Of a DNA stretch of 64,000 nt, positions 1-64,000 are shown in pieces (position 1 is the stretch's first letter; the number at the start of each line of letters is the position of its first letter). Source of the DNA: Escherichia phage HermannAdler_Bas98. The stretch lies in sequence record PQ850608.1. The stretch is one strand, 5' to 3'. The translations under genes and the position numbers were made by a program. Under the pieces are notes generated by a model. It saw only the letters and a program-made list of their open reading frames with translations. It was not told the DNA's origin and did no database searches.

Positions 1-1428
1 ATGTACCAGTTGAATCCTGCTTTAAAAGAAGTCTGGAAGACAAAAGCGCGATACAAAGTAATATACGGCGGTCGTGCATCTTCCAAATCGCACGATGCCG
101 CTGGTTTTGCTATTTATTTGGCGGCAAACTTCAAATTAAAATTCCTTTGCGTTCGACAATTCCAAAACAAGATTTCTGAATCTGTATATACTCTATTAAA
201 AGACAAAATAGAGATTTCTGATTTCAAAGATGAGTTCAATTTATTAAAGAACTCTATTGAACATAAAAGAACTAAATCTGAATTTCTATTTTACGGTATC
301 GCACGTAACGTTGATGAAATCAAATCAACGGAAGGTGTTGACGTCCTTTGGCTGGAAGAGGCGCACGCGCTTACTGAAGAACAGTGGGACATTATTGAGC
401 CGACAATCCGTAAAGAAGGGTCAGAAATATGGATCATCTTTAACCCTGATGAAGAGGCCGATTTCGTCTACCAAAACTTTGTTATGCGACCACCGAAGAA
501 TGCCATAGTTAAAAAGATAAACTGGCAAGACAACCCATTCTTGTCGCAAACAATGCTGGATGTTATCGCAGGCATGTACGAGCGCGACCCGAAAAAGGCA
601 GAGCACGTTTATGGCGGCGTGCCGAAGACTGGCGGCGATAAATCTGTAATCAACCGTGCATTCGTTAAGGCCGCTCTTAATCTCCACAAACACCCTACGC
701 TGGGCTGGAGTTTGTCAGGGTCTAACCGTATAGGATTTGACGTAGCGGACGATGGCGACGACCTTAACGCCACTGCATTCGTCACAGGAAACGTATTGCG
801 CGGCATCAAGACGTGGGAAGGTCTGGAAGATGAATTGTTGAAATCGGCAAGCGGAGTTTGGAAAGATGCGCTTACATTTGGCGCTTCTATAACTTATGAC
901 GCCATCGGTGTCGGCGCTTTTGCTGGTTCAAAATTTGATGAACTAAACGAGTATGCAATACATGAAAATCCATCATTTCCAAGAATCGAATTTAATGCGT
1001 TCAACGCGCAAGGGTCTGTTGATGATCCTGATGACGTTTTTCTTGAGCTACCACACGTTGAAATACTCAATAAAGACCATTTCGCAAACATAAAAGCGCA
1101 AAAGTGGACTGAAATTGCAGAGAGATTCAGAAAGACATACGAATATGCAACTGGGCAAGCCGTATATCCGACTGATGAATTGATTTCAATCGACACCGAT
1201 GGTATACCGGAACTTGGGATTCCAGCTTGGACTACTGAAGAGATTGAGACGTTTCTTTTTGAGATGTCAGCGCCGCGCAAAGATACGTCTGTTCTTGGCA
1301 AGTTCAAAGTTGAATCCAAAAAGGATATGGCAAAGCGTGGAGTCAAATCACCTAACAAAGCGGACGCAGCAATCATGGCATTGATGAAACCAATCGTTGC
1401 AGCATCCGGCTTCTTCTCTAACCTTTAA
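1..1428 (+). CDS. terL: Terminase large subunit (may be 5'-truncated by window edge)
   Basis: 475 aa; N-terminal P-loop-like GGRASSKSH; immediately upstream of portal gene; typical packaging-module position. Confidence 0.8.
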   Translation: MYQLNPALKEVWKTKARYKVIYGGRASSKSHDAAGFAIYLAANFKLKFLCVRQFQNKISESVYTLLKDKIEISDFKDEFNLLKNSIEHKRTKSEFLFYGIARNVDEIKSTEGVDVLWLEEAHALTEEQWDIIEPTIRKEGSEIWIIFNPDEEADFVYQNFVMRPPKNAIVKKINWQDNPFLSQTMLDVIAGMYERDPKKAEHVYGGVPKTGGDKSVINRAFVKAALNLHKHPTLGWSLSGSNRIGFDVADDGDDLNATAFVTGNVLRGIKTWEGLEDELLKSASGVWKDALTFGASITYDAIGVGAFAGSKFDELNEYAIHENPSFPRIEFNAFNAQGSVDDPDDVFLELPHVEILNKDHFANIKAQKWTEIAERFRKTYEYATGQAVYPTDELISIDTDGIPELGIPAWTTEEIETFLFEMSAPRKDTSVLGKFKVESKKDMAKRGVKSPNKADAAIMALMKPIVAASGFFSNL

Positions 1429-1431
1429 CAA

Positions 1432-1671
1432 TCAAAGCATTCCGTGCTGAAGGTCAAGCTTTCTTGCGGCAAACGACCTGGCACGGAATCGCTTACCCGC
1501 TCTCACCGCCTGCCGAATCTTCTTTTGCATACACTTACGGTCAAAATCGTTGCGGTCAACGGCTTCGAGTAAATCCCGACGCAAAGCACCTAGTGTCGCC
1601 TTTTCGGATAATTCTACGCCCAGCGCGGCTGCAACGTCTTTCAAAACATCGAGTTCGGTTAACGTTCTCAT
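1432..1671 (-). CDS. Hypothetical protein, antisense to structural module
   Basis: 79-aa ORF, 4-bp overlap with upstream minus-strand ORF 1668-2084; basic C-terminus; no recognisable motif. Confidence 0.35.
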   Translation of the reverse strand: MRTLTELDVLKDVAAALGVELSEKATLGALRRDLLEAVDRNDFDRKCMQKKIRQAVRAGKRFRARSFAARKLDLQHGML

Positions 1672-2084
1672 TTGATGATCCCCTTGATGTCTGATTCTGC
1701 CATAAAGATTGGAGTGCCGCCGCCAGGAACAATCGAGCGCGTTACTTTGTCGAACATATCGTTCTCTTCAACTTGAATACGATAAAATTTATTTTTGGAT
1801 GAAGATGGGCACAATCCAATAAATTTACCAATGCCGCGAACGCATTCATCTTCAAAGTATACTGTTTCACCTTGAATGGATTCGATGTTTTCAACCGGAT
1901 ACACCTTGCGACCTAAAAGCCACTCATCCATGGTCGCCTGCAACACGTTTCGCGCATCCAAAATCCAAGGGTCAACTGTGGCGCCTTCATATCGCGAAGC
2001 AGTGGCTTTTGCCAGTTCTTCATATTCGCATACGTTAACGACTTCGCCGTTGTGCAAGACGACAAATACAATTGTTGTGCTCAT
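1668..2084 (-). CDS. Hypothetical protein, antisense to structural module
   Basis: 138-aa ORF on opposite strand between terminase and portal; AT-rich divergent region 2085-2246 upstream. Confidence 0.4.
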   Translation of the reverse strand: MSTTIVFVVLHNGEVVNVCEYEELAKATASRYEGATVDPWILDARNVLQATMDEWLLGRKVYPVENIESIQGETVYFEDECVRGIGKFIGLCPSSSKNKFYRIQVEENDMFDKVTRSIVPGGGTPIFMAESDIKGIIK

Positions 2085-2179
2085 TTCAATCTCCTTTCGT
2101 TTGGTTAACTAAAATATAACTCAAAATGATACAAAAGCAAAATATTTTATGAACTATTTATGATCACCATACATATCAT

Positions 2180-2208
2180 TTGCTTACAAACACATGAATA
2201 TTTATAAT
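2180..2208 (+). promoter_or_regulatory. Sigma70-like promoter TTGCTT-N17-TATAAT upstream of portal gene
   Basis: -35 TTGCTT at 2180-2185, 17-nt spacer, -10 TATAAT at 2203-2208, followed by RBS AGGTGG and ATG at 2247. Confidence 0.6.
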
Positions 2209-2246
2209 ATAGATTGATTCCCTTTCACTGTCAGGTGGCGTTAACA

Positions 2247-4622
2247 ATGAAAATTCTTGGCATAAAACTCTGGGAGAAGACGCAACCAGAAGCCGAACCA
2301 GCGGAGATGCCGCCAGGCGACCCATTGGCACCGTTTGAACGCCTTGAAAGGCGCGGCAGCGGTCAACGCTGGGAAAAGACTGAAAGCAATCGACCGACCT
2401 TTAAAACGGTTGATGACTTCCCTTTATATGAGCCTGATATTAATGGCGATGGTGTTGCAATCATAAAAGGTCGTTCAGTCGATTCCGCAACAGTATCCAA
2501 AAAGGTTATGGATAATGCCTTAAAGAACATCAGTTCAGAAGGGCAAGTCAACCCATACACAGTACCTATTCAACTTCAAAACTGGTATTTGTCACAGTCA
2601 TTCATCGGCTATCAAGCTTGTGCCATCATCGCACAGCATTGGCTGGTGAACAAGGCGTGTTCCATGGTAGGCCGCGATGCGGTCCGTAAAGGTTGGGAAG
2701 TCAAATCCAGTTCTGAGTCAGAATTGTCAGTACAGGCAAGCGAACGCCTAAAGCAAATTGATAAAGAATTTAATATCAAAGAGCACTTAGTTGAAGCCGA
2801 ACGATTCAAAAATATTTTTGGTATCCGCGTCATCATATTTGATGTGCGTAGCGATGACCCAGAATATTACAGCAAGCCTTTTAACATTGATGGCGTGACA
2901 AAGGGGTCTTATAAGGGAATCATTCAGGTTGACCCTTATTGGATGATGCCGTTTCTGACGTCTGAAAACACAGCAGACCCTGCATCACAGCACTTCTATG
3001 ACCCAGAATATTGGGTAATCAGCGGACAACGTTATCATCGCAGCCACCTCATAATCTTGCGCAACGATGAGCCAGCCGATATTCTCAAGCCGACTTATAT
3101 TTACGGCGGCATTCCTCTGACTCAGCAGATTTATGAACGCATCTATGCCGCTGAACGTACCGCCAACGAAGCGCCATTGCTGGCGATGTCCAAGCGTACA
3201 ACGACGCTGCGGACCGACGTTGACAAGGCTATTGCCAATGAGCGGTCTTTTGCAGAACGTCTGATGATGTGGATCAAGTACCGCGACAACTATGCAGTCA
3301 AAGTGCTTGGCCAAAAAGAAGAGATGGACCAGTTTGACATCAACTTGTCAGACTTCGACAGCATCATCATGAACCAGTACCAGCTGGTGGCCGCAATCGC
3401 AAAAGTTCCGTCGACAAAACTGTTAGGGACGTCACCTAAAGGCTTTAACGCCACTGGTGAGTTCGAGATGGTCAGCTATCACGAAGAATTGGAAACTTGT
3501 CAGCAGCACGATTTGACGAAGATTCTGGACCGTCACTATAAAATCCTTTTGAAATCTGAAGGTGTTGAAGTCGACGTTAAAGTGGCATGGGAGCCAGTTG
3601 GTTCACTTACTGCTACTCAGCTTGCAGAGATTAACGACAAACGAGCGAATACTGGTAAGACTCTCATTGATGCTGGCGTCATCTCCCCTGATGAAGAGCG
3701 CGACCGCATCAAGGACGACAAAAACAGCGGCTACAACCGTCTGCCGGAAGATGCAGCGGAAGAAACCCCAGGGATGTCTCCAGAGAACATGGCGTTGCTT
3801 GGCAAGTCTGCTGGTGAAGTGCTGCAAGGTAAGGCTGATATTGAACAGGCTAAGGCTGATGTTGTCAAGATGGGCGGCCAGTTCTATAGCGAGACTGGTA
3901 TCATGCCGGAAGGTGCCGCGCGCGGTGAGTTGGCAGAAAACCCTGACAGGGCACCAGTTGAGATTAACATGGATGATACCGATGACGAATCAAGCCATCA
4001 CGTTGATGTCCTAACGCAACTGAAAGAAGGTCTGGAGGGTATTGCTGACTATTACCTTAAAGAAGGTCAGGATGTGGATTTTGACCCTCAAAAAGATGCA
4101 AGGTCGGTGCAACCGTCTACGCTTCCAAGCGTAAAAGGAAATGTCGTAAACTTGCGACACAATGTAGGGAAGATGGATGCCGCATCGCTGCCTAAGATGA
4201 AGTTGCACGGGATGATTCTTGGTATTGAGAATCCTCGCAACAGCATTCGCAGGGGCAACAGCCTTGATGGTGAATGGGCAGTTAAGATGCCGCACCATTA
4301 CGGATTTATCAAAGGCACCAAGGGCGCTGATGGTGATGAAGTCGACTGCTTTGTTGGACCAAATATGAAGTCGCCTAAAGTATTCATCATTAACCAAAAT
4401 GATAATTATTCTGGCGAATTTGATGAACACAAGTGTATGCTTGGATTTGATTCAGCAGAAGAAGCGAAAGAAGCTTATCAGGCGTCATTTGGTAACGGTT
4501 GGAACGGATTTGACTCAATCCACGAATTGGATGTCAACTCATTCAAGGAGTGGTTGAAGGGTGATTGCTCTCAAGCATATGGAGCACTCAACAATCCTAC
4601 TAATTCACCGAAGCAAGGTTGA
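2247..4622 (+). CDS. Portal protein with extended C-terminal domain
   Basis: Large ORF directly after terminase; start refined to Met12 of track ORF behind RBS AGGTGG; about 790 aa is longer than typical portals, C-terminal roughly 180 aa looks like an extra domain. Confidence 0.7.
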   Translation: MKILGIKLWEKTQPEAEPAEMPPGDPLAPFERLERRGSGQRWEKTESNRPTFKTVDDFPLYEPDINGDGVAIIKGRSVDSATVSKKVMDNALKNISSEGQVNPYTVPIQLQNWYLSQSFIGYQACAIIAQHWLVNKACSMVGRDAVRKGWEVKSSSESELSVQASERLKQIDKEFNIKEHLVEAERFKNIFGIRVIIFDVRSDDPEYYSKPFNIDGVTKGSYKGIIQVDPYWMMPFLTSENTADPASQHFYDPEYWVISGQRYHRSHLIILRNDEPADILKPTYIYGGIPLTQQIYERIYAAERTANEAPLLAMSKRTTTLRTDVDKAIANERSFAERLMMWIKYRDNYAVKVLGQKEEMDQFDINLSDFDSIIMNQYQLVAAIAKVPSTKLLGTSPKGFNATGEFEMVSYHEELETCQQHDLTKILDRHYKILLKSEGVEVDVKVAWEPVGSLTATQLAEINDKRANTGKTLIDAGVISPDEERDRIKDDKNSGYNRLPEDAAEETPGMSPENMALLGKSAGEVLQGKADIEQAKADVVKMGGQFYSETGIMPEGAARGELAENPDRAPVEINMDDTDDESSHHVDVLTQLKEGLEGIADYYLKEGQDVDFDPQKDARSVQPSTLPSVKGNVVNLRHNVGKMDAASLPKMKLHGMILGIENPRNSIRRGNSLDGEWAVKMPHHYGFIKGTKGADGDEVDCFVGPNMKSPKVFIINQNDNYSGEFDEHKCMLGFDSAEEAKEAYQASFGNGWNGFDSIHELDVNSFKEWLKGDCSQAYGALNNPTNSPKQG

Positions 4623-4623
4623 T

Positions 4624-5475
4624 ATGGCTTTTAAAGCTTCGAAAAAACGTGAACGCCGCTTACCCGATAGAGTCGGGCGCGGCAGTCCGATAATCCCATC
4701 CAACGCAATCGCGATGGCCTATCGTCGTGAGATGAAAGGTCTTTGCTATGCGATGATTGACGACTATCAAGAAGGAATTGCTGAGTGGCTTGAAAAGAAG
4801 CAGGTAAAAAAATTCTTTGCGCAAGACTCTGCTGATTCAACTTTTCAAACCTTGATGAAGCGCCTTCAACTGAAATGGGCAAAAGCATTCGCCCGTGTCG
4901 GGTCAAAGATTGCCGCAGATTTCATCAAGTCAGTTGAAAAGGGCGCGACTTCTGCTACATTTGCAAGTCTTAAATCTGCAGGAATAGAAGCGCCAAAAGC
5001 CACATATAATAAATTCGTTGAGAACACTCTTAAAACAAGCGAGACGTTCAACACGACTTTAGTGACTAAGGTTGGCGAGGATATTCACAACAGGGTGTAC
5101 GAAGCGGTGATGCTTTCGCTGACTTCGCCAGACCCAGCGCAACAAGGCACGTCCGGCATTCAGGCGGCATTAAGGCATGTAAAACACTTCTCTGCAAAAC
5201 GCGTAGACCTTATCGCCAAAGACCAAACGAGCAAACTTTATTGCGTATTAAGTGATGAAAGAATGCGACAGAATGGCGTTGAGGAATTTGAGTGGGCGCA
5301 TTCAGGAGCAGGAAAAGAGCCGCGAATATCGCATGAGCATGTCGATGGGATGAGATTCAAGCTTGATGACAAACGCTTATGGGAAGTAGGTGGAGAACTT
5401 AAGTTCAAAAAGGGTGACATCGGTCCTCCTGGATGGGCGATACACTGCAAGTGCAGAAAAATACCAATTATCTGA
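4624..5475 (+). CDS. Head morphogenesis protein (Mu F / SPP1 gp7-like minor head protein)
   Basis: Position immediately after portal with 1-nt gap; size about 283 aa; family call by gene order and general sequence character. Confidence 0.55.
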   Translation: MAFKASKKRERRLPDRVGRGSPIIPSNAIAMAYRREMKGLCYAMIDDYQEGIAEWLEKKQVKKFFAQDSADSTFQTLMKRLQLKWAKAFARVGSKIAADFIKSVEKGATSATFASLKSAGIEAPKATYNKFVENTLKTSETFNTTLVTKVGEDIHNRVYEAVMLSLTSPDPAQQGTSGIQAALRHVKHFSAKRVDLIAKDQTSKLYCVLSDERMRQNGVEEFEWAHSGAGKEPRISHEHVDGMRFKLDDKRLWEVGGELKFKKGDIGPPGWAIHCKCRKIPII

Positions 5476-5482
5476 GGTCATT

Positions 5483-6403
5483 ATGACGATACCAATCAAC
5501 ACATTCCCTCTATCTGGACAAACTCCAGTCTTGCCTGCGGTGTATGCTAATGGCTTGGCAATTGTCTCAGAATTCACTTCTGATAAAAACTTGATTGTTC
5601 CACTGAGCCCGCCGCTTGCATCAGGGTATAACTCAGTAGGTCAATTCTTTATGATTGGAAATGATGGCGATTCGACCAGCAAGCCTAATCTGACATTGTC
5701 TGTACCTAAGATGGACATCACAGACGTTCAAACTGGCTTGACTGCATCAACAATCACCATTGCTTTTGGAGAAGCGGTGATTATAGGAATGGAGTCTGGA
5801 GGGTCCAAGAATGCTGTCGCCGTTAAGGTAGTCAAATCCATCGACAACCAATACACGTTACCAGCTGCGACGGCTTCCGTTCTCGGCGGCGTCAAAATAG
5901 GAAGCGGAATAAGCGTCGCAGGTGACGGTACAATTAGCGTCACCCAATACTCATTGCCGATTGCGTCAGCATCTACTTTAGGCGGCGTAAAGGTCGGTAC
6001 AACTCTATCAATTGATGGTTCCGGTGTGCTTAACGCAGCGGAAAGCACCGTCCAGAATGCCACGAACAGTGTTAGCAATCCTCCAACCACTTTGGTTAAT
6101 CTGGCGACCTTAAACCTTCCTGCAGGAAAGTGGCTTGTGACGGCAAGTCAGTTGACTGTCGCGACAGCAGGAATTCAAGCGAATACCGGAATTACATCCA
6201 AATTGTCAACAAGCGATTCAGATATTACGGATGATGCATTTACGATGTCAGCTGGCATTCGGGCTGCAGGTCGTTTCGGCGGCAATATTCCAACAAAGAT
6301 AATTACTCTTGCCGCTCCTGGCGATGTGTATCTAAACTATCAATGCACAGATGCGTTGACATCTACCGTTTACGGACAGATCACCGCAATCAAGCTGAAC
6401 TAA
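5483..6403 (+). CDS. Structural protein with Gly/Ser/Thr/Val-rich internal repeats
   Basis: Internal repeated segments (SVLGGVKIGSGISV / STLGGVKVGTTLSI); RBS GAGGT before ATG. Confidence 0.45.
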   Translation: MTIPINTFPLSGQTPVLPAVYANGLAIVSEFTSDKNLIVPLSPPLASGYNSVGQFFMIGNDGDSTSKPNLTLSVPKMDITDVQTGLTASTITIAFGEAVIIGMESGGSKNAVAVKVVKSIDNQYTLPAATASVLGGVKIGSGISVAGDGTISVTQYSLPIASASTLGGVKVGTTLSIDGSGVLNAAESTVQNATNSVSNPPTTLVNLATLNLPAGKWLVTASQLTVATAGIQANTGITSKLSTSDSDITDDAFTMSAGIRAAGRFGGNIPTKIITLAAPGDVYLNYQCTDALTSTVYGQITAIKLN

Positions 6404-6579
6404 AGAGGAAGTTATGCAAAAGATTATTCAGTCACGTTATGTTAAAGTGCGAAATATTAATTGCAACTCTTTGCTTTCTTGGAAATGGGCCGTTTACGAC
6501 TCGATGTTAATTGGCGTTTTAGTTGCAGGAGTGCTATTTAATATTCACTGAATTCATCGGCAAAGGATTGCCGCGAGTT

Positions 6580-6870
6580 TTATACGTATAATGACGTATC
6601 ATCCGTATCAAGTAAGTTATTGTTTTCAAAAGAATCTTACGGATGATACGGATGATACGCGTTGCCGCCGTACTATATAGGAATTCAAATAAATTAATTT
6701 AAAATTATATATCTAATTTAATTTTATTTTTTTATAAACTCTTATATATGAAAAGTATCCGTATCATCCGTATCATCCGTAGCACACCAGTGATAGCGCG
6801 GCTTATACACCGATACGGATAAAAATACGCCTCATTTTATCCGTATCATCCGTATCACACTAATAAAGGC
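6580..6870. repeat. Iteron array flanking AT-rich spacer (copy A of a duplicated element)
   Basis: Multiple direct and inverted copies of CCGTATCAT / GGATGATACGGATGATACG around an AT-rich core (AATTAATTTAAAATTATAT...TTTTTTT); homologous to 58900-59170. Confidence 0.7.
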
Positions 6871-6914
6871 GCGGCTATATTGGTTGTTATACATATTCAA
6901 ACCATAATTATTGT

Positions 6915-6943
6915 TTGCCTAAGTTTTTTTCATTAGATATAAT
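6915..6943 (+). promoter_or_regulatory. Sigma70-like promoter TTGCCT-N17-TATAAT upstream of scaffold/capsid genes
   Basis: -35 TTGCCT 6915-6920, 17-nt spacer, -10 TATAAT 6938-6943; RBS GAGGGTGG then ATG 6973. Confidence 0.6.
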
Positions 6944-6972
6944 ACACAATACTTATTTGAGGGTGGATGCGA

Positions 6973-8388
6973 ATGCAAACGGCACGCGAAATTGACAAAA
7001 ATGGATTCTTGACGATTATGGGTTGTCCAATTTCGTCATTTGGCATTTTTGATTATTCTGCTGGTCAAGTCGGTCTTGATGGTGATCCGAATCGCATCGT
7101 AAAAGTCTATCGCCCTGAGTCAGCGGTGAAAGACCCCGAAGCGATAGATTCATTCAAAAATATCCCTTTCATCGACAATCACGAAATGCTTTCTGGATTT
7201 GAAGGTGATGAGGATAACACAGCACCCGAAGAGTATGGAGTTGATGGCGTTCTGACTGGCAATGTTTATTATGACAAGCCATGGATGCGCGGCGACCTTA
7301 AAGTGTTTAGCCGTCGTCTGAAGAAGGCCATTGATTCTGGAAAGGTTGACTTGTCTTTGGGCTATGACTGTGAATTCATCATACAGTCTGGAGAGTTTGA
7401 CGGGCAGCCGTATGAAGTGGTGCAGACAACTCTTCGCGGCAACCACATTGCTCTCGTGGACGTTGGTCGAGTACCAGGTGCACGGGTGCTGGATGGTCGT
7501 TGCTTTGACCATCTTTGTTTGACGACTGTAACACCATCCAACGAGGATTTAGACATGCCAAAACCGTTAAAAGGTAAAGCGCGTGATAATGCTGTTGAAC
7601 AGCTGAAATCACTGATCCCTGCGCTCGAACAATTTCTGAACGAAGAGAGTACTGAAGCTGCTCATCAGGACGAAGTTGAAGTGAAAGCAGAAGAGAAGGA
7701 CTCAACCGAAAATCGTGAAGAAGTAATGGTTGATCCAGAAGTCAAGGCAGAAGCAGAAGAAACCCCAGAAGGTGAAGAGAAGTTTGAAGTTGAAACTGAA
7801 TCTCACGCTGGCGGCGAACTTCCGCAATTGATCAGCCAAATCGAAGCACTTATTGCAAAACTGAAAGGTGGCGCGGTAGGTGATGAAGAAGAAGTTGAAG
7901 CCGAAGTCAAAGACGAAGAAGAAGTTGAAGTCAAGGCTGAAGATGTATCACCTTGCGACAAAGCTGAAGATGTGGTTAGCGGCCTGCAAAACAGCAACGT
8001 AAAGGGGGCTTCGGTCGAAAAAGATGACAAACCGACAAAAGCGGCGAAAGCGTCGCCAGGTCCAGCAAAAGGGGAACACTCAATGGCATCTGATTCAGCA
8101 GTTGCTGCTTTCTACGCTGATTCTGCTCGTAAGAATAGCCTCTACCAGCGCCTGTCTAAAGTTGTTGGTGCCTTTGATCATGCAACTATGGACTCCAAGT
8201 CCGTAGCGAAATATGGCGCTAAAAAGTTAGGCTTGAAGTGCGTTGATGGTGCTGAGTTTGACGTGGTGGATAATTATCTGCGCGGCGTTGAGCACGGTCA
8301 AAAACAGCGTGTAGTCGCAAAACAAAAGGCCGCTGCGGATTCTGCAGCAACTGACGAAGCATTTGAAGCTTGGTTGAAAGGGGAATAA
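6973..8388 (+). CDS. Scaffold-like / prohead-associated protein with acidic Glu/Val/Lys-rich repeat region
   Basis: Globular N-terminal domain followed by low-complexity acidic repeats (EEVEAEVKDEEEVEVKAED); located just upstream of capsid genes. Confidence 0.5.
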   Translation: MQTAREIDKNGFLTIMGCPISSFGIFDYSAGQVGLDGDPNRIVKVYRPESAVKDPEAIDSFKNIPFIDNHEMLSGFEGDEDNTAPEEYGVDGVLTGNVYYDKPWMRGDLKVFSRRLKKAIDSGKVDLSLGYDCEFIIQSGEFDGQPYEVVQTTLRGNHIALVDVGRVPGARVLDGRCFDHLCLTTVTPSNEDLDMPKPLKGKARDNAVEQLKSLIPALEQFLNEESTEAAHQDEVEVKAEEKDSTENREEVMVDPEVKAEAEETPEGEEKFEVETESHAGGELPQLISQIEALIAKLKGGAVGDEEEVEAEVKDEEEVEVKAEDVSPCDKAEDVVSGLQNSNVKGASVEKDDKPTKAAKASPGPAKGEHSMASDSAVAAFYADSARKNSLYQRLSKVVGAFDHATMDSKSVAKYGAKKLGLKCVDGAEFDVVDNYLRGVEHGQKQRVVAKQKAAADSAATDEAFEAWLKGE

Positions 8389-8390
8389 AC

Positions 8391-9008
8391 ATGACTTTCC
8401 AAACTAGTGTAGGCCGTCAATATACAACTGGCTTTCCTGGCGACATCGTTCGCGACGGCCCACAGCGTGGGAAGCCAGGTCGAATCGTTAGCGCCAACGA
8501 TGGTGCAAACGTAAACGCCATCAGCCGTGTGTTCGGTTTTAAAGATGACGTATCTTTAATGGGTACTGGTCAAACCAAAACCTTGGGCGCGCAGGACTTT
8601 GAAGTTGAACTGGGCGGCACCAATTACTATGGCATCCTTGGCAACAGCAAGCGTTACGCTCTGTATGGCAACTCTACTGGTCCTTTGGGCGCCAGCATGG
8701 TTCTGCCTCAATATAGCGAAGGCGAGTTCTATGATATGTGCACGGGCCTCGTAGTTGAAGTATTCAACCCAAGCACCAGTCCGCAGACGCTGAACTACGG
8801 CGACCTGCTCGCTTATGTACCTAAAGGCATTTCCAGCGGTAACAACCCGAACAACTTGCCTATCGGTGCAATTATCGCCTACACTGGCTCACTGCCAACT
8901 GGCATGGTTGCCATTCCAGGCGGTATCGTGATTGACCCGACTGCTATTGCCCTTTCCGGCCCAAGCGTCCAGTCTTCCACTTATACCACTGTACAATTGA
9001 CTCGTTAA
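8391..9008 (+). CDS. Hypothetical head protein (possible decoration or minor capsid protein)
   Basis: ORF between scaffold-like gene and major capsid gene; start at Met8 of track ORF, abutting upstream stop. Confidence 0.45.
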   Translation: MTFQTSVGRQYTTGFPGDIVRDGPQRGKPGRIVSANDGANVNAISRVFGFKDDVSLMGTGQTKTLGAQDFEVELGGTNYYGILGNSKRYALYGNSTGPLGASMVLPQYSEGEFYDMCTGLVVEVFNPSTSPQTLNYGDLLAYVPKGISSGNNPNNLPIGAIIAYTGSLPTGMVAIPGGIVIDPTAIALSGPSVQSSTYTTVQLTR

Positions 9009-9022
9009 TAGGCAGGTGAATA

Positions 9023-10162
9023 ATGACTCGCATTAGCCAAACACACTCTCGCCTCCCAGCGAGCAAGGTGCGCCCTTTTGATATGCAATCCGTCACCGAC
9101 GCGGCTGTTTCCCAGCTTGCTCGTATCGGTATTGTGTTTGATTCCGCGATTGTGCGTGATCAGATTGAGCACTTAAACCGTGCAGGCGCTTTTCGCGTAG
9201 GTGACGCCGCGTTTACTGCGCCGCAGACTACTCCGTCAATCCCGACCCCGTTGCAGTTCCTGCAGCAGTGGTTGCCTGGCTTCGTCAAAATCATGACCGC
9301 TGCTCGTAAAATCGACGAGCTGGTTGGTATTGATACTGTTGGTCAGTGGGAAGATGCAGAAATCGTTCAGGGTATCGTTGAACCAGCTGGCACCGCAGTT
9401 GAATATGGTGATTTCACCTCTATTCCTCTGGCAAGCTGGAACGTAAACTTTGAACGTCGTTCTATCGTTCGTGGCGAAATGGGCATGGCAGTTGGTATGC
9501 TGGAAGAAGGCCGCGCGTCTGCGATGCGTCTGAACTCCGCAGAAACCAAGCGCCAGCAGGCTGCTGTATCTCTGGAAATCATGCGTAACGCAATCGGCTT
9601 CTATGGTTGGTACAACGGGAATAACCGCACGTTCGGATTCCTGAATGATCCAAACCTGCCAGCGGCGATGACTTCCAACACCACTTCCGGCTGGGCTACT
9701 GCGACCTTCCAACAGGTTACTGCAGACATCCGTTTGATGGTTCGTCAAATTCGTGTGAACTCTCAGGACCAGATTGATCCAGAGAAGGTTGACATGACTC
9801 TTGCGCTGCCGACTAACTCTATCGATTGGCTGTCCAACACCACTGACTTCGGTATTTCTGTACGTGACTGGATCACCCAGACTTATCCGAAGATGAAGAT
9901 CAAATCTGCACCGGAACTCAACGGCGCACTTGGCAGTGACCCGACTTTCTTGAACGTGGCATACCTGTACGCTGATCACATTGATTCCTCAATCGATGGC
10001 TCAAGCGATGATGGTTCCGTATTCAGTCAGCTGGTTCAGACCAAGTTCATGACTCTGGGCGTTGAAAAGCGTGCTAAGAGCTATGTCGAAGACTACGCAA
10101 ACGCAACAGCAGGCGTTCTGCTCAAGCGTCCTTTCGCAGTCGTCCGTATGACTGGTATTTAA
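9023..10162 (+). CDS. Major capsid protein (putative)
   Basis: 379 aa ORF in canonical position after scaffold; followed by hairpin at 10188-10217. Confidence 0.6.
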
Positions 10163-10187
10163 TTGCTGTGATTACACAGTAAAACAC

Positions 10188-10217
10188 ATGGGGCGTGGTC
10201 GAAAGGCTTCGCCCCAT
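10188..10217 (+). terminator. Hairpin (ATGGGGCG...CGCCCCAT) downstream of capsid gene
   Basis: 8-bp GC-rich inverted repeat; no clear U-run, so may be attenuator or processing site rather than strong terminator. Confidence 0.4.
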
Positions 10218-10277
10218 ATCAATAGACCTCAAGGGCTGTAGGGGCTTATCTGAGGCTTATATAAATAGGACTACAAA

Positions 10278-10742
10278 ATGTCAAAATACATCGTTTCAAC
10301 TATGTCTATGTCAGTTAACTACACTTTCTATACGGAAGTGAAAGAAAACCCGAATGCAAAAGCTGGTTCAGGCGCTCTTCCAAATATTCGCAAACAGATT
10401 CTAATCAAGGGCGGCGCTGGTCTTACTTCAGCAACTTCCGGCTTTGGTGAAATGGCAAAAGGCGCTGACGGTGCACCTTTGTGGACTCCTGAAGGAATCG
10501 TCACCGTTGTAAGCGATGCAGATTTTGAGCATCTGAAAGATCATCACGTGTTTAAGCAGCATCTTGAAAAAGGTTTGGTGAAAGTCGTAAATCACGACAT
10601 TGTTGGCAATCACAAGGCCGTCGCTAAAGAAGTTCGCGGCATGTCAGACGACCCGTTTGCGCCTATGACGCGCGAAACTGCTGACAAGCGCATCAAGGTC
10701 AAATTGAGCGGCGACCAAGAAGATGATTTATTCCGCGTTTAA
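10278..10742 (+). CDS. Hypothetical structural protein
   Basis: 154-aa ORF in head-tail joining region, same-strand tandem array. Confidence 0.45.
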   Translation: MSKYIVSTMSMSVNYTFYTEVKENPNAKAGSGALPNIRKQILIKGGAGLTSATSGFGEMAKGADGAPLWTPEGIVTVVSDADFEHLKDHHVFKQHLEKGLVKVVNHDIVGNHKAVAKEVRGMSDDPFAPMTRETADKRIKVKLSGDQEDDLFRV

Positions 10743-10756
10743 ATAAGGTGAATGCC

Positions 10757-11212
10757 ATGTCATTAGATTACGAAAAGTTCAGAATTAAATTTCCACAGTT
10801 TGCTGATCAGGTCAAATTCCCTGACGCAACACTTCAAGTATTCTATGACATGGCATGTGAATTTATTGAATCACAAGACAGTCCTTGTCGTGTTTTAAAT
10901 GGCAGTAAATTGGAGCTGGCATTGGAATATATGACGGCTCATCTTTTATGCATAGCCGCAGACCAACAAGTGTCTGTGTCTTCTGGTGACGGAGTTGAAC
11001 AAGGCGGCTTCGTGACTGGCGCAACAATTGGTGACATCACAGTGAACAAAGTCGCGCCGCCTGCGAGTGATGGCTGGGAATACTGGCTATCAAGCACTCC
11101 ATATGGCATGGCGCTGTGGGCGCTTCTTCAAGCACTGGCCGTTGGCGGCTTGTCATTCGGCGGTCTTCCAGAGCGTGAGGGATTTCGTAAAATTGGTGGG
11201 GTGTTCTGGTGA
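10757..11212 (+). CDS. Hypothetical structural protein (head-tail connector region)
   Basis: ATG at Met4 of track ORF behind RBS AAGGTG. Confidence 0.45.
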   Translation: MSLDYEKFRIKFPQFADQVKFPDATLQVFYDMACEFIESQDSPCRVLNGSKLELALEYMTAHLLCIAADQQVSVSSGDGVEQGGFVTGATIGDITVNKVAPPASDGWEYWLSSTPYGMALWALLQALAVGGLSFGGLPEREGFRKIGGVFW

Positions 11213-11595
11213 GGATTCCTGGCGTAAACTTATATCGAGTTGCGACAAAGGTTATCGGTCGCCAACCGATTCAATATTACATGTACAAGGGGCGCACCCT
11301 TGATAAGATGCGCAACTATGCCACTACATATGAAGAACCAATCACCTTACTTGCTTCGGTGCAGGCTGTACTTCGAAACCAATACGTTGAGCTTGGCTTA
11401 GAGCTTCAAAAGAACTATGTCAAAATCTGGGTGGACAAAGACGTTGTTGACCTTGACCGCGACGCTTCCGGCGACTATTTTGTGTTTGGTGGCAAAACGT
11501 ACAAGATGGAAGATGAAACGACATGGTTTGACCAAGATGGTTGGACGTCTTGCCTTGCCGTGGAAGTAAAACAAAGCTTTCCAGTGTCTACTTGA
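11209..11595 (+). CDS. Hypothetical structural protein
   Basis: Apparent GTG start overlapping upstream stop (GTGA); tandem array. Confidence 0.4.
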   Translation: MRIPGVNLYRVATKVIGRQPIQYYMYKGRTLDKMRNYATTYEEPITLLASVQAVLRNQYVELGLELQKNYVKIWVDKDVVDLDRDASGDYFVFGGKTYKMEDETTWFDQDGWTSCLAVEVKQSFPVST

Positions 11596-11602
11596 GGTGT
11601 AT

Positions 11603-12178
11603 ATGACAGATGTCGACCTGATTGACATGCTGGCAACGCGAATTGAAGAAGGTCTGGCGGCGTATAGTCGTGCAGACCTTTCTGCTGTTCCGGTCCAGAA
11701 AAAATACCAACCGACTCAACAGGGCATTCCGACTGGTGATCAGATTTGGTTTAACCTTTTATTCTCAGTCCCATTCGGTTGGTCAATGAGAAAGAATGAA
11801 TTTGTCAATGATGAATCTCAATTCGTTAATGGCAAATTTAAAGATATTGAAGATCAGATATATGCAACACGTTTTCAAATTAGCGGCTTATTTCCAGAAG
11901 TTCCTGGCAATCCAGAAAAGCCTACGGCTAATGACGTTTTGACTTATTTAGCAAGATTCATAACCCACAAGGCTAATTTGAGGGATTGGTTTAAAAGGCA
12001 TCAAGCTTCAGTATATAGAGTCGACATGAACAACAATGAAAAGTTCTATGACGACATGTCTCAGTTTGAATCGTTTCCTTCTTTTGATTTGGTAATCCTT
12101 CACAGAAACGCAATTTCAATTGACACGCCTGCTGTTGCAAGAGCTGTTAATAACGATTTAGGCGATATTCCGGTGTGA
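11603..12178 (+). CDS. Hypothetical structural protein
   Basis: ATG behind RBS GAGGTG; 191 aa. Confidence 0.45.
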   Translation: MTDVDLIDMLATRIEEGLAAYSRADLSAVPVQKKYQPTQQGIPTGDQIWFNLLFSVPFGWSMRKNEFVNDESQFVNGKFKDIEDQIYATRFQISGLFPEVPGNPEKPTANDVLTYLARFITHKANLRDWFKRHQASVYRVDMNNNEKFYDDMSQFESFPSFDLVILHRNAISIDTPAVARAVNNDLGDIPV

Positions 12179-12179
12179 T

Positions 12180-12665
12180 ATGACAAAATCAAAAATGATA
12201 GAAAAACAGATAAAGGCGCTTCAATCGATGAAGGGTCTTACTGTTGAAGCAGGATGGTTTGATTCTACCAGATACCCTTCAGAAACTGGTGGGGAAGGAA
12301 TGTTGGTGTCAGAAGTCGCGCGGCTTAATGAATTTGGTCACATAGCCGTTTTGAACTTTGGGCAAGGGCCAGTCAGGGTAGAAGTGCCACCCAGACCATT
12401 CATGAGATATGCCTATGAATTATTCGTTAGTGAGCGCAGTGAAATAGAGAATAAAATTGCTAAAAAGATTTTTTCCGGTAAAATAGACGCTAGACAGGCA
12501 TTAGGTCAGATTGGGCTTGCGATGGAAGCAAAGATTGTCGAATCAATTAAAAACGGACCTTGGCAAAGAAACGCCAGATATACCGTGCGTGTGAAAGGAT
12601 TCGACAAACCTTTAATTCACAGCGGCCTTATGTGGCAATCTGTCAACAGCCAAGTCATTAAATAA
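12180..12665 (+). CDS. Hypothetical structural protein (tail completion region)
   Basis: ATG abutting upstream stop; 161 aa. Confidence 0.45.
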   Translation: MTKSKMIEKQIKALQSMKGLTVEAGWFDSTRYPSETGGEGMLVSEVARLNEFGHIAVLNFGQGPVRVEVPPRPFMRYAYELFVSERSEIENKIAKKIFSGKIDARQALGQIGLAMEAKIVESIKNGPWQRNARYTVRVKGFDKPLIHSGLMWQSVNSQVIK

Positions 12666-12677
12666 GAGGACACCGAC

Positions 12678-14216
12678 GTGATCAGTCAATCTCGTTATAT
12701 TAAAATTGTATCAGGGGTCGGAGCAGGCGCGGCTGTTGCAGTTCGCAAACTGTCGCTTCGCATCATGACTTCCAATACAGTTCTGCCGCCAGGCATTGTC
12801 GCAGAATTTTCAACTGCTGATGCCGTTGGATCATATTTCGGTTTTTCTTCCGAAGAATACAAGCGTGCAGCACTGTATTTCGGATTCATCAGCAAGCAAA
12901 TCAACTCGCCTGATTCAATCAGCTTTTCTCGCGTTGTATCCACGGCGATTCCTGCAATGGTTATCGGCGACACTGAGCCTAAAACGCTTGCTACTTTCCA
13001 GGCATTCACTGGCGCTATCTTAAGCATCACTTATGACGGCACAGACTACCTGACTGACGCCATCAACCTTTCAGCGGCAACAAGTCTTGCCAACGTAGCG
13101 GAACTTTTGGAAACGGCAATCAACACTAAGTTTGCAGCAGAAGGTGGCACGTCGGTGCCTGCACTTGCTGATGCAGAAGTGTATTGGAATGCCAACACCC
13201 AGCAGTTCACTTTGGAAGCCGCTACGTCGACCGCTGGCGCTGGAAACCTTTCGATTAACGTCACAGGTCAACCGACAGACCCATCTCAGGCGCTTGGTTG
13301 GACGACTACTGGCACCGTTACGGTTGCTGGCCAGGGTGTAGCAAGTCCGGTAGAAGCCATCGCGGCATCTGTGGAGATTTCCAACAACTTTGGCTCATTC
13401 CTTTTCGCTGGAGCAGACCGAACGCTGGAAGAAATCACAGCCGTTGCAGCTTGGACTCACTCGCAGAACAACATGTACATGTATCTGTTCTCGACTGCAT
13501 TCGCCAACATCGGCTCATACTATACCGCGTTGAAAGGTTACTCAGGCGTTGGTATGATGATCCGTGCAACTAACCTCGCGAATGATTACATCGACCAGGC
13601 ACCTGCTGAAATTCTCGCGGCGACAAACTATAACACTGTAAATGCAACTCAAAACTACATGTATTATCAGTTTGAAACGCGAAATGTAACCGTATCGACT
13701 GATTCACGCGCAGATACTGCTGATCAAAACCGTGCAAACTATATCGGTGCGACTCAGCAAGCTGGTCAAACTCTCGCGTTCTTCCAGCGTGGTGTTCTGA
13801 TGGGCGGGTCTACCGCAGCAGTTGATATGAACACTTATGCCAACGAGATGTGGCTTAAATCTGCTATCACTTCTCAGCTGTTCAGCATGTTCTTGAATCT
13901 TGGTCGCGTGCCTGCAAACGAAGAAGGCAAAGCAACTGTACAAGCAATGATTCAAGTTGCTGTTGACAATGCGAAGGTTAACGGCACCATCTCTGTCGGT
14001 AAGGCGCTGACGGAAATCCAGAAACAGTACATCACGCAAACTTCCGGTGATAACACTGCTTGGCGGCAGGTTGAGACTATCGGTTATTGGTTGACTGTCG
14101 ATTTTGACACTGAAACCACTTCCGATAACCGCACCGAATACTATGCAACATACACGCTAATCTACTCTAAAGATGATGCTGTGCGTCGCGTTGAAGGTCG
14201 TGACGTTCTTATTTAA
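12678..14216 (+). CDS. Tail sheath-like protein (putative)
   Basis: 512-aa protein immediately upstream of tube-like gene; RBS AGAGGA before GTG start; resembles DUF3383-type sheath proteins by recollection, not searched. Confidence 0.55.
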   Translation: MISQSRYIKIVSGVGAGAAVAVRKLSLRIMTSNTVLPPGIVAEFSTADAVGSYFGFSSEEYKRAALYFGFISKQINSPDSISFSRVVSTAIPAMVIGDTEPKTLATFQAFTGAILSITYDGTDYLTDAINLSAATSLANVAELLETAINTKFAAEGGTSVPALADAEVYWNANTQQFTLEAATSTAGAGNLSINVTGQPTDPSQALGWTTTGTVTVAGQGVASPVEAIAASVEISNNFGSFLFAGADRTLEEITAVAAWTHSQNNMYMYLFSTAFANIGSYYTALKGYSGVGMMIRATNLANDYIDQAPAEILAATNYNTVNATQNYMYYQFETRNVTVSTDSRADTADQNRANYIGATQQAGQTLAFFQRGVLMGGSTAAVDMNTYANEMWLKSAITSQLFSMFLNLGRVPANEEGKATVQAMIQVAVDNAKVNGTISVGKALTEIQKQYITQTSGDNTAWRQVETIGYWLTVDFDTETTSDNRTEYYATYTLIYSKDDAVRRVEGRDVLI

Positions 14217-14222
14217 ATAATT

Positions 14223-14240
14223 GCCGCCGTAACTGGCGGC
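14223..14240 (+). terminator. Short hairpin between sheath-like and tube-like genes
   Basis: GCCGCCGTAACTGGCGGC inverted repeat; no U-tract; possible attenuator. Confidence 0.35.
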
Positions 14241-14263
14241 CATCTCTCTGAGAGGAATCTGTA

Positions 14264-14731
14264 ATGATTAACGTTTCCGGTTTTGGCGCTTCGATTCGTT
14301 TGGTAGCATCAAACACTTTCCCTAATGGTGTGACCCTTTCTGATTTTGCAGATGATGCTGATCCGATTGACGCGCCGGACCTGCAAATCTCTGAGGCTGC
14401 AATGGGCCTTAACGGTGACTTAGTAGTGTGGAACCGTGCAAACCCGCTTGAAGTAGGTGTGAACATCATCCCTACTTCTGAAAGTGATGTCAACTTGGAC
14501 GTTCTTGCAGCCGCAAACCGCGTAGGCAAGCGCAAGAACTCCGCAAAAGACGTGATCACACTTGTGCTGACTTATCCTTCTGGAATGGTTATCACGCTAA
14601 ACAAAGGCACCTTGACAACTGGTTCAGTAATTCCTGGCATCCAGTCTCAAGGTCGTGTGAAAACACGTCAATATCGCTTCAAGTTTGAGAACGTAGTCAA
14701 AACTGGCGTGAGCAACCAAGAGATTTTATAA
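14264..14731 (+). CDS. Tail tube-like protein (paralog 1)
   Basis: 155 aa; N-terminus MINVSGFGASIRLVA...; clear paralog of 15682-16179; follows sheath-like gene. Confidence 0.55.
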   Translation: MINVSGFGASIRLVASNTFPNGVTLSDFADDADPIDAPDLQISEAAMGLNGDLVVWNRANPLEVGVNIIPTSESDVNLDVLAAANRVGKRKNSAKDVITLVLTYPSGMVITLNKGTLTTGSVIPGIQSQGRVKTRQYRFKFENVVKTGVSNQEIL

Positions 14732-15060
14732 TGTATCAAATACCACTTGACAGCGTACCTAACCAGAATATCAGCTTTAACGTTGACGGTGCATATTGGC
14801 AGTTGCACATTTTTGCCGCTATCGAGCATATGTGTGCCGACGTATATCGCAATGGTGAACTTTTGATTCAAGGGGTGCGCTGTTTTGGTGGTATCCCAAT
14901 GGTGCCTTATAAGTATCTCATGATTGGGTACGGTAATTTCATTTTCGACAGCGTACCTGATTATGAAAGGTTTAACTCTGGCGGCTGTAATCTATATTAC
15001 ATGTCAGAATCTGAGTTGGCTGAATTCCAGGCCACTGCTGAAGCGGAGTTTGCAATTTGA
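14731..15060 (+). CDS. Hypothetical protein
   Basis: 109-aa ORF, start abuts upstream stop. Confidence 0.45.
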   Translation: MYQIPLDSVPNQNISFNVDGAYWQLHIFAAIEHMCADVYRNGELLIQGVRCFGGIPMVPYKYLMIGYGNFIFDSVPDYERFNSGGCNLYYMSESELAEFQATAEAEFAI

Positions 15061-15413
15061 CAACTCTAACCATTGAAGTGAACGAAAATAATGACCTTTT
15101 TCTACCTGATGGAAGAAACTTAAATATTCTTTCAGGAGAAAAAGCGATGGTGCAAGTAATCAAGGCCGCGCATCAGATGCGACTTGGTGAAGACTTGTAC
15201 GATATAGAAAACGGGGTCGATTATTTGGGGACCGTTTTCAAGTCGCCCGTTGACGAAGACGGTGCGCGAAAGTCGATTGCAGATGCTATTCTGAAGAAAG
15301 CAGACGTTGCCGGAATCGACTCATTGACTGTCACCATCCAAAACGGTATCCTTGGATTCACTGCAGAAGTGGTGACTATTTATGGCGAACGTATAAAGGT
15401 GAGTAATCAATAA
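15057..15413 (+). CDS. Hypothetical protein
   Basis: Apparent TTG start overlapping upstream stop; start uncertain (internal ATG about 90 nt downstream possible). Confidence 0.35.
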   Translation: MTTLTIEVNENNDLFLPDGRNLNILSGEKAMVQVIKAAHQMRLGEDLYDIENGVDYLGTVFKSPVDEDGARKSIADAILKKADVAGIDSLTVTIQNGILGFTAEVVTIYGERIKVSNQ

Positions 15414-15679
15414 TGGCACAAGTAATTCATTTTGCAAATGGCGTCATGAAATTTGGCGAAAAATTTGAAGACGCATCAGAGCTGTTTAATAAGAAGGTTG
15501 AGCCTGTTACAGAAATCAAAGAGCAGGTCGAAGAAAAGTCCGTTGAACAAAAACTCGATTTTGATTCCATGAGCGTTTCAGAATTGAAGTCTTATGCCAA
15601 AGAAAATGGCATCGACATCAAGGGTCTTTCTTATAAGGATGAAATTCTTGCTGCAGTTAAATCTGCATCTGCGGAGTAA
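15413..15679 (+). CDS. Hypothetical small acidic protein
   Basis: 88-aa ORF, ATG overlapping upstream stop. Confidence 0.45.
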   Translation: MAQVIHFANGVMKFGEKFEDASELFNKKVEPVTEIKEQVEEKSVEQKLDFDSMSVSELKSYAKENGIDIKGLSYKDEILAAVKSASAE

Positions 15680-15681
15680 AC

Positions 15682-16179
15682 ATGGTCAATATTAGTGGAT
15701 TTGGCACAAGCATTAGAATTGTCGCTCTTCAATCTTTTCCTGTTGGGCTGAATATCAGTTCTTTGTCTGATGACCAGGATTCGCTAATTATTGAGGAAGT
15801 TGAATCAGTAGGTTATCAACTTACTTACGACGGCGGCATTTGCATATACGACAAAGCCGCCGTCGTTCGCGTATCCATTGCGGTCATTCCAAACACTGAA
15901 GATGACATAAATCTTAAGCTTTTATTATCTGCCCGTAAAGGTGGATTCAAGTGGTTGCCAATTCAGGATGTGACATCGATGCTCATTACATATCCTGACG
16001 GTGGAAGGGTGGCATTCTCTAACGGAACGATAATCAGCGGTCCGCTTGGTGACTCCATAGAGCAATCAGGCCGTCGCAAGACAAACCGATACACATTTGT
16101 GTTTGCCAGCTACGGTGGCGCACAGAGCACGTCTCAAATTGCCAAGGGCGTGGTGCAAAGCATATTGGGGTCCATTTAA
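15682..16179 (+). CDS. Tail tube-like protein (paralog 2)
   Basis: 165 aa; N-terminus MVNISGFGTSIRIVA... and shared motifs (ITYPDG, RYTFVF vs ITLNKG, RQYRFKF) with 14264-14731. Confidence 0.55.
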   Translation: MVNISGFGTSIRIVALQSFPVGLNISSLSDDQDSLIIEEVESVGYQLTYDGGICIYDKAAVVRVSIAVIPNTEDDINLKLLLSARKGGFKWLPIQDVTSMLITYPDGGRVAFSNGTIISGPLGDSIEQSGRRKTNRYTFVFASYGGAQSTSQIAKGVVQSILGSI

Positions 16180-16712
16180 TGGCTATCGATTTACTGTCAT
16201 ATAGTCTATCAAACAGAAGCTTCACGATAAAGAGCTTCAACCTTGGAGAAGTATCCACGCTTGGATGGGCCATAGTCAACGTCAAAATAAGACTCCAAGC
16301 GAAGATATTCAAAAACCAAAGGGAAGACGGCAGCTATATTGTCGATGGCAGAGTAAAGATGCCGCGAATACTCACTGTCACCGTGATAGCTCAGACGAAA
16401 AGCGCATCAGATGCAATAGCTAAGATGTTGCAAAACAGGTCGACTATATACACAATTAATTCCCGTGGTCTAATATTCGAACGTATGGTGCTGCAAAATA
16501 ACAACTTCAGCCAGGACGCTGACAATATAACGTCTCAGCCCATACAATTGGTCTTCCATGAGATATTAACACAGCAGGATGTGTCTATTCAAACAGCGCA
16601 GGCAGGCGACTCAACAGTAATAGAGCGCGGCATTGCATACATAAAAGAAACTTCTGCCAGCGTCACTGGCGTCGCTACAAAGGTGATGAATGGTATCAAG
16701 GGGATGTTCTGA
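16179..16712 (+). CDS. Hypothetical tail protein
   Basis: 177-aa ORF, translationally coupled (ATG overlaps stop). Confidence 0.45.
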   Translation: MAIDLLSYSLSNRSFTIKSFNLGEVSTLGWAIVNVKIRLQAKIFKNQREDGSYIVDGRVKMPRILTVTVIAQTKSASDAIAKMLQNRSTIYTINSRGLIFERMVLQNNNFSQDADNITSQPIQLVFHEILTQQDVSIQTAQAGDSTVIERGIAYIKETSASVTGVATKVMNGIKGMF

Positions 16713-17272
16713 TGGACTTCGTTTCGATTCTGCTTTCTGGTCAATCTTTGACCATAACGAATGAGTCAACAGGTCTTCCTGTCTGGACAAGGCTTTCACC
16801 TGTTTCTGCAGAAATAACATCCCCAGCAGAAACAACTCAATTCCCTCTTGCTGGTACAGCCATGCAGGTTGTCGAAGTATCAAGCACGTCATCAGTAAGC
16901 AATTTACAGGCGGCAAAGGTTGTAATGCCAGCCCATATGGCGTTAAACGTAATTTGCAATGACCAGTCTACAATTGAAAATATCATAAATTCATTTGATG
17001 ATGACGAAGTCACATTTTCAATAACTTCACGAAGCATCATTGCCAGTAAAATGTCGATGTCCGACGTTGAAATAACCCAGTCAGAAGAAAACTTGAATGG
17101 AGTCTCAATAGTAATAACTTTCGAGCAAACGTCATTTAGCATTCAAGGAAGCTTCGACCCTAAACAATCTGCAGACGAATCATCAAATGGTGTTGCTATT
17201 AAAGAACCAGTCAGTTTGACTACAACTGTGAGTTCGTTATATAATAAAATAAAATCAACAGTAGGAATATAA
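16712..17272 (+). CDS. Hypothetical tail protein
   Basis: 186-aa ORF, coupled. Confidence 0.45.
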   Translation: MDFVSILLSGQSLTITNESTGLPVWTRLSPVSAEITSPAETTQFPLAGTAMQVVEVSSTSSVSNLQAAKVVMPAHMALNVICNDQSTIENIINSFDDDEVTFSITSRSIIASKMSMSDVEITQSEENLNGVSIVITFEQTSFSIQGSFDPKQSADESSNGVAIKEPVSLTTTVSSLYNKIKSTVGI

Positions 17273-17273
17273 A

Positions 17274-17690
17274 ATGAAGATCACCAACAAACAAACTGGT
17301 CGTACAGTAGAAATTAAAATCAGCAAAATGACTGCGATGGAAGGCTGGAATATTCAGCGTCGCTTTGTCGAATTTGCAATGTCGAAAGACCCTGCGTTTC
17401 GTTCAGAGTATACGATGGAAGTGTTGAGCTTCGCAAAAGTCGAGCTTGATGTGGGCCAAGAAATCCCATTAAGCACTGGTGCACTAATTGACAACCATCT
17501 TGGTGACTGGGAAAACCTTAAAGAAGTCTTCGAAGCAGTCCTCATGGAGAACGGTATAAACCCAGATACTCACGCCGAGCGTGAAGGCTACTGGGAACAA
17601 GCTGGCGGCGAAATGGCTGCAGCATTCATCGGCGAATCGATGCGATTAATCGCGCCATTCCTCAGCGGCGAGACTCCAAACAAGGGGTAA
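17274..17690 (+). CDS. Hypothetical protein (possible tail assembly chaperone by position)
   Basis: 138-aa ORF immediately upstream of tape-measure-like gene. Confidence 0.4.
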   Translation: MKITNKQTGRTVEIKISKMTAMEGWNIQRRFVEFAMSKDPAFRSEYTMEVLSFAKVELDVGQEIPLSTGALIDNHLGDWENLKEVFEAVLMENGINPDTHAEREGYWEQAGGEMAAAFIGESMRLIAPFLSGETPNKG

Positions 17691-17693
17691 ACT

Positions 17694-19874
17694 GTGTCTG
17701 ACTCATTAGAAAAATTTGTGCTTCAATATACGGTGGACTTGAAAGAGTCCATCAATCGTCTTGAGCAATTGCAAGATAAGGTTGATCAGACAAACAAAAA
17801 GGCAAAATCCGCTGGCAAAGATTTCTCTGGAGCATTCAAAGATGTTTTTGGCGAGCTAAAGCCGCTTACTGGTGAGCTAGGGTCAATTGACGGAATACTT
17901 GCGCGGCTGACATATCGTTTTGCCGCGCTCGTTCCTGTTGTCGCAGGATTGGCAGTCGTCGTCAAATCCATCGTTGATGTTCGAAAAGAATACGAAGCGC
18001 AAAGAAAGCTTGGTTTTGAAGCCGGACTCTCTCCAATGGGTGTCGAACAACTACAACGACAGTTGAATGAAAGTTCAGGTGGCATCCTTGGCGCACAGGG
18101 GTCGCGAGACTTAATCAGCAAAGCTTCTAATCTGGCATTCAATGCATACACCAACCCCGATGTGATGAACAAGGACAACTTGTTGTTGAACAAGATGGGG
18201 ACAAGTCCTTTCAACAGTAACGGCGGCATCAAAGACACGAATCAGCTGCTTGATGAAATTGGAACAAAGCTGAGAAGTGTGAATGAGCAAACCGCTCGTG
18301 CTATTGGTGCTCTGGCAGGTTTTACCGCCGATGAAGTCCGCGCCCTTCGCGAGCGCAACCAGTCTGTGAAAGAAAGCACACGCATAAGCGATGAGGAAAC
18401 GGCAAAGCTGCAGCGCCAACAAGCTGCTCTTGAGACTATACGAAATAGTATGGGGCAAATTCAAGAAGATTGGCGGCGTATTGAGCTGGTTATCGGTGAA
18501 AACGTCATGCCTGCATTCTCGACGCTTGTCAGCAAAACCGCCGATACAGTCGAAGGATTCCAGATGATGTTCCAAAGAATGTCTGACGGATGGAGCGAAT
18601 TTGTCGACAATTTCATCGCTGACTTGAAACACCCGTTTGATAAACAGGCGGCTGTTAACGAGCGTCACGAGCGTGCCGTTGATAGATGGATCACGCAGAT
18701 GGCCGAAGGCGATGTGAAACGCCAGAGGAACCAGGAGCAAAACGCAGCTGAACAACGTTCTGCGCAAGCACTTTTCACTCGCGATATAAACCTGTTTTCA
18801 AGCGCCGTTTCAACATTTGCTGGCGTCATTGATGAGCGACAAGCATGGGCTGCATGGGCTGGTGAAATAGGACGAAGCGCAGGTCAATCTGCTATGCCTG
18901 GAACACCAGCACTAAGTACTGGCGCGACCGTAGGTAACAACTTGGGATCAGGCAATCCGACCGCTTACGACTCAATCTATGAGGAAGCATCCAAGCGTTA
19001 TGGAATCCCTGTTGCGATGATGAAGGCCGTAACAGAAGTCGAATCTGGATTCAACCCAAATGCCGTAAGCGGAGCAGGTGCGACCGGACTGATGCAAATC
19101 ATGCCTTCCAACTTCAAGGGTCTTGGTATCACAGACGGCAACGACCCTAGACAAAACATTATGGGCGGCGCTCAACTGTTGAAAGAGTATTTAAACGCTG
19201 CCAACGGCGATTGGAATCTTGCGCTGACGATGTATCACGGTGGCTACGACCGCAGCGGCTGGGGCAAGAATACACGCGCTTATCCTGGAAAGGTCATGGC
19301 CGCTCTCGACCGACAATCCAATGGTGAGTATGCCACGGCAGCGCCGCAAGGTGCACCAGTTACTCCAGTACTTAGCGGTAGCGGAGCGGAAGCACCAAAG
19401 GGAAGCTATGCACCAGTACAAGGCCAATCGCGCCAAACGGTGCAATACAGGCAATTGCAAGAAGCCATTGCAGGATACCTGAACGTACCAGTTGAGCAGT
19501 TGATGCAGGGACAAGTCAACAAAGGTGATATTGACTTTGCTCAAACTTACCTTAAGCTTGGAACGCAAAGGGATTATATTAAAAATATGCAGCTGGCTTC
19601 AACTCCAGGTGTAAGACCGAACATTCAAGCCGAAGCGATGAAAAACGCTCGTCTTGCTGCATTCCAACTTGAAGCATTCCAGAAATACGGCGGCGACCTT
19701 TCCGCGAATAGTCGACCTGGTGGGCGTGATATTACTATGGGTCAGAAAAACGTTGTCATCAACGTCAACGGCGCTCAAGACCCACGCAGCACGGCATTCG
19801 AAACGAAACGGGTGCTTGAACAAGATGATATCAACGACATAAACAACCTTACTGCTACACCTTTGAAGTGGTGA
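17694..19874 (+). CDS. Tape-measure-like tail protein with lytic transglycosylase (SLT) domain
   Basis: 726 aa; coiled-coil-rich N-terminal part; C-terminal region has SLT-like signature (EVESGFNPNAVSGAGATGLMQIMPSNF ... TMYHGGYD). Confidence 0.7.
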   Translation: MSDSLEKFVLQYTVDLKESINRLEQLQDKVDQTNKKAKSAGKDFSGAFKDVFGELKPLTGELGSIDGILARLTYRFAALVPVVAGLAVVVKSIVDVRKEYEAQRKLGFEAGLSPMGVEQLQRQLNESSGGILGAQGSRDLISKASNLAFNAYTNPDVMNKDNLLLNKMGTSPFNSNGGIKDTNQLLDEIGTKLRSVNEQTARAIGALAGFTADEVRALRERNQSVKESTRISDEETAKLQRQQAALETIRNSMGQIQEDWRRIELVIGENVMPAFSTLVSKTADTVEGFQMMFQRMSDGWSEFVDNFIADLKHPFDKQAAVNERHERAVDRWITQMAEGDVKRQRNQEQNAAEQRSAQALFTRDINLFSSAVSTFAGVIDERQAWAAWAGEIGRSAGQSAMPGTPALSTGATVGNNLGSGNPTAYDSIYEEASKRYGIPVAMMKAVTEVESGFNPNAVSGAGATGLMQIMPSNFKGLGITDGNDPRQNIMGGAQLLKEYLNAANGDWNLALTMYHGGYDRSGWGKNTRAYPGKVMAALDRQSNGEYATAAPQGAPVTPVLSGSGAEAPKGSYAPVQGQSRQTVQYRQLQEAIAGYLNVPVEQLMQGQVNKGDIDFAQTYLKLGTQRDYIKNMQLASTPGVRPNIQAEAMKNARLAAFQLEAFQKYGGDLSANSRPGGRDITMGQKNVVINVNGAQDPRSTAFETKRVLEQDDINDINNLTATPLKW

Positions 19875-19878
19875 TAAT

Positions 19879-20751
19879 TTGAAAAAGAGAATCCTTAAAG
19901 TCACCTTATCTATGCCGGATGGCACAAGCCAAGTGCTTGATGAAGGATTGATGCTTAGATGCCGAATCAAAAAGGCAGCACTTTCCGTGCAAAATAAGGC
20001 CACAATCGAAGTCGCAGGATTGACAGGGTACTTGAGAGAGTACCTGCTTTCCAACTTCACCGCATTCAACAAACGTCTGCGTGATCAAGGCCAATTGGCG
20101 GCGAATTACGTCAACGTAACAATTGAAGCTGGATATAGAGAAGGCAACGTTGTTAGCAGCAACTTGGTATACAAGGGACAGGTGACGACTGTCGAGATAA
20201 CAGCGCCGCCGCCGAACATCGTCATACGCATCACTTGCTACACCAACCAGATAAACAGGACTAAGTTTATCACTCAAGCTGCACCGTCAAACCCAACCTT
20301 CAAAGAGTTTGTGGAGTGGTCAGCAAAGCAAATGGATATTGATACTGTTATATGCGATACGTCGATTAACAATCAACGTCTTGTGAACCCAGGCCGAACA
20401 ACATATGTTGCAGCAGCCTTGCTGCTTGAGATTCAGAACTATCAAAGGAACTCTATTGCGGCATATATCGATGATGATACGCTCATCGTCAAGGATAAAG
20501 ACAAAATTCTGAATCCAGAACAGATAACGGTGATTGAGGAATTTGTCGGAATACCGATGTGGAACGAGTGGGGCGCTGACTTCACTTGCATGTATAACGC
20601 GGATTTGAAGCTTGCCCAAGGTGTGAAATTCAAATCAGTCTTAAACCCAAGCTTGAACGACACCACATTCGTCATCATGCAACTTGAATATGATTTAGCA
20701 AGTCGTGATGACATATTTACGGTGACGGGCGGCGTTGCACCATCGGCCTAA
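19879..20751 (+). CDS. Hypothetical tail/baseplate protein
   Basis: 290-aa ORF after tape measure; apparent TTG start, start uncertain. Confidence 0.45.
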   Translation: MKKRILKVTLSMPDGTSQVLDEGLMLRCRIKKAALSVQNKATIEVAGLTGYLREYLLSNFTAFNKRLRDQGQLAANYVNVTIEAGYREGNVVSSNLVYKGQVTTVEITAPPPNIVIRITCYTNQINRTKFITQAAPSNPTFKEFVEWSAKQMDIDTVICDTSINNQRLVNPGRTTYVAAALLLEIQNYQRNSIAAYIDDDTLIVKDKDKILNPEQITVIEEFVGIPMWNEWGADFTCMYNADLKLAQGVKFKSVLNPSLNDTTFVIMQLEYDLASRDDIFTVTGGVAPSA

Positions 20752-20753
20752 AT

Positions 20754-21275
20754 ATGAGAAAGAATAAAGTAATTGAGTTGTTTGGAGTTACTTATGAAAT
20801 ACATCAATTCAGCGCAATAGATGCGTTTGAAATGGTTGATGCGATAAGCATATTAACTCCACTTGAATTATTAAGTGAATGTCATGTTATTAAATATGAC
20901 GGAACTAAAGTCAGGTTGAATTCTGAGAAGGCCATCAGTGAAGAAGTGAAAAGTGTGCCAAATCACTTGCCGCCCAACCTTGTATTGAAAGTTCTAATGG
21001 AAGCGGTAAAGAAGCACAATTTTGGATTCCTCAGTGATTGGAAAGGCACTAAGATTCCAAATAGATTCTTGGCTGATGTTCCGACCGTAGAGCCTAATTA
21101 TCTTGAGCCGATGGTTGCAAGCCTAATAAACAATGGTCTTGCTTCGTTAAAAGAATTGGAAGAATATTATTCATTGCGTGATGCATTCGCTATGTTTGAT
21201 GGACTAATAGCAAAATCACTTAATGAAGCCTACTCAAACGAAGCTGCCATTAAAGAATCAAAGTCAAATCGCTAA
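20754..21275 (+). CDS. Hypothetical protein
   Basis: 173-aa ORF, ATG start. Confidence 0.45.
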   Translation: MRKNKVIELFGVTYEIHQFSAIDAFEMVDAISILTPLELLSECHVIKYDGTKVRLNSEKAISEEVKSVPNHLPPNLVLKVLMEAVKKHNFGFLSDWKGTKIPNRFLADVPTVEPNYLEPMVASLINNGLASLKELEEYYSLRDAFAMFDGLIAKSLNEAYSNEAAIKESKSNR

Positions 21276-21279
21276 AATA

Positions 21280-21308
21280 TTGCTTATAGACTCCTTATAG
21301 ATTATAAT
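21280..21308 (+). promoter_or_regulatory. Sigma70-like promoter TTGCTT-N17-TATAAT with inverted repeat overlapping downstream RBS
   Basis: -35 TTGCTT 21280-21285, -10 TATAAT 21303-21308; inverted repeat AGACTCCTTATA / TATAAGGAGTCT pairs promoter spacer with the AAGGAG RBS of the next gene. Confidence 0.5.
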
Positions 21309-21332
21309 TTGTTGATCAGATATAAGGAGTCT

Positions 21333-22061
21333 ATGATGGCAGAAAAGTTAACCCAACTTACAAGCCCCAACCAAACTGACAAATCAAGTATGTTTGCCGC
21401 GCTGCAGGGAATGCTGGACCGTGGCAAGTATACCACTGACGGCATGATTCCTGCACAAGTAATATCTTATGACCGCAAACAGAATTTAGCAGTCATAAAG
21501 CCTGTTATTCATTTCGTAAGTCTTGATGATAAACCAGTGGAGCGTCAACCACTGGTGTCAATTCCTGTATTGGCAATCGGCGGCGGCGGCTTCGTAATCA
21601 ACTTTCCTCTGAAAGAGGGTGATTTGGGCTGGATATTCGCTGGCGACCGCGAGTTGTCGACATTCCTTGAAGAATTGAAGCCGACCGCGCCTACCAATGG
21701 CCGCGCGAAAACTTTCGCTGATGGACTGTTCATACCGGATGTATTTCGAAAATACACCATAAGCGGAGAGGATGCAGGCTCAATGGTGATCCAGTCACTC
21801 AGCGGCGCTGTCCGCATTGCATTAAGTGATGACTCGATAAACATAACTGCATCGGCTGGAGTAAATGTGAAAACACCAATAACCACTATCGACCAACAAT
21901 TGATAGTTAATGGAAAGGCAACGTTCAATGGTGGTATAGAAGGGAAAGAAGGAACGACGGCAACGCTTCCGACTGGTACAACAATCGGCGGCACAAATGT
22001 ATCCACTCACGGTCACATAGGTAACGGACCTGGAAACAGAACTGGGGATATGATAGAATGA
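21333..22061 (+). CDS. Baseplate spike / gpV-like protein (putative)
   Basis: Start at Met9 behind RBS AAGGAG; Gly-rich beta-type sequence; position upstream of J-like gene. Confidence 0.45.
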   Translation: MMAEKLTQLTSPNQTDKSSMFAALQGMLDRGKYTTDGMIPAQVISYDRKQNLAVIKPVIHFVSLDDKPVERQPLVSIPVLAIGGGGFVINFPLKEGDLGWIFAGDRELSTFLEELKPTAPTNGRAKTFADGLFIPDVFRKYTISGEDAGSMVIQSLSGAVRIALSDDSINITASAGVNVKTPITTIDQQLIVNGKATFNGGIEGKEGTTATLPTGTTIGGTNVSTHGHIGNGPGNRTGDMIE

Positions 22062-23329
22062 GTGCACAATATTCTTACATAGTAAGCACTGGTGTAATAA
22101 CCATCGACACAGCCGATTTGCTGGCTGACGTTCAAAGTGAATGGATTGAGTCATTAGGGGTCGGGCTTGACGTTGATGCCTCGACACCGCAAGGCACCCT
22201 AATCGCGACAGAGACTTTGGCAAGAACTTCAGTCATGAAGAACAACGCCGAGCTGGGAAGTCTCATCAACCCTAATTATTCATATGGCGTATACCTTGAT
22301 GCCATCGCGGCATTGCTTGGTATTGAGCGAACGAAAAACATCAGCACGATGTTGAAAGGAATTACCGCAGAAGGAACGCCGCTGTTGGAAATTCCTGCTG
22401 GAAGTTTGCTGACGGATTCAAACGGTACATACTGGTATGTTCTTGAAGACGTTCAAATCACTTCGACTGGCAAGACAAGCAATATGACTCTTGCATCAAA
22501 AGAGTATGGCTCATTTACTGTTGCACCTGATGAAGAGTTTACCGTGGTGCAAGGATATGACGTCATCGGATGGTCAAGAACGTATTCAACATCAGCAACG
22601 ACGACCGTACCAGGTACGCAATACATGGGCGACGGAGCGTTAAAGGCCGCTCGCGTTAAGCGCCTTTACCAGCAGGGAATTGCATCGCTTGGTGCTATTC
22701 GCGCTCGCGCCATGTCGGTCGACGGCGTGGAATCGGTGATGGTCGTAGAGAACGACACGGGATTGCCTGGAACGGTGCGCGGCATCACCTTTTCAACGCC
22801 TAACGGTGTCTGGGTGTGCGCAAGCGGAACGTTCGATAAGCAAGTCTTTGCTGAGACTATTTTCAAGGCAAAGATGGGTGGCCAGCCGTGGGACTTTGGT
22901 GCTACCAACCAGGGTGATCCAGTCAACTCGCCTGATGGAATAGAAGTTGTCGACGAAGAATCGCAACTGTCTTATTTCGTAAAGTTCAACACTGCTGTCA
23001 TATATGACTTGTATGTCGATATTACTGTTGTAAGAGGCACCGCAACCGCCGATGCCGAATCTATTATTGCCGCTGTGTTGAATTACGGTAATGGAAATTT
23101 TAACGGCGAGCAAGGATATGCAGTGGGCCAATCTCAATCTTCTTTTGAGATTGCTTCAGCAGTGTCTTGCGAGTATCCAGGTCTGTACATCAAAGATTGC
23201 AAAATTGCAGCAGTAAAAAGCGGACAGGCAGCGCCAAATTATCCATCCGATTACGGCAGCGAGTGGATTGCCAACCCTTGGGATAAGGCGAATACTATGC
23301 GCGGCTTCATCAACGTTAAATTTGTGTGA
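22058..23329 (+). CDS. Baseplate J-like protein (putative)
   Basis: 423 aa, coupled to upstream gene, upstream of tail fibre genes. Confidence 0.5.
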   Translation: MSAQYSYIVSTGVITIDTADLLADVQSEWIESLGVGLDVDASTPQGTLIATETLARTSVMKNNAELGSLINPNYSYGVYLDAIAALLGIERTKNISTMLKGITAEGTPLLEIPAGSLLTDSNGTYWYVLEDVQITSTGKTSNMTLASKEYGSFTVAPDEEFTVVQGYDVIGWSRTYSTSATTTVPGTQYMGDGALKAARVKRLYQQGIASLGAIRARAMSVDGVESVMVVENDTGLPGTVRGITFSTPNGVWVCASGTFDKQVFAETIFKAKMGGQPWDFGATNQGDPVNSPDGIEVVDEESQLSYFVKFNTAVIYDLYVDITVVRGTATADAESIIAAVLNYGNGNFNGEQGYAVGQSQSSFEIASAVSCEYPGLYIKDCKIAAVKSGQAAPNYPSDYGSEWIANPWDKANTMRGFINVKFV

Positions 23330-23335
23330 GGAACT

Positions 23336-26074
23336 ATGCAAAAGTTTGACACAAACCTGTTGCAAAACCTTAAGTGGATGCAGAACAATGCACCAAACAT
23401 TACATCTTTGGTGCAAAAGAAAAGTGACTGGTATGAAAGATACCAAGATCAGTTTTGGACTGACTGGTACAATAACATTTTTAACATTGACACTTGTGAT
23501 GCAATGGGCATTTATATTTGGTGCGACATTCTTTGCATACCAAGAGACTTTGTGGACTTAAGCAATTATGAGCACAACTGGGCGTTTGGACCGACGCGCG
23601 ACAACTTTGAAGGTGCGGACAACATCGGCGGCAACTTCTTTGGTGCTGGCGGGAAGGTTGTAAAGAATATCGAAGAAGCGCGCATACTTCTTAAGCTTCG
23701 TTATCTGACGCTTACAAGTGATGGTCGCATCGAAAGTATCAACCGCATGCTTAAGTGGATTTTCAACCGTGGAGAGGCTTGGGATTACTCTTCATCACGC
23801 TACGCATACGTGACCGACAACACTCAAGGTGCGGTGTCTTCATCTGAATCAACAAATGGATCATTCCTTCTATACGACTGGCAGGGGTCGACTGAGATTC
23901 AGCACGATTATAAGCAGATACTTTTAAGCCATGGCAACAACGCCGGACTGACTATCAGCGGAGTGTCAGGCACCGTGTCACGGATGGCGCACCCAGATTG
24001 GTACTCATGGGGGAATGGTTCCGGCACAGGTCTTGTCGGCGGCGACACCAGACAGTATGGTGGGCCTGATTACTATGGGCAGTTGTGTGGTGATTACCCA
24101 GGCGAGGCCATAGAGAATTTTGCCAACGCAGTAAGGGTCATCAAGACGGCTTCAAGCGGTGATCCTGTGTATTCTTTGGCCAATAATCCAAGTGCCAAAT
24201 CAATTTCGCTTCCTTCGCAGGCTGGCGTCAACGTTTGCTATAGCTTCTACATAAAGGTGCTTTCTGAAAATGTCGCTTCTGTTTCTGTTACAGAGAATAG
24301 TGATGCATCGAGTAATGGAAAGCTGTTTGACCCCGTCACTGGCCAGTTCAACTTGGACCCGTCATTGAGTTATTTCATCAAAGGCAAATTCGATGGAGTA
24401 AGAAGGGAATCAAACCGTGGTGGCATAAAAGCAATTGGCGGCGATTGGTATCGAATCTGGATTGTAGAGCAGACGGCAACCGCTGCTTCTGGAGTAAGTA
24501 CCAGCTTTTCAATAGAGTTGAAGGCGACTGCCGCTGGATCAACTCAAACTCGTGAATTGCCTGAAGGGTCTGATGCTCTTTTGTTTGGATACTCGATTTG
24601 CGTCTGCGACCCTGTTCAGAATCCAAATGGACCTGAGCCTTATTTTTATGGAACGCAAAACCCTCCTTCTGACGGAACAGCAATCCTGTCTGTAACGGCG
24701 GGAACACTCAATAACATCTCCTGTGCAAACGGACCGCTGACGACAAGAAACGGTGTGGTTGGCGAGTCATTCATGCAACCTGGCTCATCACTTGCATACT
24801 CTGGCTCAATCGGTGGCTACCCGTACCCAGGGAACGCCACGCTGATTGCAGAGACTGATGGAATCAGACGCTCATGGAACGTTAGCAGGCTGGATGGAGT
24901 ACCGCCGCCGCCGACCGCCGACTATTACATGGAATACGTCATCGGACCTTATTTCGCCAACAACCTGTCTGACAACTTTAAGACGCTAGTTGGCGACAGG
25001 AATGAAGGATTCTTGCCAGCAAATGCCGGAATACGTTGGCAGCTTTACCAAGAAGTCGCAGACTTATCTGATATTGATTTGACCGTCAGCAACATAACAG
25101 ACACGCGAGTAGGATTCGAAACGGAAGGTGTCGCATGGATTAACACTGACGGCATCATCAGAGTTGGCGGCATTAACGAGTGGCCGCTGAACAACTTCAA
25201 CGGTGTGATACGCCAGCTTGAATCTTTGAAAGGTGTAAACCAGGTCGTCGACGGCGCACTTGTCAACGACTATTCAATCTCAAAAGCATCAAGAGATGAC
25301 TTTGGTCGTGAAATACCACGCGCGCCAATCACTAACTATTGGCGCTACACACAGCCAAATGACGGTACATCTTTTGGCAATATCATTGAGGATGGCGCAA
25401 ACACTGTCACAGCGACGCCAATCAGCGGTGCGCCCAACCAGTTCCCATCATTCAAGCTTTCCGCTACAATAGGGACTGTGCCAGCATCCGGTTATGCACG
25501 CGCTGTGCTTGCTACTAAATACACTGGCACCCTGACTGGCCCTTTGTCATTTATCGCAATAGTCAAAAACAACACGGTTAACGGTCAAAAACTTTTTGTA
25601 ACTGTACCGGATGGGATGGGTGGCTATATCCCTAAATTCTACAACATAGGCGCAGGTGATTTGCAACGTATCGAAATTGACCTTGCCGCTGAGATTGTTG
25701 AAGGCGCTACCTGGGATGGATCAACAGGCGGCATCAGCATCGGTTTGATATCAGGGAAAGACTTGCCGACCGAAGTTGGTACGACTCTTGAACTTGATAT
25801 TTTAAGCTTGATGCTTGTGTCTGGTAGTACGATGAATGCGCTTGCAATTTCAACAAGCGAAGATTTTGCAAAGAAAACTGCGACTTCTATATACATCAAA
25901 AACCCAGGATCACTTGCCACTGGAGTTCAATTGATTGCTTCTAATGGTGATGTTGTAGCAACAGTAAACTTTCCGAGAAGTGCTGCTGGTGGTTATGTTT
26001 CAAGCATGAACATAACTGACTTAACTGGTGATTGGGCATCAACCCTTTTATCAAAAATTAAATACATCGTGTAG
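23336..26074 (+). CDS. Tail fibre protein (large)
   Basis: 912 aa, Gly/Ser/Thr/Asn-rich, downstream of baseplate genes. Confidence 0.55.
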   Translation: MQKFDTNLLQNLKWMQNNAPNITSLVQKKSDWYERYQDQFWTDWYNNIFNIDTCDAMGIYIWCDILCIPRDFVDLSNYEHNWAFGPTRDNFEGADNIGGNFFGAGGKVVKNIEEARILLKLRYLTLTSDGRIESINRMLKWIFNRGEAWDYSSSRYAYVTDNTQGAVSSSESTNGSFLLYDWQGSTEIQHDYKQILLSHGNNAGLTISGVSGTVSRMAHPDWYSWGNGSGTGLVGGDTRQYGGPDYYGQLCGDYPGEAIENFANAVRVIKTASSGDPVYSLANNPSAKSISLPSQAGVNVCYSFYIKVLSENVASVSVTENSDASSNGKLFDPVTGQFNLDPSLSYFIKGKFDGVRRESNRGGIKAIGGDWYRIWIVEQTATAASGVSTSFSIELKATAAGSTQTRELPEGSDALLFGYSICVCDPVQNPNGPEPYFYGTQNPPSDGTAILSVTAGTLNNISCANGPLTTRNGVVGESFMQPGSSLAYSGSIGGYPYPGNATLIAETDGIRRSWNVSRLDGVPPPPTADYYMEYVIGPYFANNLSDNFKTLVGDRNEGFLPANAGIRWQLYQEVADLSDIDLTVSNITDTRVGFETEGVAWINTDGIIRVGGINEWPLNNFNGVIRQLESLKGVNQVVDGALVNDYSISKASRDDFGREIPRAPITNYWRYTQPNDGTSFGNIIEDGANTVTATPISGAPNQFPSFKLSATIGTVPASGYARAVLATKYTGTLTGPLSFIAIVKNNTVNGQKLFVTVPDGMGGYIPKFYNIGAGDLQRIEIDLAAEIVEGATWDGSTGGISIGLISGKDLPTEVGTTLELDILSLMLVSGSTMNALAISTSEDFAKKTATSIYIKNPGSLATGVQLIASNGDVVATVNFPRSAAGGYVSSMNITDLTGDWASTLLSKIKYIV

Positions 26075-26084
26075 AGGAACGGCA

Positions 26085-27872
26085 ATGCCAACACTTATTA
26101 ACAGACCTTTCGCGCAAAGCGGTGATGTATCCGTGGTGCCGGATGCAAGCCCAAGCGGTTATGTGAACTTCCAGCGCGGCTACACCCCTGACTATGCACT
26201 TGCGCTGGAAGCCGGAAACGTCGCTGCGAAAGCAGTTGAACGTGAGTCGATGAACTGGTTGCTGAATCTGATCACCGACAACCTTATGTTCATCCAGGAC
26301 CACGGCGCTCAACAGTATTTCTCGTCTGACTTGAAGCCAGATGGATACCCGAAAAATGCCATCGTTGTCAGCAACTCTGGCACCCCTTCAGCGCCTGAAT
26401 GGCGCATTTTCCAGAGCGTGGTTGACGGCAACACCAGCGCAGTACCAGCTAACGGCGAAACGGAATCTTGGCAAGAATTGACGCTGCCTAGCGAAGCGCG
26501 AAAATATATTCCTATGCCTGCTGGCGGCGATGCGCAAAACCCGTATTTTGTTCGCGGACTGATTTCAAACTTTGTGGACTTTGATAATATCACGACTTCC
26601 ACAACTATTGTTATTCAATCTGACGCAGTCGCCGCTCTATGCTCTAACATCCCGAACGCGGTTGGTGCGACGAAGGTTGCAGGTCGTCTACAGGTTTGCG
26701 CTTGGCAGGTTGATGCGCAGACTTTCGCCCTGCAACAATACACGTCAATGAACGGATATGTTTTCACCCGCTCTTATACGTCTGGTGCTTGGAGTGCTTG
26801 GATTCAAAATGCAACTGTTCAAGACGTGCAAATCGGCACGCCGAATCTTGCATCAGGTAAAGGCGCACAAGATATAATCCTTACCGTTCCGGCAGGTTAT
26901 GCATGGCCGCCGTCAGCAGGTAGTCGCCTGACAATTGTCAATGATGTAACGACTACCGGACCTGTTACCGTGACCATTGGTGCAAACAAAGTTGCAGTCC
27001 TTGGATTCGACGGCGGCGAGCTGCCAGCAGGGTCCATCGTCGGCCTTCTTCCTTTTACTATTATTTATGACGGCACCGTTTGGCGTCTTCTTCAAGCATT
27101 CGGCGCGGCGCAAATCGGTGTCGATGCTAGTGAGCCGCAACAGTTTGTTACAAAGCGCCAACTCGATGCTCTGGCCGCGAAGTTGATCACTATGGGTGAT
27201 GTGTTCGAAGTCGGTGAGACTCGATTCTTGACTAATGGCACCAACCCAAATACTAAACTGGGCGCTTACGGTCAGGTATGGACCAGATTGCCTGATAACA
27301 TGGTCATCAGGACGTCTGGCACGGCAAGAAACGGTCTTGACACTGGAGGTGCAGACTCTGTTACTCTTACTGCCGCCATGCTTCCTCTGCACAATCACAG
27401 CGTGAACATAACTACGCGACAAAGTGGTCCATGGTCCAATACCACTGGAGACGCAGGCAACCATAACCACACAGGCGATACCAGTCAAAACGGTGCTCAC
27501 GTGCACGGAATGGATTCAGCAGGTAACCACCACCATGACAGTAGCTGGGGTGAAGCAAATACGAATGATGCGCGGTATGGCGTGTATGATGGGACGCACA
27601 ACAACTTCGGAAGTCGAAAGGGCGGCGACTGGGACAACTATAAATACAACACCTCAACTAACGGCAACCACGTTCACAATATTCAATCTTCTGGGTCACA
27701 CACTCATGGGTTGAATATAAATTACGCTGGCAATCACAGCCATGGATATACCCTCCCCGCTCACACTCACGATGTGGTCGGTAACACTGGCGATGCAGGG
27801 CAGTCCGTCCCAACGGCTGTTTCAACTCTGCCGCGATATGTCGTCTTGAACGGCTGGTACAGAAGCGCATAA
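26085..27872 (+). CDS. Tail fibre protein with C-terminal His-x-His repeats
   Basis: Start at Met20 behind RBS AGAGGA; C-terminal region has repeated HxH motifs (HNHSVN, HNHTGD, HVHGMD, NHHHD, HVHNIQ, HTHGLN, HSHGYT, HTHDV) like metal-coordinating fibre tips. Confidence 0.6.
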   Translation: MPTLINRPFAQSGDVSVVPDASPSGYVNFQRGYTPDYALALEAGNVAAKAVERESMNWLLNLITDNLMFIQDHGAQQYFSSDLKPDGYPKNAIVVSNSGTPSAPEWRIFQSVVDGNTSAVPANGETESWQELTLPSEARKYIPMPAGGDAQNPYFVRGLISNFVDFDNITTSTTIVIQSDAVAALCSNIPNAVGATKVAGRLQVCAWQVDAQTFALQQYTSMNGYVFTRSYTSGAWSAWIQNATVQDVQIGTPNLASGKGAQDIILTVPAGYAWPPSAGSRLTIVNDVTTTGPVTVTIGANKVAVLGFDGGELPAGSIVGLLPFTIIYDGTVWRLLQAFGAAQIGVDASEPQQFVTKRQLDALAAKLITMGDVFEVGETRFLTNGTNPNTKLGAYGQVWTRLPDNMVIRTSGTARNGLDTGGADSVTLTAAMLPLHNHSVNITTRQSGPWSNTTGDAGNHNHTGDTSQNGAHVHGMDSAGNHHHDSSWGEANTNDARYGVYDGTHNNFGSRKGGDWDNYKYNTSTNGNHVHNIQSSGSHTHGLNINYAGNHSHGYTLPAHTHDVVGNTGDAGQSVPTAVSTLPRYVVLNGWYRSA

Positions 27873-27880
27873 GGTGATTT

Positions 27881-28525
27881 ATGATTAATGCAAACGTAAT
27901 ATCTAAAGGGACCGGATGCAGCATGGATGTTGCTGAAAAATGGGTCGACCCCTTCAAGCAGGCTTGTGAGCACTACGGAATCAAAAGCAAGAATGCCATC
28001 GCTGCGCTGCTTGCAAACGTAGGAGTGGAAACAGGCAGTCTGAAGACCTTTGTGGAAAACCTGAATTATTCCGCTCAAGGTCTTGCTAATACGTGGCCTA
28101 GCCGTTACAGCGCCAGCGGTCGTTTCGGTGGCGCACCAAACTCCTTGGCATTGTCGATTGCCCGTAAACCAATGGAAATCGCCAATAATACATATGCAAA
28201 CCGAATGGGAAATGGTTCGGTAGCATCTGGCGACGGTTGGAAGTACCGTGGCCGTGGTGCCATTCAGCTGACTGGAAAGGATAACTATGCAGAGTATTCA
28301 AAGCAATCAGGGTATGACGCATTGAATAACCCTGACATTTTGACTGAGCCGAAATACATTGCTGACAGCGCGGCATGGTTCTTCAAGAACAGCGGTTGCA
28401 TTCCACTTGCCGATGCGGGCGCATTTGATTCGACCGTGAAGCGGATTAACGGGGCCGCGCCAAATACGGCTAACCATGGGGATTTGCGACGGAAGCGTTA
28501 CAAGGAAGCACTAGCAGTTATGTAA
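27881..28525 (+). CDS. Endolysin, GH19 chitinase-like lysozyme
   Basis: Signature YRGRGAIQLTGKDNY typical of glycoside hydrolase family 19 muramidases; 214 aa. Confidence 0.8.
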   Translation: MINANVISKGTGCSMDVAEKWVDPFKQACEHYGIKSKNAIAALLANVGVETGSLKTFVENLNYSAQGLANTWPSRYSASGRFGGAPNSLALSIARKPMEIANNTYANRMGNGSVASGDGWKYRGRGAIQLTGKDNYAEYSKQSGYDALNNPDILTEPKYIADSAAWFFKNSGCIPLADAGAFDSTVKRINGAAPNTANHGDLRRKRYKEALAVM

Positions 28526-28526
28526 G

Positions 28527-28558
28527 AAAAGGCCCATATGGGCCTTTGTTTATTTTAC
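28527..28558. terminator. Bidirectional rho-independent terminator between convergent blocks
   Basis: AAAAGGCCCATATGGGCCTTTGTTTATTTT: perfect GC-rich stem flanked by A-run and T-run. Confidence 0.75.
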
Positions 28559-28762
28559 GGCTTCAACCTGGACGGGCGGCGCGGAACTTGTATCGATGTC
28601 TGGCAAGTCGAAGTAATACCCCGCCATGCCAATCACGCCAACAATCGCGGCCCGTGCCACCTTGTTGCTAATTGACTCCCCAATAAGCTTTACCAACAGG
28701 GACAAGATTTGAGACGTCAAAGCCTTTTTCAGCCTTTTGTTTTCTTCCAAATCTTTCTGCAT
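28550..28762 (-). CDS. Small membrane protein (holin candidate, weak)
   Basis: About 70 aa from Met7 of track ORF; one hydrophobic segment (ARAAIVGVIGMAGYYF); convergent with endolysin. Confidence 0.3.
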   Translation of the reverse strand: MQKDLEENKRLKKALTSQILSLLVKLIGESISNKVARAAIVGVIGMAGYYFDLPDIDTSSAPPVQVEAVK

Positions 28763-28776
28763 AACTACCACCCATG

Positions 28777-29319
28777 TCAACGCACATCCTGTGTCTTAAC
28801 ATTACCTGAAGCATCTCTTAATGGCAGTGGATAGTAGGCCATTTGGTAGTCTGATACGCCTTCAACATGATAAAACACGATTACGTCTTTGCTGTTGATG
28901 AGCATGTTAACGACATCTGATTTATCTTCTGGAGTGAGTATGAGTGCGCCGCCTGTCCTGCTGTCTACTGCAACAGGGTATGTCTTATCGACAAGGCCGC
29001 TGTCCAATGTATTATACCTGACAACGATTTCAGGGGCATCAACTTTTGCAATTGACATTCCGAACACAAACGACACGACTTGGCGACCGCGATCATTCAT
29101 TACGCACATCTTTTCCTTGTCAAACCTTTCCTTTATCACATCGTATTTATTCCAGCAAAATTCGAACGATTGGCCGTTGTTAAAATATCTCGTTAACACT
29201 TTGGCATTACTATTTGGCGGCGTAAACATACTTTCAGCCGCTGCACTTTTGGTGAAGAACAAAACTGTCAGCATAGCCATGATGATGATCAAAACAATCT
29301 TTAAGTTTTTCGATTTCAT
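28777..29319 (-). CDS. Secreted / periplasmic protein with signal peptide
   Basis: N-terminus MKSKNLKIVLIIIMAMLTVLFFTKSAAAES is a classic signal peptide; 180 aa. Confidence 0.5.
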   Translation of the reverse strand: MKSKNLKIVLIIIMAMLTVLFFTKSAAAESMFTPPNSNAKVLTRYFNNGQSFEFCWNKYDVIKERFDKEKMCVMNDRGRQVVSFVFGMSIAKVDAPEIVVRYNTLDSGLVDKTYPVAVDSRTGGALILTPEDKSDVVNMLINSKDVIVFYHVEGVSDYQMAYYPLPLRDASGNVKTQDVR

Positions 29320-29396
29320 TATAATTCACCTTTTGATTACGAATATTAATAGTATAGGCCGAAGGTTTTGAAAGTAAATAAGGCGAAAGGTAAATA

Positions 29397-29424
29397 AAAG
29401 AAAAGCCGGAGATTTCCGGCTTTA
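29397..29424 (-). terminator. Rho-independent terminator for minus-strand operon
   Basis: AGCCGGAGATTTCCGGCT hairpin with T-run on minus strand (A-run on plus). Confidence 0.6.
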
Positions 29425-29495
29425 TGTATACACTGTATATTAAATTCTATAAAACGACGCGATAGATTATCCGCACCAATTACTTATCTAGTGTC

Positions 29496-30470
29496 TTAAA
29501 AATACTCCATATCGGTAATATCACGGAAGCATTTATACAAAGCAGAGCGCGGCACGTCGACGATGCCAAAGTTAAAGAATTTATACGTTAGGTATTTATC
29601 GCGATAGTTCTCGCGATTCTCCCAAAGCATTTTACGCTCTGCCATAGGCATTGAACCAGCGGAGACGCGGAAAGGAATCATTTCACCTTTCTCATCCACA
29701 TATTTTGGATTGACGACTACGAATGAGCCAAGGTATCCTTTCGCAACTAAACCTTCAGCCTCTTTTGAACGCTTGGTGCGACCCAATTCGTCAATGAATG
29801 CTTCGTTGTTGTTCTCCATCATCTCAACGAAGTCTATGATCAACCCTTCTTCATCGGTCCACGGCTTGTCCTTCCACACATCACGTGACTTCGGCGTCGC
29901 GCGGCCATGCTTATATTTGCCCGTCCAAGACTTGCCATACAAGCCTTCATAGCCAAGCTGGTCTGCTTCGATTTGCATTGCCGCGTACTGGTCCATATTT
30001 TCGATGTTGCGATATTCGAGAGCGCGAAGGAATGGACGTCGGCCATGGTCAATGAGATGTTGATTGACCTCAGCAACACGTCGATTGTACTTCTCATAAC
30101 GGGCCGAGAATGGCAAATCAGGTTCGCTAAAGTCATCAAACACCCACCATGTAAAGTTAGTGATTGCATCAGTGTTCATGCATGCAGTATAGGCCTGTTG
30201 CATGACGTTCTTGTCATTTGGATTGCCGTCGATTAGCTCTCCATCAAGTCCGTGAATTAATTCACCCAAGAAGAGGAACTCTTTTTTGATTTGAATGTTG
30301 CGCAGCGCCATGCCGGACGTGCCCATTGGCAAGTTGTCATACGCCATTGCGCGTATGCCATCGACCTTGAATGACAATCCGCAAGGCAGCGGCACGTCTT
30401 CGCCGCGCTCGATTATTTGCTTACGCTGGCAACCCTTCATTGGTTTTAATGCTTTGATTTCTCCTGCCAT
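29496..30470 (-). CDS. ATP-dependent DNA ligase
   Basis: Adenylation motif I KVDGIR (FKVDGIRAMAY); start at ATG behind RBS AAGGAG; about 324 aa. Confidence 0.8.
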   Translation of the reverse strand: MAGEIKALKPMKGCQRKQIIERGEDVPLPCGLSFKVDGIRAMAYDNLPMGTSGMALRNIQIKKEFLFLGELIHGLDGELIDGNPNDKNVMQQAYTACMNTDAITNFTWWVFDDFSEPDLPFSARYEKYNRRVAEVNQHLIDHGRRPFLRALEYRNIENMDQYAAMQIEADQLGYEGLYGKSWTGKYKHGRATPKSRDVWKDKPWTDEEGLIIDFVEMMENNNEAFIDELGRTKRSKEAEGLVAKGYLGSFVVVNPKYVDEKGEMIPFRVSAGSMPMAERKMLWENRENYRDKYLTYKFFNFGIVDVPRSALYKCFRDITDMEYF

Positions 30471-31063
30471 CACTCAAACTCCTTATTCATCACTTGTTCC
30501 AGCGCATAGGCGTAATCCTGATCAGTCGATTTGATAAACGTGCCGTTGTACATGACGCCTTTGCGGTCTTTGATGTCTTCGTAGGCAGCTTGCGCACAGT
30601 CGGATAAGCGAAGGCCATAATCATGAGCTACGCCGGAAAGGTAATCGACTGCGGCCATGATGGTGACGTCAATATCCATGGTTTGATTCTTGGCAATAGC
30701 ATCACCAAGTCGTCCAAGGGTCTTTGCCAGGCGAAGGATAAATGAATGAGGGTGAGCGCCTTTATCAGCGCAACCGCCGCCATTAATGTTTTCGATTTCA
30801 GCACCGTTTTGCGCTGCCAGGATGGTCAACACAACAAGGCAATCGCCAATGTCGTCCTTAATTGCAGCTTGCAAGTCACAGATGGCCTGCTCTGTATATC
30901 CAATTTCAGGGTCGAAGAACACAAGGTCATGGAGTTGATCAACGTGGTCGGTTAACTCCCCAAACTCGCTGATAAGCTTCGGGTATTGGTCCTTAAGGTC
31001 GCAACCTTGGATGATGTTACGGTCAGAAGCCCACTGGCGAATGTTTGCATAAATCTGTTTCAT
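30470..31063 (-). CDS. MazG-like nucleotide pyrophosphohydrolase (putative)
   Basis: All-alpha character with EFGEL and DIGDCLVVL motifs resembling MazG EExGE / GDxL signatures; ATGA overlap with ligase. Confidence 0.5.
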   Translation of the reverse strand: MKQIYANIRQWASDRNIIQGCDLKDQYPKLISEFGELTDHVDQLHDLVFFDPEIGYTEQAICDLQAAIKDDIGDCLVVLTILAAQNGAEIENINGGGCADKGAHPHSFILRLAKTLGRLGDAIAKNQTMDIDVTIMAAVDYLSGVAHDYGLRLSDCAQAAYEDIKDRKGVMYNGTFIKSTDQDYAYALEQVMNKEFE

Positions 31064-31578
31064 TTATTTTCCTTTGATGCATTGAATTGATCGATTTTTA
31101 TTTTAGCCTGATTATAAGTATCAATCAAGCCATTAACTTTCTCTTTTAATCGATTTGTTTCTGCGGCGAACTGAACAAGAAATCTGACATCTTCTTCTGA
31201 TAGTCCACAGTTTCCTTCTGGGATAGAGAGGCGTCCAGTGGTCGCAGAGTCGGGCACACTCCTGAGTAACTCACGGGAGCAGCTGAGTTGCTCGCGCAGC
31301 TTGATATTCCCAGACTTGTAACGAGCAATAGTGTCATCAGCAACCAGTTGCGCTTCCTGGCGACCTTTCTCATATGCCGATGCCGATTCAACCTGTAAAG
31401 ATGCAATTTGCTCTTCGAGTGCATTTATCTTGTCCTTACGCTCATTAAGCGATGTCAGATATTGATTATCCTTGGCCAGTGATGCGTTGGTTTGCTGCAG
31501 GTCTTCAACGTATGATCCAGCGGCAAACGCGCCAACAAGGGCCAGAATCTTCAGGAGCGGTACAATTCTTTCTATCAT
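31060..31578 (-). CDS. Rz: Rz-like i-spanin
   Basis: N-terminal transmembrane segment (IVPLLKILALVGAFAAGSYV), coiled-coil periplasmic region, 172 aa, with embedded out-of-frame lipoprotein ORF. Confidence 0.6.
   Translation of the reverse strand: MIERIVPLLKILALVGAFAAGSYVEDLQQTNASLAKDNQYLTSLNERKDKINALEEQIASLQVESASAYEKGRQEAQLVADDTIARYKSGNIKLREQLSCSRELLRSVPDSATTGRLSIPEGNCGLSEEDVRFLVQFAAETNRLKEKVNGLIDTYNQAKIKIDQFNASKENK
31146..31337 (-). CDS. Rz1: Rz1-like o-spanin lipoprotein, embedded in Rz in another frame
   Basis: From Met30 of track ORF: MTLLLVTSLGISSCAS has signal plus lipobox (ISSC), Pro-rich; entirely inside 31060-31578. Confidence 0.55.
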   Translation of the reverse strand: MTLLLVTSLGISSCASNSAAPVSYSGVCPTLRPLDASLSQKETVDYQKKMSDFLFSSPQKQID

Positions 31579-31635
31579 GATGCACCAGATAAATAAAAGG
31601 CCGCCAATCGGCAGCCTTGTTGATTTGATTGTCGA

Positions 31636-32496
31636 TTAAAACTCTTCTGCGTCGGTCGGAGTTTCATTGACAGGACCAGCGGCACCGCTTGCTTCTTCCT
31701 GCTTGCTGCGGTCGATGTTGACGTTGCCGCCCACTACGTCATTGTGGAATGCCTTGGCGACTTCGTACAGACCTTTGTCCTGCACCAGACCTTCCAACTC
31801 AAACTTCAGAACGGACCAGGTGTTGCCGTCTTTGGACTGAGATGCAGTGCCCATGCGAACAATGTTCATAAAGGTCGGCGGCGTTTTCAGGCCCTGCGGA
31901 GTCTGAACTTTCTTCTGCTGCAGAGCGGTCATCAGCATGCGAGACGGCTTGATCATGGAAGAAGTCAGGGACAGCATTGCGCTACCAAATTCACCCGTTT
32001 CTTCGTTCAACAGAATCACGAAGTGGTTACGTGTATCTGCATAGTAAGGAGATTTCTTCTCGTGCACTTTGCCGTTTTCGTCCGGCACAAATACCTTACC
32101 GTTGATCTCAACAGCGCGGCCTGCCGCGACTTCTGCATCAACGTGCTCTTTGGTGAATTCACCTTTAAAGCCTTTATCGTCGGACTCGCGACCGCCCCAA
32201 AGGATGAAGGTGCGTTTGAATGCGCAAGGGATGATCTGCACGCCTTTCTTGCCGTCATACAACTCACCAGTGACGGTGTTGTACAGCATGCCAGCTTTTG
32301 CGCCAGGAACGTGTTTAGGATCATCTTCGTCGACCATAGGTGACATCTTCTGCAGGACGACGATAAAAGGAATGGCATACGCATCGGCATCGGCACCTTC
32401 AAAACCAGCGCCAAAATCGGTCATGTCGACAAAATCAGCCATAGCGGACATCTGGGTGTTTTTCACTGCAACTTCGGTGGTTTCTTTCTTAGACAT
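31636..32496 (-). CDS. Single-stranded DNA-binding / annealing protein (putative)
   Basis: 286 aa with acidic C-terminal tail ending ...TDAEEF, as in SSB-type proteins; located in replication block. Confidence 0.45.
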   Translation of the reverse strand: MSKKETTEVAVKNTQMSAMADFVDMTDFGAGFEGADADAYAIPFIVVLQKMSPMVDEDDPKHVPGAKAGMLYNTVTGELYDGKKGVQIIPCAFKRTFILWGGRESDDKGFKGEFTKEHVDAEVAAGRAVEINGKVFVPDENGKVHEKKSPYYADTRNHFVILLNEETGEFGSAMLSLTSSMIKPSRMLMTALQQKKVQTPQGLKTPPTFMNIVRMGTASQSKDGNTWSVLKFELEGLVQDKGLYEVAKAFHNDVVGGNVNIDRSKQEEASGAAGPVNETPTDAEEF

Positions 32497-32555
32497 TTGA
32501 TATTTTCCTATAGTATCAAGTTTCGTGGCAACCTGATTTCAAGATAAAGGTTAAA

Positions 32556-33113
32556 TTACTTTTTGCTTTTAGGCAAGGTTATTTTAGCTTCTTTGTATTC
32601 AAAAACGCTAATATCTTCACTAACTGGATTGCCTGCTTCCAGCTGTTCTTTTACAAACGACTTCAGTGTAGCAGAATGAACGCCTTGTTTCAATGTGGCT
32701 TCAACACCATCTTCACGCAGCGCGGCAACAATCTCTTGCGCCTGTTCGATTTCTTCGCGACCGAACTCAGCCGTGACGCTGGACTTGATCAGGCCGCCGT
32801 AACCGTTGTTGACAAGCCAATCGAAAACTTTTAATTCGTTTTCTTTCTTGATCGAAGCATTCACCTTGGACTCGACCTTGATTTTGGTCTTGTCCTCAAG
32901 CTTGATCTCAGACACGCCAAGCTCCTCCATAACGCCAGGAAGCAGAACAGTTTTGATTTCACTGATGCGCTGCTTTTGCATATCAGCTTCATCTTCAAGC
33001 TCTGTCAAAGCCTCTTGGCGTTCTGCCAGTTCAGATACTAAGCGCGCAAGGCGCTCTTGAATGCTCTCAGGAGCGACCTGCGGCAAATCATCTTCCCAAT
33101 TAATATTGCTCAT
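32556..33113 (-). CDS. Hypothetical protein with N-terminal coiled coil
   Basis: 185 aa; between SSB-like and helicase genes; no confident motif. Confidence 0.45.
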   Translation of the reverse strand: MSNINWEDDLPQVAPESIQERLARLVSELAERQEALTELEDEADMQKQRISEIKTVLLPGVMEELGVSEIKLEDKTKIKVESKVNASIKKENELKVFDWLVNNGYGGLIKSSVTAEFGREEIEQAQEIVAALREDGVEATLKQGVHSATLKSFVKEQLEAGNPVSEDISVFEYKEAKITLPKSKK

Positions 33114-33373
33114 ATTTTACCTTCTTGCATTAACCCTTCAACACGGGTCATTTGATAACGTTCAGGTTTCCAAGCAGCCAAAGCCTTCTCAGCGCCTTTT
33201 AAGGTTTTATACGCCTTGATGCCAGGCATAATAACGGTATTCACCCCAGCACCGTTGCCATGATCAAACTCTTTAACAACGCGAAACATTCCGTCAATTT
33301 CTTTGACCAAAAGACGTTTGAAAGCGATTGCGCCAGTAGCTTCATTTTTGTAACGTTCAAGGATGCGTACCAT
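33110..33373 (-). CDS. Hypothetical small protein
   Basis: 87-aa ORF, ATGA-type overlap with downstream gene, RBS AGAGGA. Confidence 0.45.
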   Translation of the reverse strand: MVRILERYKNEATGAIAFKRLLVKEIDGMFRVVKEFDHGNGAGVNTVIMPGIKAYKTLKGAEKALAAWKPERYQMTRVEGLMQEGKI

Positions 33374-33387
33374 TTTGTATTCCTCTG

Positions 33388-33417
33388 TTTCGTTTCGATG
33401 AAGTAATTATGACTCAT
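33388..33417 (-). promoter_or_regulatory. Conserved inverted-repeat element upstream of RBS (copy 1)
   Basis: GTTTCGATGAAGTAATTATGACTCATC, closely similar to element at 40537-40570; sits just 5' of the RBS of gene 33110-33373 on the minus strand. Confidence 0.45.
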
Positions 33418-33447
33418 CTTCCGTGACAAGTCAAATTATTTTTGATA

Positions 33448-34971
33448 TTAATTCATCTTTTTGCCGTCGAGGATGTGATCAGCAAGCATAGATTTCATGC
33501 TCAGTGAACGCTGAATTTCTTCGTCGATGGTATCAACACCAATAAAATCAACATACAACACGCTTGATTTGGTGCCGATGCGGTGATTTCGGTCTTCGGA
33601 TTGCTTGCGCAACTCGTTGTCATAGTTGCAAGAATAATAGATTGCCAAGTCAGCGGCGGTAAGCGTGATTCCGATGCCTGCCGCAGCTGCGTGACACACC
33701 AACACTTGCGTTCCACCGTTCTCGACTGTGTTTTTCTGGAAGTCATCAATCAAGAACTCGCGCTGCTCTTTTGATGTTTCACCGTTGTACGCACCAGTGA
33801 CCACGCCTTCAGACTCAAGCCAATCCTTAATCTGGTTCATCTCTTCCTTAAAGATGGCCCACACGATGAATTTGCGCTCTGGGTCGTCTTCCAGCACCCC
33901 TTCCACATAGTCCTTAAAGGCCGTGAATCGTGGGTTGTCTTCCATGTAGACCATCTCATCATACACCTTAACAAAGCCTGATGTCACCTGCTTCATCTTG
34001 GTGCGAGATGCGATCATCTCAAACTTAACGTTTTCTTCTTCGCCTTTGTACTCCATCAAATAGTTGTACTCATTCTTGAGTTCATCGTAGACATCGCGCT
34101 GCTTAGGCGACAACTCGAAGTCGATAAACTTGTACACCTTCTCTGGAAGGTCCGGCAAGTATTCCGCTTTTGTCGCGCGGAAATAGTGCGGCTCCATCAG
34201 CCGGATAAGCTTGTCAAGGTTTTTGTACATCGGTCGACCAAACTGGTCTTTGCGCGGCACTTGCGGAATGCCATAACCGTTGCCGCCGATTTTCTTGAGA
34301 ATGGCCTGCATCTCTGGGTCGTGCGCTTCAAGTAGAACTGTGAATTCAGAGTTGAATGCACGGAACGATTTGGTGCCAAGCAAGCCAGCTTCAAGGAAGT
34401 GATATTGCATGTAAATATCAGCAGGCGAGCGTGGCAGCGGCGTACCAGAAAGGATTCGACGGGCCTTTGCCAGCCGTCCCAATTCCACAACCTTGATGGA
34501 GCGTTTGGCTGTGTTATTTTTGATACGCGTCGATTCATCAATGATCATCAAACAGCGGTATTTCTTCAAGACCGACTCAATGTGTTGATAACCGACTGGT
34601 GTGTTGACGGTGTCAATGTTGAATGAGAAGATGCGCGCAGGCACTTCGCCTTCAGGGTAGTGATCAGCAAACATCTTCTCCCAAAGCGCCTTGCCCTTTT
34701 TAGTCTTCATCTTGTCATTGCCGCGCCAGTAATGCCCAATCCACTTGATGGAAAGGTGCTCTGGCGCTTCACGACGAATCCAGTTTGAGTGGACACCGTT
34801 TGGAGCAATAACAACCATGGCATCAAACGCGCCAGCAGTGAAGTGCTTTTCAAACTCTGCCAAAGCAGTCCAGGTTTTGCCAAGACCCTGCTCCATAAAA
34901 TAAGCAAAGTATTTTCTGCGGCCTGCTTTATCAAGCGCCAATAATTGGTGGCGCATTCCTTGTGTTTTCAT
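33448..34971 (-). CDS. SNF2-family helicase / ATPase
   Basis: Walker A GLGKT (EQGLGKTW), DExx box MIIDESTR, 507 aa. Confidence 0.8.
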   Translation of the reverse strand: MKTQGMRHQLLALDKAGRRKYFAYFMEQGLGKTWTALAEFEKHFTAGAFDAMVVIAPNGVHSNWIRREAPEHLSIKWIGHYWRGNDKMKTKKGKALWEKMFADHYPEGEVPARIFSFNIDTVNTPVGYQHIESVLKKYRCLMIIDESTRIKNNTAKRSIKVVELGRLAKARRILSGTPLPRSPADIYMQYHFLEAGLLGTKSFRAFNSEFTVLLEAHDPEMQAILKKIGGNGYGIPQVPRKDQFGRPMYKNLDKLIRLMEPHYFRATKAEYLPDLPEKVYKFIDFELSPKQRDVYDELKNEYNYLMEYKGEEENVKFEMIASRTKMKQVTSGFVKVYDEMVYMEDNPRFTAFKDYVEGVLEDDPERKFIVWAIFKEEMNQIKDWLESEGVVTGAYNGETSKEQREFLIDDFQKNTVENGGTQVLVCHAAAAGIGITLTAADLAIYYSCNYDNELRKQSEDRNHRIGTKSSVLYVDFIGVDTIDEEIQRSLSMKSMLADHILDGKKMN

Positions 34972-35390
34972 GACAATTCCTCTAAATACTTGATGATGTG
35001 ATGAATAGTTCCCTTCACGATTATCTCACGTTGAACGTCTGCAGTATTATAACGCTTTAATTCAATAGAAGGGTGGACTAAATAAAACATCTTCTCAGAA
35101 TCAACCTTAAGCAAAACGAATGATGGGTATCGCCAATCATTCCACGAAGAAAGGAAGCTGCACTGTCCTTTCTCAAATGCATTTCTGAAAGGTGCAGTGG
35201 TGGCCCTTGCAGGCCACGATTCAAAGAACTTCATTTCAAGCCAAAAGCCGCGCCCTTTCCGGTTGGTGCCGATTACGTCCGGCACGCCATCACCAGTCAT
35301 TGACTCGATTCGTTGAAGCTTCAATACTGATTCTGAATGCTTCTTCAAAGGTACGAATATGTATTTCTGCTCACGGTTATTTGTTGCCAT
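34968..35390 (-). CDS. VRR-NUC domain nuclease (PD-(D/E)xK)
   Basis: GDGVPDVIG ... GRGFWLEMK matches the D...ExK active-site pattern of VRR-NUC; 140 aa. Confidence 0.6.
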   Translation of the reverse strand: MATNNREQKYIFVPLKKHSESVLKLQRIESMTGDGVPDVIGTNRKGRGFWLEMKFFESWPARATTAPFRNAFEKGQCSFLSSWNDWRYPSFVLLKVDSEKMFYLVHPSIELKRYNTADVQREIIVKGTIHHIIKYLEELS

Positions 35391-38274
35391 CTGGATACAC
35401 CTGTTTGATCACGTCAACGATGAACATGTCAATGCCTTCAAGCTTACGACCTTTCATCAGGAAGAATGCGCCGTTCCCGACGTTTTCAGCAATGTACTTC
35501 CCGTACTTCTGGAACTTCTCTGGACGAATCCTGAAGCGCATTGGCGAGTCGGTCGAGTCGTCTTTGCACATAAGGTCAATGAACTGAGTCTCAAGCTTGT
35601 TTCCATACTGGTCAAACTCTGCGTAGCGGCCATCAGCTTGAAGACCCTTTTTAAGTTTGCCGTGCTTTGTATAAATGCCGCGCTCAAGACGTTTACGGAT
35701 GCGTGTTGCTTCGTTCTCGTCCGCAAGCACTTTCTTTGTCAACTTGCCGATTACTATTGCGCGCTCGTCATCACCGACTTCCTTCATCTGGCGTATTGAA
35801 GCGCCGGACGTCACACCAATCAGATACGGGTCATTATACGCCCAGCCAAACTTTGTGTGCATCTCTGTAAGGTCGCCGTATTTGACTTCAGCATTGGCCA
35901 ATGCGTCCTTTTGCTTCTGCGTTAAGGTTCCGGCTTCACGCGCTTCGATGTACTTCATCGCCTTCACCATTCCGTACCCTTTCGCGTTCATAATGCCGCC
36001 GATTAGCTTTCCGTTCGCGATTGTCCAGTTCATTGAAGAGTGATCAGGGTCGATTGGAACGTAATCCACGCCTTCCTTCGCAAGTTCACGTAATATCGCA
36101 ATCGTCTGGTCTTCGTCCTTAGCAGCGCGTAAGCAGGCTGCGGCAAATTCCAACGGGTAGTGTCGCTTAAGCCACAATGTCCAGTAGGTCACGACCGCGT
36201 ATGACACGGAGTGTGACTTGTTAAAGCCCCATGACCCGAACGTAGCCATCGCTTGCCAAAGCTTTCTTGCATCCGCTTCCGGTACTCCGTTATTGATTGC
36301 GCCTGCAACAAAGTCCTCGCCAAGCTTGTTAAAGTATTCTTCACCCTTACGGCCTGACATCGCCTTACGCACAGCTGACGTTTTCGCCCAGTCAAATGAA
36401 CCAATCTCTTTAACCACGGCCATGATTTGCTCTTGGTAAAGAAACACGCCGTAAGTCTCTTTCAAGTACGGCTCAAGCTGCGGCACGTCGTACTCAATCG
36501 GCGCACGTCCTGCCGCGCGTTCAATGTATTTCTGGGCCATACCGGATGACAACGGGCCAGGTCGACCCAAAGCTGTCAGGTTGTCGATTTTGTTAAAGTT
36601 GTCGACGTGCACAAAGTTTGTTACTGAGCGTACAGCGTCACCTTCAAACTGGAAGATGCCTGACATCTTGTTTTCGTTAAGAATGTCAAGTACGCTTTGA
36701 TCATCAAGCTTGATTCCGTAGAGCGTTTCAGCATCAATAACGCCTGTATCAGAAATAATGCCGAGAGTACGAAGGCCCAGCGCATCAAGCTTCAAAAGGT
36801 TAAGGTATTCGCTGTCAGGCTTATCGATTTGTGCAATCCCTTCCGCAGTTACAGTACAGTAATCAGAGATTGGGTCATTACACACAATGATTCCCGCTGC
36901 GTGAACACCTGTGTGAGACGGGTGAATCTCAAGGTCACCCATGCAACGCGCGGCGTCAGGATATTTCGCCACGAACTCTTGGCCCGTGGTCGTTGTTGCA
37001 AAGGTATCCTCCAGGCCGTGGCCATAACGGGCGTCACCTGACGAGTATTCAAGCAGTGCGTTTTTAATGTTGGCCGTTTCGTGGTATCCAATGTTGAACT
37101 TCTTACCAACCTGCGCCATTACTGAGTTGGCCTTAAGCGTGTTGATGTTGCCAAGCTTTGCAACATTCATTTCGCCGTATTTCTCTTTAAGATAATCAAA
37201 CACCATATAGCGTTTGGTATCTTCAAAGTCGATGTCGATGTCAGGGAGGTCGGCGCGGCTTACGTCGATGAATCGGGCAAACAGCAGCTTATACGGGATT
37301 GGGTCCACTTCCGTGATGCCGAGGCAATAGCAAACAAGTGAACCAGCCGATGAGCCGCGAGCAGGACCGACGAGCATTTTTGTTTTTGCGAATCGTACAA
37401 GGTCCGCTACTACCAGAAAGTATGAGTCGAAATCTTTCAGCTGAATCTGGTGAATTTCTTCGTTGAAGCGGTCCTCATATTCCTGAGTCCATTCTTTGAT
37501 GTGACCTGCTTTGAGACGGTACTCCATCCCCTCACGCGCAAGCTTTACCATATCACCAGCAAGGTGGATAATCGGTGCCTTGCGTAATTTCAGGTCAAGT
37601 CCGACTATGCCGTTTGCTATGTCAACAGCATTGGCCGTTGCCTGATTCAGCTCATCTTCCGTCAAGATGCCTTTAAGCTGTTTGCGCAAGTCTTCCGCGT
37701 CAACGATGCAGTGCGGCTTGACCGTGTCGCGCACTTCCCAAGCATAAGCAAAGTCAACGTGCTCAGGTGAAGGCATGTGGTTGTATCCGGTTAAAACCAG
37801 CGGCCTTCCACCGCTACGATGAGCCAATGCCTGGCGCTTTGCCAAAAGGAACGATGATGGGTTGACGTCTATATAGTCGTAGTCCTCTGGCCGCAGCAAC
37901 TCCACGGCACCGCCACAGAATTTAACGACGCCATCGAGCGCCCCGAACTCTGCACGGGTAAGTCCACCGCGCTGCGTTGCAAGTGTTGTAGCGTTGTAAA
38001 AAGATTTTAAGTCAAGGGCCAATATCCAAGCCTTCGGTTTGAATCCCTTTTTCGGGTCCGCATCAGGGTCGATGATTGGAATCTCCATTCCAAACATAGG
38101 CTTAATATCATTTTTCTGGCATTCCTTTTCCCAGCGAACGTGACCCCATGTATTGTTATCAACTAATGCCGCGACTTCGCAGCCCAACTCTTTGAGCCGT
38201 GCTATAATTTCAGGATGCCGTCCATATACTTCTTTGAACGTGTAACCGCTGCGAACTCTCAATTGTGGAAACAT
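35377..38274 (-). CDS. dnaE: DNA polymerase III alpha subunit (DnaE-type)
   Basis: 965 aa; PHP N-terminus; GPARGSSAGSLVCYCLGITEVDPI matches DnaE conserved block. Confidence 0.9.
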   Translation of the reverse strand: MFPQLRVRSGYTFKEVYGRHPEIIARLKELGCEVAALVDNNTWGHVRWEKECQKNDIKPMFGMEIPIIDPDADPKKGFKPKAWILALDLKSFYNATTLATQRGGLTRAEFGALDGVVKFCGGAVELLRPEDYDYIDVNPSSFLLAKRQALAHRSGGRPLVLTGYNHMPSPEHVDFAYAWEVRDTVKPHCIVDAEDLRKQLKGILTEDELNQATANAVDIANGIVGLDLKLRKAPIIHLAGDMVKLAREGMEYRLKAGHIKEWTQEYEDRFNEEIHQIQLKDFDSYFLVVADLVRFAKTKMLVGPARGSSAGSLVCYCLGITEVDPIPYKLLFARFIDVSRADLPDIDIDFEDTKRYMVFDYLKEKYGEMNVAKLGNINTLKANSVMAQVGKKFNIGYHETANIKNALLEYSSGDARYGHGLEDTFATTTTGQEFVAKYPDAARCMGDLEIHPSHTGVHAAGIIVCNDPISDYCTVTAEGIAQIDKPDSEYLNLLKLDALGLRTLGIISDTGVIDAETLYGIKLDDQSVLDILNENKMSGIFQFEGDAVRSVTNFVHVDNFNKIDNLTALGRPGPLSSGMAQKYIERAAGRAPIEYDVPQLEPYLKETYGVFLYQEQIMAVVKEIGSFDWAKTSAVRKAMSGRKGEEYFNKLGEDFVAGAINNGVPEADARKLWQAMATFGSWGFNKSHSVSYAVVTYWTLWLKRHYPLEFAAACLRAAKDEDQTIAILRELAKEGVDYVPIDPDHSSMNWTIANGKLIGGIMNAKGYGMVKAMKYIEAREAGTLTQKQKDALANAEVKYGDLTEMHTKFGWAYNDPYLIGVTSGASIRQMKEVGDDERAIVIGKLTKKVLADENEATRIRKRLERGIYTKHGKLKKGLQADGRYAEFDQYGNKLETQFIDLMCKDDSTDSPMRFRIRPEKFQKYGKYIAENVGNGAFFLMKGRKLEGIDMFIVDVIKQVYPDGNK

Positions 38275-38816
38275 TATTTACTCCAGATGTCATATACGCC
38301 AATTTGTTGGCAGACTTTGTGCAGTAATATTACGTCGTCTAATGCACGGTGCTTCTGTTCATATTTTCCGAAATATAATTCATACAGCTCTTGAAGCTTA
38401 ACTCTTCGGCCAAAAATAGGCAAGGTTTGCTCGACCGTACAAACGTTTATTTCTGGGAAATTAACATCATCAAGTGTAAGTCCTTCGCGCTGTAATGCAT
38501 AATCAAGAATGTTTTTATCGAACGCATGGTTGTGCGCGATAGTGGCATCAGTTTTCTTGAAGATTTCTTTTAGCTGTGGAACGAAGTTGATGAATGGTGG
38601 ATTGCACTCAAGGTCTTCATTGGTTAATCCGGTAATCTTTGTAATGATTTCTTCAATCACAATTTCAGGATTAATTATGAATTCAAACGTTTCAAGAATC
38701 TCTTTGCCGTCCGTCAACAGGCCTGCAAATTCAATAGGGCGCGGCTGCATTCCAAGCGGCGCTTTCGGGTGCACGGTCAGTCCGGTTGTTTCGAAGTCAT
38801 AAGGGAGAAATAACAC
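38274..38816 (-). CDS. DnaQ-like 3'-5' exonuclease
   Basis: Exo I motif FDFETTGL; GTG start behind strong RBS AGGAGG; overlaps dnaE start. Confidence 0.7.
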   Translation of the reverse strand: MLFLPYDFETTGLTVHPKAPLGMQPRPIEFAGLLTDGKEILETFEFIINPEIVIEEIITKITGLTNEDLECNPPFINFVPQLKEIFKKTDATIAHNHAFDKNILDYALQREGLTLDDVNFPEINVCTVEQTLPIFGRRVKLQELYELYFGKYEQKHRALDDVILLHKVCQQIGVYDIWSK

Positions 38817-38827
38817 ATTAGCCTCCT

Positions 38828-38853
38828 ACAAAAAGGCCGCCCATTAGGACGGC
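38828..38853 (-). terminator. Hairpin terminator downstream of 38871-39422 (minus strand)
   Basis: GGCCGCCCATTAGGACGGCC hairpin followed on minus strand by T-run. Confidence 0.5.
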
Positions 38854-38870
38854 CACAGATTCACGATTCG

Positions 38871-39422
38871 TTATACAGTGTACGGAGTACCTTCTTGATT
38901 CAAGCGCACGATAAACTTCAAATCAACGCCGATGATTTCACGCGTATCAAAGATCACATAGTTGTAACGACGTTGGCCAGCGATGTTTGGGTTGGTGTGA
39001 GAATCAGTTACGACTTCCTGTGCAACCTGAATGCCTTCTTCGCTAAAGAACTTACGCCATTCAGCAAGTTCAGCAGCAGTCACGTGCATACCAAGGTGGC
39101 TGACCTGATTATCGTGCGCATCGAGCATGTCGATGTTTTCATTAATCCAGTTGCAACCTTTTGTGTAGTCAAGGATTTCAAGCTCAAGAGGCTTACCAGC
39201 GCCGCCATCAGTACCGTTGCCAGCCTGATAGTTGAAGCGCAAGTCAGCTTCATTGGTGCAATCGCCGCGCTGACCTTTAAAGTCATCAGCTTCAAATACG
39301 CGACCAGTAGCAACAACGTGATCATGGAACCACTCTGTCAGGCCGATTTTAGCCAGGAAGTCCTGAGCGCGTTGAGCATCTGGAATGGACAGGGCGATTT
39401 GTTCAATTTTAAAATGTGGCAT
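38871..39422 (-). CDS. Hypothetical protein, VOC/glyoxalase-like fold suspected
   Basis: 183 aa; N-terminal MPHFKIEQIALSIPD...FLAKIGL pattern reminiscent of VOC enzymes; weak. Confidence 0.4.
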   Translation of the reverse strand: MPHFKIEQIALSIPDAQRAQDFLAKIGLTEWFHDHVVATGRVFEADDFKGQRGDCTNEADLRFNYQAGNGTDGGAGKPLELEILDYTKGCNWINENIDMLDAHDNQVSHLGMHVTAAELAEWRKFFSEEGIQVAQEVVTDSHTNPNIAGQRRYNYVIFDTREIIGVDLKFIVRLNQEGTPYTV

Positions 39423-39442
39423 TTTGTTTCCTTAATTAAATA

Positions 39443-39658
39443 TTATTGATTAATTACTGTGTTGTCTTCGTCCTGTTTCTTTTCAGGAGCGGGTGTGACA
39501 ACTTCAAATTTAGGTTTGGGTAATTCACCTTTAGCGCCTGGGACTTCAACGACAATCTTTTTGTCAGGCTCAACAGGATTTGGAACTTCAAATTTGATTG
39601 TGTATCCTAATACAACAAGAAGCACTAAACCGATTACCGCTACCCAGGCTTTGTTCAT
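39443..39658 (-). CDS. Small membrane-anchored Pro/Lys/Glu-rich protein
   Basis: N-terminal TM (AWVAVIGLVLLVVLGY) followed by Pro-rich extended segment; 71 aa. Confidence 0.45.
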   Translation of the reverse strand: MNKAWVAVIGLVLLVVLGYTIKFEVPNPVEPDKKIVVEVPGAKGELPKPKFEVVTPAPEKKQDEDNTVINQ

Positions 39659-39660
39659 GG

Positions 39661-39828
39661 TTATTCGCCCTTATCTTTGCCTTCTATGGAATAAGTCTCA
39701 ATGGAACCGACGCGCTCGTGGTTAACCTTTGCGTTTTCGATTCTTATTACTTCAAATCCAACGCCTTCTTGATCAATCTTCACTTCTGCCACGTCGCCAA
39801 TCACTTCTACAACAACTTTGATAGTCAT
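39661..39828 (-). CDS. Small hypothetical protein (about 55 aa, below track length cutoff)
   Basis: Read by eye as MTIKVVVEVIGDVAEVKIDQEGVGFEV...; fills gap between flanking genes; coordinates approximate within 1-2 nt. Confidence 0.3.
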   Translation of the reverse strand: MTIKVVVEVIGDVAEVKIDQEGVGFEVIRIENAKVNHERVGSIETYSIEGKDKGE

Positions 39829-39831
39829 GAT

Positions 39832-40515
39832 TTATTTCCCAAATGGAATATCAGTACCAGACATAAAGCGCCATGCGCCCGTAATTAAGATATGGCGAAT
39901 GAAGTCAGCAATTACTTGCGGCTCAGTCTCCAATCCATTCATCAATGCCTTTTTCTGGTATTCAGCGGCGTATTCAGGAGTCCATCCGCGAGTCGCGCAA
40001 ACAGCATCTTCAATCTGTTTAGACATACCAGTGCCGCGCAACTTGTTAGGACTAATAGAGAATACCGTGATGCCGTATTTAGGCGTAAGCTCGTGAGCCA
40101 TCTGCTTGCTAATCATAAGCGCAGCAGCCTTGGATGCATTATAACACAAGCTGGACGTCATAGGAATATGCGCAGCGTTAGAAACGATATTGATCACAAA
40201 ACCTTTGTTGTCGATAAGACTTTTCAGCGCGGCCTGAGTCGTGTTGACGAAAGAGAAGGCGTTGGTGTGCATAACGCGATTGAACTCTTCGTAGTTAACA
40301 TCTTCGAACCAGTTGTTGGAGTTGACGCCAGCGCAGTTGATCAAGCCTTCTACATCATATGGGCTTAAAATTTCTTTCATCTGTTTAGCGTCGCGGACGT
40401 CATATCCGTATGCTGAATCGATTCCAAGCACGTTATGACCGTAAGCGCCAAGGGTGTCAAAAATAGATTTACCAAGACCGGAATTGGAACCTGTTACAAC
40501 AATTACTTTTTTCAT
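39832..40515 (-). CDS. Short-chain dehydrogenase/reductase (SDR) family oxidoreductase
   Basis: Rossmann motif TGSNSGLG near N-terminus and catalytic YNASK (YxxxK); 227 aa. Confidence 0.8.
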   Translation of the reverse strand: MKKVIVVTGSNSGLGKSIFDTLGAYGHNVLGIDSAYGYDVRDAKQMKEILSPYDVEGLINCAGVNSNNWFEDVNYEEFNRVMHTNAFSFVNTTQAALKSLIDNKGFVINIVSNAAHIPMTSSLCYNASKAAALMISKQMAHELTPKYGITVFSISPNKLRGTGMSKQIEDAVCATRGWTPEYAAEYQKKALMNGLETEPQVIADFIRHILITGAWRFMSGTDIPFGK

Positions 40516-40536
40516 TTATTTATCCTTTTTGGACTT

Positions 40537-40570
40537 CGTTTCGATGAGGTAAATATAACTCATCGAAACG
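40537..40570 (-). promoter_or_regulatory. Conserved inverted-repeat element upstream of RBS (copy 2)
   Basis: Perfect 12-bp inverted repeat CGTTTCGATGAG...CTCATCGAAACG with 10-nt loop; just 5' of SDR gene RBS on the minus strand. Confidence 0.5.
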
Positions 40571-40580
40571 CACAAGTAAA

Positions 40581-41456
40581 CTATTTATTGAAATTAATAT
40601 TATGGGTGTTAACAAGACGTTCACACATGGCGCTATAAACACCATCGTCGTGTATTGAGTCTTCGTGCTTCAGGCCGCTGATTGCGAAGCGTGTAAGCTT
40701 GACAATCTTAAGCTCGAACAGATGCCACATGTGGTAGTCTTCCGGTGTCTTCAAAGTTACGCCATTAGGGAACAACACCTGCATAACCTGACCTACCATC
40801 ACAGCGTTATCGCCATAAACGGCATTGCGCTCACGGAAGGTCGCGGCCATCGCATCAAGAATATCAGCAGCGGTTGCTGGGGCTTGTTGTTCAACTTCAA
40901 CAAGTTTAGTCTCTTCTTTCCCTGTTGCACTTGGATCAACTGCTAATTGTTGCACCACTTCACCTGCCTTGCAAAGATTAAATGTAAAGGCGATTTTATT
41001 TTGCGCCATGGAATTATAGTGCAAAGCTTCTTCTTGCATCCGCGCGAGTACGTCTTGTCGGTCGTCGAATACATTGATGATTCGATAATCGCCGTGCCGC
41101 AAAGCGTGCGATAGCCATGCAGATTTCATAATAGTTGATGGACGTTTGTCGCCATAGTCTCTCATCTTGATTGTAAATTCATCAAAAGGGAAAACATTGT
41201 CCAGACGTTCAAAAGTCACTTGTCTGTATTTTTCTGGCCTTGCAGTCCAATATTCAACCGCCTCACCGCGAAGAGATGCCGACTCTACTGCTGATGCAAT
41301 GTGAGGATAGAACTGATCATAACCAATACCGCTGTGATAGTCATCATAGTCTGACAACGGACCTGCCACCTTGATGCGGTCTAAGCGCCAACGGTCATCA
41401 AACAGCGTTCCGTCAAGGTCGAATACGTTTAAGATTTCGCTGTTTTTAATGCTCAT
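40581..41456 (-). CDS. HAD-superfamily phosphatase with C-terminal extension
   Basis: N-terminal motif I FDLDGTLFD (DxDGT); 291 aa, C-terminal half unassigned. Confidence 0.6.
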   Translation of the reverse strand: MSIKNSEILNVFDLDGTLFDDRWRLDRIKVAGPLSDYDDYHSGIGYDQFYPHIASAVESASLRGEAVEYWTARPEKYRQVTFERLDNVFPFDEFTIKMRDYGDKRPSTIMKSAWLSHALRHGDYRIINVFDDRQDVLARMQEEALHYNSMAQNKIAFTFNLCKAGEVVQQLAVDPSATGKEETKLVEVEQQAPATAADILDAMAATFRERNAVYGDNAVMVGQVMQVLFPNGVTLKTPEDYHMWHLFELKIVKLTRFAISGLKHEDSIHDDGVYSAMCERLVNTHNINFNK

Positions 41457-42262
41457 CCTTTTGATACTCCATCTTTAGCAACTGGATTGTTGGTGATTGG
41501 CATTGCACTCCAAAACTGGATGCGCAACTCTTCTTGCTGTGCCGTGGTATCCATCCAATCACGATACCAAGGGCAATGGGCTTTGCCATGACGAGGAAAC
41601 GCGCATTTACCCATACCGATGCATTGCGGCTGTAATAGTGGATTTGCCCACGGGTGCACCTTGAGGACTTCCGCAACCATTGCGCGGAATACTTCTTGAT
41701 ACTCGCCTTGGGTGCGCGTGCACAAGCGGTTTGACGCCATCTGCTGCAGCGTGCGCAAGTTGAACTTTGCCATGATATGCGTTTGCATATTAGAAGGCAA
41801 CACGGCACGTGCATCTTGAATCTCTGCGCCAGCCGCGCGAAGCTCTTGGTATAGAGCGTCAATCGTGGCCATCGCATCATCCCACTTCTCTGCCAATGAG
41901 TGATTTCTTATGTGCACATCATCAAATGCATTTTCATCATTGCAGTCAAAAGGGTGCTCGAATGCCTTCGGACGAATCGCATCAAATGCAGACGACTCCT
42001 GAGCGCGGCTGGTGCGTTCTTGATATGCGCCTGTGCGTGTGCGTACCATCTGATGGGTCATGTTCTTTGATACAGCTGTGATATCAAAGATATAGTCCAC
42101 AAAGTCAAAAGGAGACCTGATTGTATCAAGCATGTAGCGCCAGTGCTCTTGCTTCTCTGATTCTGTCATCTCAGAGACTGGCTTACCAGTCATGCGCGTG
42201 TTCTTTGTTTCCAGCAAAAGGTCAAGTGCATCTTGGGTGTATCGAATTAATTCAACTTTCAT
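41453..42262 (-). CDS. Divergent ThyX-like (flavin-dependent thymidylate synthase family) protein
   Basis: Aligns by eye to the ThyX core: QMVRTRTGAYQERTSR where ThyX has the RHR-x7-S motif, and RAVLPSNMQTH...R.L..M...R against the second ThyX block; Cys-rich C-terminal tail CIGMGKCAFPRHGKAHCPWY. Confidence 0.65.
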   Translation of the reverse strand: MKVELIRYTQDALDLLLETKNTRMTGKPVSEMTESEKQEHWRYMLDTIRSPFDFVDYIFDITAVSKNMTHQMVRTRTGAYQERTSRAQESSAFDAIRPKAFEHPFDCNDENAFDDVHIRNHSLAEKWDDAMATIDALYQELRAAGAEIQDARAVLPSNMQTHIMAKFNLRTLQQMASNRLCTRTQGEYQEVFRAMVAEVLKVHPWANPLLQPQCIGMGKCAFPRHGKAHCPWYRDWMDTTAQQEELRIQFWSAMPITNNPVAKDGVSKG

Positions 42263-42275
42263 TTTAATTATCCTA

Positions 42276-42722
42276 TTAACGGTAATTCACTAGTTGCTGA
42301 TCACCAGAGAAGGTGCAATGATAAACGAATTGTGCGTTATAAAGCAACTGAAAACTTTTCTTTGGTTCATTATTAGAACTCATTGATGTAAAGATTTCTG
42401 CACCAGAACGGTTTTCACCAATCAGGTTAATAAAGTCGCCAGTTGAACGAGGCTGAACGAAAGTGAAACGCTGCATCCACGGAGTCCGGTTGGCACCTTT
42501 TCCGGTGAATCCCTGAATCTGAATATTCAGACCTTCTTGCTCGTTCACACCGATGTAAGTGGTAATTGTTGCGCCAGTCGTCGCTGCAGTCTTGCCGTCC
42601 ATCGCTTCGCAATCGTAAACAGCGATTGAATCGGAAGTACGGACAGCGGCTTCAGTCGCTTCCATATACATGGTTCCGAGAATAGCAGTTGCGGCAAGCG
42701 CGATTCCAGTGATGCGTTTCAT
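42276..42722 (-). CDS. Secreted protein with signal peptide
   Basis: N-terminus MKRITGIALAATAILGTMYMEA; 148 aa. Confidence 0.5.
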   Translation of the reverse strand: MKRITGIALAATAILGTMYMEATEAAVRTSDSIAVYDCEAMDGKTAATTGATITTYIGVNEQEGLNIQIQGFTGKGANRTPWMQRFTFVQPRSTGDFINLIGENRSGAEIFTSMSSNNEPKKSFQLLYNAQFVYHCTFSGDQQLVNYR

Positions 42723-42787
42723 TTTCGTTTCCTCTATGAGTTCTGCTTCAATGATTAAAGTATACGCCCATTGAAGCAGAAAGCAAA

Positions 42788-43783
42788 TTATTTATTAGCA
42801 ATATAAGCAAATTTTTGATAGTTATTTGCTTTGATGAGTTTTTCAACTTCAGCAAGGTCATGAGCGACGTCATCAAGCAAAATGTTTCGCCAAGTAGCGA
42901 ATCGACCGACACTAAATACGTTCAAATCCATGGTCAGTTGCAGGAGTAGAGCGTGTCGCAAGTCTTTCGGAATGTCGACAATCTTGCCATACTTCTGGTC
43001 GACCTTTTCAACTTCTTCGAGAGCGATGTCACTCCATGATAGGCCAAAGGCTGTCAATACTTCGTCAACTTCTGCACGCAACTTAATGTCACGGTAACGA
43101 GTAATGCCGCCAGCGGCTTCAACTGCGGCTTCACTTACGCTAACCAAAGGAATTGTTTCGATGATCAGCGTGTCACCAGTGATTGATGCGCGGTAAGTTC
43201 TGACGGAGTAGTCAGGGAAGTAAATTGTCTGATACAACTCACACTTACGTTTAATCTTAAAGCGGTAAACACGAATGTTTGCTTTATCAAATGAAAAATC
43301 AAGCTTTTGATCAATCCCAGCCAGCTTCATCATAACTGGCAGCGGCGACGTGTTGATGATTGGCGTCTCGCTATAGCCGCAAAGAGTATCAACAGGAGTA
43401 TTAAAGAATATGCGGTCGCCCAGTTTGTCGACAAGCTGATCATAAAAGTCATCAGGCGCAATATAACGCGTTGCAGTTTTAAGCTTCATGATTGAACGGC
43501 TGCCAAACTGATTGGTGACCTTCATGGAATACATATTGGCAAGGTTGATTGGACAATGGTCGTGGTAGTAGTTGCCGCGAAAATACACAGCCTTGTCAAC
43601 TGTCACGGCCTTAAAAGGGATTCCGGTAATACGGCTTACTTCTTCGCCGCGAAAGCGTAGCAGTGCCTTGTGCTGTGGCGCTCGCTCCCCTGCTTCGTAC
43701 ACAATAGAGTTCGGGAAGTGACACGCGGTGATAAGTCCTGCCAAACCGCCGCCGATAATCATTACAGGTTGTTTCATGTTCAT
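42788..43783 (-). CDS. FAD/NAD(P)-binding oxidoreductase
   Basis: Dinucleotide-binding GxGxxG at N-terminus (MIIGGGLAGL) followed by acidic residue pattern; 331 aa. Confidence 0.6.
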   Translation of the reverse strand: MNMKQPVMIIGGGLAGLITACHFPNSIVYEAGERAPQHKALLRFRGEEVSRITGIPFKAVTVDKAVYFRGNYYHDHCPINLANMYSMKVTNQFGSRSIMKLKTATRYIAPDDFYDQLVDKLGDRIFFNTPVDTLCGYSETPIINTSPLPVMMKLAGIDQKLDFSFDKANIRVYRFKIKRKCELYQTIYFPDYSVRTYRASITGDTLIIETIPLVSVSEAAVEAAGGITRYRDIKLRAEVDEVLTAFGLSWSDIALEEVEKVDQKYGKIVDIPKDLRHALLLQLTMDLNVFSVGRFATWRNILLDDVAHDLAEVEKLIKANNYQKFAYIANK

Positions 43784-43863
43784 TTGTCCTTTGTGGGTGA
43801 TATGAGAAGTATAATAGCTAAATTATTTTACAGCAACAAGTCATTTCTATTTAGTACAGACGA

Positions 43864-43890
43864 AAAAAGACCCACAACAAGTGTGGGTCA
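43864..43890 (-). terminator. Rho-independent terminator (minus strand)
   Basis: GACCCACAACAAGTGTGGGTC hairpin, T-run on minus strand (AAAAAA on plus). Confidence 0.6.
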
Positions 43891-43917
43891 ATTACCGCTA
43901 TATAACCGTCCTACAGG

Positions 43918-44763
43918 TTATTCCGCTTGATCACCGTCTTCGGCATCGTCGTTGGATTCAACATCGACAAACTCGATGTGGCCCATCTCTTCCAGCTTGC
44001 TCAGGTAGGAGCGAACGGAAGCGCCAAACAGCTGATCTTTAACTTTCTCGCCCAGCTCATCGATAGACTGCGCCACGCCAACTTCGCCTTCTTTGATCGC
44101 CGCCAGAACGCGCCCACGGGTGGAGTGCTCCTGCGGCTGGCTCAGGCCGTTGCCAGTGTAGATGAAGTGAGTAGCTTTTGCACGGCGCTGACCGTTTGCC
44201 TTTTTGGCAGCCTTGCGCTCTGCGATGGCTTTGCGACGTTCTTCAGCTTCTTTCTTACGCTGTTCTTTTTGCTGTTCTGCAGCTTCTTTCGCCGCGATCT
44301 TAGCAGCTTCACGCTCTGCCTTGCGTTTCGCTTTCGCTTCTTCTTTAGCCTTCTCTTTTTCGGCCTTTGCTGCAGCACGGGCTTGATCACGCTCTGCTTT
44401 CTTAGCAGCAGCTTGTTCAGCTTTCAGGCGCTTGGCTTCTTCTTTGGCCTTTGCCTTTTCGATTTCTTTTGCTGCTTTAGCGGCTTCACGCTCTGCTTTC
44501 TTAGCAGCAGCCTTTTCTGCACGCTCTTTAGCTTTCTTAGCTGCTTCTTCAGCACGCTTCTGAGCCTTCTCATCAGCAGCCTGTTTGCGCTTCAGCGCGG
44601 CTTCTTCACGCTTGGCTTGTTTTTCCTGCTCACGCTTCTGGCGTTTTTCTTCGGCTTCTTTCTTTTTAGCCAGGCGTTTTTCTTCAGCCACGCGACGACG
44701 TTCTGCTGCGGCTGCTTGTTTTTCTTCTTTAGATAATACTTTGATTGCTTCGGCCATATTCAC
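43918..44763 (-). CDS. Lys/Glu/Ala-rich repeat protein with globular C-terminal domain
   Basis: About 200 aa of KEA-rich low-complexity helix-like repeats (AEEKRLAKKKEAEEKRQK...), then an ordered domain with acidic tail; underlying DNA has tandem repeats. Confidence 0.55.
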   Translation of the reverse strand: MNMAEAIKVLSKEEKQAAAAERRRVAEEKRLAKKKEAEEKRQKREQEKQAKREEAALKRKQAADEKAQKRAEEAAKKAKERAEKAAAKKAEREAAKAAKEIEKAKAKEEAKRLKAEQAAAKKAERDQARAAAKAEKEKAKEEAKAKRKAEREAAKIAAKEAAEQQKEQRKKEAEERRKAIAERKAAKKANGQRRAKATHFIYTGNGLSQPQEHSTRGRVLAAIKEGEVGVAQSIDELGEKVKDQLFGASVRSYLSKLEEMGHIEFVDVESNDDAEDGDQAE

Positions 44764-44916
44764 AGTCCTTAAATAAATTAGTTTATTTTATATTCCCCGT
44801 TTGGGATAACTTAATTATGCCTTCAGTCGCCGCCAGTAGCAACTAAAAACTATGGCGGCAATGCCACTTTAATTAAACTGATTTTCAGTTTTATTTTTCG
44901 TAAATTTACGTCAACA

Positions 44917-46101
44917 TTAACGCGCTTTCAAATCACGGTACACGGTCAGATTCTTCTTAGCACGGGTGATAGCGGTGTACATCATCTTGGAGTACGGAAC
45001 GCCGCGCAGGATTTCTTCCAGCACGCACACATTGTCCCACTCGCTGCCTTGCGATTTGTGCACCGTGATGACATAGCCATAGTCCATGCCTCCAACAGCG
45101 CGTTGCGCTTCTTTGCGCACTTCCTGATCAGTAGAGAAGGAAAGAGGATTGATCTTCACCTTTATATCTTTACCATCAGTTAATGAACGTAAGTTGACAT
45201 ACATTATTTCATTCGACTCATCTTCATCCCTTTCGAAGTCCGGCACTGGCTCATAGCTAATAACAATCCCTTGCTCGCCATTACAGAATCCTGGCCCGTG
45301 TTGGTTGAAGGTGCAAATAACCTTCTCACCGATTCCTGGCATTGGCGTTATACGTCCGCTCACTTGCCGTAATAATGAATTCCATTTATCTTTTGTGCTA
45401 TTATAGGAGCAAATAATTTGATCATCTTCGCCCATGAATTTCTTCAATGCAGTAACGCGCGGCGATTCTGCCAATACTTTGACGTCATCGTATTCACGCG
45501 GAGGAAGGCGGTTGCCTTGGCGCACGAAGAAGGAGGCGCGGATTATATTGGACTCTTTCCCTTGCCGCATGATTTCTGTTAACAGTACGTCAACGGCATC
45601 TTCAGTAAAGTAGGCGGCGGCTTTTACCGGAGGGACTTGTCCAATGTCGCCTAATGCCAGGACAGGGATGCGGTGATCAAGAAGGCGCTCTGTGTCCCAC
45701 TCGCCAACCATCGACGCTTCATCGAGTACAACAAGATGCGGCCTTTCATCCAGCTTTGACTTTCTCGAAAAGATTGGCTCATTGTCGTCATTTACGCCGC
45801 GCACGTTATAGATGAACTGGTGAAGGGTCTTAGCGCCACGACAGCCTTTTTGCTTTAATCGGCTTGCAGCCTTTCCGGTCGGCGCAATATAGATAGCTCC
45901 ATACTCACCGACACAACGGCGCACAATCTCGCGAGCAATAGAGGTTTTACCAGTCCCTGCATAGCCAGCAATGAAAAACACGCGCTTCGTCGTTTTACCG
46001 TCCTGCAATCGCTTGTACCATGCAACGGCTTTCTCGATGGCGTCGATTTGTTGCGCGTTAAACTGAATCACTGGCTCATCATTAAATTCTGGAATGTTCA
46101 T
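44917..46101 (-). CDS. RecD/Dda-like superfamily 1 DNA helicase
   Basis: Walker A GYAGTGKTS, Walker B VVLDEASMV, C-terminal TVHKSQGSEWD motif. Confidence 0.8.
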   Translation of the reverse strand: MNIPEFNDEPVIQFNAQQIDAIEKAVAWYKRLQDGKTTKRVFFIAGYAGTGKTSIAREIVRRCVGEYGAIYIAPTGKAASRLKQKGCRGAKTLHQFIYNVRGVNDDNEPIFSRKSKLDERPHLVVLDEASMVGEWDTERLLDHRIPVLALGDIGQVPPVKAAAYFTEDAVDVLLTEIMRQGKESNIIRASFFVRQGNRLPPREYDDVKVLAESPRVTALKKFMGEDDQIICSYNSTKDKWNSLLRQVSGRITPMPGIGEKVICTFNQHGPGFCNGEQGIVISYEPVPDFERDEDESNEIMYVNLRSLTDGKDIKVKINPLSFSTDQEVRKEAQRAVGGMDYGYVITVHKSQGSEWDNVCVLEEILRGVPYSKMMYTAITRAKKNLTVYRDLKAR

Positions 46102-46427
46102 TATAACTCCACTACGCTGTCAAGGTCCAGATATACTGGAATAAAATGGCAATCTTCTTTTCGTTCAAACATCTCACCATCAACATGGCTGAAGAAAACA
46201 GTTGTGTTTGGTATCTTCCATCCTTTCTCGTCGCGCACTAAGTACGCCATGGATTCAACAGGGATGTACAGCGATACCGGATTTGCGGCAAAAATAAATT
46301 TGATTCTGTCTGGTTGACCCAGAAATCGCATGATTGTTAGGCTTGAATTCAATCTTGTATTAAGGAAGGACTCAACGATTCCGACGTGTGTTGCACGTTC
46401 GCGTTGCTTCGTCTCTTTTTCGTTCAT
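46101..46427 (-). CDS. Hypothetical protein
   Basis: 108-aa ORF, first gene of minus-strand block adjacent to divergent promoter region. Confidence 0.45.
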   Translation of the reverse strand: MNEKETKQRERATHVGIVESFLNTRLNSSLTIMRFLGQPDRIKFIFAANPVSLYIPVESMAYLVRDEKGWKIPNTTVFFSHVDGEMFERKEDCHFIPVYLDLDSVVEL

Positions 46428-46530
46428 TTCAGGCGACCTTTGTTAGTGCGGAAATATTTTCTGATAGTATAATTGCAGATATAGTATAAAGCAAAGTAAA
46501 TCGAAATTGTGAACTAAATGGTAAATATTG

Positions 46531-46558
46531 TTGACTTTGTATCACTCAATATTATACT
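46531..46558 (+). promoter_or_regulatory. Sigma70-like promoter TTGACT-N16-TATACT in divergent intergenic region
   Basis: -35 TTGACT 46531-46536, -10 TATACT 46553-46558, then RBS GAAGGAAAG and ATG 46588. Confidence 0.55.
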
Positions 46559-46587
46559 GCAGGTATTGATCACCGAAGGAAAGAAAG

Positions 46588-47670
46588 ATGGCTAGTTTAA
46601 GAGAAGAAGCAAAAATAATCGAAGAGTTTTTGACGGAACTCCAAAGAGGCATTCCAGAAGACGAACGCGTCATGACCGTGTTTGCGCCTGAAGCGACAGT
46701 GCAGACTGACGAGCGCGGCAAGAAGATCAACAGCAGCTTCTGGCCTAAGCCTTGGAAGTTGGGCAAGTCGCTCATGCAGCACCAAAACGGCTATGCGTGC
46801 ATCAGTTCAATGCGTAAGTCTCCCAACCCAAAGACGGGTGAGATGCGATACTGGCGTACAGAGTCGGCCTTTGGTCACGGCATGGCGATGATGGTCGACG
46901 ACATCGGTCACGGTAAAGGGTCCAAAGGCGATTTAGATTTGGAATTCTTTTTTGAGCGACTGAAGCCGACTGTCATCGTCGAGACTTCACCGAACAACCA
47001 CCAGCTTTGGTACTTCTTTAAAGAACCGATTGACCATCTTATTCAGTTCAAAGCGTTCCTTGGGTCTTTCGTTAACATGGTACTCAAGAAGGGCGGCGAC
47101 AACACGATTAAAGACGTAACGCGCGTGGGCCGTGTTCCTGGGTGCATCAACAACAAGCGTGTGACTCACGACGGCCCCTATAAATATGTCGATGAGAACG
47201 GCGACCCGTTCCGCTGCCGACTTGTCCATGCAGACTACTCATTGCGCTACACCATCGAAGACATTTGTCAGGCATTTGGCTTTCACGTCGTCATGCCGCA
47301 AAAGCGTGAGATTCAAATTGACGTCGATGAATACAAGTATGATGCTGTTTGGTATAAAATAGCCCAGCAGATTCTATCGCGCAACAAAATGGGTGAAGGG
47401 TCTGATGGCGACGTCATCGAGAACATGTCAGGCAAGTGCCGCATAATCTGTCCTTGGGGTGAAGAACACACCAACGGCGACCCGTATGGCGCTTACTTTC
47501 GCGGCCCTATTCCTGGTGCAGAACATGAGTTTGTGTTCGGTTGCGCCCACGACTGTCACCGGAAAGGGGAAGGCAAGAAAGGTTGGACTGCTTTTGTTGA
47601 AGCAATCGTCATGCCTTATATTGAGAATCAACTTGACATGATAAATCGTCGTGCAGGTGGCATAAAATAG
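46588..47670 (+). CDS. Primase-like protein (archaeo-eukaryotic primase-type suspected) with C-terminal Cys/His cluster
   Basis: Acidic DxD-type motif MMVDDIGHG, SPNNHQLWY block, C-terminal CPWGEEH...CAHDCH metal-binding cluster; adjacent to VirE-like P-loop protein. Confidence 0.45.
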   Translation: MASLREEAKIIEEFLTELQRGIPEDERVMTVFAPEATVQTDERGKKINSSFWPKPWKLGKSLMQHQNGYACISSMRKSPNPKTGEMRYWRTESAFGHGMAMMVDDIGHGKGSKGDLDLEFFFERLKPTVIVETSPNNHQLWYFFKEPIDHLIQFKAFLGSFVNMVLKKGGDNTIKDVTRVGRVPGCINNKRVTHDGPYKYVDENGDPFRCRLVHADYSLRYTIEDICQAFGFHVVMPQKREIQIDVDEYKYDAVWYKIAQQILSRNKMGEGSDGDVIENMSGKCRIICPWGEEHTNGDPYGAYFRGPIPGAEHEFVFGCAHDCHRKGEGKKGWTAFVEAIVMPYIENQLDMINRRAGGIK

Positions 47671-47728
47671 TTTGCTTTTATTTTCATAGCAACTATAATC
47701 ATTTTATGAACTGAAGCAGAGGTGATTC

Positions 47729-47875
47729 ATGCAAAGCGAAGAATTGAACATCGAGGTTGAATGTCTGTTAAAGTCGTTAGAACCTAAACCAGCAGAGCTT
47801 CCGACCCTTCAAGGAGTCATGGCTCACCATCAAGCGGCTGCGGCCCAACACTACTCTGAATTTGTTAAGGAATAA
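47729..47875 (+). CDS. Small hypothetical protein (48 aa, below track cutoff)
   Basis: ATG behind RBS GAGGTG; stop 3 nt before next ATG. Confidence 0.3.
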   Translation: MQSEELNIEVECLLKSLEPKPAELPTLQGVMAHHQAAAAQHYSEFVKE

Positions 47876-47877
47876 AA

Positions 47878-48168
47878 ATGAACGAACCAAAAATGATGAC
47901 CGTTGAAGAAGCACAAAATCTTCGTGTTGAAAACGAGCTTAAGCTTGTCAACCAGATTCTTCCCTTGTTTGCAGGCTACGCAGTGGAGGAAGTTGTTGGT
48001 GCAATCCTTAACGTATCCACGCATGTCGCTATGAATCTTCAGGCCGAACGATTCAACACGCTGCTGACTATTAAAAACCTTACGGTCAGTGCAACGTTCA
48101 CCGTTGAGCCAGTCAATTTTGACGAAGCTTCAGCCGCGATTCAACAGCAAAGAGATCAAGAGGTGTAG
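47878..48168 (+). CDS. Hypothetical protein
   Basis: 96-aa ORF in same-strand array. Confidence 0.4.
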   Translation: MNEPKMMTVEEAQNLRVENELKLVNQILPLFAGYAVEEVVGAILNVSTHVAMNLQAERFNTLLTIKNLTVSATFTVEPVNFDEASAAIQQQRDQEV

Positions 48169-48169
48169 C

Positions 48170-48433
48170 ATGGGCGCTTTCCGTAACGAGTTCATCTGGA
48201 ACGTTACCAGCAATCTCTCGACCTGCCCTAACTGTGCAAGCGATGTTATCAAGGTGCGGCAACATCGCAACGCGGAGGAAGGTGCCTGGGAAGATGGCGA
48301 CCTTGTAGAGTGCCAGTGCTGCTCTCATGAAGGAGTTGTTGAGCTTCAAGCTGGTGAAGGTTGCCCACCAGCAGAGCGCACAGCACGCGTTGAATGGGAT
48401 GCGACAGACTCCATTGGTGATCCTCAACAGTAA
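48170..48433 (+). CDS. Small Cys-rich (zinc-binding-like) protein
   Basis: CPNC ... CQCC spacing suggests a zinc ribbon; start at Met28 of track ORF. Confidence 0.4.
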   Translation: MGAFRNEFIWNVTSNLSTCPNCASDVIKVRQHRNAEEGAWEDGDLVECQCCSHEGVVELQAGEGCPPAERTARVEWDATDSIGDPQQ

Positions 48434-48552
48434 ATTTAGGTATAGATACTTATGAAAGCCGTAAAGAAATACACATTAATCATTTCCCTTGTTATCATCC
48501 TGGGGCTATTATATGTATTGGATATGGCATATTATTTGGCAGGGGTGAGTAA

Positions 48553-48843
48553 ATGAATATTGTAATTCTTTATGGTGAAAATATCAGCGATGACGACATC
48601 GAAGTTGCCGTTGATGTTTACGGTATCGATGAGGTGAAACGTGTTGAAGAAATTAGTGGCGCAAATCTCAATGAGATTGTCAAAGAAGCTGGCTGTCCTT
48701 CGGAAGAGATTCTGGTGGTTACTAACGATGACCTGTCTTCTATGGATCATTTGCGCCGCATCTTCACCGATTGCCAATACCTTCATGCTGTTCAATCAGT
48801 AAACAAATTGAGAAAGGCATACGCTGACCAATTTCCTTGCTGA
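48553..48843 (+). CDS. Hypothetical protein
   Basis: 96-aa ORF. Confidence 0.4.
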   Translation: MNIVILYGENISDDDIEVAVDVYGIDEVKRVEEISGANLNEIVKEAGCPSEEILVVTNDDLSSMDHLRRIFTDCQYLHAVQSVNKLRKAYADQFPC

Positions 48844-48979
48844 TAGTTCACCAGTTATATTGCTTTAAATTGAGTTTTACTATATTAATATACAACGCCA
48901 GATTTCTGGCGTTTATTTACCGCACCCTGAAAGGATATATCCATGCAACAATATAACAAAGCCGTATCAGGAGGATTAA

Positions 48980-50650
48980 ATGTCAATTAATAATGACAAT
49001 CTTCCAGAGGATACAGGTGATGAATTTGGTGCAATCTTTGACGAAATTCAAGATGCAGGCGTTTCGGAAGAAATGCAGGCAGCAGAGCAGCAAGGCACCA
49101 GAGCTAAAATCAGCCTTCAACACAAAGCCGTTGAAAAAGATTCAGAGCGCATGGAATGCTACGGTGAAGAAGACTTGGTTGAAAGAGCACGCTTGCTCGC
49201 CTCACTTCAGGTAATCAAGTTCCCTCACTACAAGCCTACCAAAGATGACTTCGTTCTACAGGCAGACCGGACGAGTGACATGAACCGTTATGCGGTTTTC
49301 GACGCGTTGTTTGATAAGGGAAGTGGCGTTGTTCCATTCCCTCACAAAGATACTTTTCGTGGGCGCTTAGTCGACCATCGCGGCGAAACTTTCACCGACC
49401 GGACGTTGGAAGTCACAGAGATAGTTGCCGCTGTCGACGCAGCAGGTCTGTCCAACCCAAACTCACGTCAGGTAGCTCAATCCTATAAGGAATGGGCTAT
49501 GCGTTATCAGCGTGACGACCTGATGGACTTCTTCTACAAGAAGCTGCCTGAATGGGACGGTACTGCGCGCATTGAGAAATACCTTATCGAGCTATTCCGA
49601 CCGTTCGATACAGAGTTAAACCGACAAATCGGTGTGTATTTTTGGCTATCGCTCTACAACCGACTGACCAACCCTGGCTGTCAAGCGCCAATCTCCATCG
49701 CGCTCATCGGCGGCCAGAACGCAGGGAAGAGTTATTTTAGCAAGCTACTTTGCGAAGCTATTATGAACGACCGCCACGCAACACCGATTCCGTTGAACTT
49801 AGCCGCGCAGAACTTCAACCCGTTCTTGCGAGCTATTACGGGTCGCTCAATTATCGCGAACGTCGGCGAGATGACAGGCTTTAAAAAGGCCGACATCGAA
49901 AACATGAAAGCATTCCTGACTAAGACGGAAGATGACCTGGACTTCAAATTTGAAGATACTCAGGTTAAACCACGCCAGTGGATTGCTATCATGGACGGCA
50001 ACGAATACGCAGGCATGCAGCGTGATGACACGGGCAACCGTCGTGTGTATCCTATCTTTGTTGGCCAACTCGCTGACAAGGACGGGCAACCGAACTGGTC
50101 GAAAGATTTCCAAGCTGACCTTTCCACTTTGAAAGAAGACGTTTGGCAGTTGATGGCTGAGTGCGCTGCATGGATGGAGAAGCACGGCGAAGCAGGCTAT
50201 AACGCGTTTGTTGGTGAAACATCTCGCATGCTTACTGAGTTCAGTAAAAACGAAATGGAACGTGCACGCGGCGTTATTCGTGATGAGATGGTTGACAACG
50301 ACCTTGTTGAAGTCGTCATCACCGCGCCTTATGACCGACATCACAGCGGACGCTGGCACATCACCAGTGGTGCTATTGCTATGGGATTCAGAGCGAAGTG
50401 CGGCAAGTCGCCTTTCTCTCGTACCCTTGCGCCGCACATGTCGAAGCTTGGTTTTGAGCCTGCGACCTATCGCAACCAGCGCGGTTACTTTACGCCGCTG
50501 ATTAAGAATGAAGCAGGGGAATACATTTCCGACTTGATGACCATCTTAGCGTATCTTATCCGTGATGAGTCTGACCCTGAAGATATTGAATTCTTGAAGA
50601 AGGTTATCGAGCGTAAACGTTCTTTGGGAAGAGATAAGGATGAATTCTGA
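48980..50650 (+). CDS. VirE-like / primase-associated P-loop NTPase (putative replicative helicase)
   Basis: Walker A IGGQNAGKS; 556 aa; RBS AGGAGG; adjacency to primase-like gene. Confidence 0.55.
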   Translation: MSINNDNLPEDTGDEFGAIFDEIQDAGVSEEMQAAEQQGTRAKISLQHKAVEKDSERMECYGEEDLVERARLLASLQVIKFPHYKPTKDDFVLQADRTSDMNRYAVFDALFDKGSGVVPFPHKDTFRGRLVDHRGETFTDRTLEVTEIVAAVDAAGLSNPNSRQVAQSYKEWAMRYQRDDLMDFFYKKLPEWDGTARIEKYLIELFRPFDTELNRQIGVYFWLSLYNRLTNPGCQAPISIALIGGQNAGKSYFSKLLCEAIMNDRHATPIPLNLAAQNFNPFLRAITGRSIIANVGEMTGFKKADIENMKAFLTKTEDDLDFKFEDTQVKPRQWIAIMDGNEYAGMQRDDTGNRRVYPIFVGQLADKDGQPNWSKDFQADLSTLKEDVWQLMAECAAWMEKHGEAGYNAFVGETSRMLTEFSKNEMERARGVIRDEMVDNDLVEVVITAPYDRHHSGRWHITSGAIAMGFRAKCGKSPFSRTLAPHMSKLGFEPATYRNQRGYFTPLIKNEAGEYISDLMTILAYLIRDESDPEDIEFLKKVIERKRSLGRDKDEF

Positions 50651-51297
50651 TGAATAAAGCAATCAACATCGCTAAATTCTTTCAACATCTTGGTGAACTG
50701 AACAAAGAAAGTGACGTTCACGGCGAAGAAATGAACCGGATGATCTCAACCGTGTTGCGTGGCTTTGGTTATGATAAGGACTCAATCACTTGCAAGCGTA
50801 CAAAGCTTGTTGATGAGTCTTATCTTTACTACGTAGAGCTGCGCATCGGGAAAGATGTGATGATCATTGACCCTAAACTGGAAGGGGCGCACTGTTTTGG
50901 CGCTCACCCTCGTGCGAGTGAATTCAAGGGGCGCGGTCGCAACCGAATCCAGAAGCTTGATGACGCAGGCGACTTGAACATTGCAATGTTCCTTAAAGAG
51001 TTCCTTGCGCTACCGAAGGTTGCATCATCCACTGGCCGTGATGACCCTTGCAAGATTGGATTCAGAACTAAAGATTTGCGCAATGCGCTACGCAAGAAGG
51101 GATTTGTGCCTTCTTATGACAACGTCGCCGCGCTGATGGCTTCAATGGAGGAAGCTGAAGCAATGGATAAAGTGCGCGGCTATTTCCTGAATACAGGCTT
51201 CACCATGTATGAATGGCACACGAAGGGATTGACTGTCGCCGACTTCATCTATTCATTAGAGCAGAAGTATGTACGCAATATGCAGGCCACAGGATAA
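50650..51297 (+). CDS. Hypothetical protein
   Basis: 215-aa ORF, ATGA overlap with upstream gene. Confidence 0.45.
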   Translation: MNKAINIAKFFQHLGELNKESDVHGEEMNRMISTVLRGFGYDKDSITCKRTKLVDESYLYYVELRIGKDVMIIDPKLEGAHCFGAHPRASEFKGRGRNRIQKLDDAGDLNIAMFLKEFLALPKVASSTGRDDPCKIGFRTKDLRNALRKKGFVPSYDNVAALMASMEEAEAMDKVRGYFLNTGFTMYEWHTKGLTVADFIYSLEQKYVRNMQATG

Positions 51298-51336
51298 TTA
51301 TCATCAAAATATTTGCTTTTCTGACGAGGTGATATT

Positions 51337-51561
51337 ATGATTAATTTAGACAGGATTGAGTTAGCACTTAGTACCTTAATCAAATATTACCAGTTTGCTT
51401 TTAAGGCTAGTTTGTTTGGCTTGTTCAATCCTCATCAAGCAGCAAAGGCGCGAAGCAATGCCAACCGCCTGCGCTGCACTGGTATAGTTATCCACGACCG
51501 GATATTGACAGAGGGTAGATTCAGCCATGAATACACAAGGGAGAATAACAAAGCAACGTAG
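51337..51561 (+). CDS. Hypothetical small protein
   Basis: 74-aa ORF behind RBS GAGGTG. Confidence 0.35.
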   Translation: MINLDRIELALSTLIKYYQFAFKASLFGLFNPHQAAKARSNANRLRCTGIVIHDRILTEGRFSHEYTRENNKAT

Positions 51562-51736
51562 GGCTTTACAAGTCCTCATCCACTACCTGTCACGCCTTTA
51601 TCCAACGGCGCACGAGCAGAATCCAGCAACTGGTCATCTGTTTAAGCGCCGTAACCTTTCGCTAAAAACATTCGCTTTAATCCAACATGACCGCTACCTG
51701 GACGGGCGCTATTGCGGCCCGAAGGATTCTCTATGA
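51527..51736 (+). CDS. Hypothetical small basic protein
   Basis: 69-aa ORF overlapping neighbours; weak. Confidence 0.3.
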   Translation: MNTQGRITKQRRALQVLIHYLSRLYPTAHEQNPATGHLFKRRNLSLKTFALIQHDRYLDGRYCGPKDSL

Positions 51737-52011
51737 TTACTACATACAAAGTATTCTTCGTCAAGTGCACATCATCTATTGATGACCAATTTACTGCTGG
51801 CAAGAATTATCCCGTGATTTCTGAGTCAAAGCTAGATATAATCTTGAACGATCATGAAATCTATGAGCCGATGCCAGCGACTGCGTTTGATGTTATCGGT
51901 CACGTTCGGATTAAGACGAATGTTGAAACGATGCATGATCCGTTGTTCAAGAAGCAAATTAAGAATGCCATGCAAGACTTTTGCGCGGCTATGTTTAAAT
52001 ATTATAAGTGA
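51712..52011 (+). CDS. Hypothetical protein
   Basis: 99-aa ORF. Confidence 0.4.
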   Translation: MRPEGFSMITTYKVFFVKCTSSIDDQFTAGKNYPVISESKLDIILNDHEIYEPMPATAFDVIGHVRIKTNVETMHDPLFKKQIKNAMQDFCAAMFKYYK

Positions 52012-52018
52012 GTTGAAG

Positions 52019-52240
52019 ATGAGCAAGAAAACCCTTAAGGCTGGCGACCGTATCCGTTGGGTATCAGGACAGCACATGCGTGCAGGCACCATCCTTGAGC
52101 TGGACGAATACCTTACCGATTCGCGCGGTCGTAATCACTACCGTGTAAGAATCGATACAGTAAAAGAAGATGACAAGTCGCTGGTTGGTGAAGTCGTCAT
52201 TGTAACTCCACGTCAAATAAAGGCGGCTTGTGAAGCATGA
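52019..52240 (+). CDS. Hypothetical small protein
   Basis: Start at Met56 of track ORF (MSKKTLKAG...). Confidence 0.4.
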   Translation: MSKKTLKAGDRIRWVSGQHMRAGTILELDEYLTDSRGRNHYRVRIDTVKEDDKSLVGEVVIVTPRQIKAACEA

Positions 52241-52392
52241 ATAAATATCAATTTAACGATAATAAAATCAGTAAGGCAGACGCAATCAAGCAGCTTCGCC
52301 GCGTACTTGAAGCCAGCGGCCATACGAAAGAGCGCGCACGCGTCCTAGCCAAAGAACATTATAAACGTTTTGTGTCACAAATCAGAGGTTAA
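52237..52392 (+). CDS. Small hypothetical protein (51 aa, below track cutoff)
   Basis: ATGA overlap with upstream stop; ends 2 nt before next ATG. Confidence 0.3.
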   Translation: MNKYQFNDNKISKADAIKQLRRVLEASGHTKERARVLAKEHYKRFVSQIRG

Positions 52393-52394
52393 TT

Positions 52395-52889
52395 ATGATC
52401 ATCCATCGCCCTTTAATGTTAAACAAAGAAGAGTGTGAAGAAATTTTACACGCATTGAGACGTGCAGAAGCAGATGTTAACCTTCGTGTAAGGGTAAGAG
52501 ACTTCATCATGAAGGAGTTTGAAAGTGATGATGTTGACTATGCCATTGATGAATTGCTGAAGCGCAACGTCAAGGGTGCAACAAGACCTATTCACCATCA
52601 ATCACGTTGCGTACAAGTTCCTATTCAAACTTATGTTGATAAAAAGCCGCGCCTTAAGCCTGTTCCGGCTGATAAGATAGAAGTTGGTGACGTTATTGTT
52701 TGCGTATATTACGGCAGTCAGATTTTCAATGCTGTTGTGGTAAGGCGATACAGCATAAACGGTTGCCAATACATGGAAGTGACAAACACAAAGAAAGAAC
52801 CTGGCAGCTTGAACGTGGCTTACGCATTAAGTGAATGCAGCAGTCCTTCTTGCACTCTTTATAAGGTACTCGACCATGGCTCATGTTAA
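52395..52889 (+). CDS. Hypothetical protein
   Basis: 164-aa ORF. Confidence 0.45.
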   Translation: MIIHRPLMLNKEECEEILHALRRAEADVNLRVRVRDFIMKEFESDDVDYAIDELLKRNVKGATRPIHHQSRCVQVPIQTYVDKKPRLKPVPADKIEVGDVIVCVYYGSQIFNAVVVRRYSINGCQYMEVTNTKKEPGSLNVAYALSECSSPSCTLYKVLDHGSC

Positions 52890-53223
52890 AGACGAAGTGC
52901 TTTTTGGCGCAGAGATTAAGAAACGTGTCAGAGAAATGGCAGGAGAAGAAAGAATGAAGCCGTTGCGAAAAGGTTTTGATCACATCAATGGCGTATCCGG
53001 CACGAAGGAGATGGGCGTGTTGGTAAAAGACATTCGCATTGGCGATGTCATGGTCATCGACCGACAAGCGCGCGTCGTTATCCAGGTGCAACCGAACGAT
53101 GATGAAGGTTGTGTTCTATTGAAGCTGAAGAAGCTTTCATCCAGCCCAGCGAAGGCCGTCATCAAGAAGGTATGGCCCGAAGGATTACGCAAACTCATTC
53201 GTCGACCCGTGGAGAATGTTTAA
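52876..53223 (+). CDS. Hypothetical protein
   Basis: Start at Met16 of track ORF. Confidence 0.4.
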   Translation: MAHVKDEVLFGAEIKKRVREMAGEERMKPLRKGFDHINGVSGTKEMGVLVKDIRIGDVMVIDRQARVVIQVQPNDDEGCVLLKLKKLSSSPAKAVIKKVWPEGLRKLIRRPVENV

Positions 53224-53459
53224 TGGAAGATTATATTAACGCGATGTATATGGCATTCTATGTCGTGCAAATTCCCAATGGCGCGGTATTCTATGGCGAG
53301 TATACCTTTGACGTTCAATATGACGTTTCAGAGCGTACAGTGTTAACAAGGGAGCTAATCGCGGACCTTAAGGACGACATCAAGCGCGTCGCGCGGCAGC
53401 AGTTCAATTTAGATGACACCGTAATCGTTCGCATTACCGGAATAACAGAGGTGCAGTGA
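53223..53459 (+). CDS. Hypothetical small protein
   Basis: Start at Met39 of track ORF, abutting upstream stop. Confidence 0.4.
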   Translation: MEDYINAMYMAFYVVQIPNGAVFYGEYTFDVQYDVSERTVLTRELIADLKDDIKRVARQQFNLDDTVIVRITGITEVQ

Positions 53460-53788
53460 TGACCCGTGATCAGATACTCGCCGCGCATGAGCGTGGGTTG
53501 ATAAAGGAAGTGTGGAAGAAGGCCAATGCCTTTGCTGATTCTTATTACTTCTTAAAGAAGTGCATAAAAGAAAATGCAAGAATGGGCAATACAGTATTGA
53601 CTTTTAATCTTCTTTCTTATGGCGAAAAGCTTAATGCAATATATGCTTGTCGACTAGCCAGCATGAAGTTCGATAGAGGAAATGACGGAGAGTTGACCAT
53701 CTATCGATTCTCCCACAGGACGGGAGATACAAAGATAACAAGGACGCGTGACCAGATAGAGATTGACTTACTCCACTATGCAAAATGA
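53456..53788 (+). CDS. Hypothetical protein
   Basis: 110-aa ORF followed by terminator. Confidence 0.45.
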   Translation: MMTRDQILAAHERGLIKEVWKKANAFADSYYFLKKCIKENARMGNTVLTFNLLSYGEKLNAIYACRLASMKFDRGNDGELTIYRFSHRTGDTKITRTRDQIEIDLLHYAK

Positions 53789-53792
53789 ATAT

Positions 53793-53828
53793 CAAAAAGG
53801 TGAGCTAAATGCTTGCCTTTTCTTTTAT
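53793..53828 (+). terminator. Rho-independent terminator (repeated module, copy 1)
   Basis: AAAGGTGAGCTAAATGCTTGCCTTTT hairpin (G-U wobble pairs) with U-run; 30-nt core identical to copy at 55332-55365. Confidence 0.6.
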
Positions 53829-53873
53829 CAATACTTATACTCTTTTCATCAAGACGAACAAGTGAGGTGAATT

Positions 53874-54191
53874 ATGATTTACTTAGGAATGGACGAAGAT
53901 GCGCACAAAGACCTTTCAAGGGTGCCAAACGTTAAGTTAGACACAGCCGTACACATCAAGCCTTGGCCAATCGTCCACCCAAACGTAGTTGTACCAGTCG
54001 CGCCTGGCACGCGTTACGTGGCCATTGATGACGACGGAGTCATTCACTGTTATTCGGAAAAACCAAAGTACATAGAGCAATATCACGGTTGGTTCTTGGA
54101 TGAGCGTGCAATGGCGCGTTACTGCGGCGAAGTCGGTCTGGAAGGCTGGGGATTCAAGGCTAGTGAATCGTGTGTCGAGGTGCAATTATGA
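53874..54191 (+). CDS. Hypothetical protein
   Basis: 105-aa ORF behind RBS GAGGTG. Confidence 0.45.
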   Translation: MIYLGMDEDAHKDLSRVPNVKLDTAVHIKPWPIVHPNVVVPVAPGTRYVAIDDDGVIHCYSEKPKYIEQYHGWFLDERAMARYCGEVGLEGWGFKASESCVEVQL

Positions 54192-54406
54192 ATGCCGCGC
54201 TGGGTAAGCTGTCTTTCAACAAGCGTAATGAGCTGAGAATGGTGTCGCGCTTTCAACAAACATATTCATCACTAATAAAGATTACAAATAAGGCCGACTC
54301 TCGTGTTTGCTCTAAAGAAGAATGGGAAGAATTGAACGAGCGTCGTAAACAATTACAACATGCCGCATTCAAGCTGCAGCAATATGCTATGGAGTATGCA
54401 AAATGA
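54188..54406 (+). CDS. Hypothetical small protein
   Basis: Start at Met7 of track ORF. Confidence 0.4.
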   Translation: MNAALGKLSFNKRNELRMVSRFQQTYSSLIKITNKADSRVCSKEEWEELNERRKQLQHAAFKLQQYAMEYAK

Positions 54407-54687
54407 AGATGCAAAGATGTCCCCATTGCTTGTCCACGATGCAGCTTACTGCTGAAGAATATTTACATCACGTTAACGTTTGTGAGGCTAATCCTGAAAA
54501 CTCGACGCGTTACTATTATCATTATCACGCAGAAGCGGAAGATGGATCAGGCGCAACAGGCATCGTCACCACTAAAGAAATGGTGATAACTAAAAAGGCA
54601 TATGAAAGCTTGCTGGAGACGATTAAAGAAGTTTCTGGCAAAGAAATCACCTGTATTAAATCTTTATCTTTCTTGCACGAGGTATAA
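54403..54687 (+). CDS. Small CxxC zinc-ribbon-like protein (paralog A)
   Basis: MKMQRCPHCLSTMQLTAEEYLHHVNVCEANPENS; paralogous N-terminus to the next gene. Confidence 0.45.
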   Translation: MKMQRCPHCLSTMQLTAEEYLHHVNVCEANPENSTRYYYHYHAEAEDGSGATGIVTTKEMVITKKAYESLLETIKEVSGKEITCIKSLSFLHEV

Positions 54688-54688
54688 A

Positions 54689-55072
54689 ATGAGAATGAAG
54701 CGTTGCCCTTACTGCCACGATGTGATGCATCTTCCACACGAAGAGTTTGTGCAGCACATGACTAACTGTGATAAGAATCCTAATAGCGAAAGCCAACTTG
54801 AAGAAAGAATGTTTCTTGTGTCATTCAAAGCTTCTGCTTATGAAGTGCAACGGGCTTACGGCGCACCAAGTACGATTTACTGTCCAACAACATTGAGAAG
54901 CGACATCGACTCAATTCAGCTTGCGGCCTGGATTAACGTTAAGGAAGGCATCACGCCGCACTTTATTGCGCGCATCCAATCTCAGATTCTACAAATGAAG
55001 CGCGAATACAACCGTGACATCACTGAAGTGAAGGTGCTGTCTATCACGCCGATGAATAAGGAGTTGCCGTGA
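54689..55072 (+). CDS. Small CxxC zinc-ribbon-like protein (paralog B)
   Basis: MRMKRCPYCHDVMHLPHEEFVQHMTNCDKNPNSES; start at Met30 of track ORF, 1 nt after upstream stop. Confidence 0.45.
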   Translation: MRMKRCPYCHDVMHLPHEEFVQHMTNCDKNPNSESQLEERMFLVSFKASAYEVQRAYGAPSTIYCPTTLRSDIDSIQLAAWINVKEGITPHFIARIQSQILQMKREYNRDITEVKVLSITPMNKELP

Positions 55073-55329
55073 ACAAGGGTCCGATGACTAAGTTAGCCGT
55101 TGCCGCGCGGAAGCTTCGACAAGCCGTTAATGGGTCGCGGCCCGTGGCGTTAACACTCGACGATGCAAAGGCACTGGTAGAGCTACTCGACGAGCACAAC
55201 CGACGCAAGAATCTGGAGAACACATTACGCTGGCGCGTTACTCCGAAAGGGCGGGAGAGCGAAAAGAAAGCTTACTTGCGGCGCAAACTAAGGTCGGTCG
55301 GCCTTCACGAAGAGGCGAAGAATATTTAA
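55069..55329 (+). CDS. Hypothetical small basic protein
   Basis: 86-aa ORF followed by terminator. Confidence 0.4.
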   Translation: MNKGPMTKLAVAARKLRQAVNGSRPVALTLDDAKALVELLDEHNRRKNLENTLRWRVTPKGRESEKKAYLRRKLRSVGLHEEAKNI

Positions 55330-55331
55330 TT

Positions 55332-55365
55332 CAAAAAGGTGAGCTAAATGCTTGCCTTTTTATTT
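55332..55365 (+). terminator. Rho-independent terminator (repeated module, copy 2)
   Basis: Same 30-nt hairpin core as 53793-53828, followed by TTTTTATTTGCCTG. Confidence 0.6.
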
Positions 55366-55401
55366 GCCTGTATTATACTTAGTTCATCAAGCAAAGGAGA
55401 A

Positions 55402-55710
55402 ATGATTATGAGTTACGACGAAAGGTTTGGCAGAAGCGGATTATTTCATGACGCTGTACACAAAGACAGCAAAGATGTTGTCTGCGCATTCAAGGTTGAT
55501 TCTTACGGTACGCTGAAACCATTTAAGGTCGGCGAAACATACAAGCTGTTTCACGGATGGTTGACGCGTCGCAACAACTTGCCTGACATGGAAGTCTGGT
55601 GGATAGAATACAAGGGTCAGGCTCATCGTTGCAAGGTTGTAGAGGTGCGCGGCGTGGAATACTATCAATCTGTTATCAGCGGCTTTGTTTTTAAAGAGGG
55701 TGAGCTATGA
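55402..55710 (+). CDS. Hypothetical protein
   Basis: Start behind RBS AAAGGAGA. Confidence 0.45.
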   Translation: MIMSYDERFGRSGLFHDAVHKDSKDVVCAFKVDSYGTLKPFKVGETYKLFHGWLTRRNNLPDMEVWWIEYKGQAHRCKVVEVRGVEYYQSVISGFVFKEGEL

Positions 55711-55892
55711 GTACCGAAGTCCACAACGCATCAGCCTTGGTCAGCTTTTACCGTAACAAAGGCGTGTCACTCGTTAAAACGCCGCAAGGCATGCTGTTCT
55801 TTGGCACGCGCTTCCTTAAGGCTTCGGAGCGTGAAACGCTGTCCAAGTTCGACCAGAAAACATTACACGCAGTTTGGAGAAGACAACCATGA
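55707..55892 (+). CDS. Hypothetical small protein
   Basis: 61-aa ORF coupled to neighbours. Confidence 0.3.
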   Translation: MSTEVHNASALVSFYRNKGVSLVKTPQGMLFFGTRFLKASERETLSKFDQKTLHAVWRRQP

Positions 55893-56125
55893 CATCCAAC
55901 CTTAAGGCCCGTTTATTATTCATCAAGCCGCATGTGCCGTATAAGATTAGTAAGCGCACCTGGCTTAACATTTACAACCGCAGCGGCGACCGTTGTTTGT
56001 ACAAGGCGAAGCGGCGCAAGAAGGTATATTTAAAGGCTGTGATGTCGCAGCCAGTCGATGCATTCATCGTCGGCGAAAATGAATTATCAATCGGCTATCA
56101 AATTGAACTCGGAGTAAAGAAATGA
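55889..56125 (+). CDS. Hypothetical small basic protein
   Basis: Start at Met6 of track ORF. Confidence 0.35.
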   Translation: MTSNLKARLLFIKPHVPYKISKRTWLNIYNRSGDRCLYKAKRRKKVYLKAVMSQPVDAFIVGENELSIGYQIELGVKK

Positions 56126-56625
56126 AAATCGAACAACTCGAAGCAGTATTGGAAATGGCTGTTAAAGCAGGCGCAATCAAAAGCTGGCATCGCGAGAAGT
56201 CGGATGACGCCGCGCACTTTTGTCGCAACTTCTATATCGTTGGCAACCTTAATGACCACTACACCATCGAGTGGTATACTAATATGATGACGCTTAAGTC
56301 GCGCACCATGGAGCTTTGGTGCAATGACATTTGCTTATCCAACACTCATCCATCCTACGACGTGGCATTGGCATTCTATTACGGAAGTCATCAACCAGTA
56401 GCCCACATTGGTGAGAAGCACGAACACCTGAAGGCGGGACCAGAAGATTCAATGGAAGGTTGGATTGAATGGTCTGGCGGCAAGAATCCGGTGCCTGGTA
56501 AAAAGGTCATGTTGATGTGGAGGAATGGCGCAAAGTCATCATACGCTTTCAATTCAAAAGGATACATATGGACTCACGACGGAAGCACCCATGACATCAT
56601 TGCTTATCGCGTCGTGGAGGAATAA
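56122..56625 (+). CDS. Hypothetical protein with conserved C-terminal W-GG-NPVPGK domain
   Basis: C-terminal about 55 aa (WIEWSGGKNPVPGKKV...IIAYRVVEE) shared with 57507-57932. Confidence 0.45.
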   Translation: MKIEQLEAVLEMAVKAGAIKSWHREKSDDAAHFCRNFYIVGNLNDHYTIEWYTNMMTLKSRTMELWCNDICLSNTHPSYDVALAFYYGSHQPVAHIGEKHEHLKAGPEDSMEGWIEWSGGKNPVPGKKVMLMWRNGAKSSYAFNSKGYIWTHDGSTHDIIAYRVVEE

Positions 56626-56966
56626 TGGAAGAGCAAGAAGGCCGTGAGCTAACGTTCGATGAACAGATGGCCGAACTTCAGCGCACATCGCCGCTGCGCG
56701 GTAAGGTTGTTGACATCGAGGCAAGCGAATCCAACCTCACCCAGTGGCGGCTCATGTGCACCAGCGCAGGCAAAGAGTTGTCAAGCTTCAAAGTCGGTCA
56801 GTCTTATTTGCTTTATGAGGCAAAAGGACTTATTATTGATGGAAGGCAAATCGTCTTCACTGTAGTCAGCGGAATGCGTTGGTTCGTGAAGCGTGATGTC
56901 GAGGGTCGTGACATGTTTGTCGCAGGCTTTCCAGAAACAAGATTCCAATTGGAGAAGGTTAAATGA
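56625..56966 (+). CDS. Hypothetical protein
   Basis: 113-aa ORF, ATG overlapping upstream stop. Confidence 0.45.
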   Translation: MEEQEGRELTFDEQMAELQRTSPLRGKVVDIEASESNLTQWRLMCTSAGKELSSFKVGQSYLLYEAKGLIIDGRQIVFTVVSGMRWFVKRDVEGRDMFVAGFPETRFQLEKVK

Positions 56967-57295
56967 AATTGAAATGGTATGTGGACCCTGAGCCGACAGG
57001 CTCATACAGGTCATTCCAACGTCGCGGCTGGCCGATTTGTTACAGCGGCAATCCCGATAAAGAAGACTGCGAGGTGCTTGCCGCGATAGTAAGTCTTAAT
57101 CATGACGGCTATGAAGGCCACTACGCGAGAGCAACCAACCTTCGTCTCAAGGTGCGCATCCATTTCAAGGTCGCAGGCGAGGACCGCACCGGACTCTCCA
57201 AGGAAGAGTTCAGCAGCATTGCCGAAGCAAAGGCATGGCTCAAGGCGTTCTACAAGAACAATCCTAAATTTTATCCAACTAAGGGTGCATTATGA
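56963..57295 (+). CDS. Hypothetical protein
   Basis: 110-aa ORF. Confidence 0.45.
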   Translation: MKLKWYVDPEPTGSYRSFQRRGWPICYSGNPDKEDCEVLAAIVSLNHDGYEGHYARATNLRLKVRIHFKVAGEDRTGLSKEEFSSIAEAKAWLKAFYKNNPKFYPTKGAL

Positions 57296-57510
57296 CCGAT
57301 AATCAATACGCAGTCGGGCAACGTGACATCGAGCAACTCGACGAGGGCGGCTATTATACGCGCCACATCTATGCCATGACTCATGAAGGACTTTACAGCA
57401 AGTCGGACATCGCCGCTGAACTGGCCCATCGTGACTTGCAAATTGACCTTCTCAAGATAGAAATTCAAAACTTACGCAACACCCTGTTAAACACCTGGAG
57501 CTTAAAATGA
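57292..57510 (+). CDS. Hypothetical small protein
   Basis: 72-aa ORF. Confidence 0.4.
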   Translation: MTDNQYAVGQRDIEQLDEGGYYTRHIYAMTHEGLYSKSDIAAELAHRDLQIDLLKIEIQNLRNTLLNTWSLK

Positions 57511-57932
57511 TACAGCGTTACGACCTGACATATGACGTGGCATCAGACGATTTCGCCGTCACTCCCGTTCCAGAAAGTCATGAAGGACGTTTTGTTGCAT
57601 ATGAGGACTATGAATCACTACTCAAGCTTAATGAGTCGCTAACAAAAGAGATTGAGCAATACCGCGAGCGCATCAAAGCCGCTGAAGATGTTATCAAGCT
57701 TTTTAGCGAGGCTGTTGAGAAATACAAGGAGCGCAACGTGCCGATTAAGGAGGAAGCGTGGACCGTGTGGTTTGGTGGCGTGAATCCGGTGCCTGGGAAG
57801 ATGGTTGAGTTTGAATTACTCAACGGTTATAAATCAAAAGGTGCTGTTCCTTCGGATAGTTTGACATGGGATAAAGTCACAAGCCCGACTGGTGCAAAGA
57901 TTGTTGCTTATCGGGTCGTTAAGGAGGGGTGA
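57507..57932 (+). CDS. Hypothetical protein with conserved C-terminal W-GG-NPVPGK domain
   Basis: C-terminal WTVWFGGVNPVPGKMV...IVAYRVVKEG paralogous to C-terminus of 56122-56625. Confidence 0.45.
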   Translation: MIQRYDLTYDVASDDFAVTPVPESHEGRFVAYEDYESLLKLNESLTKEIEQYRERIKAAEDVIKLFSEAVEKYKERNVPIKEEAWTVWFGGVNPVPGKMVEFELLNGYKSKGAVPSDSLTWDKVTSPTGAKIVAYRVVKEG

Positions 57933-58381
57933 TGGGTAACAAGCTTATCGCCGCTGGTTGGGCCATACCGAAGTGGGCTCATCGTGCGCACTACTTTGAT
58001 GAAGGAGAAGTGCAAAGCCTTTGCGGTCGCGCAACATACTTTGGTGATGAGCGCGTCAGCGGCGATTACATCGACTCGCTTTTAGGCAAAGGTGATTGCA
58101 AGAAATGTCAGGATATATTAAGAGATATTCTAACGCAAAAAGGACTGCTTGAGCTTGATGAGTCGGAGGAAGTAATAGAGCTTAAGCTTGAAGCCAATCA
58201 CCTTATTAATATGTTCAAGAATTATTACTCAACGAATATGCGCTCAAAGATGCGTGAGGAAGTAATAAAAGAGGTGCTCACTTACAATCCGTTAAGGATG
58301 AATAAAACTAAACTGAAGAAGTTTAATGCAATAGTAAGAAAGGAATTTAGACGGCTTGGAGTGAAGAATTTTATATTTTAA
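57929..58381 (+). CDS. Hypothetical protein
   Basis: 150-aa ORF followed by strong terminator. Confidence 0.45.
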   Translation: MMGNKLIAAGWAIPKWAHRAHYFDEGEVQSLCGRATYFGDERVSGDYIDSLLGKGDCKKCQDILRDILTQKGLLELDESEEVIELKLEANHLINMFKNYYSTNMRSKMREEVIKEVLTYNPLRMNKTKLKKFNAIVRKEFRRLGVKNFIF

Positions 58382-58396
58382 TTATGATTAATGTTA

Positions 58397-58422
58397 AGAG
58401 GGCCGATTGGCCCTTTTTATTT
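58397..58422 (+). terminator. Rho-independent terminator
   Basis: AGAGGGCCGATTGGCCCTTTTTATTTGCCTG: perfect GC stem plus U-run; same downstream TTTTTATTTGCCTG as at 55352. Confidence 0.7.
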
Positions 58423-58899
58423 GCCTGTGTAATGGGAGGCTTTTGTGGTTATTTACGATTCAAGGCTGTAATTTAAGAGAGCGAAAATATTATAATAATT
58501 TATCAAGATTATTGCATATTGTGGCAATCAACGTTTATACGTATTTATGACAGTTTAATCCACTAAATAATACGGATAGAACAGTGAGGAAAATACAGCG
58601 GTGTATTTTAGTGTAAATATTGAATCAAAAATAAATAATTATGGTGCTATTATATACGCAGATTGTTTGTAATTTATAGGATATTTTATCGTGGAGTATT
58701 GGCTAACGGTGCGTTAGCCGTGGGTCTTGGTGCTTGTGGTGTTGATGCTCAGAATTTTAATAATGTTTTTAGTTTTAGTAATCGTAGTCAATGATGATAC
58801 GTATAAGAAAATGAGAGTCACCCCTTCACAGGATATTGTACCGTGGCCCTGTGGTGCGCCGCGCCTGGGATTGCTGGTATACACTGGTGCTATTTTGCC

Positions 58900-59170
58900 G
58901 CGAAGGCAGTCATTCATACGTATCATGACGTATCATTGGGCTATTGATTTATAAGGAAAAATACGCTGATACGGATGATACGGGTGCAAACATAATATAT
59001 ATAGAATTCCAGAAAATTAATTAACTCCATTTTGAATTAATTTAAATTAATTTTTTTCTACATCCTCATACTTATACTAAACTTATATTCATACGTATCA
59101 TCCGTAAGATATAAGTAAAAACAAGGACTTGCGGCAATACGGATGATACGTCATGATACGCTTCGACCAG
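58900..59170. repeat. Iteron array flanking AT-rich spacer (copy B of a duplicated element)
   Basis: ACGTATCATGACGTATCAT, GATACGGATGATACG, CAATACGGATGATACGTCATGATACG around AT-rich core (AATTAATTAACTCCATTTTGAATTAATTTAAATTAATTTTTTT); collinear with 6580-6870. Confidence 0.7.
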
Positions 59171-59364
59171 CCAGCAGCGGCTAAGTCATTGATTTGCATA
59201 GCAAGCGGCGAAAGGGATGGATTTCTTTTATACGTATCAAACAGTACACCACGCACCACGGTCCGCAATCCTATTTGCAATATGATTTGTGTACGTTTAT
59301 AGCCATAATGAACATCAATCTGCACTTGAATATAATGTCCATCCATTGTATAATTCACACTATT

Positions 59365-60575
59365 AATTTGCACTATGGGATTTTGCACTATGAGTCAAGA
59401 TTATGTAGCGATGCCTGAAGACTTTGAAGACCCGCGATTCGCAGAGCACAATCAGGCTTTATTCGATGAGTTCATTGACCTTGTTATTCAGGGTCATGAC
59501 ATGCGCGCAGCTTTTGCACTAGTATTTGGAATGGAAGTTGCAACGGATAACTACACTGGCCAGCGAATCCTTTGCACGCAACGCAATCCATACTACAAGA
59601 TGCGCTTCAAAAAGCGTATGGAAGAGATGCCACTCAAGGATTTGTGGAGCGTAAAAGGTGCAATTCACAATTTGGTCAAGCTTGTGCGTGATCCAGAAGT
59701 CGCGGCGTCAGCCAAGCTTAATGCTATTCGTGAACTGAATATCATCTACGGCATCACGATGATTGATGAAAACGGCAATAGTAAAATGGGCCGTTCTATG
59801 GACGATTTCTACAAGGATTTTGGAGAGGCTGCCAAAGAAGGAGAGCAATTCTCCCGCCACTAGCCAATTTGCACTATAAAACGGCCCTAGAACACATGTT
59901 CTCCACTTCTAGGGCCATCGGTAATACGACGGGGAAGGTCGCACCCATAAACGCGTTAGAAAGTGTATTATTATAAGTCATCTTTTAGTCGCTTTACGTA
60001 ACAATTTACGACCTTCAACCGTCCAATCGAACGACTCCACCAGCAGATTCGCACTATAACCTAAGACGATGCGCCCTTTCTCGTTATCGACCCGCCAACA
60101 AGTCTCGAATAGCATTCGATTTGCACTATTAACTATTGCCGCAACGCGCGTAGGGTAAGCGCAATTTGCACTATGGTCGTAAAGGGATAAGGTGCGACCA
60201 CTTCCGATGGACAATGTAGCGATGAGAATAAGCGTATTCATAAGCCACCAATTTGCACTATGAAAAGCGACCCCGAAGGGCCGCCATTCGATTAGATAAT
60301 CTGGAAGGTGTAGGACTTGTTGCCGAACTCGAAGTTCAAGCGTCCAGCTTCTTTAAGCTTCATGCGGAAGCGAATGTGCTTGCTATCCGGTAATCCCAGC
60401 GCGGCGAAGGCTACGCGGACCGATTTGAACTCGCCTACACCCTCGACCATAACGCCGTTACGGGTGAGACGCTTTTGCGCCACTTCCTTATTATCCCAAC
60501 TTTTTGCAATACCTTCGCTATTCGAACGGCGATGGGAAGGAGTTCCATTTTGCACTACGCAATTTGCACTATCGT
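59365..60575 (+). repeat. Dispersed cluster of 11-bp motif ATTTGCACTAT (at least 8 copies, same orientation)
   Basis: Copies read near 59365, 59381, 59867, 60046 (ATTCGCACTAT variant), 60120, 60166, 60251, 60547 and 60559; several lie inside predicted minus-strand ORFs. Confidence 0.6.
59390..59863 (+). CDS. Hypothetical protein
   Basis: 157 aa from Met6 of track ORF; start codon overlaps an ATTTGCACTAT motif copy. Confidence 0.45.
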   Translation: MSQDYVAMPEDFEDPRFAEHNQALFDEFIDLVIQGHDMRAAFALVFGMEVATDNYTGQRILCTQRNPYYKMRFKKRMEEMPLKDLWSVKGAIHNLVKLVRDPEVAASAKLNAIRELNIIYGITMIDENGNSKMGRSMDDFYKDFGEAAKEGEQFSRH

Positions 60576-60918
60576 TTAAGCCGCTCTTAACGAAGGCTTC
60601 ATACTCTTCATCGCTCATCGCGTCGAGTTCTTCCTGGGTCGGCTCAGCCTTTTTAACGACCGCACGCGCCTTATGCGTTTTTACATCACTGGACACTTCC
60701 TCACGCGGCTTCGCGTCGGGAATGGGCGATTCGTTGGACGGCTCATCGAGCGCGTTTAAGGACTCGATTAACGCGATTACGCGAGTCTCGGCGGTCCGGC
60801 GGTCCGCAAATTTCTTAATCGGCTTCGAACCGGAATTTGCATTATAAAATGCAACGAGGTCGGCGGTCTTAGTTGCGATAACGTCGCCGCTAGTAGAAAA
60901 GCGATTTAAGCTAACCAT
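60292..60918 (-). CDS. Hypothetical protein
   Basis: 208-aa ORF in CpG-rich terminal segment; contains two motif copies on the opposite strand. Confidence 0.4.
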   Translation of the reverse strand: MVSLNRFSTSGDVIATKTADLVAFYNANSGSKPIKKFADRRTAETRVIALIESLNALDEPSNESPIPDAKPREEVSSDVKTHKARAVVKKAEPTQEELDAMSDEEYEAFVKSGLNDSANCVVQNGTPSHRRSNSEGIAKSWDNKEVAQKRLTRNGVMVEGVGEFKSVRVAFAALGLPDSKHIRFRMKLKEAGRLNFEFGNKSYTFQII

Positions 60919-60998
60919 AATAAACTCCTATTTGTTAGGGCGCTAGGCGCGAAAGAATTTTATTAAAGCGCCGCGCACGACGCTCTAAAAATCCTCTC

Positions 60999-61313
60999 TT
61001 ACTCTTCGTCGTCTTCGATTAATTCGAGGGCGAAGGCGTAAGCTTTGCTATCGTAATTAACTAAAACGGCGAGTTCGAACTCGTTAATAAACGCCGTTTT
61101 ACCGCATAAATTTAATTCCGCATCGACTTCGAAGAATCCGTTTTCGTCGCGCTCTAAGCGAGAAGCAGCGAGTTGCTCGATTACCGTCGCGTCGTTAATT
61201 TCTTCGCCTAAGCGAACGCCGGAGAATTTCGCGAGAATTTCGCCGTAAGTAAGCGTAACGCCCTGGACTTCGGCGGCGGCGTTTTCGAGGGTAAAGCGGG
61301 TAACGATAGCCAT
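60999..61313 (-). CDS. Small acidic hypothetical protein
   Basis: 104 aa, acidic with C-terminal EDDEE; good coding character. Confidence 0.45.
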   Translation of the reverse strand: MAIVTRFTLENAAAEVQGVTLTYGEILAKFSGVRLGEEINDATVIEQLAASRLERDENGFFEVDAELNLCGKTAFINEFELAVLVNYDSKAYAFALELIEDDEE

Positions 61314-61537
61314 AATAAACTCCTAGTTGGGAGAGGCGTTAACGACCTATTCGTTAACTCATCCCGTCCCGATATGAGTACATTATAATATAGTGTAGAA
61401 AAAAGTAAAGCACTTTTTCGATAAAAATGCGATAAATTATTTTATCTTTTTTCTTTACTTCTTCGTACACTCGCGTATACTTGTTTATATCGAGACGGGC
61501 GATGGCCCTTTCTTCTACTAGCATCGGGAGCTTTATT

Positions 61538-61840
61538 ATGACTACTTTAATCTCTTCCATCCTTACTTACGACGAAGACCGCTTAACCGTTCGCTCTCTT
61601 ATCGCCGCCGTTAACGCGGAACTAGAATCTAGCGCCATTAAGGTCCGCGCGGTCGCCTTCATCGGCCTTTCCTTCGACGATATGAAGTATGCCGAACGTA
61701 GCGCCATCCGCTTCGCGAAGACCGACGACGAAGCCGTTACCCTTATCGAGACGGTTACGCCGCGCGGCGAAGCGTTAATTATCGTCGAGTATATCGACGT
61801 AGAAGGCGATAAATCTTATAAACATTTTATCGCAGAATAA
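61538..61840 (+). CDS. Small acidic hypothetical protein
   Basis: About 100 aa from Met20 of track ORF; preceded by shared promoter-like element. Confidence 0.4.
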   Translation: MTTLISSILTYDEDRLTVRSLIAAVNAELESSAIKVRAVAFIGLSFDDMKYAERSAIRFAKTDDEAVTLIETVTPRGEALIIVEYIDVEGDKSYKHFIAE

Positions 61841-61852
61841 CGAAAAAAGTGC

Positions 61853-61881
61853 TTTACTTCTTCGTACACTAAGACTATAAT
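61853..61881 (+). promoter_or_regulatory. Sigma70-like promoter TTTACT-N17-TATAAT containing shared element CTTTACTTCTTCGTACACT
   Basis: -35 TTTACT 61853-61858, -10 TATAAT 61876-61881; the 19-nt element also occurs at 61452-61470 upstream of 61538 gene. Confidence 0.5.
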
Positions 61882-61948
61882 GTTTTATATCGAGAGGGGA
61901 TGAGGTAGCGAATAGGTCACTACCCTCCCGACTAACTAGGAGAATATT

Positions 61949-62239
61949 ATGATTACTTTAGCCGCTATCCGTTCCGCTCGCGTCGAAACTTCCGAAAACT
62001 CTAACGTATTTGGCGAAAAACTTAAAAACGTTTATCTCTTTAACGTAGATGCGACTATCGAGGAGCTTCACAGTCCTATCGATTTTAGCGAATTTACGGA
62101 ACTCGAAGAGGAAGATATTTCTACCTTCCGCGTTACTATCGAAGGCAAGGTTTATTTTGCTACGGAGTTCGGCGGCGAATATCTCGCGGTATCCGAAGGC
62201 GAAGGCCGTTACTCTTTCTTTAAAATCGTTTCCTTATAA
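61949..62239 (+). CDS. Small acidic hypothetical protein
   Basis: 96 aa, Glu-rich; RBS AGGAG before ATG; followed by terminator. Confidence 0.45.
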   Translation: MITLAAIRSARVETSENSNVFGEKLKNVYLFNVDATIEELHSPIDFSEFTELEEEDISTFRVTIEGKVYFATEFGGEYLAVSEGEGRYSFFKIVSL

Positions 62240-62257
62240 TACCCTTCCGTTACTAAT

Positions 62258-62286
62258 AGGCCGCGCTTAGTCGCGGCTTTTCTTCG
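62258..62286 (+). terminator. Rho-independent terminator
   Basis: GGCCGCGCTTAGTCGCGGC hairpin then TTTTCTT. Confidence 0.6.
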
Positions 62287-62937
62287 TCCCTATCTCGATG
62301 CGCTCCTACGCGAAAACTCCTTTATCCTTCCCTTCGTCGTCGCATAATCTTCTTCGAGATGCGTCTTAGTTCGCATAACAGGTATTACGTTAAATGGAGA
62401 ACATCGCGTAAGTCCTTGTTTTATATAGACACCTATATCGGACCGTTAGGGCGGGTCGCGTAAGTCGTTGTTTTATAAAGGCACAAAACTTTCCCTTCGT
62501 TCCGAACTAAAACGAGAAATATGCCGACCCTTCGCCCGAAAATAGTACGTATGCGAAATTACATTCATCTCGAATAATCCCTCCCGATATTATCCTACAC
62601 GCAATCATTCGCTTTCGAATCATTATGCTTCATATTATTATGCGTCGAATCATTCGCTTTCGAATTGTAACGCTGGAAACTGTAACGTCGATTGATTATT
62701 GCGTTCGTGTGGTTTTTATGGCATGGGTCTTTTGGTGCGTTTTGCTACTTGATGGAATTTGCGGTACACTAATCAAAATACGACACATTTGGTCCACTAA
62801 CTTTTCAAAGAAAAAGTCCTAGACAGTACCGTACTATTTTGTACCCACAGGAAATTTGCAGTACACTCCTGAGCGGCAGGCAAAATAAAGGGCCGCACTA
62901 AGCGACCCACGATTCACGGTTAAATCAGCAACACCCA

Positions 62938-63318
62938 CTATTCGCTCTTATGGGCATCACCAAAGCCATCCGCAATCTGGCTGATCAATGATTCAATGGA
63001 CACAGTTTTACCAATTGATCGAGCGGTAATAGCAAGCATATTATCAATCAAACCATGATTGGATGCATATGGTCCAGGTTTTGAATCATCTTCAGGACAA
63101 CCAAAAAGCTGGTCGCGCAAACTTTCGAGAGAACGCTCAATATTTTCCAGCTTCTCTTCTAAATCAGATTGGCGACGTAAAACCCATGTTAAGTCTCGGT
63201 TGCCGACTTCCAATCCATCGAAATCGCAAGCTGGAACGTCAATTTTAATACTTGGATTAAAAGCAGTACCGCTGCCTTTAGTATATTTGTGGTGATTGCG
63301 ATCAATAGTTTGTGACAT
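62938..63318 (-). CDS. Hypothetical protein
   Basis: 126 aa from Met23 of track ORF, behind RBS AAAGGT; C-terminal coiled-coil-like region. Confidence 0.45.
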   Translation of the reverse strand: MSQTIDRNHHKYTKGSGTAFNPSIKIDVPACDFDGLEVGNRDLTWVLRRQSDLEEKLENIERSLESLRDQLFGCPEDDSKPGPYASNHGLIDNMLAITARSIGKTVSIESLISQIADGFGDAHKSE

Positions 63319-63360
63319 ATCATTACCTTTAATATTTGGGTGATTAACAATAACTATAAT

Positions 63361-63380
63361 AAAGCCGCATAGCGCGGCAT
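63361..63380 (-). terminator. Hairpin terminator (minus strand)
   Basis: GCCGCATAGCGCGGC hairpin with T-rich run on minus strand. Confidence 0.45.
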
Positions 63381-63497
63381 TCAAATCGGTTTGTTAATTG
63401 TAACGATTGAATTTACTTATCCAACCAATCAATAAGCGCAATCATAGCAACAACAAATACTGCGCTGATTGCTAATATGATCAAGAACATCACAAAA

Positions 63498-63734
63498 TCA
63501 ACATTCATCAATCGATACCAATTGTGCAGGGTCGCCGGATACAGTTGCGCCGATGATACCCATATGAGAGAAAAATTCTGAATAAACTTCTTTCCAGTAC
63601 TTGCGCGCAGCTTTCTGGGCTTGCCCTTTGCGCTTGTAGCTTTTACCTTGGAAGATGAAGCGGTCGTTTGCTGCGTTATATTCCACCACACCTTCCAGCC
63701 ATTGTAAGAAAGCTACTGATTCATTTTGATTCAT
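63498..63734 (-). CDS. Hypothetical small protein
   Basis: 78-aa ORF. Confidence 0.4.
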   Translation of the reverse strand: MNQNESVAFLQWLEGVVEYNAANDRFIFQGKSYKRKGQAQKAARKYWKEVYSEFFSHMGIIGATVSGDPAQLVSIDEC

Positions 63735-63741
63735 GTTAACC

Positions 63742-63939
63742 TCAACAATCTAATAAGAAAATTTTTAACCAGCTTTCTGCAACCTCGCGGCCCGTAGCCA
63801 ATCGGTCGGTATTTTCCATTGGTCTGGATTTACCGCATGGCAATCCTTTCTGTAGTTGTGTCCCACTGCCAATTCTTATCCAAATTTCCCCATCCTTGTC
63901 GACGTAGGCTTGGCAACCCATAATATCAAGTCTACTCAT
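63742..63939 (-). CDS. Hypothetical small protein
   Basis: 65-aa ORF; upstream region runs off window. Confidence 0.35.
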   Translation of the reverse strand: MSRLDIMGCQAYVDKDGEIWIRIGSGTQLQKGLPCGKSRPMENTDRLATGREVAESWLKIFLLDC

Positions 63940-64000
63940 TAGGGTGTTAAAAACCTTGAGCCTTTCTTTGGCGATGTTGGCTGTTCCTCCATTTCTTGGA

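Follow-up and report, generated by a model that had tools for sequence, protein, structure and literature searches.

A leftward two-gene operon between the terminase and portal genes of a Wifcevirus phage and its apparent descent from a larger block of the Lindbergviridae

The locus and its two antisense genes

The window analysed here, by which we mean the whole stretch of 64,000 nucleotides, comes from Escherichia phage HermannAdler_Bas98 (PQ850608.1). Over the first 5 kb it shares 97% identity with Escherichia phage HansTraber_Bas100, and window position 1 coincides with the TerL start codon of the Bas100 record. In total 28 Wifcevirus records match the query over at least 80%, with an identity of 91-97%, and by sequence the window is assigned to Wifcevirus and hence to a virulent E. 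coli myovirus. Members of Wifcevirus are virulent myoviruses of E. coli and Shigella with genomes of about 68 kb. According to the record of phage kaset the genus belongs to the family Lindbergviridae, and in the paper on the BASEL collection it is described as distantly related to the Pseudomonas genus Pbunavirus (PMC11990801).

Between the gene of the large terminase subunit (TerL) and the portal gene an earlier note on this DNA had placed two overlapping minus-strand ORFs of 138 and 79 amino acids, and our coordinates agree exactly with this description (Table 1). The two genes, here called orf138 and orf79, share a 4-base ATGA overlap, and both are labelled hypothetical protein in public records. 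On the one side, the stop codons of orf79 and TerL are 3 nt apart. On the other side the portal gene starts with the ATG at 2247, as annotated in public records.

Table 1. Features of the terminase-portal site, with positions in the window; arrows give the reading direction of minus-strand elements
Feature	Position	Strand	Basis or details
Terminase large subunit TerL (flank)	1-1428	+	Pfam Terminase_3, E 3e-37
orf79 (vB_Eco4M-7 gp34, Bas100_0002), 79 aa	1432-1671	-	ORF list
Stem-loop inside the orf79 3' end, directly after the TerL stop	1435-1494		Plus-strand RNA -27.7 kcal/mol, z -2.67
orf138 (vB_Eco4M-7 gp35, Bas100_0003), 138 aa	1668-2084	-	ORF list
Divergent regulatory region, 162 bp, 27.8% GC (window 46.1%)	2085-2246		Composition
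Shine-Dalgarno AAGGAG of orf138	2096->2091	-	Block conserved in cross-genus alignment; ATG at 2084
P_orf138, predicted sigma-70-type promoter	2140->2113	-	TTGCTT (2140->2135), 16-nt spacer, TATATT (2118->2113)
P_portal, predicted sigma-70-type promoter	2180-2208	+	TTGCTT (2180-2185), 17-nt spacer, TATAAT (2203-2208)
Second leftward promoter-like site, CTGACA-17-TATATT	2234->2206	-	10/12 consensus matches; overlaps the P_portal -10
Portal protein, C-terminal InPase domain (flank)	2247-4622	+	Phage_portal_3, E 4.5e-88; InPase, E 4.4e-46

Both ORFs behave like protein-coding genes when 11 Wifcevirus genomes are compared. The dN/dS values are 0.057 for orf79 and 0.077 for orf138, and the variable sites are distributed over codon positions 1, 2 and 3 as 6, 0 and 27 in orf79 and as 10, 4 and 53 in orf138. 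Because of the low dN/dS and the concentration of the variation at the third codon position we regard both as genuine coding genes, which on this sequence evidence are under purifying selection. A missing coding signal, one of the outcomes that the earlier note had named as speaking against its reading, was thus not encountered. Furthermore, both genes are encoded in all 28 Wifcevirus records of the phage collection, with protein identities of 93-100%.

For orf138 published data on the expression are available. The HiBiT-tagged gp35 of vB_Eco4M-7, which corresponds to orf138, gave luminescence above that of the untagged phage during infection (PMC11074155), and the protein is therefore made during infection. 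Calculated by subtraction of the mean differences in Supplementary Table 2 of the same paper, the gp35-HiBiT signal on ATCC 43888 exceeded the untagged control by about 3.1 million RLU, compared to about 10.8 million for the tagged portal protein, and on Ec134 by about 384,000 RLU compared to about 188,000 for the tagged portal (PMC11074155). The gp35-HiBiT phage formed 336 plaques and the untagged phage 332 (PMC11074155). The mass-spectrometry lists of phage preparations contain neither gp34 nor gp35 nor the equivalent proteins of ECML-117 (PMC7048862), and there is weak evidence that the products of orf79 and orf138 are not virion components.

The AT-rich divergent promoter region reported in the earlier note could be substantiated. 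Upstream of orf138 and the portal gene we find two predicted sigma-70-type promoters, P_orf138 and P_portal, which are predicted to be arranged back to back and which are conserved across genera. The comparison is based on an alignment of the portal/orf138 intergenic regions of the window, Pantoea phage Kyle and the metagenomic relatives L008, L021 and L022. Hexamers and spacing of P_orf138 are conserved in these five genus-level lineages (the L021 version reads TTGACT-16-TATAAT), and the hexamers of P_portal are invariant or nearly so. The record of the Pbunavirus 14-1 also carries an annotated sigma-70 promoter at the equivalent site upstream of the portal gene. The second leftward promoter-like site is shared by the window and L008 only and is for this reason given little weight; it may have arisen by chance or have an auxiliary role. 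Among the 11 Wifcevirus genomes three sites of the 162-bp region are variable. We considered an exceptional invariance of this region and dropped the idea, as most Wifcevirus intergenic regions are equally conserved (0-3% variable, compared to 9.9% for coding DNA in a three-genome comparison). In view of this genus-wide conservation, the region is to be seen as ordinary regulatory DNA.

At the opposite end of the cassette the stem-loop at the junction of orf79 and TerL has stems which are invariant in the 11 genomes, while its loop and flanks vary. Compensatory changes in the stems were not found among these genomes, and the search for a clear T-run at the 3' end of the cassette revealed only the hairpin. 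From its sequence and position the stem-loop could be a candidate bidirectional terminator or a 3'-end stabiliser for the two convergent transcripts. An Rfam scan of positions 1-8000 gave no known RNA for the region.

Antisense blocks at the same site in related phages

Antisense genes between TerL and the portal gene are also known from other phages. Such a block comprises 14 genes (gp04-gp17) in the Pbunavirus 14-1, at least 10 genes in LBL3, five genes in Pseudomonas phage tabernarius (Tabernariusvirus), four genes in Xanthomonas phage XcP1 (Carpasinavirus), five genes (gp22-26) in Kyle (Kylevirus) and four to six genes in the metagenomic relatives L008, L021 and L022/L023. BcepF1 is the sole examined relative which has two small forward genes at this site instead. 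A protein with a DUF2786/DUF7168 domain is encoded in the blocks of 14-1 (gp08), XcP1 (gp03), Kyle (gp22), L008, L021 and L022, and a DUF6011 protein in those of 14-1 (gp12) and tabernarius (00028). The sharing of these proteins shows that the blocks are homologous across the genera and do not represent independent fillings of one site. The synteny, with an antisense block at the same position in four related genera, therefore argues against an insertion.

The most direct link between the Wifcevirus cassette and the Pbunavirus block is orf138 itself. A profile built from the enterobacterial members of the orf138 family finds gp17 of 14-1 with an E-value of 4e-11 (hmmsearch among the ORFs of the fetched loci), and hhalign aligns the family with gp17 at a probability of 94.8% (E 5e-8, 27% identity, 115 columns). 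PHROG 5124 is matched by orf138 (E 2e-4), by Kyle gp26 (E 1.8e-4) and by gp17 itself (E 1.6e-88). On the basis of these profile matches we assign orf138 as a distant member of phrog_5124, the family of 14-1 gp17. The genetic position is in agreement with this, as in all genomes in which a member of this family was found, namely the window, Kyle, L008, L021, L022/L023 and 14-1, its gene opens the block and is transcribed away from the portal gene. Gp17, which is ORF16 of the PB1-like phages, has 133 amino acids compared to 138 in orf138, and the pI is 4.7 for both. The two proteins differ in that gp17 is very divergent in sequence, lacks a segment of about nine residues between the two domains of orf138, has a longer C-terminus and is followed by other downstream neighbours. 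Compared to the homologues in Kyle, L008, L021 and L022, orf138 shows 26-60% identity.

This family is very small, because four real clusters were all that a full HMMER scan with the orf138 profile yielded among 1.84 billion cluster representatives. Two large proteins with E-values of about 1e-3 in the same scan were treated as spurious. With a broadened profile 17 clusters were obtained in a set of 5.8 billion sequences, and in BFVD significant E-values were found for orf138 itself, Kyle gp26 and one unnamed protein only.

The distribution of orf79 is narrower, its homologues being confined to the enterobacterial branch. The identity to the proteins in Kyle, L008, L021 and L022 is 22-67%, and hhalign comparisons of orf79 with all genes of the 14-1 block found no homologue. 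Neither did comparisons of the orf138 and orf79 families with every block gene of tabernarius, XcP1 and BcepF1 reveal further homologues.

Comparing the blocks as a whole, the early region of Pbunavirus (14-1 gp04-gp17) resembles the Wifcevirus cassette in its location, its orientation, the promoters divergent from the portal gene and the anchor gene. It differs by its 14 genes as compared to two, by the presence of gp17 without an orf79 homologue, and by the DUF6011 protein, the DUF2786/DUF7168 protein, a methyltransferase and YIP (gp11), which have no homologue in Wifcevirus. More similar are the blocks of Kyle (gp22-26), L008, L021 and L022, in which an orf138-like gene comes first, an orf79-like gene follows later and the promoters are conserved. 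Here the differences are a lipoprotein with a trypsin-like protease domain, whose gene lies between the orf138-like and the orf79-like genes, one or two small ORFs, and the DUF2786/DUF7168 protein, whose gene adjoins TerL.

L008, with 90% TerL identity, branches as the sister of Wifcevirus in the TerL tree, within a clade that also contains L022, Kyle and L021. We searched the 64-kb window for homologues of the extra block genes of the relatives and found none. Because the clade mates in the TerL tree keep the larger block while the extra genes are absent from the window, the Wifcevirus lineage appears to have lost block genes. Gene loss in this lineage would be the most parsimonious history, and by the same reasoning the excision of the protease gene seems to have been so clean that orf138 and orf79 were left with their ATGA overlap.

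The earlier note had proposed a different origin, namely a moron-like insertion of a kind that often encodes toxin-antitoxin, superinfection-exclusion or anti-defence functions. A module of the toxin-antitoxin, abortive or exclusion type would be in line with the small size of both genes, their translational coupling and their separate transcription, and with one product being basic and possibly DNA-binding. However, the cassette is native in its composition, with 46.9% GC compared to 46.1% for the window (54th percentile of the window) and a dinucleotide signature at the 58th percentile. In addition, the pair is found in 28 of 28 genus members and in the sister lineages with their larger homologous block, and a search of 5,426 complete E. 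coli genomes and 72,556 plasmids detected no similar DNA or protein. Due to the distribution within the genus, the native composition and the antisense block at the same place in the relatives we reject the insertion. The part of the earlier reading which stands is that of a separate, divergently transcribed and non-structural unit of two genes with its own promoter region.

As to the proposed function of such a module, nothing was found in its support. Searches with both proteins gave no match in PADLOC (E up to 10), and in Pfam and NCBIfam only sub-threshold matches at chance level, none of them to a toxin or antitoxin. The weak Pfam matches to CarD_TRCF_RID (E 0.17), WGR (E 0.11) and Ubiquitin_TPR1 (E 0.02) are under every cut-off and were not used. 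The two genes are also not an obligate pair, because in the relatives they are kept apart by the protease gene, and Pbunavirus possesses only gp17 of the two.

Superinfection-exclusion proteins usually carry a membrane-spanning segment or a lipobox. In orf138 and orf79 we saw neither a membrane-spanning segment (19-residue Kyte-Doolittle windows, maximum hydropathy 1.28 and 0.91, respectively) nor, by inspection, a lipobox, and the hydrophobic N-terminus of orf138 forms beta-strands of a folded domain in the AF2 model. Moreover, the phage is strictly virulent, and the tag on gp35 did not reduce the number of plaques (PMC11074155). All in all, a moron-like module of the toxin-antitoxin, abortive or exclusion type is hardly credible to us.

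We rather consider the cassette, as far as can be judged from sequence comparison, to be a reduced and vertically inherited remnant of the leftward TerL-portal operon of the Pbunavirus-Wifcevirus lineage (Lindbergviridae). In this architecture and evolutionary history of the cassette we have high confidence.

Predicted properties of the two proteins and alternative functions

The AF2 model of orf138 (pLDDT 80.5, pTM 0.73) shows two folded parts, an N-terminal beta-beta-alpha-beta unit (residues 4-42) and a small C-terminal beta-barrel (residues 74-137) which is SH3/Sm/Tudor-like. The protein has a pI of 4.7, and within the family the pI ranges from 4.5 to 4.9 with net charges of -7 to -11. This acidity of the whole family favours binding of a protein over binding of nucleic acid. 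Orf138 might therefore represent an acidic intracellular protein binder, acting via its small SH3/Tudor/KOW-like barrel.

Accessory early genes often inhibit host immunity systems, and one or both proteins of the cassette could have such an anti-defence function. In favour of this are the small size, acidity and intracellular nature of orf138, the promoter-proximal place of the genes and the apparent absence of their products from the virion, as well as a gene content of the block that differs between genera as in accessory loci. Also, Wifcevirus is considerably resistant to restriction in K-12 (PMC11990801). On the other hand, the experimentally defined anti-defence island of Pbunavirus comprises 14-1 gp80-88 on the opposite side of TerL and is called a single locus by its authors (PMC13307970). 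Orf138 is fixed in its position, vertically inherited across genera and under purifying selection, unlike the counter-defence genes with their fast turnover. BFVD matches of the cassette proteins are weak and non-specific in this respect. We regard an anti-defence pair as unlikely.

For orf79 the AF2 model, which is based on a shallow alignment (pLDDT 75.5), consists of four helices. The N-terminal half is acidic, and the basic C-terminus mentioned in the earlier note is confirmed by a net charge of about +10 for residues 43-79. The modelled fold may be weakly SAP-like, and we liken it to the helix-extension-helix DNA-binding domains of the SAP/HeH type (Siz1, PIAS1, Rho N-terminal domain). 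The SAP, HeH and Rho_N Pfam profiles were sought in six members of the orf79 family (E up to 5) without a match. In view of the helical bundle and the basic tail orf79 could be a small nucleic-acid binder, whose target may be AT-rich DNA, for example the divergent promoter region of the cassette. The idea that orf79 regulates the divergent promoters is weakened, because Pbunavirus keeps the promoter layout without having an orf79 homologue.

A basic tail on a weakly SAP-like fold could bind DNA also during packaging, and the place next to the portal gene is kept in every member of the orf138 family. Thus the two proteins might be accessory factors of packaging or head assembly, e.g. a TerS-like DNA recogniser or a portal chaperone. 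The small terminase subunit, however, is found elsewhere. Gp76 of 14-1 matches the E217 TerS of PDB 7UXE with an E-value of 2.5e-125, and its Wifcevirus homologue is an ORF at about 59,354-59,860 (41% identity to gp76, E 2e-36). In E217 the TerS gene likewise lies about 58 kb from TerL (PMC9611059). Because of this homologue neither orf79 nor orf138 is TerS, and the cassette does not turn out to be a standard small terminase, the other outcome that the earlier note had named as adverse to its reading. Another candidate for TerS, Bas100_0095 (208 aa), was rejected, having no PDB match; the true homologue is the one at about 59.4 kb. Searches of the PDB chains with both family profiles gave matches at chance level only, and no solved TerS was matched.

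Several further points speak against a role in packaging. The two genes are transcribed from the other strand and from a predicted promoter of their own, neither protein was detected by mass spectrometry of phage preparations (PMC7048862), and neither shows similarity to any packaging family. Pbunavirus has no orf79, yet it packages its DNA by means of homologous TerL and TerS. A packaging or head-assembly accessory is in our opinion very unlikely.

A putative early operon and its significance

The best overall explanation seems to us that of a reduced, vertically inherited leftward operon with an early role and binding functions of its products, an explanation which we hold with slightly better than even confidence. 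According to this explanation, leftward transcription would start at the predicted P_orf138, back to back with the portal promoter. Translation would begin from the strong Shine-Dalgarno sequence, and that of orf138 and orf79 would be coupled through the ATGA overlap, and the transcript would probably end at the hairpin at the orf79/TerL junction. The operon would belong to the early or host-takeover class. Orf138 would bind another protein via its acidic barrel domain, and orf79 would bind nucleic acid, possibly the AT-rich divergent promoter region. The biochemical roles assigned to the two proteins are tentative and may well prove wrong.

The early or host-takeover class is inferred by analogy, because the corresponding Pbunavirus block bears the name early genome region and because the promoter resembles those of the host sigma-70 type. 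In this 'early genome region' between TerL and the portal gene, Pbunavirus encodes gp12, which binds the alpha-subunit of RNA polymerase and inhibits transcription, and gp11, a YfiN-binding peptide (PMC8085984, PMC10914365). The strand alone is no guide to the timing, because the minus-strand block upstream of TerL includes a tail-fibre gene.

With respect to the promoters it should be mentioned that the portal promoter is just as sigma-70-like as P_orf138, which is a point against the term 'early'.

One could go further and propose that orf138/gp17 is a previously unrecognised core early factor of the whole family Lindbergviridae. It would be an acidic, Tudor/KOW-like protein, the first to be made from the promoter that faces away from the portal operon, and would dock on the host transcription machinery or another host hub. 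Its partner in the enterobacterial branch would be orf79, a SAP-like protein bound to the AT-rich divergent promoter region, where it would determine how much transcription goes leftward and how much into the structural genes. We judge this extended proposal to be quite improbable. If it were true, it could help to explain the infection cycle of Wifcevirus, which is reported to be very fast.

In a sober view, orf138 and orf79 add two conserved hypothetical proteins to the many which phage genomes contain, and their locus is of a known kind. What is new is modest: the homology link to gp17, the history of gene loss, the two promoters conserved back to back, and the place of TerS, which had not been annotated. 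The practical value consists of a corrected annotation and an evolutionary reading of the Wifcevirus terminase-portal site, which would be a minimal remnant of a family-wide operon and not an acquisition hotspot with toxin or defence cargo. The conserved back-to-back promoters represent defined targets for engineering, and for vB_Eco4M-7 a synthetic-genome platform exists. Gp17 is conserved in P. aeruginosa phages which are widely used for therapy, and as orf138 is tied to gp17 of Pbunavirus, a result obtained in either system carries over to the other. Should the two proteins prove to act in early regulation or host takeover, they would join the small number of core non-structural proteins common to the coliphages and the Pseudomonas phages of the Lindbergviridae.

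A small terminase gene and the portal fusion

By its homology to gp76 of the Pbunavirus phage 14-1 (41% identity, E 2e-36), the ORF at 59354-59860 is an unannotated small terminase gene. The 14-1 protein in turn matches the TerS of phage E217, the structure of which is known (PDB 7UXE), with an E-value of 2.5e-125. In the close relative Bas100 the counterpart, Bas100_0092, is labelled 'hypothetical protein', and on the circular map TerL lies about 9 kb downstream of this ORF. The C-terminal InPase domain fused to the portal protein is pyrophosphatase-like, and the same fusion is found in the three metagenomic relatives L008, L021 and L022.

Coordinates of the features discussed (L loci are those of relatives)
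Feature	Location	Strand	Remarks
InPase domain (PF18823), C-terminal in portal 2247-4622	window, about 4190-4560	+	E 4.4e-46
Small terminase (TerS) ORF, by homology to 14-1 gp76	window 59354-59860	+	no annotation
Trypsin-like serine protease gene	L001:6414-6959		Pantoea phage Kyle
Trypsin-like serine protease gene	L008:5411-6019		
Trypsin-like serine protease gene	L021:6426-6998		
Trypsin-like serine protease gene	L022:6444-7004		
Mansfield gene 020 (76-aa protein)	L003:1119-1349	-	just upstream of TerL; outside window
Leftward promoter-like site, CTGACA-17-TATATT	window 2206-2234	-	
Non-coding AT-rich gap, 416 bp	window 6552-6967		upstream of head-maturation-protease gene
Strong promoter-like site, TTGCCT-17-TATAAT	window 6915-6943		inside gap 6552-6967
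Stem-loop	window 1435-1494		directly 3' of TerL stop codon, within final ~19 codons of orf79

Genes on either side of TerL in related phages

In these three relatives and in Pantoea phage Kyle (L001), the orf138-like and orf79-like genes are separated by the gene for a trypsin-like serine protease, about 190 aa long. With its lipoprotein signal (MKK...LAGCS) and catalytic motif GMSGG, this phage protein would be a lipoprotein protease of the periplasm; the Wifcevirus phages do not encode it. On the other side of TerL, the product of Mansfield gene 020 equals gp32 (7.8 kDa) of vB_Eco4M-7, which in published work ranked with the higher-scoring proteins when phage preparations were analysed by mass spectrometry (PMC7048862), at a score of 1002 and 55% coverage. 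In Pbunavirus the corresponding side holds the anti-defence island gp80-88 (PMC13307970).

Stem-loop, intergenic DNA and promoter-like sites

Comparing eleven genomes, we found the loop and flanks of the stem-loop to be variable and its stems, synonymous sites included, to be invariant; it may represent a bidirectional terminator serving the convergent TerL and orf79 genes. Intergenic DNA of Wifcevirus generally shows 0-3% variable columns versus 9.9% in coding DNA in a comparison of three genomes, in which the value for the AT-rich gap is 5%. One exception to this conservation lies at Bas100 39425-39521: phage kaset carries an extra small gene there, and the indel measures about 310 bp.

The leftward promoter-like site is kept only in the window and in L008, and its -10 element shares 3 bp with the -10 of the predicted portal promoter (2203-2208, +). 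If this site is real, binding of RNA polymerase there and at the portal promoter would be mutually exclusive.

Follow-up and report, generated by a model that had tools for sequence, protein, structure and literature searches.

What a long non-coding interval, filled with direct and inverted short repeats around a very AT-rich core, is doing in the middle of the head-gene block of a virulent myophage is the question raised by this locus. The window analyzed is the whole 64,000-nucleotide stretch of Escherichia phage HermannAdler_Bas98 (PQ850608.1). The interval in the head-gene block is referred to as copy A, and a twin element upstream of the terS-like gene is referred to as copy B. The coordinates of their modules and of the genes discussed are collected in Table 1.

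Genome setting and extent of the non-coding stretch

PB1-like myophages (Pbunavirus, Wifcevirus, and Myosmarvirus) have found wide use in therapy and biocontrol. The window belongs to Wifcevirus, a genus of E. coli myophages for which exceptionally fast replication has been reported (PMC11990801), and it is about 98% identical to Bas100, vB_Eco4M-7, and WFC. Over positions 5400-8400, the identity was 98.5% with vB_Eco4M-7 and vB_Eco4M-7n, 98.4% with HansTraber_Bas100, 97.4% with vB_EcoM_WFC, and about 94% with the subclade formed by WFH, FEC19, ECML-117, and Mansfield, and all 28 database matches to these positions were within, or grouped with, the genus Wifcevirus. The coordinates of the window are those of Bas100, whose record begins at the large terminase gene.

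A 560-bp non-coding gap in front of a scaffold-like gene had been described here in the first-pass annotation. The 415 bp from 6552 to 6966 are non-coding, but the preceding part (6414-6551) is occupied by a conserved 45-aa ORF, by which the non-coding stretch is limited to 6552-6966. In six Wifcevirus genomes, 10 of the 12 variable sites of this ORF were third codon positions, indicating that it is a genuine gene outside the non-coding element, and small ORFs were found in the equivalent place in SMP (Serratia, Myosmarvirus) and in LS1 and PB1 (Pseudomonas, Pbunavirus). The gene downstream of copy A is annotated as a head maturation protease and not as a scaffold.

Copy A is under purifying selection. 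In the alignment of six Wifcevirus genomes from both subclades, 6 of 289 columns were variable in 6680-6966, while the neighboring ORF varied at 10 of its 46 third codon positions (Fisher p = 4e-6), and the intergenic stretch was 96-99% identical across 28 records where the surrounding 3 kb were about 94% identical. The right inner iterons (6757-6783) showed no variation among the six genomes, the GGCAA/TTGCC stem of the terminator-like hairpin in 6558-6583 was retained in the other Wifcevirus subclade, and the AT-rich core was kept in its sequence and not merely in its AT content. For phage engineering, the 415-bp intergenic gap should thus not be regarded as dispensable.

Table 1. Coordinates of the gene blocks, the modules of copy A, copy B, and the candidate replication proteins in the window.
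Feature	Position	Strand	Evidence or remark
Structural genes	1-28.5 kb	+	Gene map
45-aa ORF with hydrophobic C-terminus and AGAGGAAG ribosome-binding site	6414-6551	+	Annotated in Bas100 and Mansfield
Terminator-like hairpin (CGGCAAAGGATTGCCG) and T-run	6558-6583 (hairpin 6558-6573)	+	Consensus scan
Left outer iterons ACGTATAAT GACGTATCAT CCGTATCA	6583-6610	+	Counterpart in copy B: ATACGTATCATGACGTATCAT at 58916-58936
Left inner iterons, inverted (TACGGATGATACGGATGATACG)	6638-6659	-	Left arm of the 22-nt inverted repeat
AT-rich core, candidate unwinding region, starting with TATATAGGAATTC	6672-6756		1 of 78 columns variable among six genomes
Right inner iterons, three tandem 9-bp units (ATCCGTATC ATCCGTATC ATCCGTAGC)	6757-6783	+	Includes right arm of the inverted repeat
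Single inverted iteron (GATACGGAT)	6812-6820	-	Aligned to copy B AATACGGATGATACG
Right outer iterons, two tandem units	6839-6857	+	
Sigma70-like promoter TTGCCT-17-TATAAT	6915-6943	+	Consensus scan; predicted to serve protease, scaffold, and capsid genes
Replication genes	28.5-46 kb	-	Gene map
Early genes	46-58.5 kb	+	Gene map
RepB-type primase, 360 aa	46588-47670	+	Pfam RepB_primase 2.2e-36; syntenic in relatives
VapE-like SF3 helicase, 556 aa, SaPI1 Rep homologue, candidate iteron-binding initiator	48980-50650	+	Pfam VapE-like_dom 1.6e-28
Stretch corresponding to the terminal repeat of relatives	After the early genes		Gene map
Copy B, twin element upstream of terS	58916-59160		AT-rich core ~58990-59090; same module order as copy A

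Repeats, AT-rich core and neighboring signals of copy A

The sequence CCGTATCAT was found five times in the 64 kb against 0.31 expected copies, a count reached in 0 of 100 shuffles, and four of the five copies fall in 6643-6849. The core CGTATCA was found 23 times in the window, with 8 matches in 6595-6857, 9 matches in 58795-59233, and 6 scattered ones. The iterons of copy A are present on both strands (plus-strand units at 6595, 6604, 6757-6783, and 6839-6857; minus-strand units at 6638-6659 and 6812-6820) and include a perfect 22-nt inverted repeat (6638-6659 and 6760-6781) that encloses 100 nt. The right outer iterons, together with the sequence through GCGCGGCT, form a 38-nt direct repeat of 6766-6803. 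The interval inside the inverted repeat has a GC content of about 19-20% and contains the 80-nt window with the highest AT count anywhere in the 64 kb (72 of 80). The direct and inverted repeats and the very AT-rich core between them, as well as the sigma70-like promoter following them, had been noticed in the first-pass annotation, and all three held up.

As for other origin signals, no perfect DnaA box (TTATNCACA) was present in 6552-6966, where three matches with one mismatch were found, and the consensus scan gave no perfect IHF site in copy A. GC skew and cumulative skew of the window track gene orientation and therefore carry no origin signal. The motif GCGGC(A/T), with 90 matches in the window, was too frequent to base any claim on, and a repeat-rich region at 44.2-44.8 kb was coding and was set aside.

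The equivalent gap between the small ORF and the protease gene is 470-510 bp long in SMP, LS1, and PB1, and in each case an AT-rich core is surrounded by short repeats in direct and inverted orientation, with a repeat sequence specific to the lineage. The element is thus present in syntenic relatives, throughout Wifcevirus as well as in these three phages. Its location in the head-gene block had been called unexpected, but the syntenic position is the same in Pbunavirus and Myosmarvirus, indicating that copy A is a conserved trait of the whole PB1-like group and no oddity of Bas98.

This distribution also bears on a mobile or structural origin of the repeats, in which the 22-nt inverted repeats would be the ends of a MITE-like insertion, or copy A would form a cruciform or encode a small RNA. 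The perfect inverted repeat around 100 nt would fit such an element, and the single strand of copy A folds far better than shuffled sequences (z = -6.9), a score that follows trivially from the inverted repeat. Further iterons are located outside the inverted repeat, however, there are two copies per genome only, and the sole Rfam match in 6300-7100 was MIR4208 at chance level (22.8 bits against a 140-bit gathering score, E 0.66). Since three genera share position and architecture with lineage-specific sequence, unlike a recent insertion, the MITE, cruciform, and RNA readings were rejected as highly improbable.

Transcriptional control is another explanation, and the signals bordering copy A bear on it directly. 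In this case, the core would be or contain a promoter or UP-like element, and the iterons would be operators for a phage regulator timing the protease, scaffold, and capsid operon at copy A, and terS and the terminal-repeat genes at copy B. Copy A is placed between the terminator-like hairpin, which is predicted to end the upstream transcription unit, and the conserved protease promoter, and each copy is followed by rightward genes that have sigma70-like promoters. The near-invariant core fits a sequence-specific signal. In PB1-like phages, the equivalent core was predicted as a sigma70 promoter 5' of ORF22 (PMC3008698), a point that also counts against an origin, and in phage 14-1 there is a precedent in additional non-sigma70 promoter motifs that probably depend on phage factors (PMC10914365).

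However, a separate, well-formed promoter is already located downstream of the iterons, 24 nt upstream of the ATG at 6967. It is invariant in Wifcevirus and conserved across genera, with TTTACC-17-TATAATACA in LS1 and TTGCTC-17-TATAATACA in SMP at the matching site, as read by eye from the raw sequences. The sigma70 consensus scan inside the Wifcevirus iteron array gave just weak 9/12 matches and none better, and no candidate regulator was found. An operator with at least eight sites, arranged as two opposed sets that are 100 nt apart, would be unusual, whereas such an arrangement is typical of origins, and transcriptional control would leave the location of the genome end in the copy B core, described below, unexplained. 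As the function of copy A, transcriptional control is therefore considered unlikely.

Copy B and the packaged genome end

The copy B cluster (58.9-59.2 kb) is located in a non-coding stretch of about 1 kb, and the next gene is the small terminase according to the Mansfield annotation. Both copies have the modules in the same order, namely an outer iteron pair, an inverted pair, TATATAG(G)AATTC, the AT-rich core, direct iterons, and an inverted iteron, which establishes the element as duplicated, and in AT content the copy B core ranks second among the windows of the 64 kb. Two copies in this layout are also present in Pbunavirus PB1 and in Myosmarvirus SMP and MTx, and in SMP and PB1 copy B is found upstream of the terS-like gene with the motifs of its own lineage.

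The first-pass annotation had also proposed to check whether genome termini pile up in the element, and deposited genome ends do map to its twin, copy B. The records of WFC, SP13, Ro157lw, WFH, and Mansfield have an identical first nucleotide, starting with ATTTT(A/G)AA after TTAATTAACTCC in the copy B core. This shared start corresponds to 59028|59029 in the window and is the left end of the terminal repeat. The ends of Ro157lw and Mansfield were determined with PhageTerm, and those of the five records come from at least three independent groups. The terminal repeat is about 3.7-3.8 kb long (about 3.7 kb in WFC and WFH), and its right boundary corresponds to 62813|62814, where no such iteron element is present. 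In Serratia phage MTx, the repeat boundary defined by PhageTerm likewise falls inside the copy B equivalent, 368 bp past the stop codon of rep and 376 bp short of the terS-like gene. Judged from the records of its relatives, copy B is a set of A-type modules plus the presumptive site of left genome end formation. The genome end inside the twin element in two genera ties an origin-like architecture to the formation of long terminal repeats.

With the genome end located in copy B, a packaging element has to be considered, with the iterons as small-terminase sites around the cleavage region, copy B as the active left-end site, and copy A as either an additional site for binding or synapsis or a silent pseudo-pac. 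Repeats flanking the cleavage region are the known anatomy of P1 pac and of SPP1 pacL-pacC-pacR, and the synapsis of T4 gp16 offers a parallel for a second site. Copy B resembles these pac sites in having short repeats on both sides of the cleavage region beside terS, with five records starting at one nucleotide in its core and the MTx boundary at the equivalent place. Copy A differs from them in showing neither a junction motif nor a sign of cleavage. The AACTCC|ATTTTGA junction, which copy B has in common with its counterpart in the nearest sister lineage, is absent from copy A at the aligned position, and 0 of 28 related records begin at copy A. The phages in question also have exact long terminal repeats and not headful packaging, and with another full cut site 15.9 kb within them, such genomes would be truncated.

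The conservation of the candidate binding proteins points in the same direction. The terS-like protein is evenly conserved across relatives (67, 50, 50, 31, and 38% identity), and its N-terminal part is conserved among lineages with wholly different iterons, which argues weakly against the terminase as the binding protein, whereas the C-terminal domain of the Rep-like helicase is hypervariable. A packaging role for copy A is regarded as distinctly unlikely.

Lineage-specific iterons and the Rep-like candidate initiator

The iterons of the PB1-like group have turned over by lineage. The Wifcevirus iteron is CGTATCA(T), and its core is shared by the iteron ACGTATCA of the closest relative, lineage L190, whose Rep is 75% identical. 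The iterons are TATCCGCAAGA in L191 (9 copies), ATCCGC(C/A) in L192, TTACTTTTCG, TTACTTTTCGTTTTT, and AAAAACGAAAAGTAA in SMP, and CAAATTACC or GGTAATTTG in LS1 and PB1. In Wifcevirus, PB1, and SMP, copies A and B carry the same lineage-specific motif; the iterons of the two copies thus change together, indicating one trans-acting protein that co-evolves with both sites. Such turnover would track any co-evolving DNA-binding protein, whether Rep or another.

The candidate for this protein is the 556-aa helicase, whose sole sequence match in the PDB was 7PDS (SaPI1 Rep; E 4e-11). For its AlphaFold2 model (38 homologues, pLDDT 85.8), the top Foldseek match was also 7PDS (E 2.8e-16, about 480 aligned columns, TM 0.61 on target), followed by NrS-1 and the poxvirus D5/E5 helicases. 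The C-terminus of the model is predicted to form a winged helix, with a helix-turn-helix and beta-hairpin arrangement (H463-474, H480-489, E493-497, and E500-504). Within Rep, conservation is lowest in this C-terminal domain (441-556), with 54% identity in P0002 of the L190 lineage and 12-31% in other relatives, compared with 84% and 53-67%, respectively, for the ATPase core. The wing sequence YRNQRGYFTP is identical between the Rep of the window and P0002, whose lineage has the same iteron core. The RepB-type primase is the likely partner of the helicase.

The Reps of SaPIs are self-loading helicase-initiators whose C-terminal winged helix binds iterons, and their origins consist of 6-12 iterons just downstream of rep, with an AT-rich center and at least two opposed iterons on each side (PMC9371898). 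Copy A has the same two opposed sets of short iterons around an AT-rich center, in agreement with the published description (PMC9371898), and the genome encodes its own SF3 helicase with a predicted C-terminal winged helix. In SaPI and PICI elements, the specificity of the Rep winged helix varies between elements, and the window protein is a homologue of SaPI1 Rep in sequence and fold; the divergence of Rep, fastest in its C-terminal domain, parallels that of the iterons. In PB1, MTx, and SMP, copy B occupies the gap that immediately follows the 3' end of the rep homologue, the canonical SaPI position.

The SaPI-type layout, the encoded Rep homologue, and conservation above that of synonymous sites make an origin or protein-binding array the best-supported reading, so that the architecture recognized in the first-pass annotation stands as a description and is partly supported as a function. 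With moderate confidence, we infer from these comparisons that Rep binds copy A (~6583-6857) and that replication would start there, which would make copy A one of two origin-type elements in each genome. The SaPI-Rep-like helicase would bind the CGTATCA(T) iterons via its C-terminal winged helix, and the oppositely oriented iteron sets would position a pair of helicase assemblies so that the ~85-bp, 80-90% AT core lies between them. The core would then melt, and the RepB-type primase and the phage polymerase would begin DNA synthesis. Copy A would be situated in a transcription-free pocket, with the terminator at 6558-6583 on one side and the protease promoter at 6915-6943 on the other.

Several observations count against an origin. 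Copy A is not adjacent to rep, being about 42 kb away, and in the window copy B is also not immediately downstream of rep but about 8 kb downstream. The core is conserved in sequence, which simple melting does not need, and the genome end in copy B suits a packaging role equally well. The element also differs from SaPI origins in that the host is a 68-kb virulent myophage and not a satellite island, in that two copies are present per genome with copy A in the head-gene block and one Wifcevirus copy coinciding with the terminal-repeat boundary, and in that the iterons are about 9 bp long (core 7-8) and in tandem at 9-bp spacing, whereas SaPI iterons have 5-6 nt.

Iteron plasmid and lambda-type origins resemble copy A in having an iteron array beside an AT-rich unwinding region. 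Copy A differs from them in having no perfect DnaA box or IHF consensus site, in having opposed iterons on both sides, and in that the proposed initiator is itself the helicase. In phage P4, ori and crr are separated clusters of one short repeat, direct and inverted, which are bound by the alpha primase-helicase, an SF3-type protein with a C-terminal winged-helix origin-binding domain. The two separated direct and inverted CGTATCA clusters of the window (8 and 9 copies, with 6 elsewhere) resemble this arrangement, whereas alpha belongs to the D5_N/Pox_D5-type branch and the Wifcevirus helicase is VapE-like.

An extension of the origin reading would join both copies as twin origins. Rep initiation in the copy B core at concatemer junctions would duplicate the 3.8-kb repeat, the melted or forked core would be cut at 59028|59029, and copy A would be a second origin or a Rep-bridged partner like P4 crr. 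This scheme is speculative and, taken as a whole, improbable. If true, a single cis-element would both start replication and give rise to the genome end, and there would be a mechanism for the duplication of long terminal repeats, which the quoted literature calls unknown.

In the literature found on Wifcevirus and Pbunavirus, no replication origin is described, only 'AT-rich boxes' and predicted promoters. SaPI and P4 already provide examples of this type of element. What appears to be new is that virulent myophages of 66-72 kb have it, that it is duplicated and one copy sits in the head-gene block, and that the other copy is located at the long terminal repeat boundary in two genera. Precise candidates are now available, namely two cis-elements, a candidate initiator, and a lineage-specific iteron 'code'.

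An IMG/VR locus search with Rep as a single protein gave Wifcevirus contigs only. Matches from the motif scan at four loci (L079, L129, L087, and L132) were coding repeats and were set aside, and the C-terminal domain of Rep could not be aligned by MAFFT with those of the unrelated primase-helicases associated with CGTATCA, which leaves no basis for a shared recognition motif. When IMG/VR was scanned by exact pattern for tandem CGTATCA units, six independent non-coding clusters were found outside Wifcevirus, in four cases at the 3' end of a primase-helicase gene or immediately behind it. These arrays illustrate the usual setting of such repeats and are supportive and not decisive, because rep genes commonly have iteron arrays nearby, and the link between array and rep gene in these contigs may be generic rather than motif-specific. 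The neighboring primase-helicases carry PriCT_2 and AAA_25 domains at L021, and D5_N, DUF5906, and Pox_D5 domains at L035, L046, and L146 (the same as L159).

Terminal repeat and its boundaries

By homology with the Wifcevirus relatives WFC, SP13, Ro157lw, WFH and Mansfield, whose records start inside the core of copy B (the iteron element upstream of terS), the packaged genome would have a direct terminal repeat of 3785 bp, extending from 59029 to 62813. The boundaries of the repeat and the other features described here are listed in the table below. No iteron element was present at the right boundary. At a distance of 240-460 bp ahead of this boundary, two direct repeats and an imperfect inverted repeat were observed, and these may serve as signals for cutting the right end. 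The 11-mer ACTAACTTTTC, which adjoins the right end of WFC, is also present in the Serratia phage MTx, 13 nt in from its left end.

Repeats, motifs and neighbouring features in HermannAdler_Bas98 and in IMG/VR contigs (L handles)
Feature	Position	Remarks
Terminal repeat, left boundary	59028/59029	Inside AT-rich core of copy B
Terminal repeat, right boundary	62813/62814	Junction ACTTTTCAAAGAAA/AAGTCC
Two 29-nt direct repeats, TCGCGTAAGTC(C/G)TTGTTTTATA...	62404-62484	
28-nt imperfect inverted repeat	62350-62577	
Sigma70-like hexamers, e.g. TTGCAA...TATGAT, CTTGAA...TATAAT...TATAAT	59260-59375	Between copy B and terS; by eye
(G/T)CGCGGC(T/A)-type motif	6794-6803, 6867-6878; 59128-59136, 59174-59182	+ strand; 3' of right-hand iterons
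Single near-iteron AGCCGTATC	48960-48968	1 mismatch; 12 nt upstream of rep start codon
215-aa ORF	50650-51297	Overlaps rep stop codon (ATGA)
CGTATCA(C) element	L121:449-695; L127:5039-5283	Viral contigs of 46 and 43 kb, related to each other, otherwise unrelated
CGTATCA-type iteron clusters	L021:2192-2610; L035:2725-3000; L046:3296-3450; L146:3619-4012	Four unrelated viral contigs

Sequences around the iterons and the rep gene

In the region between copy B and terS, repeated TGCACTAT motifs lie directly ahead of the start codon, and these are also present in L190, one of three related lineages with a rep homologue (L190-L192). Beside the iterons, motifs similar to the (G/T)CGCGGC(T/A)-type one, GCGGC(A/T), were seen again downstream of the elements in the Pbunavirus phages PB1 and LS1, the Serratia phages SMP and MTx, and L190-L192, but the significance of such a short motif is unproven because it is common in the genome (90 matches).

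The near-iteron ahead of rep, the gene encoding the SaPI1 Rep-like helicase, could indicate autoregulation. One-mismatch matches are frequent by chance, with about 10.6 expected in the window. The 215-aa ORF had no Pfam match; it is syntenic in L190, L191 and L192 and missing after rep in PB1 and MTx, and its product may act as an accessory factor for Rep or be another candidate for DNA binding. The top local repeat score of the window, at 44200-44800, is due to repeats some 99 nt long within the coding sequence of a - strand gene, which have no relation to the iterons, and the homologous region of SMP likewise scores highest in its genome.

Iteron clusters in other viral contigs

The metagenomic Wifcevirus contig IMGVR_UViG_3300045988_152943 (L023 and L043; 68,520 bp) both starts and ends within the left iterons of copy A, the element in the head-gene block, at about window 6601-6634, which probably reflects an assembly break at repeats rather than a physical end. 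The elements of L121 and L127 each have an AT-rich centre with three CGTATCA(C) iterons and three more in inverted orientation. In both contigs 300-450 bp separate the element from the contig end, which makes them a further case of this architecture close to a sequence end. The clusters in L021, L035, L046 and L146, contigs with a GC range of 0.47 to 0.70, were located at the 3' end of primase-helicase genes or directly downstream, and in L021 part of the iterons lies within the gene, coding for DDTPDDTDDT.

Follow-up and report, generated by a model that had tools for sequence, protein, structure and literature searches.

How does a phage whose lysis genes are scattered encode the steps of host lysis, and which of its proteins serves as the holin? 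The question was raised by an earlier note on the window, the 64,000-nucleotide stretch of Escherichia phage HermannAdler_Bas98 (PQ850608.1) analysed here, which described dispersed lysis genes. The genome belongs to the genus Wifcevirus (PB1-like E. coli phages); HansTraber_Bas100, another Escherichia phage, is 99.4% identical to it at the nucleotide level over positions 27000-32500, while 27 further Wifcevirus records are 91-96% identical (Mansfield, 91.7%). All of the features listed in the note are present (Table 1), and two of the three standard Gram-negative phage lysis steps are very probably encoded, by genes dispersed as in large virulent myophages. Because the endolysin, i-spanin and o-spanin are annotated in the GenBank records of Bas100 (Bas100_0032, endolysin; 0037, Rz-like spanin; 0038, o-spanin) and Mansfield (CPT_Mansfield_052, 057 and 058), as they also are in ECML-117, this gene set is the known Wifcevirus system, with nothing new in the endolysin or spanin identities. 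The window matches Bas100 and Mansfield in its lysis genes and in their order, strands and coordinates. Relative to Bas100, it has small insertions (39509-39825 and 63413-63503) and a mosaic early region, with no other difference of substance.

Table 1 Features of the window that bear on lysis
Feature	Positions	Strand	Description and basis
45-aa tail-anchored membrane ORF	6414-6551	+	late head operon; basic N-terminus, C-terminal hydrophobic segment
Endolysin, GH19/SPN1S-KTN6-type muramidase	27881-28525	+	214 aa; PHROGs, Pfam and PDB homology
GC-rich hairpin	28528-28547	.	between convergent endolysin and 70-aa genes; terminator scan
70-aa conserved small protein	28550-28762	-	PHROG 5165 'gp33'; candidate holin or lysis regulator
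180-aa protein, predicted periplasmic	28777-29319	-	Sec-type signal peptide
Sigma-70-like promoter match	29351-29378	-	TTTACT-16-TATACT, 9/12 matches; upstream of 180-aa gene
Terminator-like hairpin	29402-29423	-	after ligase gene; terminator scan
MazG-like gene	30470-31063		PHROG 1992, E = 1.2e-62
Rz-type i-spanin	31060-31578	-	172 aa; PHROGs, tblastn, architecture
Rz1-type o-spanin, embedded	31146-31424	-	92 aa; lipobox, PHROGs, conservation
Terminator-like hairpin, strong	31597-31618	-	9 pairs, 6 GC, then T-run; directly upstream of Rz
Pam3-gp34-like gene	31636-32496		Pfam, PHROGs
31-aa hydrophobic peptide ORF	63413-63508	-	in ~90-nt insertion absent from Bas100

The gene that ends the plus-strand tail operon had been read as a GH19-type endolysin, and homology bears this out. 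Its product matches PHROG 181 ('endolysin', E = 1.4e-69), Pfam Glyco_hydro_19 (30.5 bits; cut-off, 25.5) and two PDB entries, 8p8e, a Pbunavirus-type endolysin (E = 1.2e-72), and 4ok7, the SPN1S endolysin (E = 2.7e-28). Homology to the SPN1S and Pbunavirus (KTN6-type) enzymes is full-length and includes the Glu pair: Glu50 and Glu59 align with Glu51 and Glu60 of the Pbunavirus homologue, which have been named as catalytic residues (PMC11861027). The Pbunavirus endolysins are 54% identical to the present enzyme and their gene likewise ends the tail operon, which is not the case in SPN1S. No difference from either endolysin was found, and the activity of the present enzyme is predicted from its sequence.

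The proposed check for a SAR or signal sequence returned none: residues 1-60 contain no membrane-like segment, the best 17-residue window scoring +7.2 on the Hessa scale. The endolysin is thus predicted to be soluble, without either element. It would be produced from the gene that closes the late tail operon and, having no export signal, would build up in the cytoplasm; expression timing, here and for all other genes, was deduced solely from the order of the genes and from pattern scans. Lysis without a holin, through self-export of the endolysin by a SAR or signal sequence or with a pinholin sufficing, is extremely unlikely. Its sole support is that an annotated holin is missing from the records of relatives, and against it stand the score given above, an N-terminus with nine charged residues among the first 37 and no hydrophobic run, and Pbunavirus and SPN1S homologues whose solved structures cover essentially the whole chain (220 and 223 residues).

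The spanin pair lies 2.5 kb from the endolysin on the opposite strand, where an embedded Rz/Rz1 arrangement with an out-of-frame lipobox protein had been noted within the replication-gene block. Rz matches PHROG 1327 ('Rz-like spanin', E = 2e-26) and, in tblastn, the Rz genes of PY54 (5e-13), Mica and LIET2, which lie inside or adjoin canonical lysis cassettes; in PY54 and Mica these distant homologues sit in holin-endolysin-Rz/Rz1 cassettes. The tblastn search with the Rz family gave no Pseudomonas phage match, and the Pfam Rz family gave no match to the present protein at E ≤ 0.01. An N-terminal hydrophobic segment (residues 8-24) forms the membrane anchor, followed by a helical, charge-rich periplasmic part with two Cys (C99 and C124). 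The Rz1 frame lies fully within the Rz gene, in the +1 frame, and carries the lipobox I-S-S-C with a predicted lipidated Cys43 (codon 31296-31298). An internal Met18 (31371-31373) is conserved, and a start there would yield a 25-residue signal peptide. Mature Rz1 is ~50 aa long, contains Pro and has one further Cys.

It is scarcely credible that the Rz1 frame is a chance ORF in a phage with a one-component or incomplete spanin. Rz1 does match PHROG 4306 ('Rz-like spanin') weakly (E = 3.7e-4), and alternative-frame ORFs of at least 92 codons are common, occurring in 1164 of 5000 synonymous-codon shuffles of Rz; however, an embedded ORF with the lipoprotein-like architecture of signal peptide and lipobox arose in just 35 (0.7%). 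Mansfield, Bas100, WFC and the diverged metagenomic relative L017 all preserve the frame together with the lipobox Cys and the motif YSGVCPTL.PLDASLSQKETVDYQ. A relative ~60% identical in the neighbouring genes retains the lipobox Cys, the second Cys and the 20-residue motif despite amino-acid changes, and the distant Rz homologue of Mica is annotated with the identical embedded arrangement. Sequence thus identifies Rz and Rz1 as the i-spanin and o-spanin. After removal of the wall, inner-membrane Rz and the outer-membrane lipoprotein Rz1 would form a complex that fuses the two membranes, by analogy with lambda. The lambda proteins share the N-terminal i-spanin anchor, the helical periplasmic domain and its two Cys, the small Pro-containing o-spanin lipoprotein with one extra Cys, and an o-spanin gene nested, in the +1 frame, within that of the i-spanin. 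Unlike the lambda genes, the present pair, whose function is predicted, lies outside any holin-endolysin-spanin cassette, alone in the replication block. In T4, a virulent myophage, the endolysin, holin and spanin genes (e, t, rI and pseT.3/pseT.2) are likewise scattered over the genome with no cassette. T4 shares this scatter and no sequence relationship with the present phage, and its holin is known, whereas Wifcevirus offers only candidates.

Within the replication block, the spanins occupy a slot between a MazG-like gene, correctly identified in the note, and a Pam3-gp34-like gene. The label 'SSB-like' given to the latter is unconfirmed, its matches being confined to Pam3_Gp34 and PHROG 2402, families without an assigned function. 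The hairpin upstream of Rz is also annotated in Mansfield and WFC. Pbunavirus has the same synteny as Wifcevirus, comprising tail genes, endolysin, a convergent small PHROG-5165 gene, ligase, MazG-like gene, slot, Pam3 gp34-like and gp33-like genes, and helicase; the slot itself differs, with a 201-aa membrane protein in Pbunavirus and Rz/Rz1 in Wifcevirus. In KPP12 (Pbunavirus) this protein is reported to have three transmembrane domains (PMC3008698), while Luteibacter phage Pluto has a soluble 192-aa protein at the site and contig L015 has an empty slot. Such variable content among PB1-like lineages suggests host-specific acquisition of the spanin pair.

The inner membrane would be opened by a holin beyond recognition by homology, most probably a small membrane protein specific to the genus. 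The 201-aa Pbunavirus protein was proposed as a holin solely because of where its gene lies and the membrane segments predicted in it (PMC3008698); tblastn against the window and Bas100 returned no homologue of it, or of a 145-aa protein that some Pbunavirus annotations call 'holin'. The Mansfield and Bas100 records, both fully inspected, carry no holin annotation, and no candidate matches the holin families of Pfam, PHROGs or NCBIfam. In agreement with the earlier note, no recognisable holin adjoins the endolysin. Among the 112 ORFs of our greedy map, which covers 95.5% of the window, no small protein has at least two hydrophobic segments, and the candidates within the window, mainly the 70-aa protein and secondarily a 45-aa ORF, are all single-segment. 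The four segments of the PY54 and Mica proteins annotated as holins served as controls for the segment scores.

The 70-aa ORF is present as described and is a weak holin candidate. It has a basic N-terminus, an amphipathic helix, a Gly-rich hydrophobic stretch of 14-17 residues and an acidic, Pro-rich tail, matches PHROG 5165 with E = 1.9e-8, is 38% identical to KPP12 gp46 and belongs to a family with eight representatives among 1.84 billion proteins, in which G28, R37, G48 and Y50 are invariant. Its gene is convergent with the GH19 endolysin gene in all contigs examined; the hairpin between the two is probably a bidirectional terminator-like element, and Mansfield has terminators annotated on both strands at the matching site. 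We consider it unlikely that throughout the PB1-like clade this protein serves as the holin, a single-pass type with a short Gly-rich membrane segment. The idea draws on its convergent position beside the endolysin in Wifcevirus, in Pbunavirus KPP12 and USP1 and in contigs L015-L017, where it is the sole small protein with a hydrophobic segment near the endolysin common to both genera, on a size that fits holins, and on its basic N-terminus, invariant Arg before the hydrophobic stretch, GxxGxxG and charged hydrophilic C-terminus; Pluto, moreover, has an unrelated single-pass membrane protein at the equivalent position. Yet the hydrophobic core is short and its score (4.05) is weaker than those of all four control segments, no holin family claims it, and Pbunavirus possesses better, multi-segment candidates. 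The gene also lies on the strand opposite to the late operon and belongs to a small unit that carries promoter-like and terminator-like sites of its own, a layout closer to an early or moron cassette than to a late lysis gene.

The 70-aa gene shares this unit with the gene for the 180-aa protein; the two are set apart because a hairpin, matched by an annotated terminator in Mansfield, follows the ligase gene. The 180-aa protein has a signal peptide with n-region MKSKNLK, a 15-residue h-region and an AAA/E cleavage-like site (hydrophobic score -2.72), and its mature form carries two Cys. Homologues occur in Wifcevirus-like phages only, and Pfam, PHROGs and NCBIfam gave no match. The promoter-like site upstream is a pattern match, of a kind no commoner in the region than in shuffled sequence. 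A possible, though doubtful, reading is that the two genes (29319-28550) form an envelope-directed accessory cassette, for example for superinfection exclusion or for wall or receptor protection, with the proximity to the endolysin incidental. The autonomous layout (terminator, promoter-like site, RBS, two genes, terminator) accords with this, and the cleavable signal peptide and restriction to Wifcevirus-like phages fit host-specific envelope functions. Early envelope proteins such as T4 imm and sp and T5 llp, whose gene adjoins that of the receptor-binding protein, offer precedents. Against it, the 70-aa gene stays beside the endolysin across ~35-50% identity and the 180-aa gene does not, PHROGs and NCBIfam revealed no similarity to known exclusion proteins, and the AlphaFold models of the 180-aa protein (pLDDT 51 and 48) are too poor for a fold search.

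For a genus-specific holin, the top-ranked candidates are the genus's sole small two-segment membrane proteins, of 71 and 113 aa, encoded ~4 kb beyond the window end upstream of the T-shaped tail-fibre gene; since they lie outside the 64-kb window, they could not have been seen in the earlier reading. Taken jointly, the chance that one or other is the holin approaches even at best; part of the remaining probability goes to some protein other than the candidates named here. In Bas100, gp106 and gp110 are the only small proteins with two hydrophobic segments. As both fall outside the window, we infer their presence in this exact genome from relatives: the region that holds them is present in 28 of 28 records, and the genes were seen in every gene map inspected (WFC, kaset, Mansfield and three metagenomic contigs). 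The segments of gp110 score 1.38 and -2.78, like those of the annotated PY54 and Mica holins. An equally good reading of gp106 is as a signal-peptide protein, such as a receptor-masking or exclusion factor beside the tail-fibre gene. The acidic C-terminus of gp110 is just 6 residues long, which speaks against a holin, as typical holins have long charged tails.

Two minor ORFs complete the list. A tail-anchored peptide near the window end had been offered as a second weak holin candidate; the ORF exists, but we rejected it as a holin and regard it as accessory because just 3 of the 28 related records cover it. The 45-aa ORF of the late head operon, also tail-anchored, is very unlikely to be the holin. 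It had been overlooked in the earlier note, and its architecture and position equal those of gp22 of Pbunavirus Epa13.

Over 27000-32500, megablast aligned the window along its full length to Escherichia phage HansTraber_Bas100 (Bas100) at 99.4% identity, to 27 further Wifcevirus records at 91-96% and, through weaker, partial matches, to Pseudomonas PB1-like phages. Whole-window alignment showed collinearity with positions 1 to approximately 63,720 of Bas100 (68,486 bp), position 1 being where the large terminase gene begins; about 4.5 kb of the genome falls outside the window. At the lysis loci the Bas100 record reads 'endolysin', 'Rz-like spanin' and 'o-spanin', while that of the Wifcevirus phage Mansfield, from the Center for Phage Technology, reads 'endolysin glycosyl hydrolase', 'i-spanin' and 'o-spanin', with notes citing a SwissProt entry for the i-spanin of the related phage ECML-117. 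The endolysin and spanin set is thus a known system, and finding it repeats the public annotation of near-identical phages; as textbook components, the endolysin and spanin pair are of small significance as they stand.

Lysis genes and small membrane-protein genes considered in the window
Feature	Coordinates	Strand	Description
Endolysin	27881-28525	+	214 aa, GH19/SPN1S-type
Holin candidate	28550-28762	-	70 aa, single hydrophobic stretch, PHROG 5165
180-aa protein	28777-29319	-	Classical signal peptide
Rz i-spanin (predicted)	31060-31578	-	172 aa, PHROG 1327, N-terminal anchor
Rz1 o-spanin (predicted)	31146-31424	-	92 aa, within Rz, other frame, lipobox
Minor holin candidate	6414-6551	+	45 aa, tail-anchored, head operon
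71-aa protein	39443-39658	-	N-terminal membrane anchor, absent from Bas100

The GH19-type endolysin read on the plus strand in the earlier note was well supported, matching PHROG 181 'endolysin' (E=1.4e-69), Pfam PF00182 Glyco_hydro_19 (30.5 bits, cut-off 25.5), PDB 8p8e (E=1.2e-72), whose sequence agrees with the endolysin of the Pbunavirus phage KPP12, and the SPN1S endolysin 4ok7 (E=2.7e-28). Residues E50 and E59 (GVETG...VENLNYS) align with Glu51/Glu60, the proposed catalytic pair of the endolysin of Pbunavirus, the sister genus, and muramidase activity is on record for the KTN6 homologue (PMC11861027). A hairpin terminator follows the gene, which closes the plus-strand tail operon. We looked for a SAR or signal sequence in the first 60 residues and found none, with no window scoring below +7 on the Hessa scale; nine of the first 37 residues are charged. 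The product is therefore predicted to be a soluble muramidase and, lacking such a sequence, can be expected to need a hole-forming holin. Endolysin has been detected by mass spectrometry in preparations of vB_Eco4M-7 and ECML-117, with 69% sequence coverage in the latter (PMC7048862, PMC11990801).

The embedded spanin pair also held up: Rz1 lies entirely within Rz, on the same minus strand and in a different frame, and carries a lipobox. Rz matched PHROG 1327 'Rz-like spanin' (E=2e-26) and gave no match to the Pfam Rz family at E<=0.01. By tblastn it was related to Rz of PY54 (5e-13), Mica (2e-6) and LIET2; the PY54 and Mica genes reside in canonical holin-endolysin-Rz cassettes. Its hydrophobic anchor spans residues 8-24 (score 2.41), the remainder, the predicted periplasmic part, is rich in charged residues and glutamine, and its size is close to that of lambda Rz. 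Rz1 matched the PHROG spanin family weakly (E=3.7e-4). A pattern test ([LVI][ASTVI][GAS]C, with a residue other than Asp at +2) placed its lipobox after a basic n-region and a hydrophobic core (...LLLVTSLG-ISS-C43, followed by Ala). A long alternative-frame ORF arose in 23% of synonymous shuffles of Rz, and is not unusual; the signal-peptide-plus-lipobox architecture arose in only 35 of 5000. The Rz1 signal peptide and lipobox are retained in four relatives: Mansfield, Bas100 and WFC keep the Rz1 frame, both cysteines and a 20-residue motif, as does L017, a diverged metagenomic relative, despite many amino-acid changes. Rz contains two cysteines and Rz1 one besides the lipidated residue, which, as seen from sequence alone, is consistent with the lambda spanins. 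Rz is thus predicted to be anchored in the inner membrane and Rz1 to be an outer-membrane lipoprotein.

As to the flanks of the pair, the MazG-like gene proposed on one side was confirmed, while the 'SSB-like' assignment on the other was not: the gene at 31636-32496(-) matched only Pam3_Gp34 / PHROG 2402. Its product ends in an acidic tip (...DAEEF) resembling SSB tails. The neighbouring gene, 32556-33113(-), is Pam3 gp33-like (DUF7307). By gene size and position, this family appears to be the 'u-spanin' of one Pbunavirus annotation (PMC9583000); no hydrophobic segment was found in its members from the window and KPP12.

We compared the slot flanked by the MazG-like and Pam3-gp34-like genes in the window (30470-31635) and in three comparison sequences, L008 (9180-10390), L014 (6204-7451) and L015 (3835-4567). 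Its occupant is Rz/Rz1 in Wifcevirus, a 201-aa membrane protein in Pbunavirus and a soluble 192-aa protein in the Luteibacter phage Pluto; in L015, a 69.7-kb metagenomic PB1-like relative, the slot is empty. Because its content differs among PB1-like lineages, the slot looks like an exchange site for host-specific envelope genes. A tblastn search with the Rz family returned no match from a Pseudomonas phage, and the spanin pair probably came, unaccompanied by a holin, from enterobacterial phages.

The absence of a clear holin, also stated in the earlier note, was borne out. Reading every annotated feature of the Mansfield and Bas100 records revealed none, full-text search found no Wifcevirus paper describing one, and the Mansfield announcement and the BASEL completion and vB_Eco4M-7 papers make no mention of a holin. 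In the literature searched, we found no experimentally supported holin for Wifcevirus or Pbunavirus. Two putative Pbunavirus holins have been put forward: the 201-aa membrane protein of the slot described above, reported to have three transmembrane domains and proposed from its position and predicted segments (PMC3008698), and a 145-aa protein given its 'holin' label by an annotation pipeline (PMC9583000), in which we found three hydrophobic segments. Homologues of these two candidates (KPP12 gp49, Epa13 gp34) were absent from the window and Bas100. Among the 112 ORFs of a greedy map covering 95.5% of the window, no small protein had at least two hydrophobic segments. The gap is genuine but modest.

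Within the window, the leading candidate is the 70-aa protein, which the earlier note had rated as weak. The protein's hydrophobic stretch of 14-17 residues scored 4.05, a weaker value than that of any of the four segments in the annotated PY54 and Mica holins used as controls (-1.1 to 3.8). The protein has only eight representatives among 1.84 billion proteins, and its gene is convergent with the adjoining endolysin gene in every contig examined. In the protein alignment, a basic N-terminus and amphipathic helix are followed by an invariant arginine, a glycine-rich hydrophobic stretch and a variable, acidic, proline-rich tail. Its size and charged, hydrophilic C-terminus are those of a holin, with a tail that is acidic rather than basic, and it matched no described holin family in Pfam, PHROG-lysis or NCBIfam. 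The 70-aa and 180-aa genes form one small unit that carries an RBS and terminator-like and promoter-like elements of its own, so late expression of the 70-aa gene is not evident. The 180-aa protein is confined to Wifcevirus-like phages, and its AlphaFold models were poor (pLDDT 51 and 48, with and without an alignment). Neither BLASTP nor hhalign supported its homology to the membrane protein at the same position in Pluto. For the 45-aa ORF, an ORF of the same architecture occupies the equivalent location in Pbunavirus.

Further membrane-protein ORFs were considered. The tail-anchored 31-aa peptide at 63413-63508(-), named as a possible holin in the earlier note, lies in an insertion absent from Bas100 and covered by only 3 of 28 relatives, and we rejected it. 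The 71-aa protein, with a Pro/Lys/Glu-rich tail after its anchor, overlaps a 316-bp insertion relative to Bas100 (39509-39825) that is shared with Mansfield as gene 067. Remaining single-segment ORFs of the early region encode signal peptides or are very short. An apparent 269-aa 'multi-transmembrane' ORF with eight segments (43927-44736(+)) proved to be a low-complexity F/L/S/C translation of the antisense of a Lys/Glu-rich gene; relatives have that gene annotated as a TolA protein. Within the MazG gene, a hydrophobic ORF (30628-30804) has a hydrophobic part that is not conserved in L017. The ORFs at 58727-58954 and 62625-62822 fall within AT-rich, poorly coding stretches at terminal-repeat boundaries and have no annotation in relatives.

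In complete relatives, the only small two-segment proteins are those corresponding to Bas100 gp110 (71 aa) and gp106 (113 aa). Both are minus-strand products of the interval separating the terminase gene from the T-shaped tail-fibre gene, about 4 kb beyond the window end or, equivalently, 0.5-1.7 kb upstream of window position 1 when the map is drawn as a circle. All 28 Wifcevirus records contain this region, and each gene map inspected showed both genes. gp106 shows 97-98% identity across the genus, even where gp110 falls to 76%, and has a basic C-terminal tail. In size and segment pattern gp110 resembles a two-segment holin, but its acidic C-terminus is only six residues long. Together with gp108 (77 aa, weak C-terminal segment), they form a cluster of small membrane proteins upstream of the tail-fibre gene (Bas100 66820-68017). 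Pbunavirus phages encode similarly built but non-homologous small membrane proteins in an opposite-strand block adjoining the terminase gene.

Neither gp110 nor gp106 matched any described family, and the 71-aa two-segment, 70-aa and 180-aa proteins were found in large databases only in Wifcevirus or PB1-like relatives. Our ranking puts the gp110/gp106 pair at the top, then the 70-aa protein, with the 45-aa ORF far behind. We give a low probability to the proposal that the PB1-like holin belongs to a family unrecognised so far, represented by the 70-aa protein, whose putative membrane segment is glycine-rich and unusually short, or, in Wifcevirus, by a small membrane protein of the tail-fibre operon.

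On the lambda and T4 models, the muramidase would build up in the cytoplasm late in the infection cycle; at a set time a holin would open the inner membrane and, after wall degradation, the Rz-Rz1 complex would fuse the inner and outer membranes. Spanin genes could safely reside among replication genes, because intact peptidoglycan would keep the spanins inactive. Wifcevirus phages are very fast-lysing, with development reported complete in about 10 minutes (PMC7048862) and an adsorption-to-release time given as 3-5 minutes (PMC11990801), and phage therapy makes wide use of their Pbunavirus relatives; it is the holin that sets lysis timing. The search is now narrowed to four small conserved membrane proteins, for which BASEL phages Bas98-101 offer direct test material.

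A 416-nt non-coding gap (6552-6967) separates the 45-aa ORF from the protease gene in the head operon and contains TCATCCGTATCA six times, with copies facing either way, around an AT-rich core. Three further copies lie at 58914-59100, near 59.0 kb; in Mansfield, the equivalent place is the physical end of the genome and the boundary of the terminal repeat. In total, the motif matched 10 times in the window, against 0.25 expected, and may act as an origin, in packaging or in the binding of a regulator. The Pbunavirus phage Epa13 has a gap of comparable size at the place equivalent to 6552-6967.
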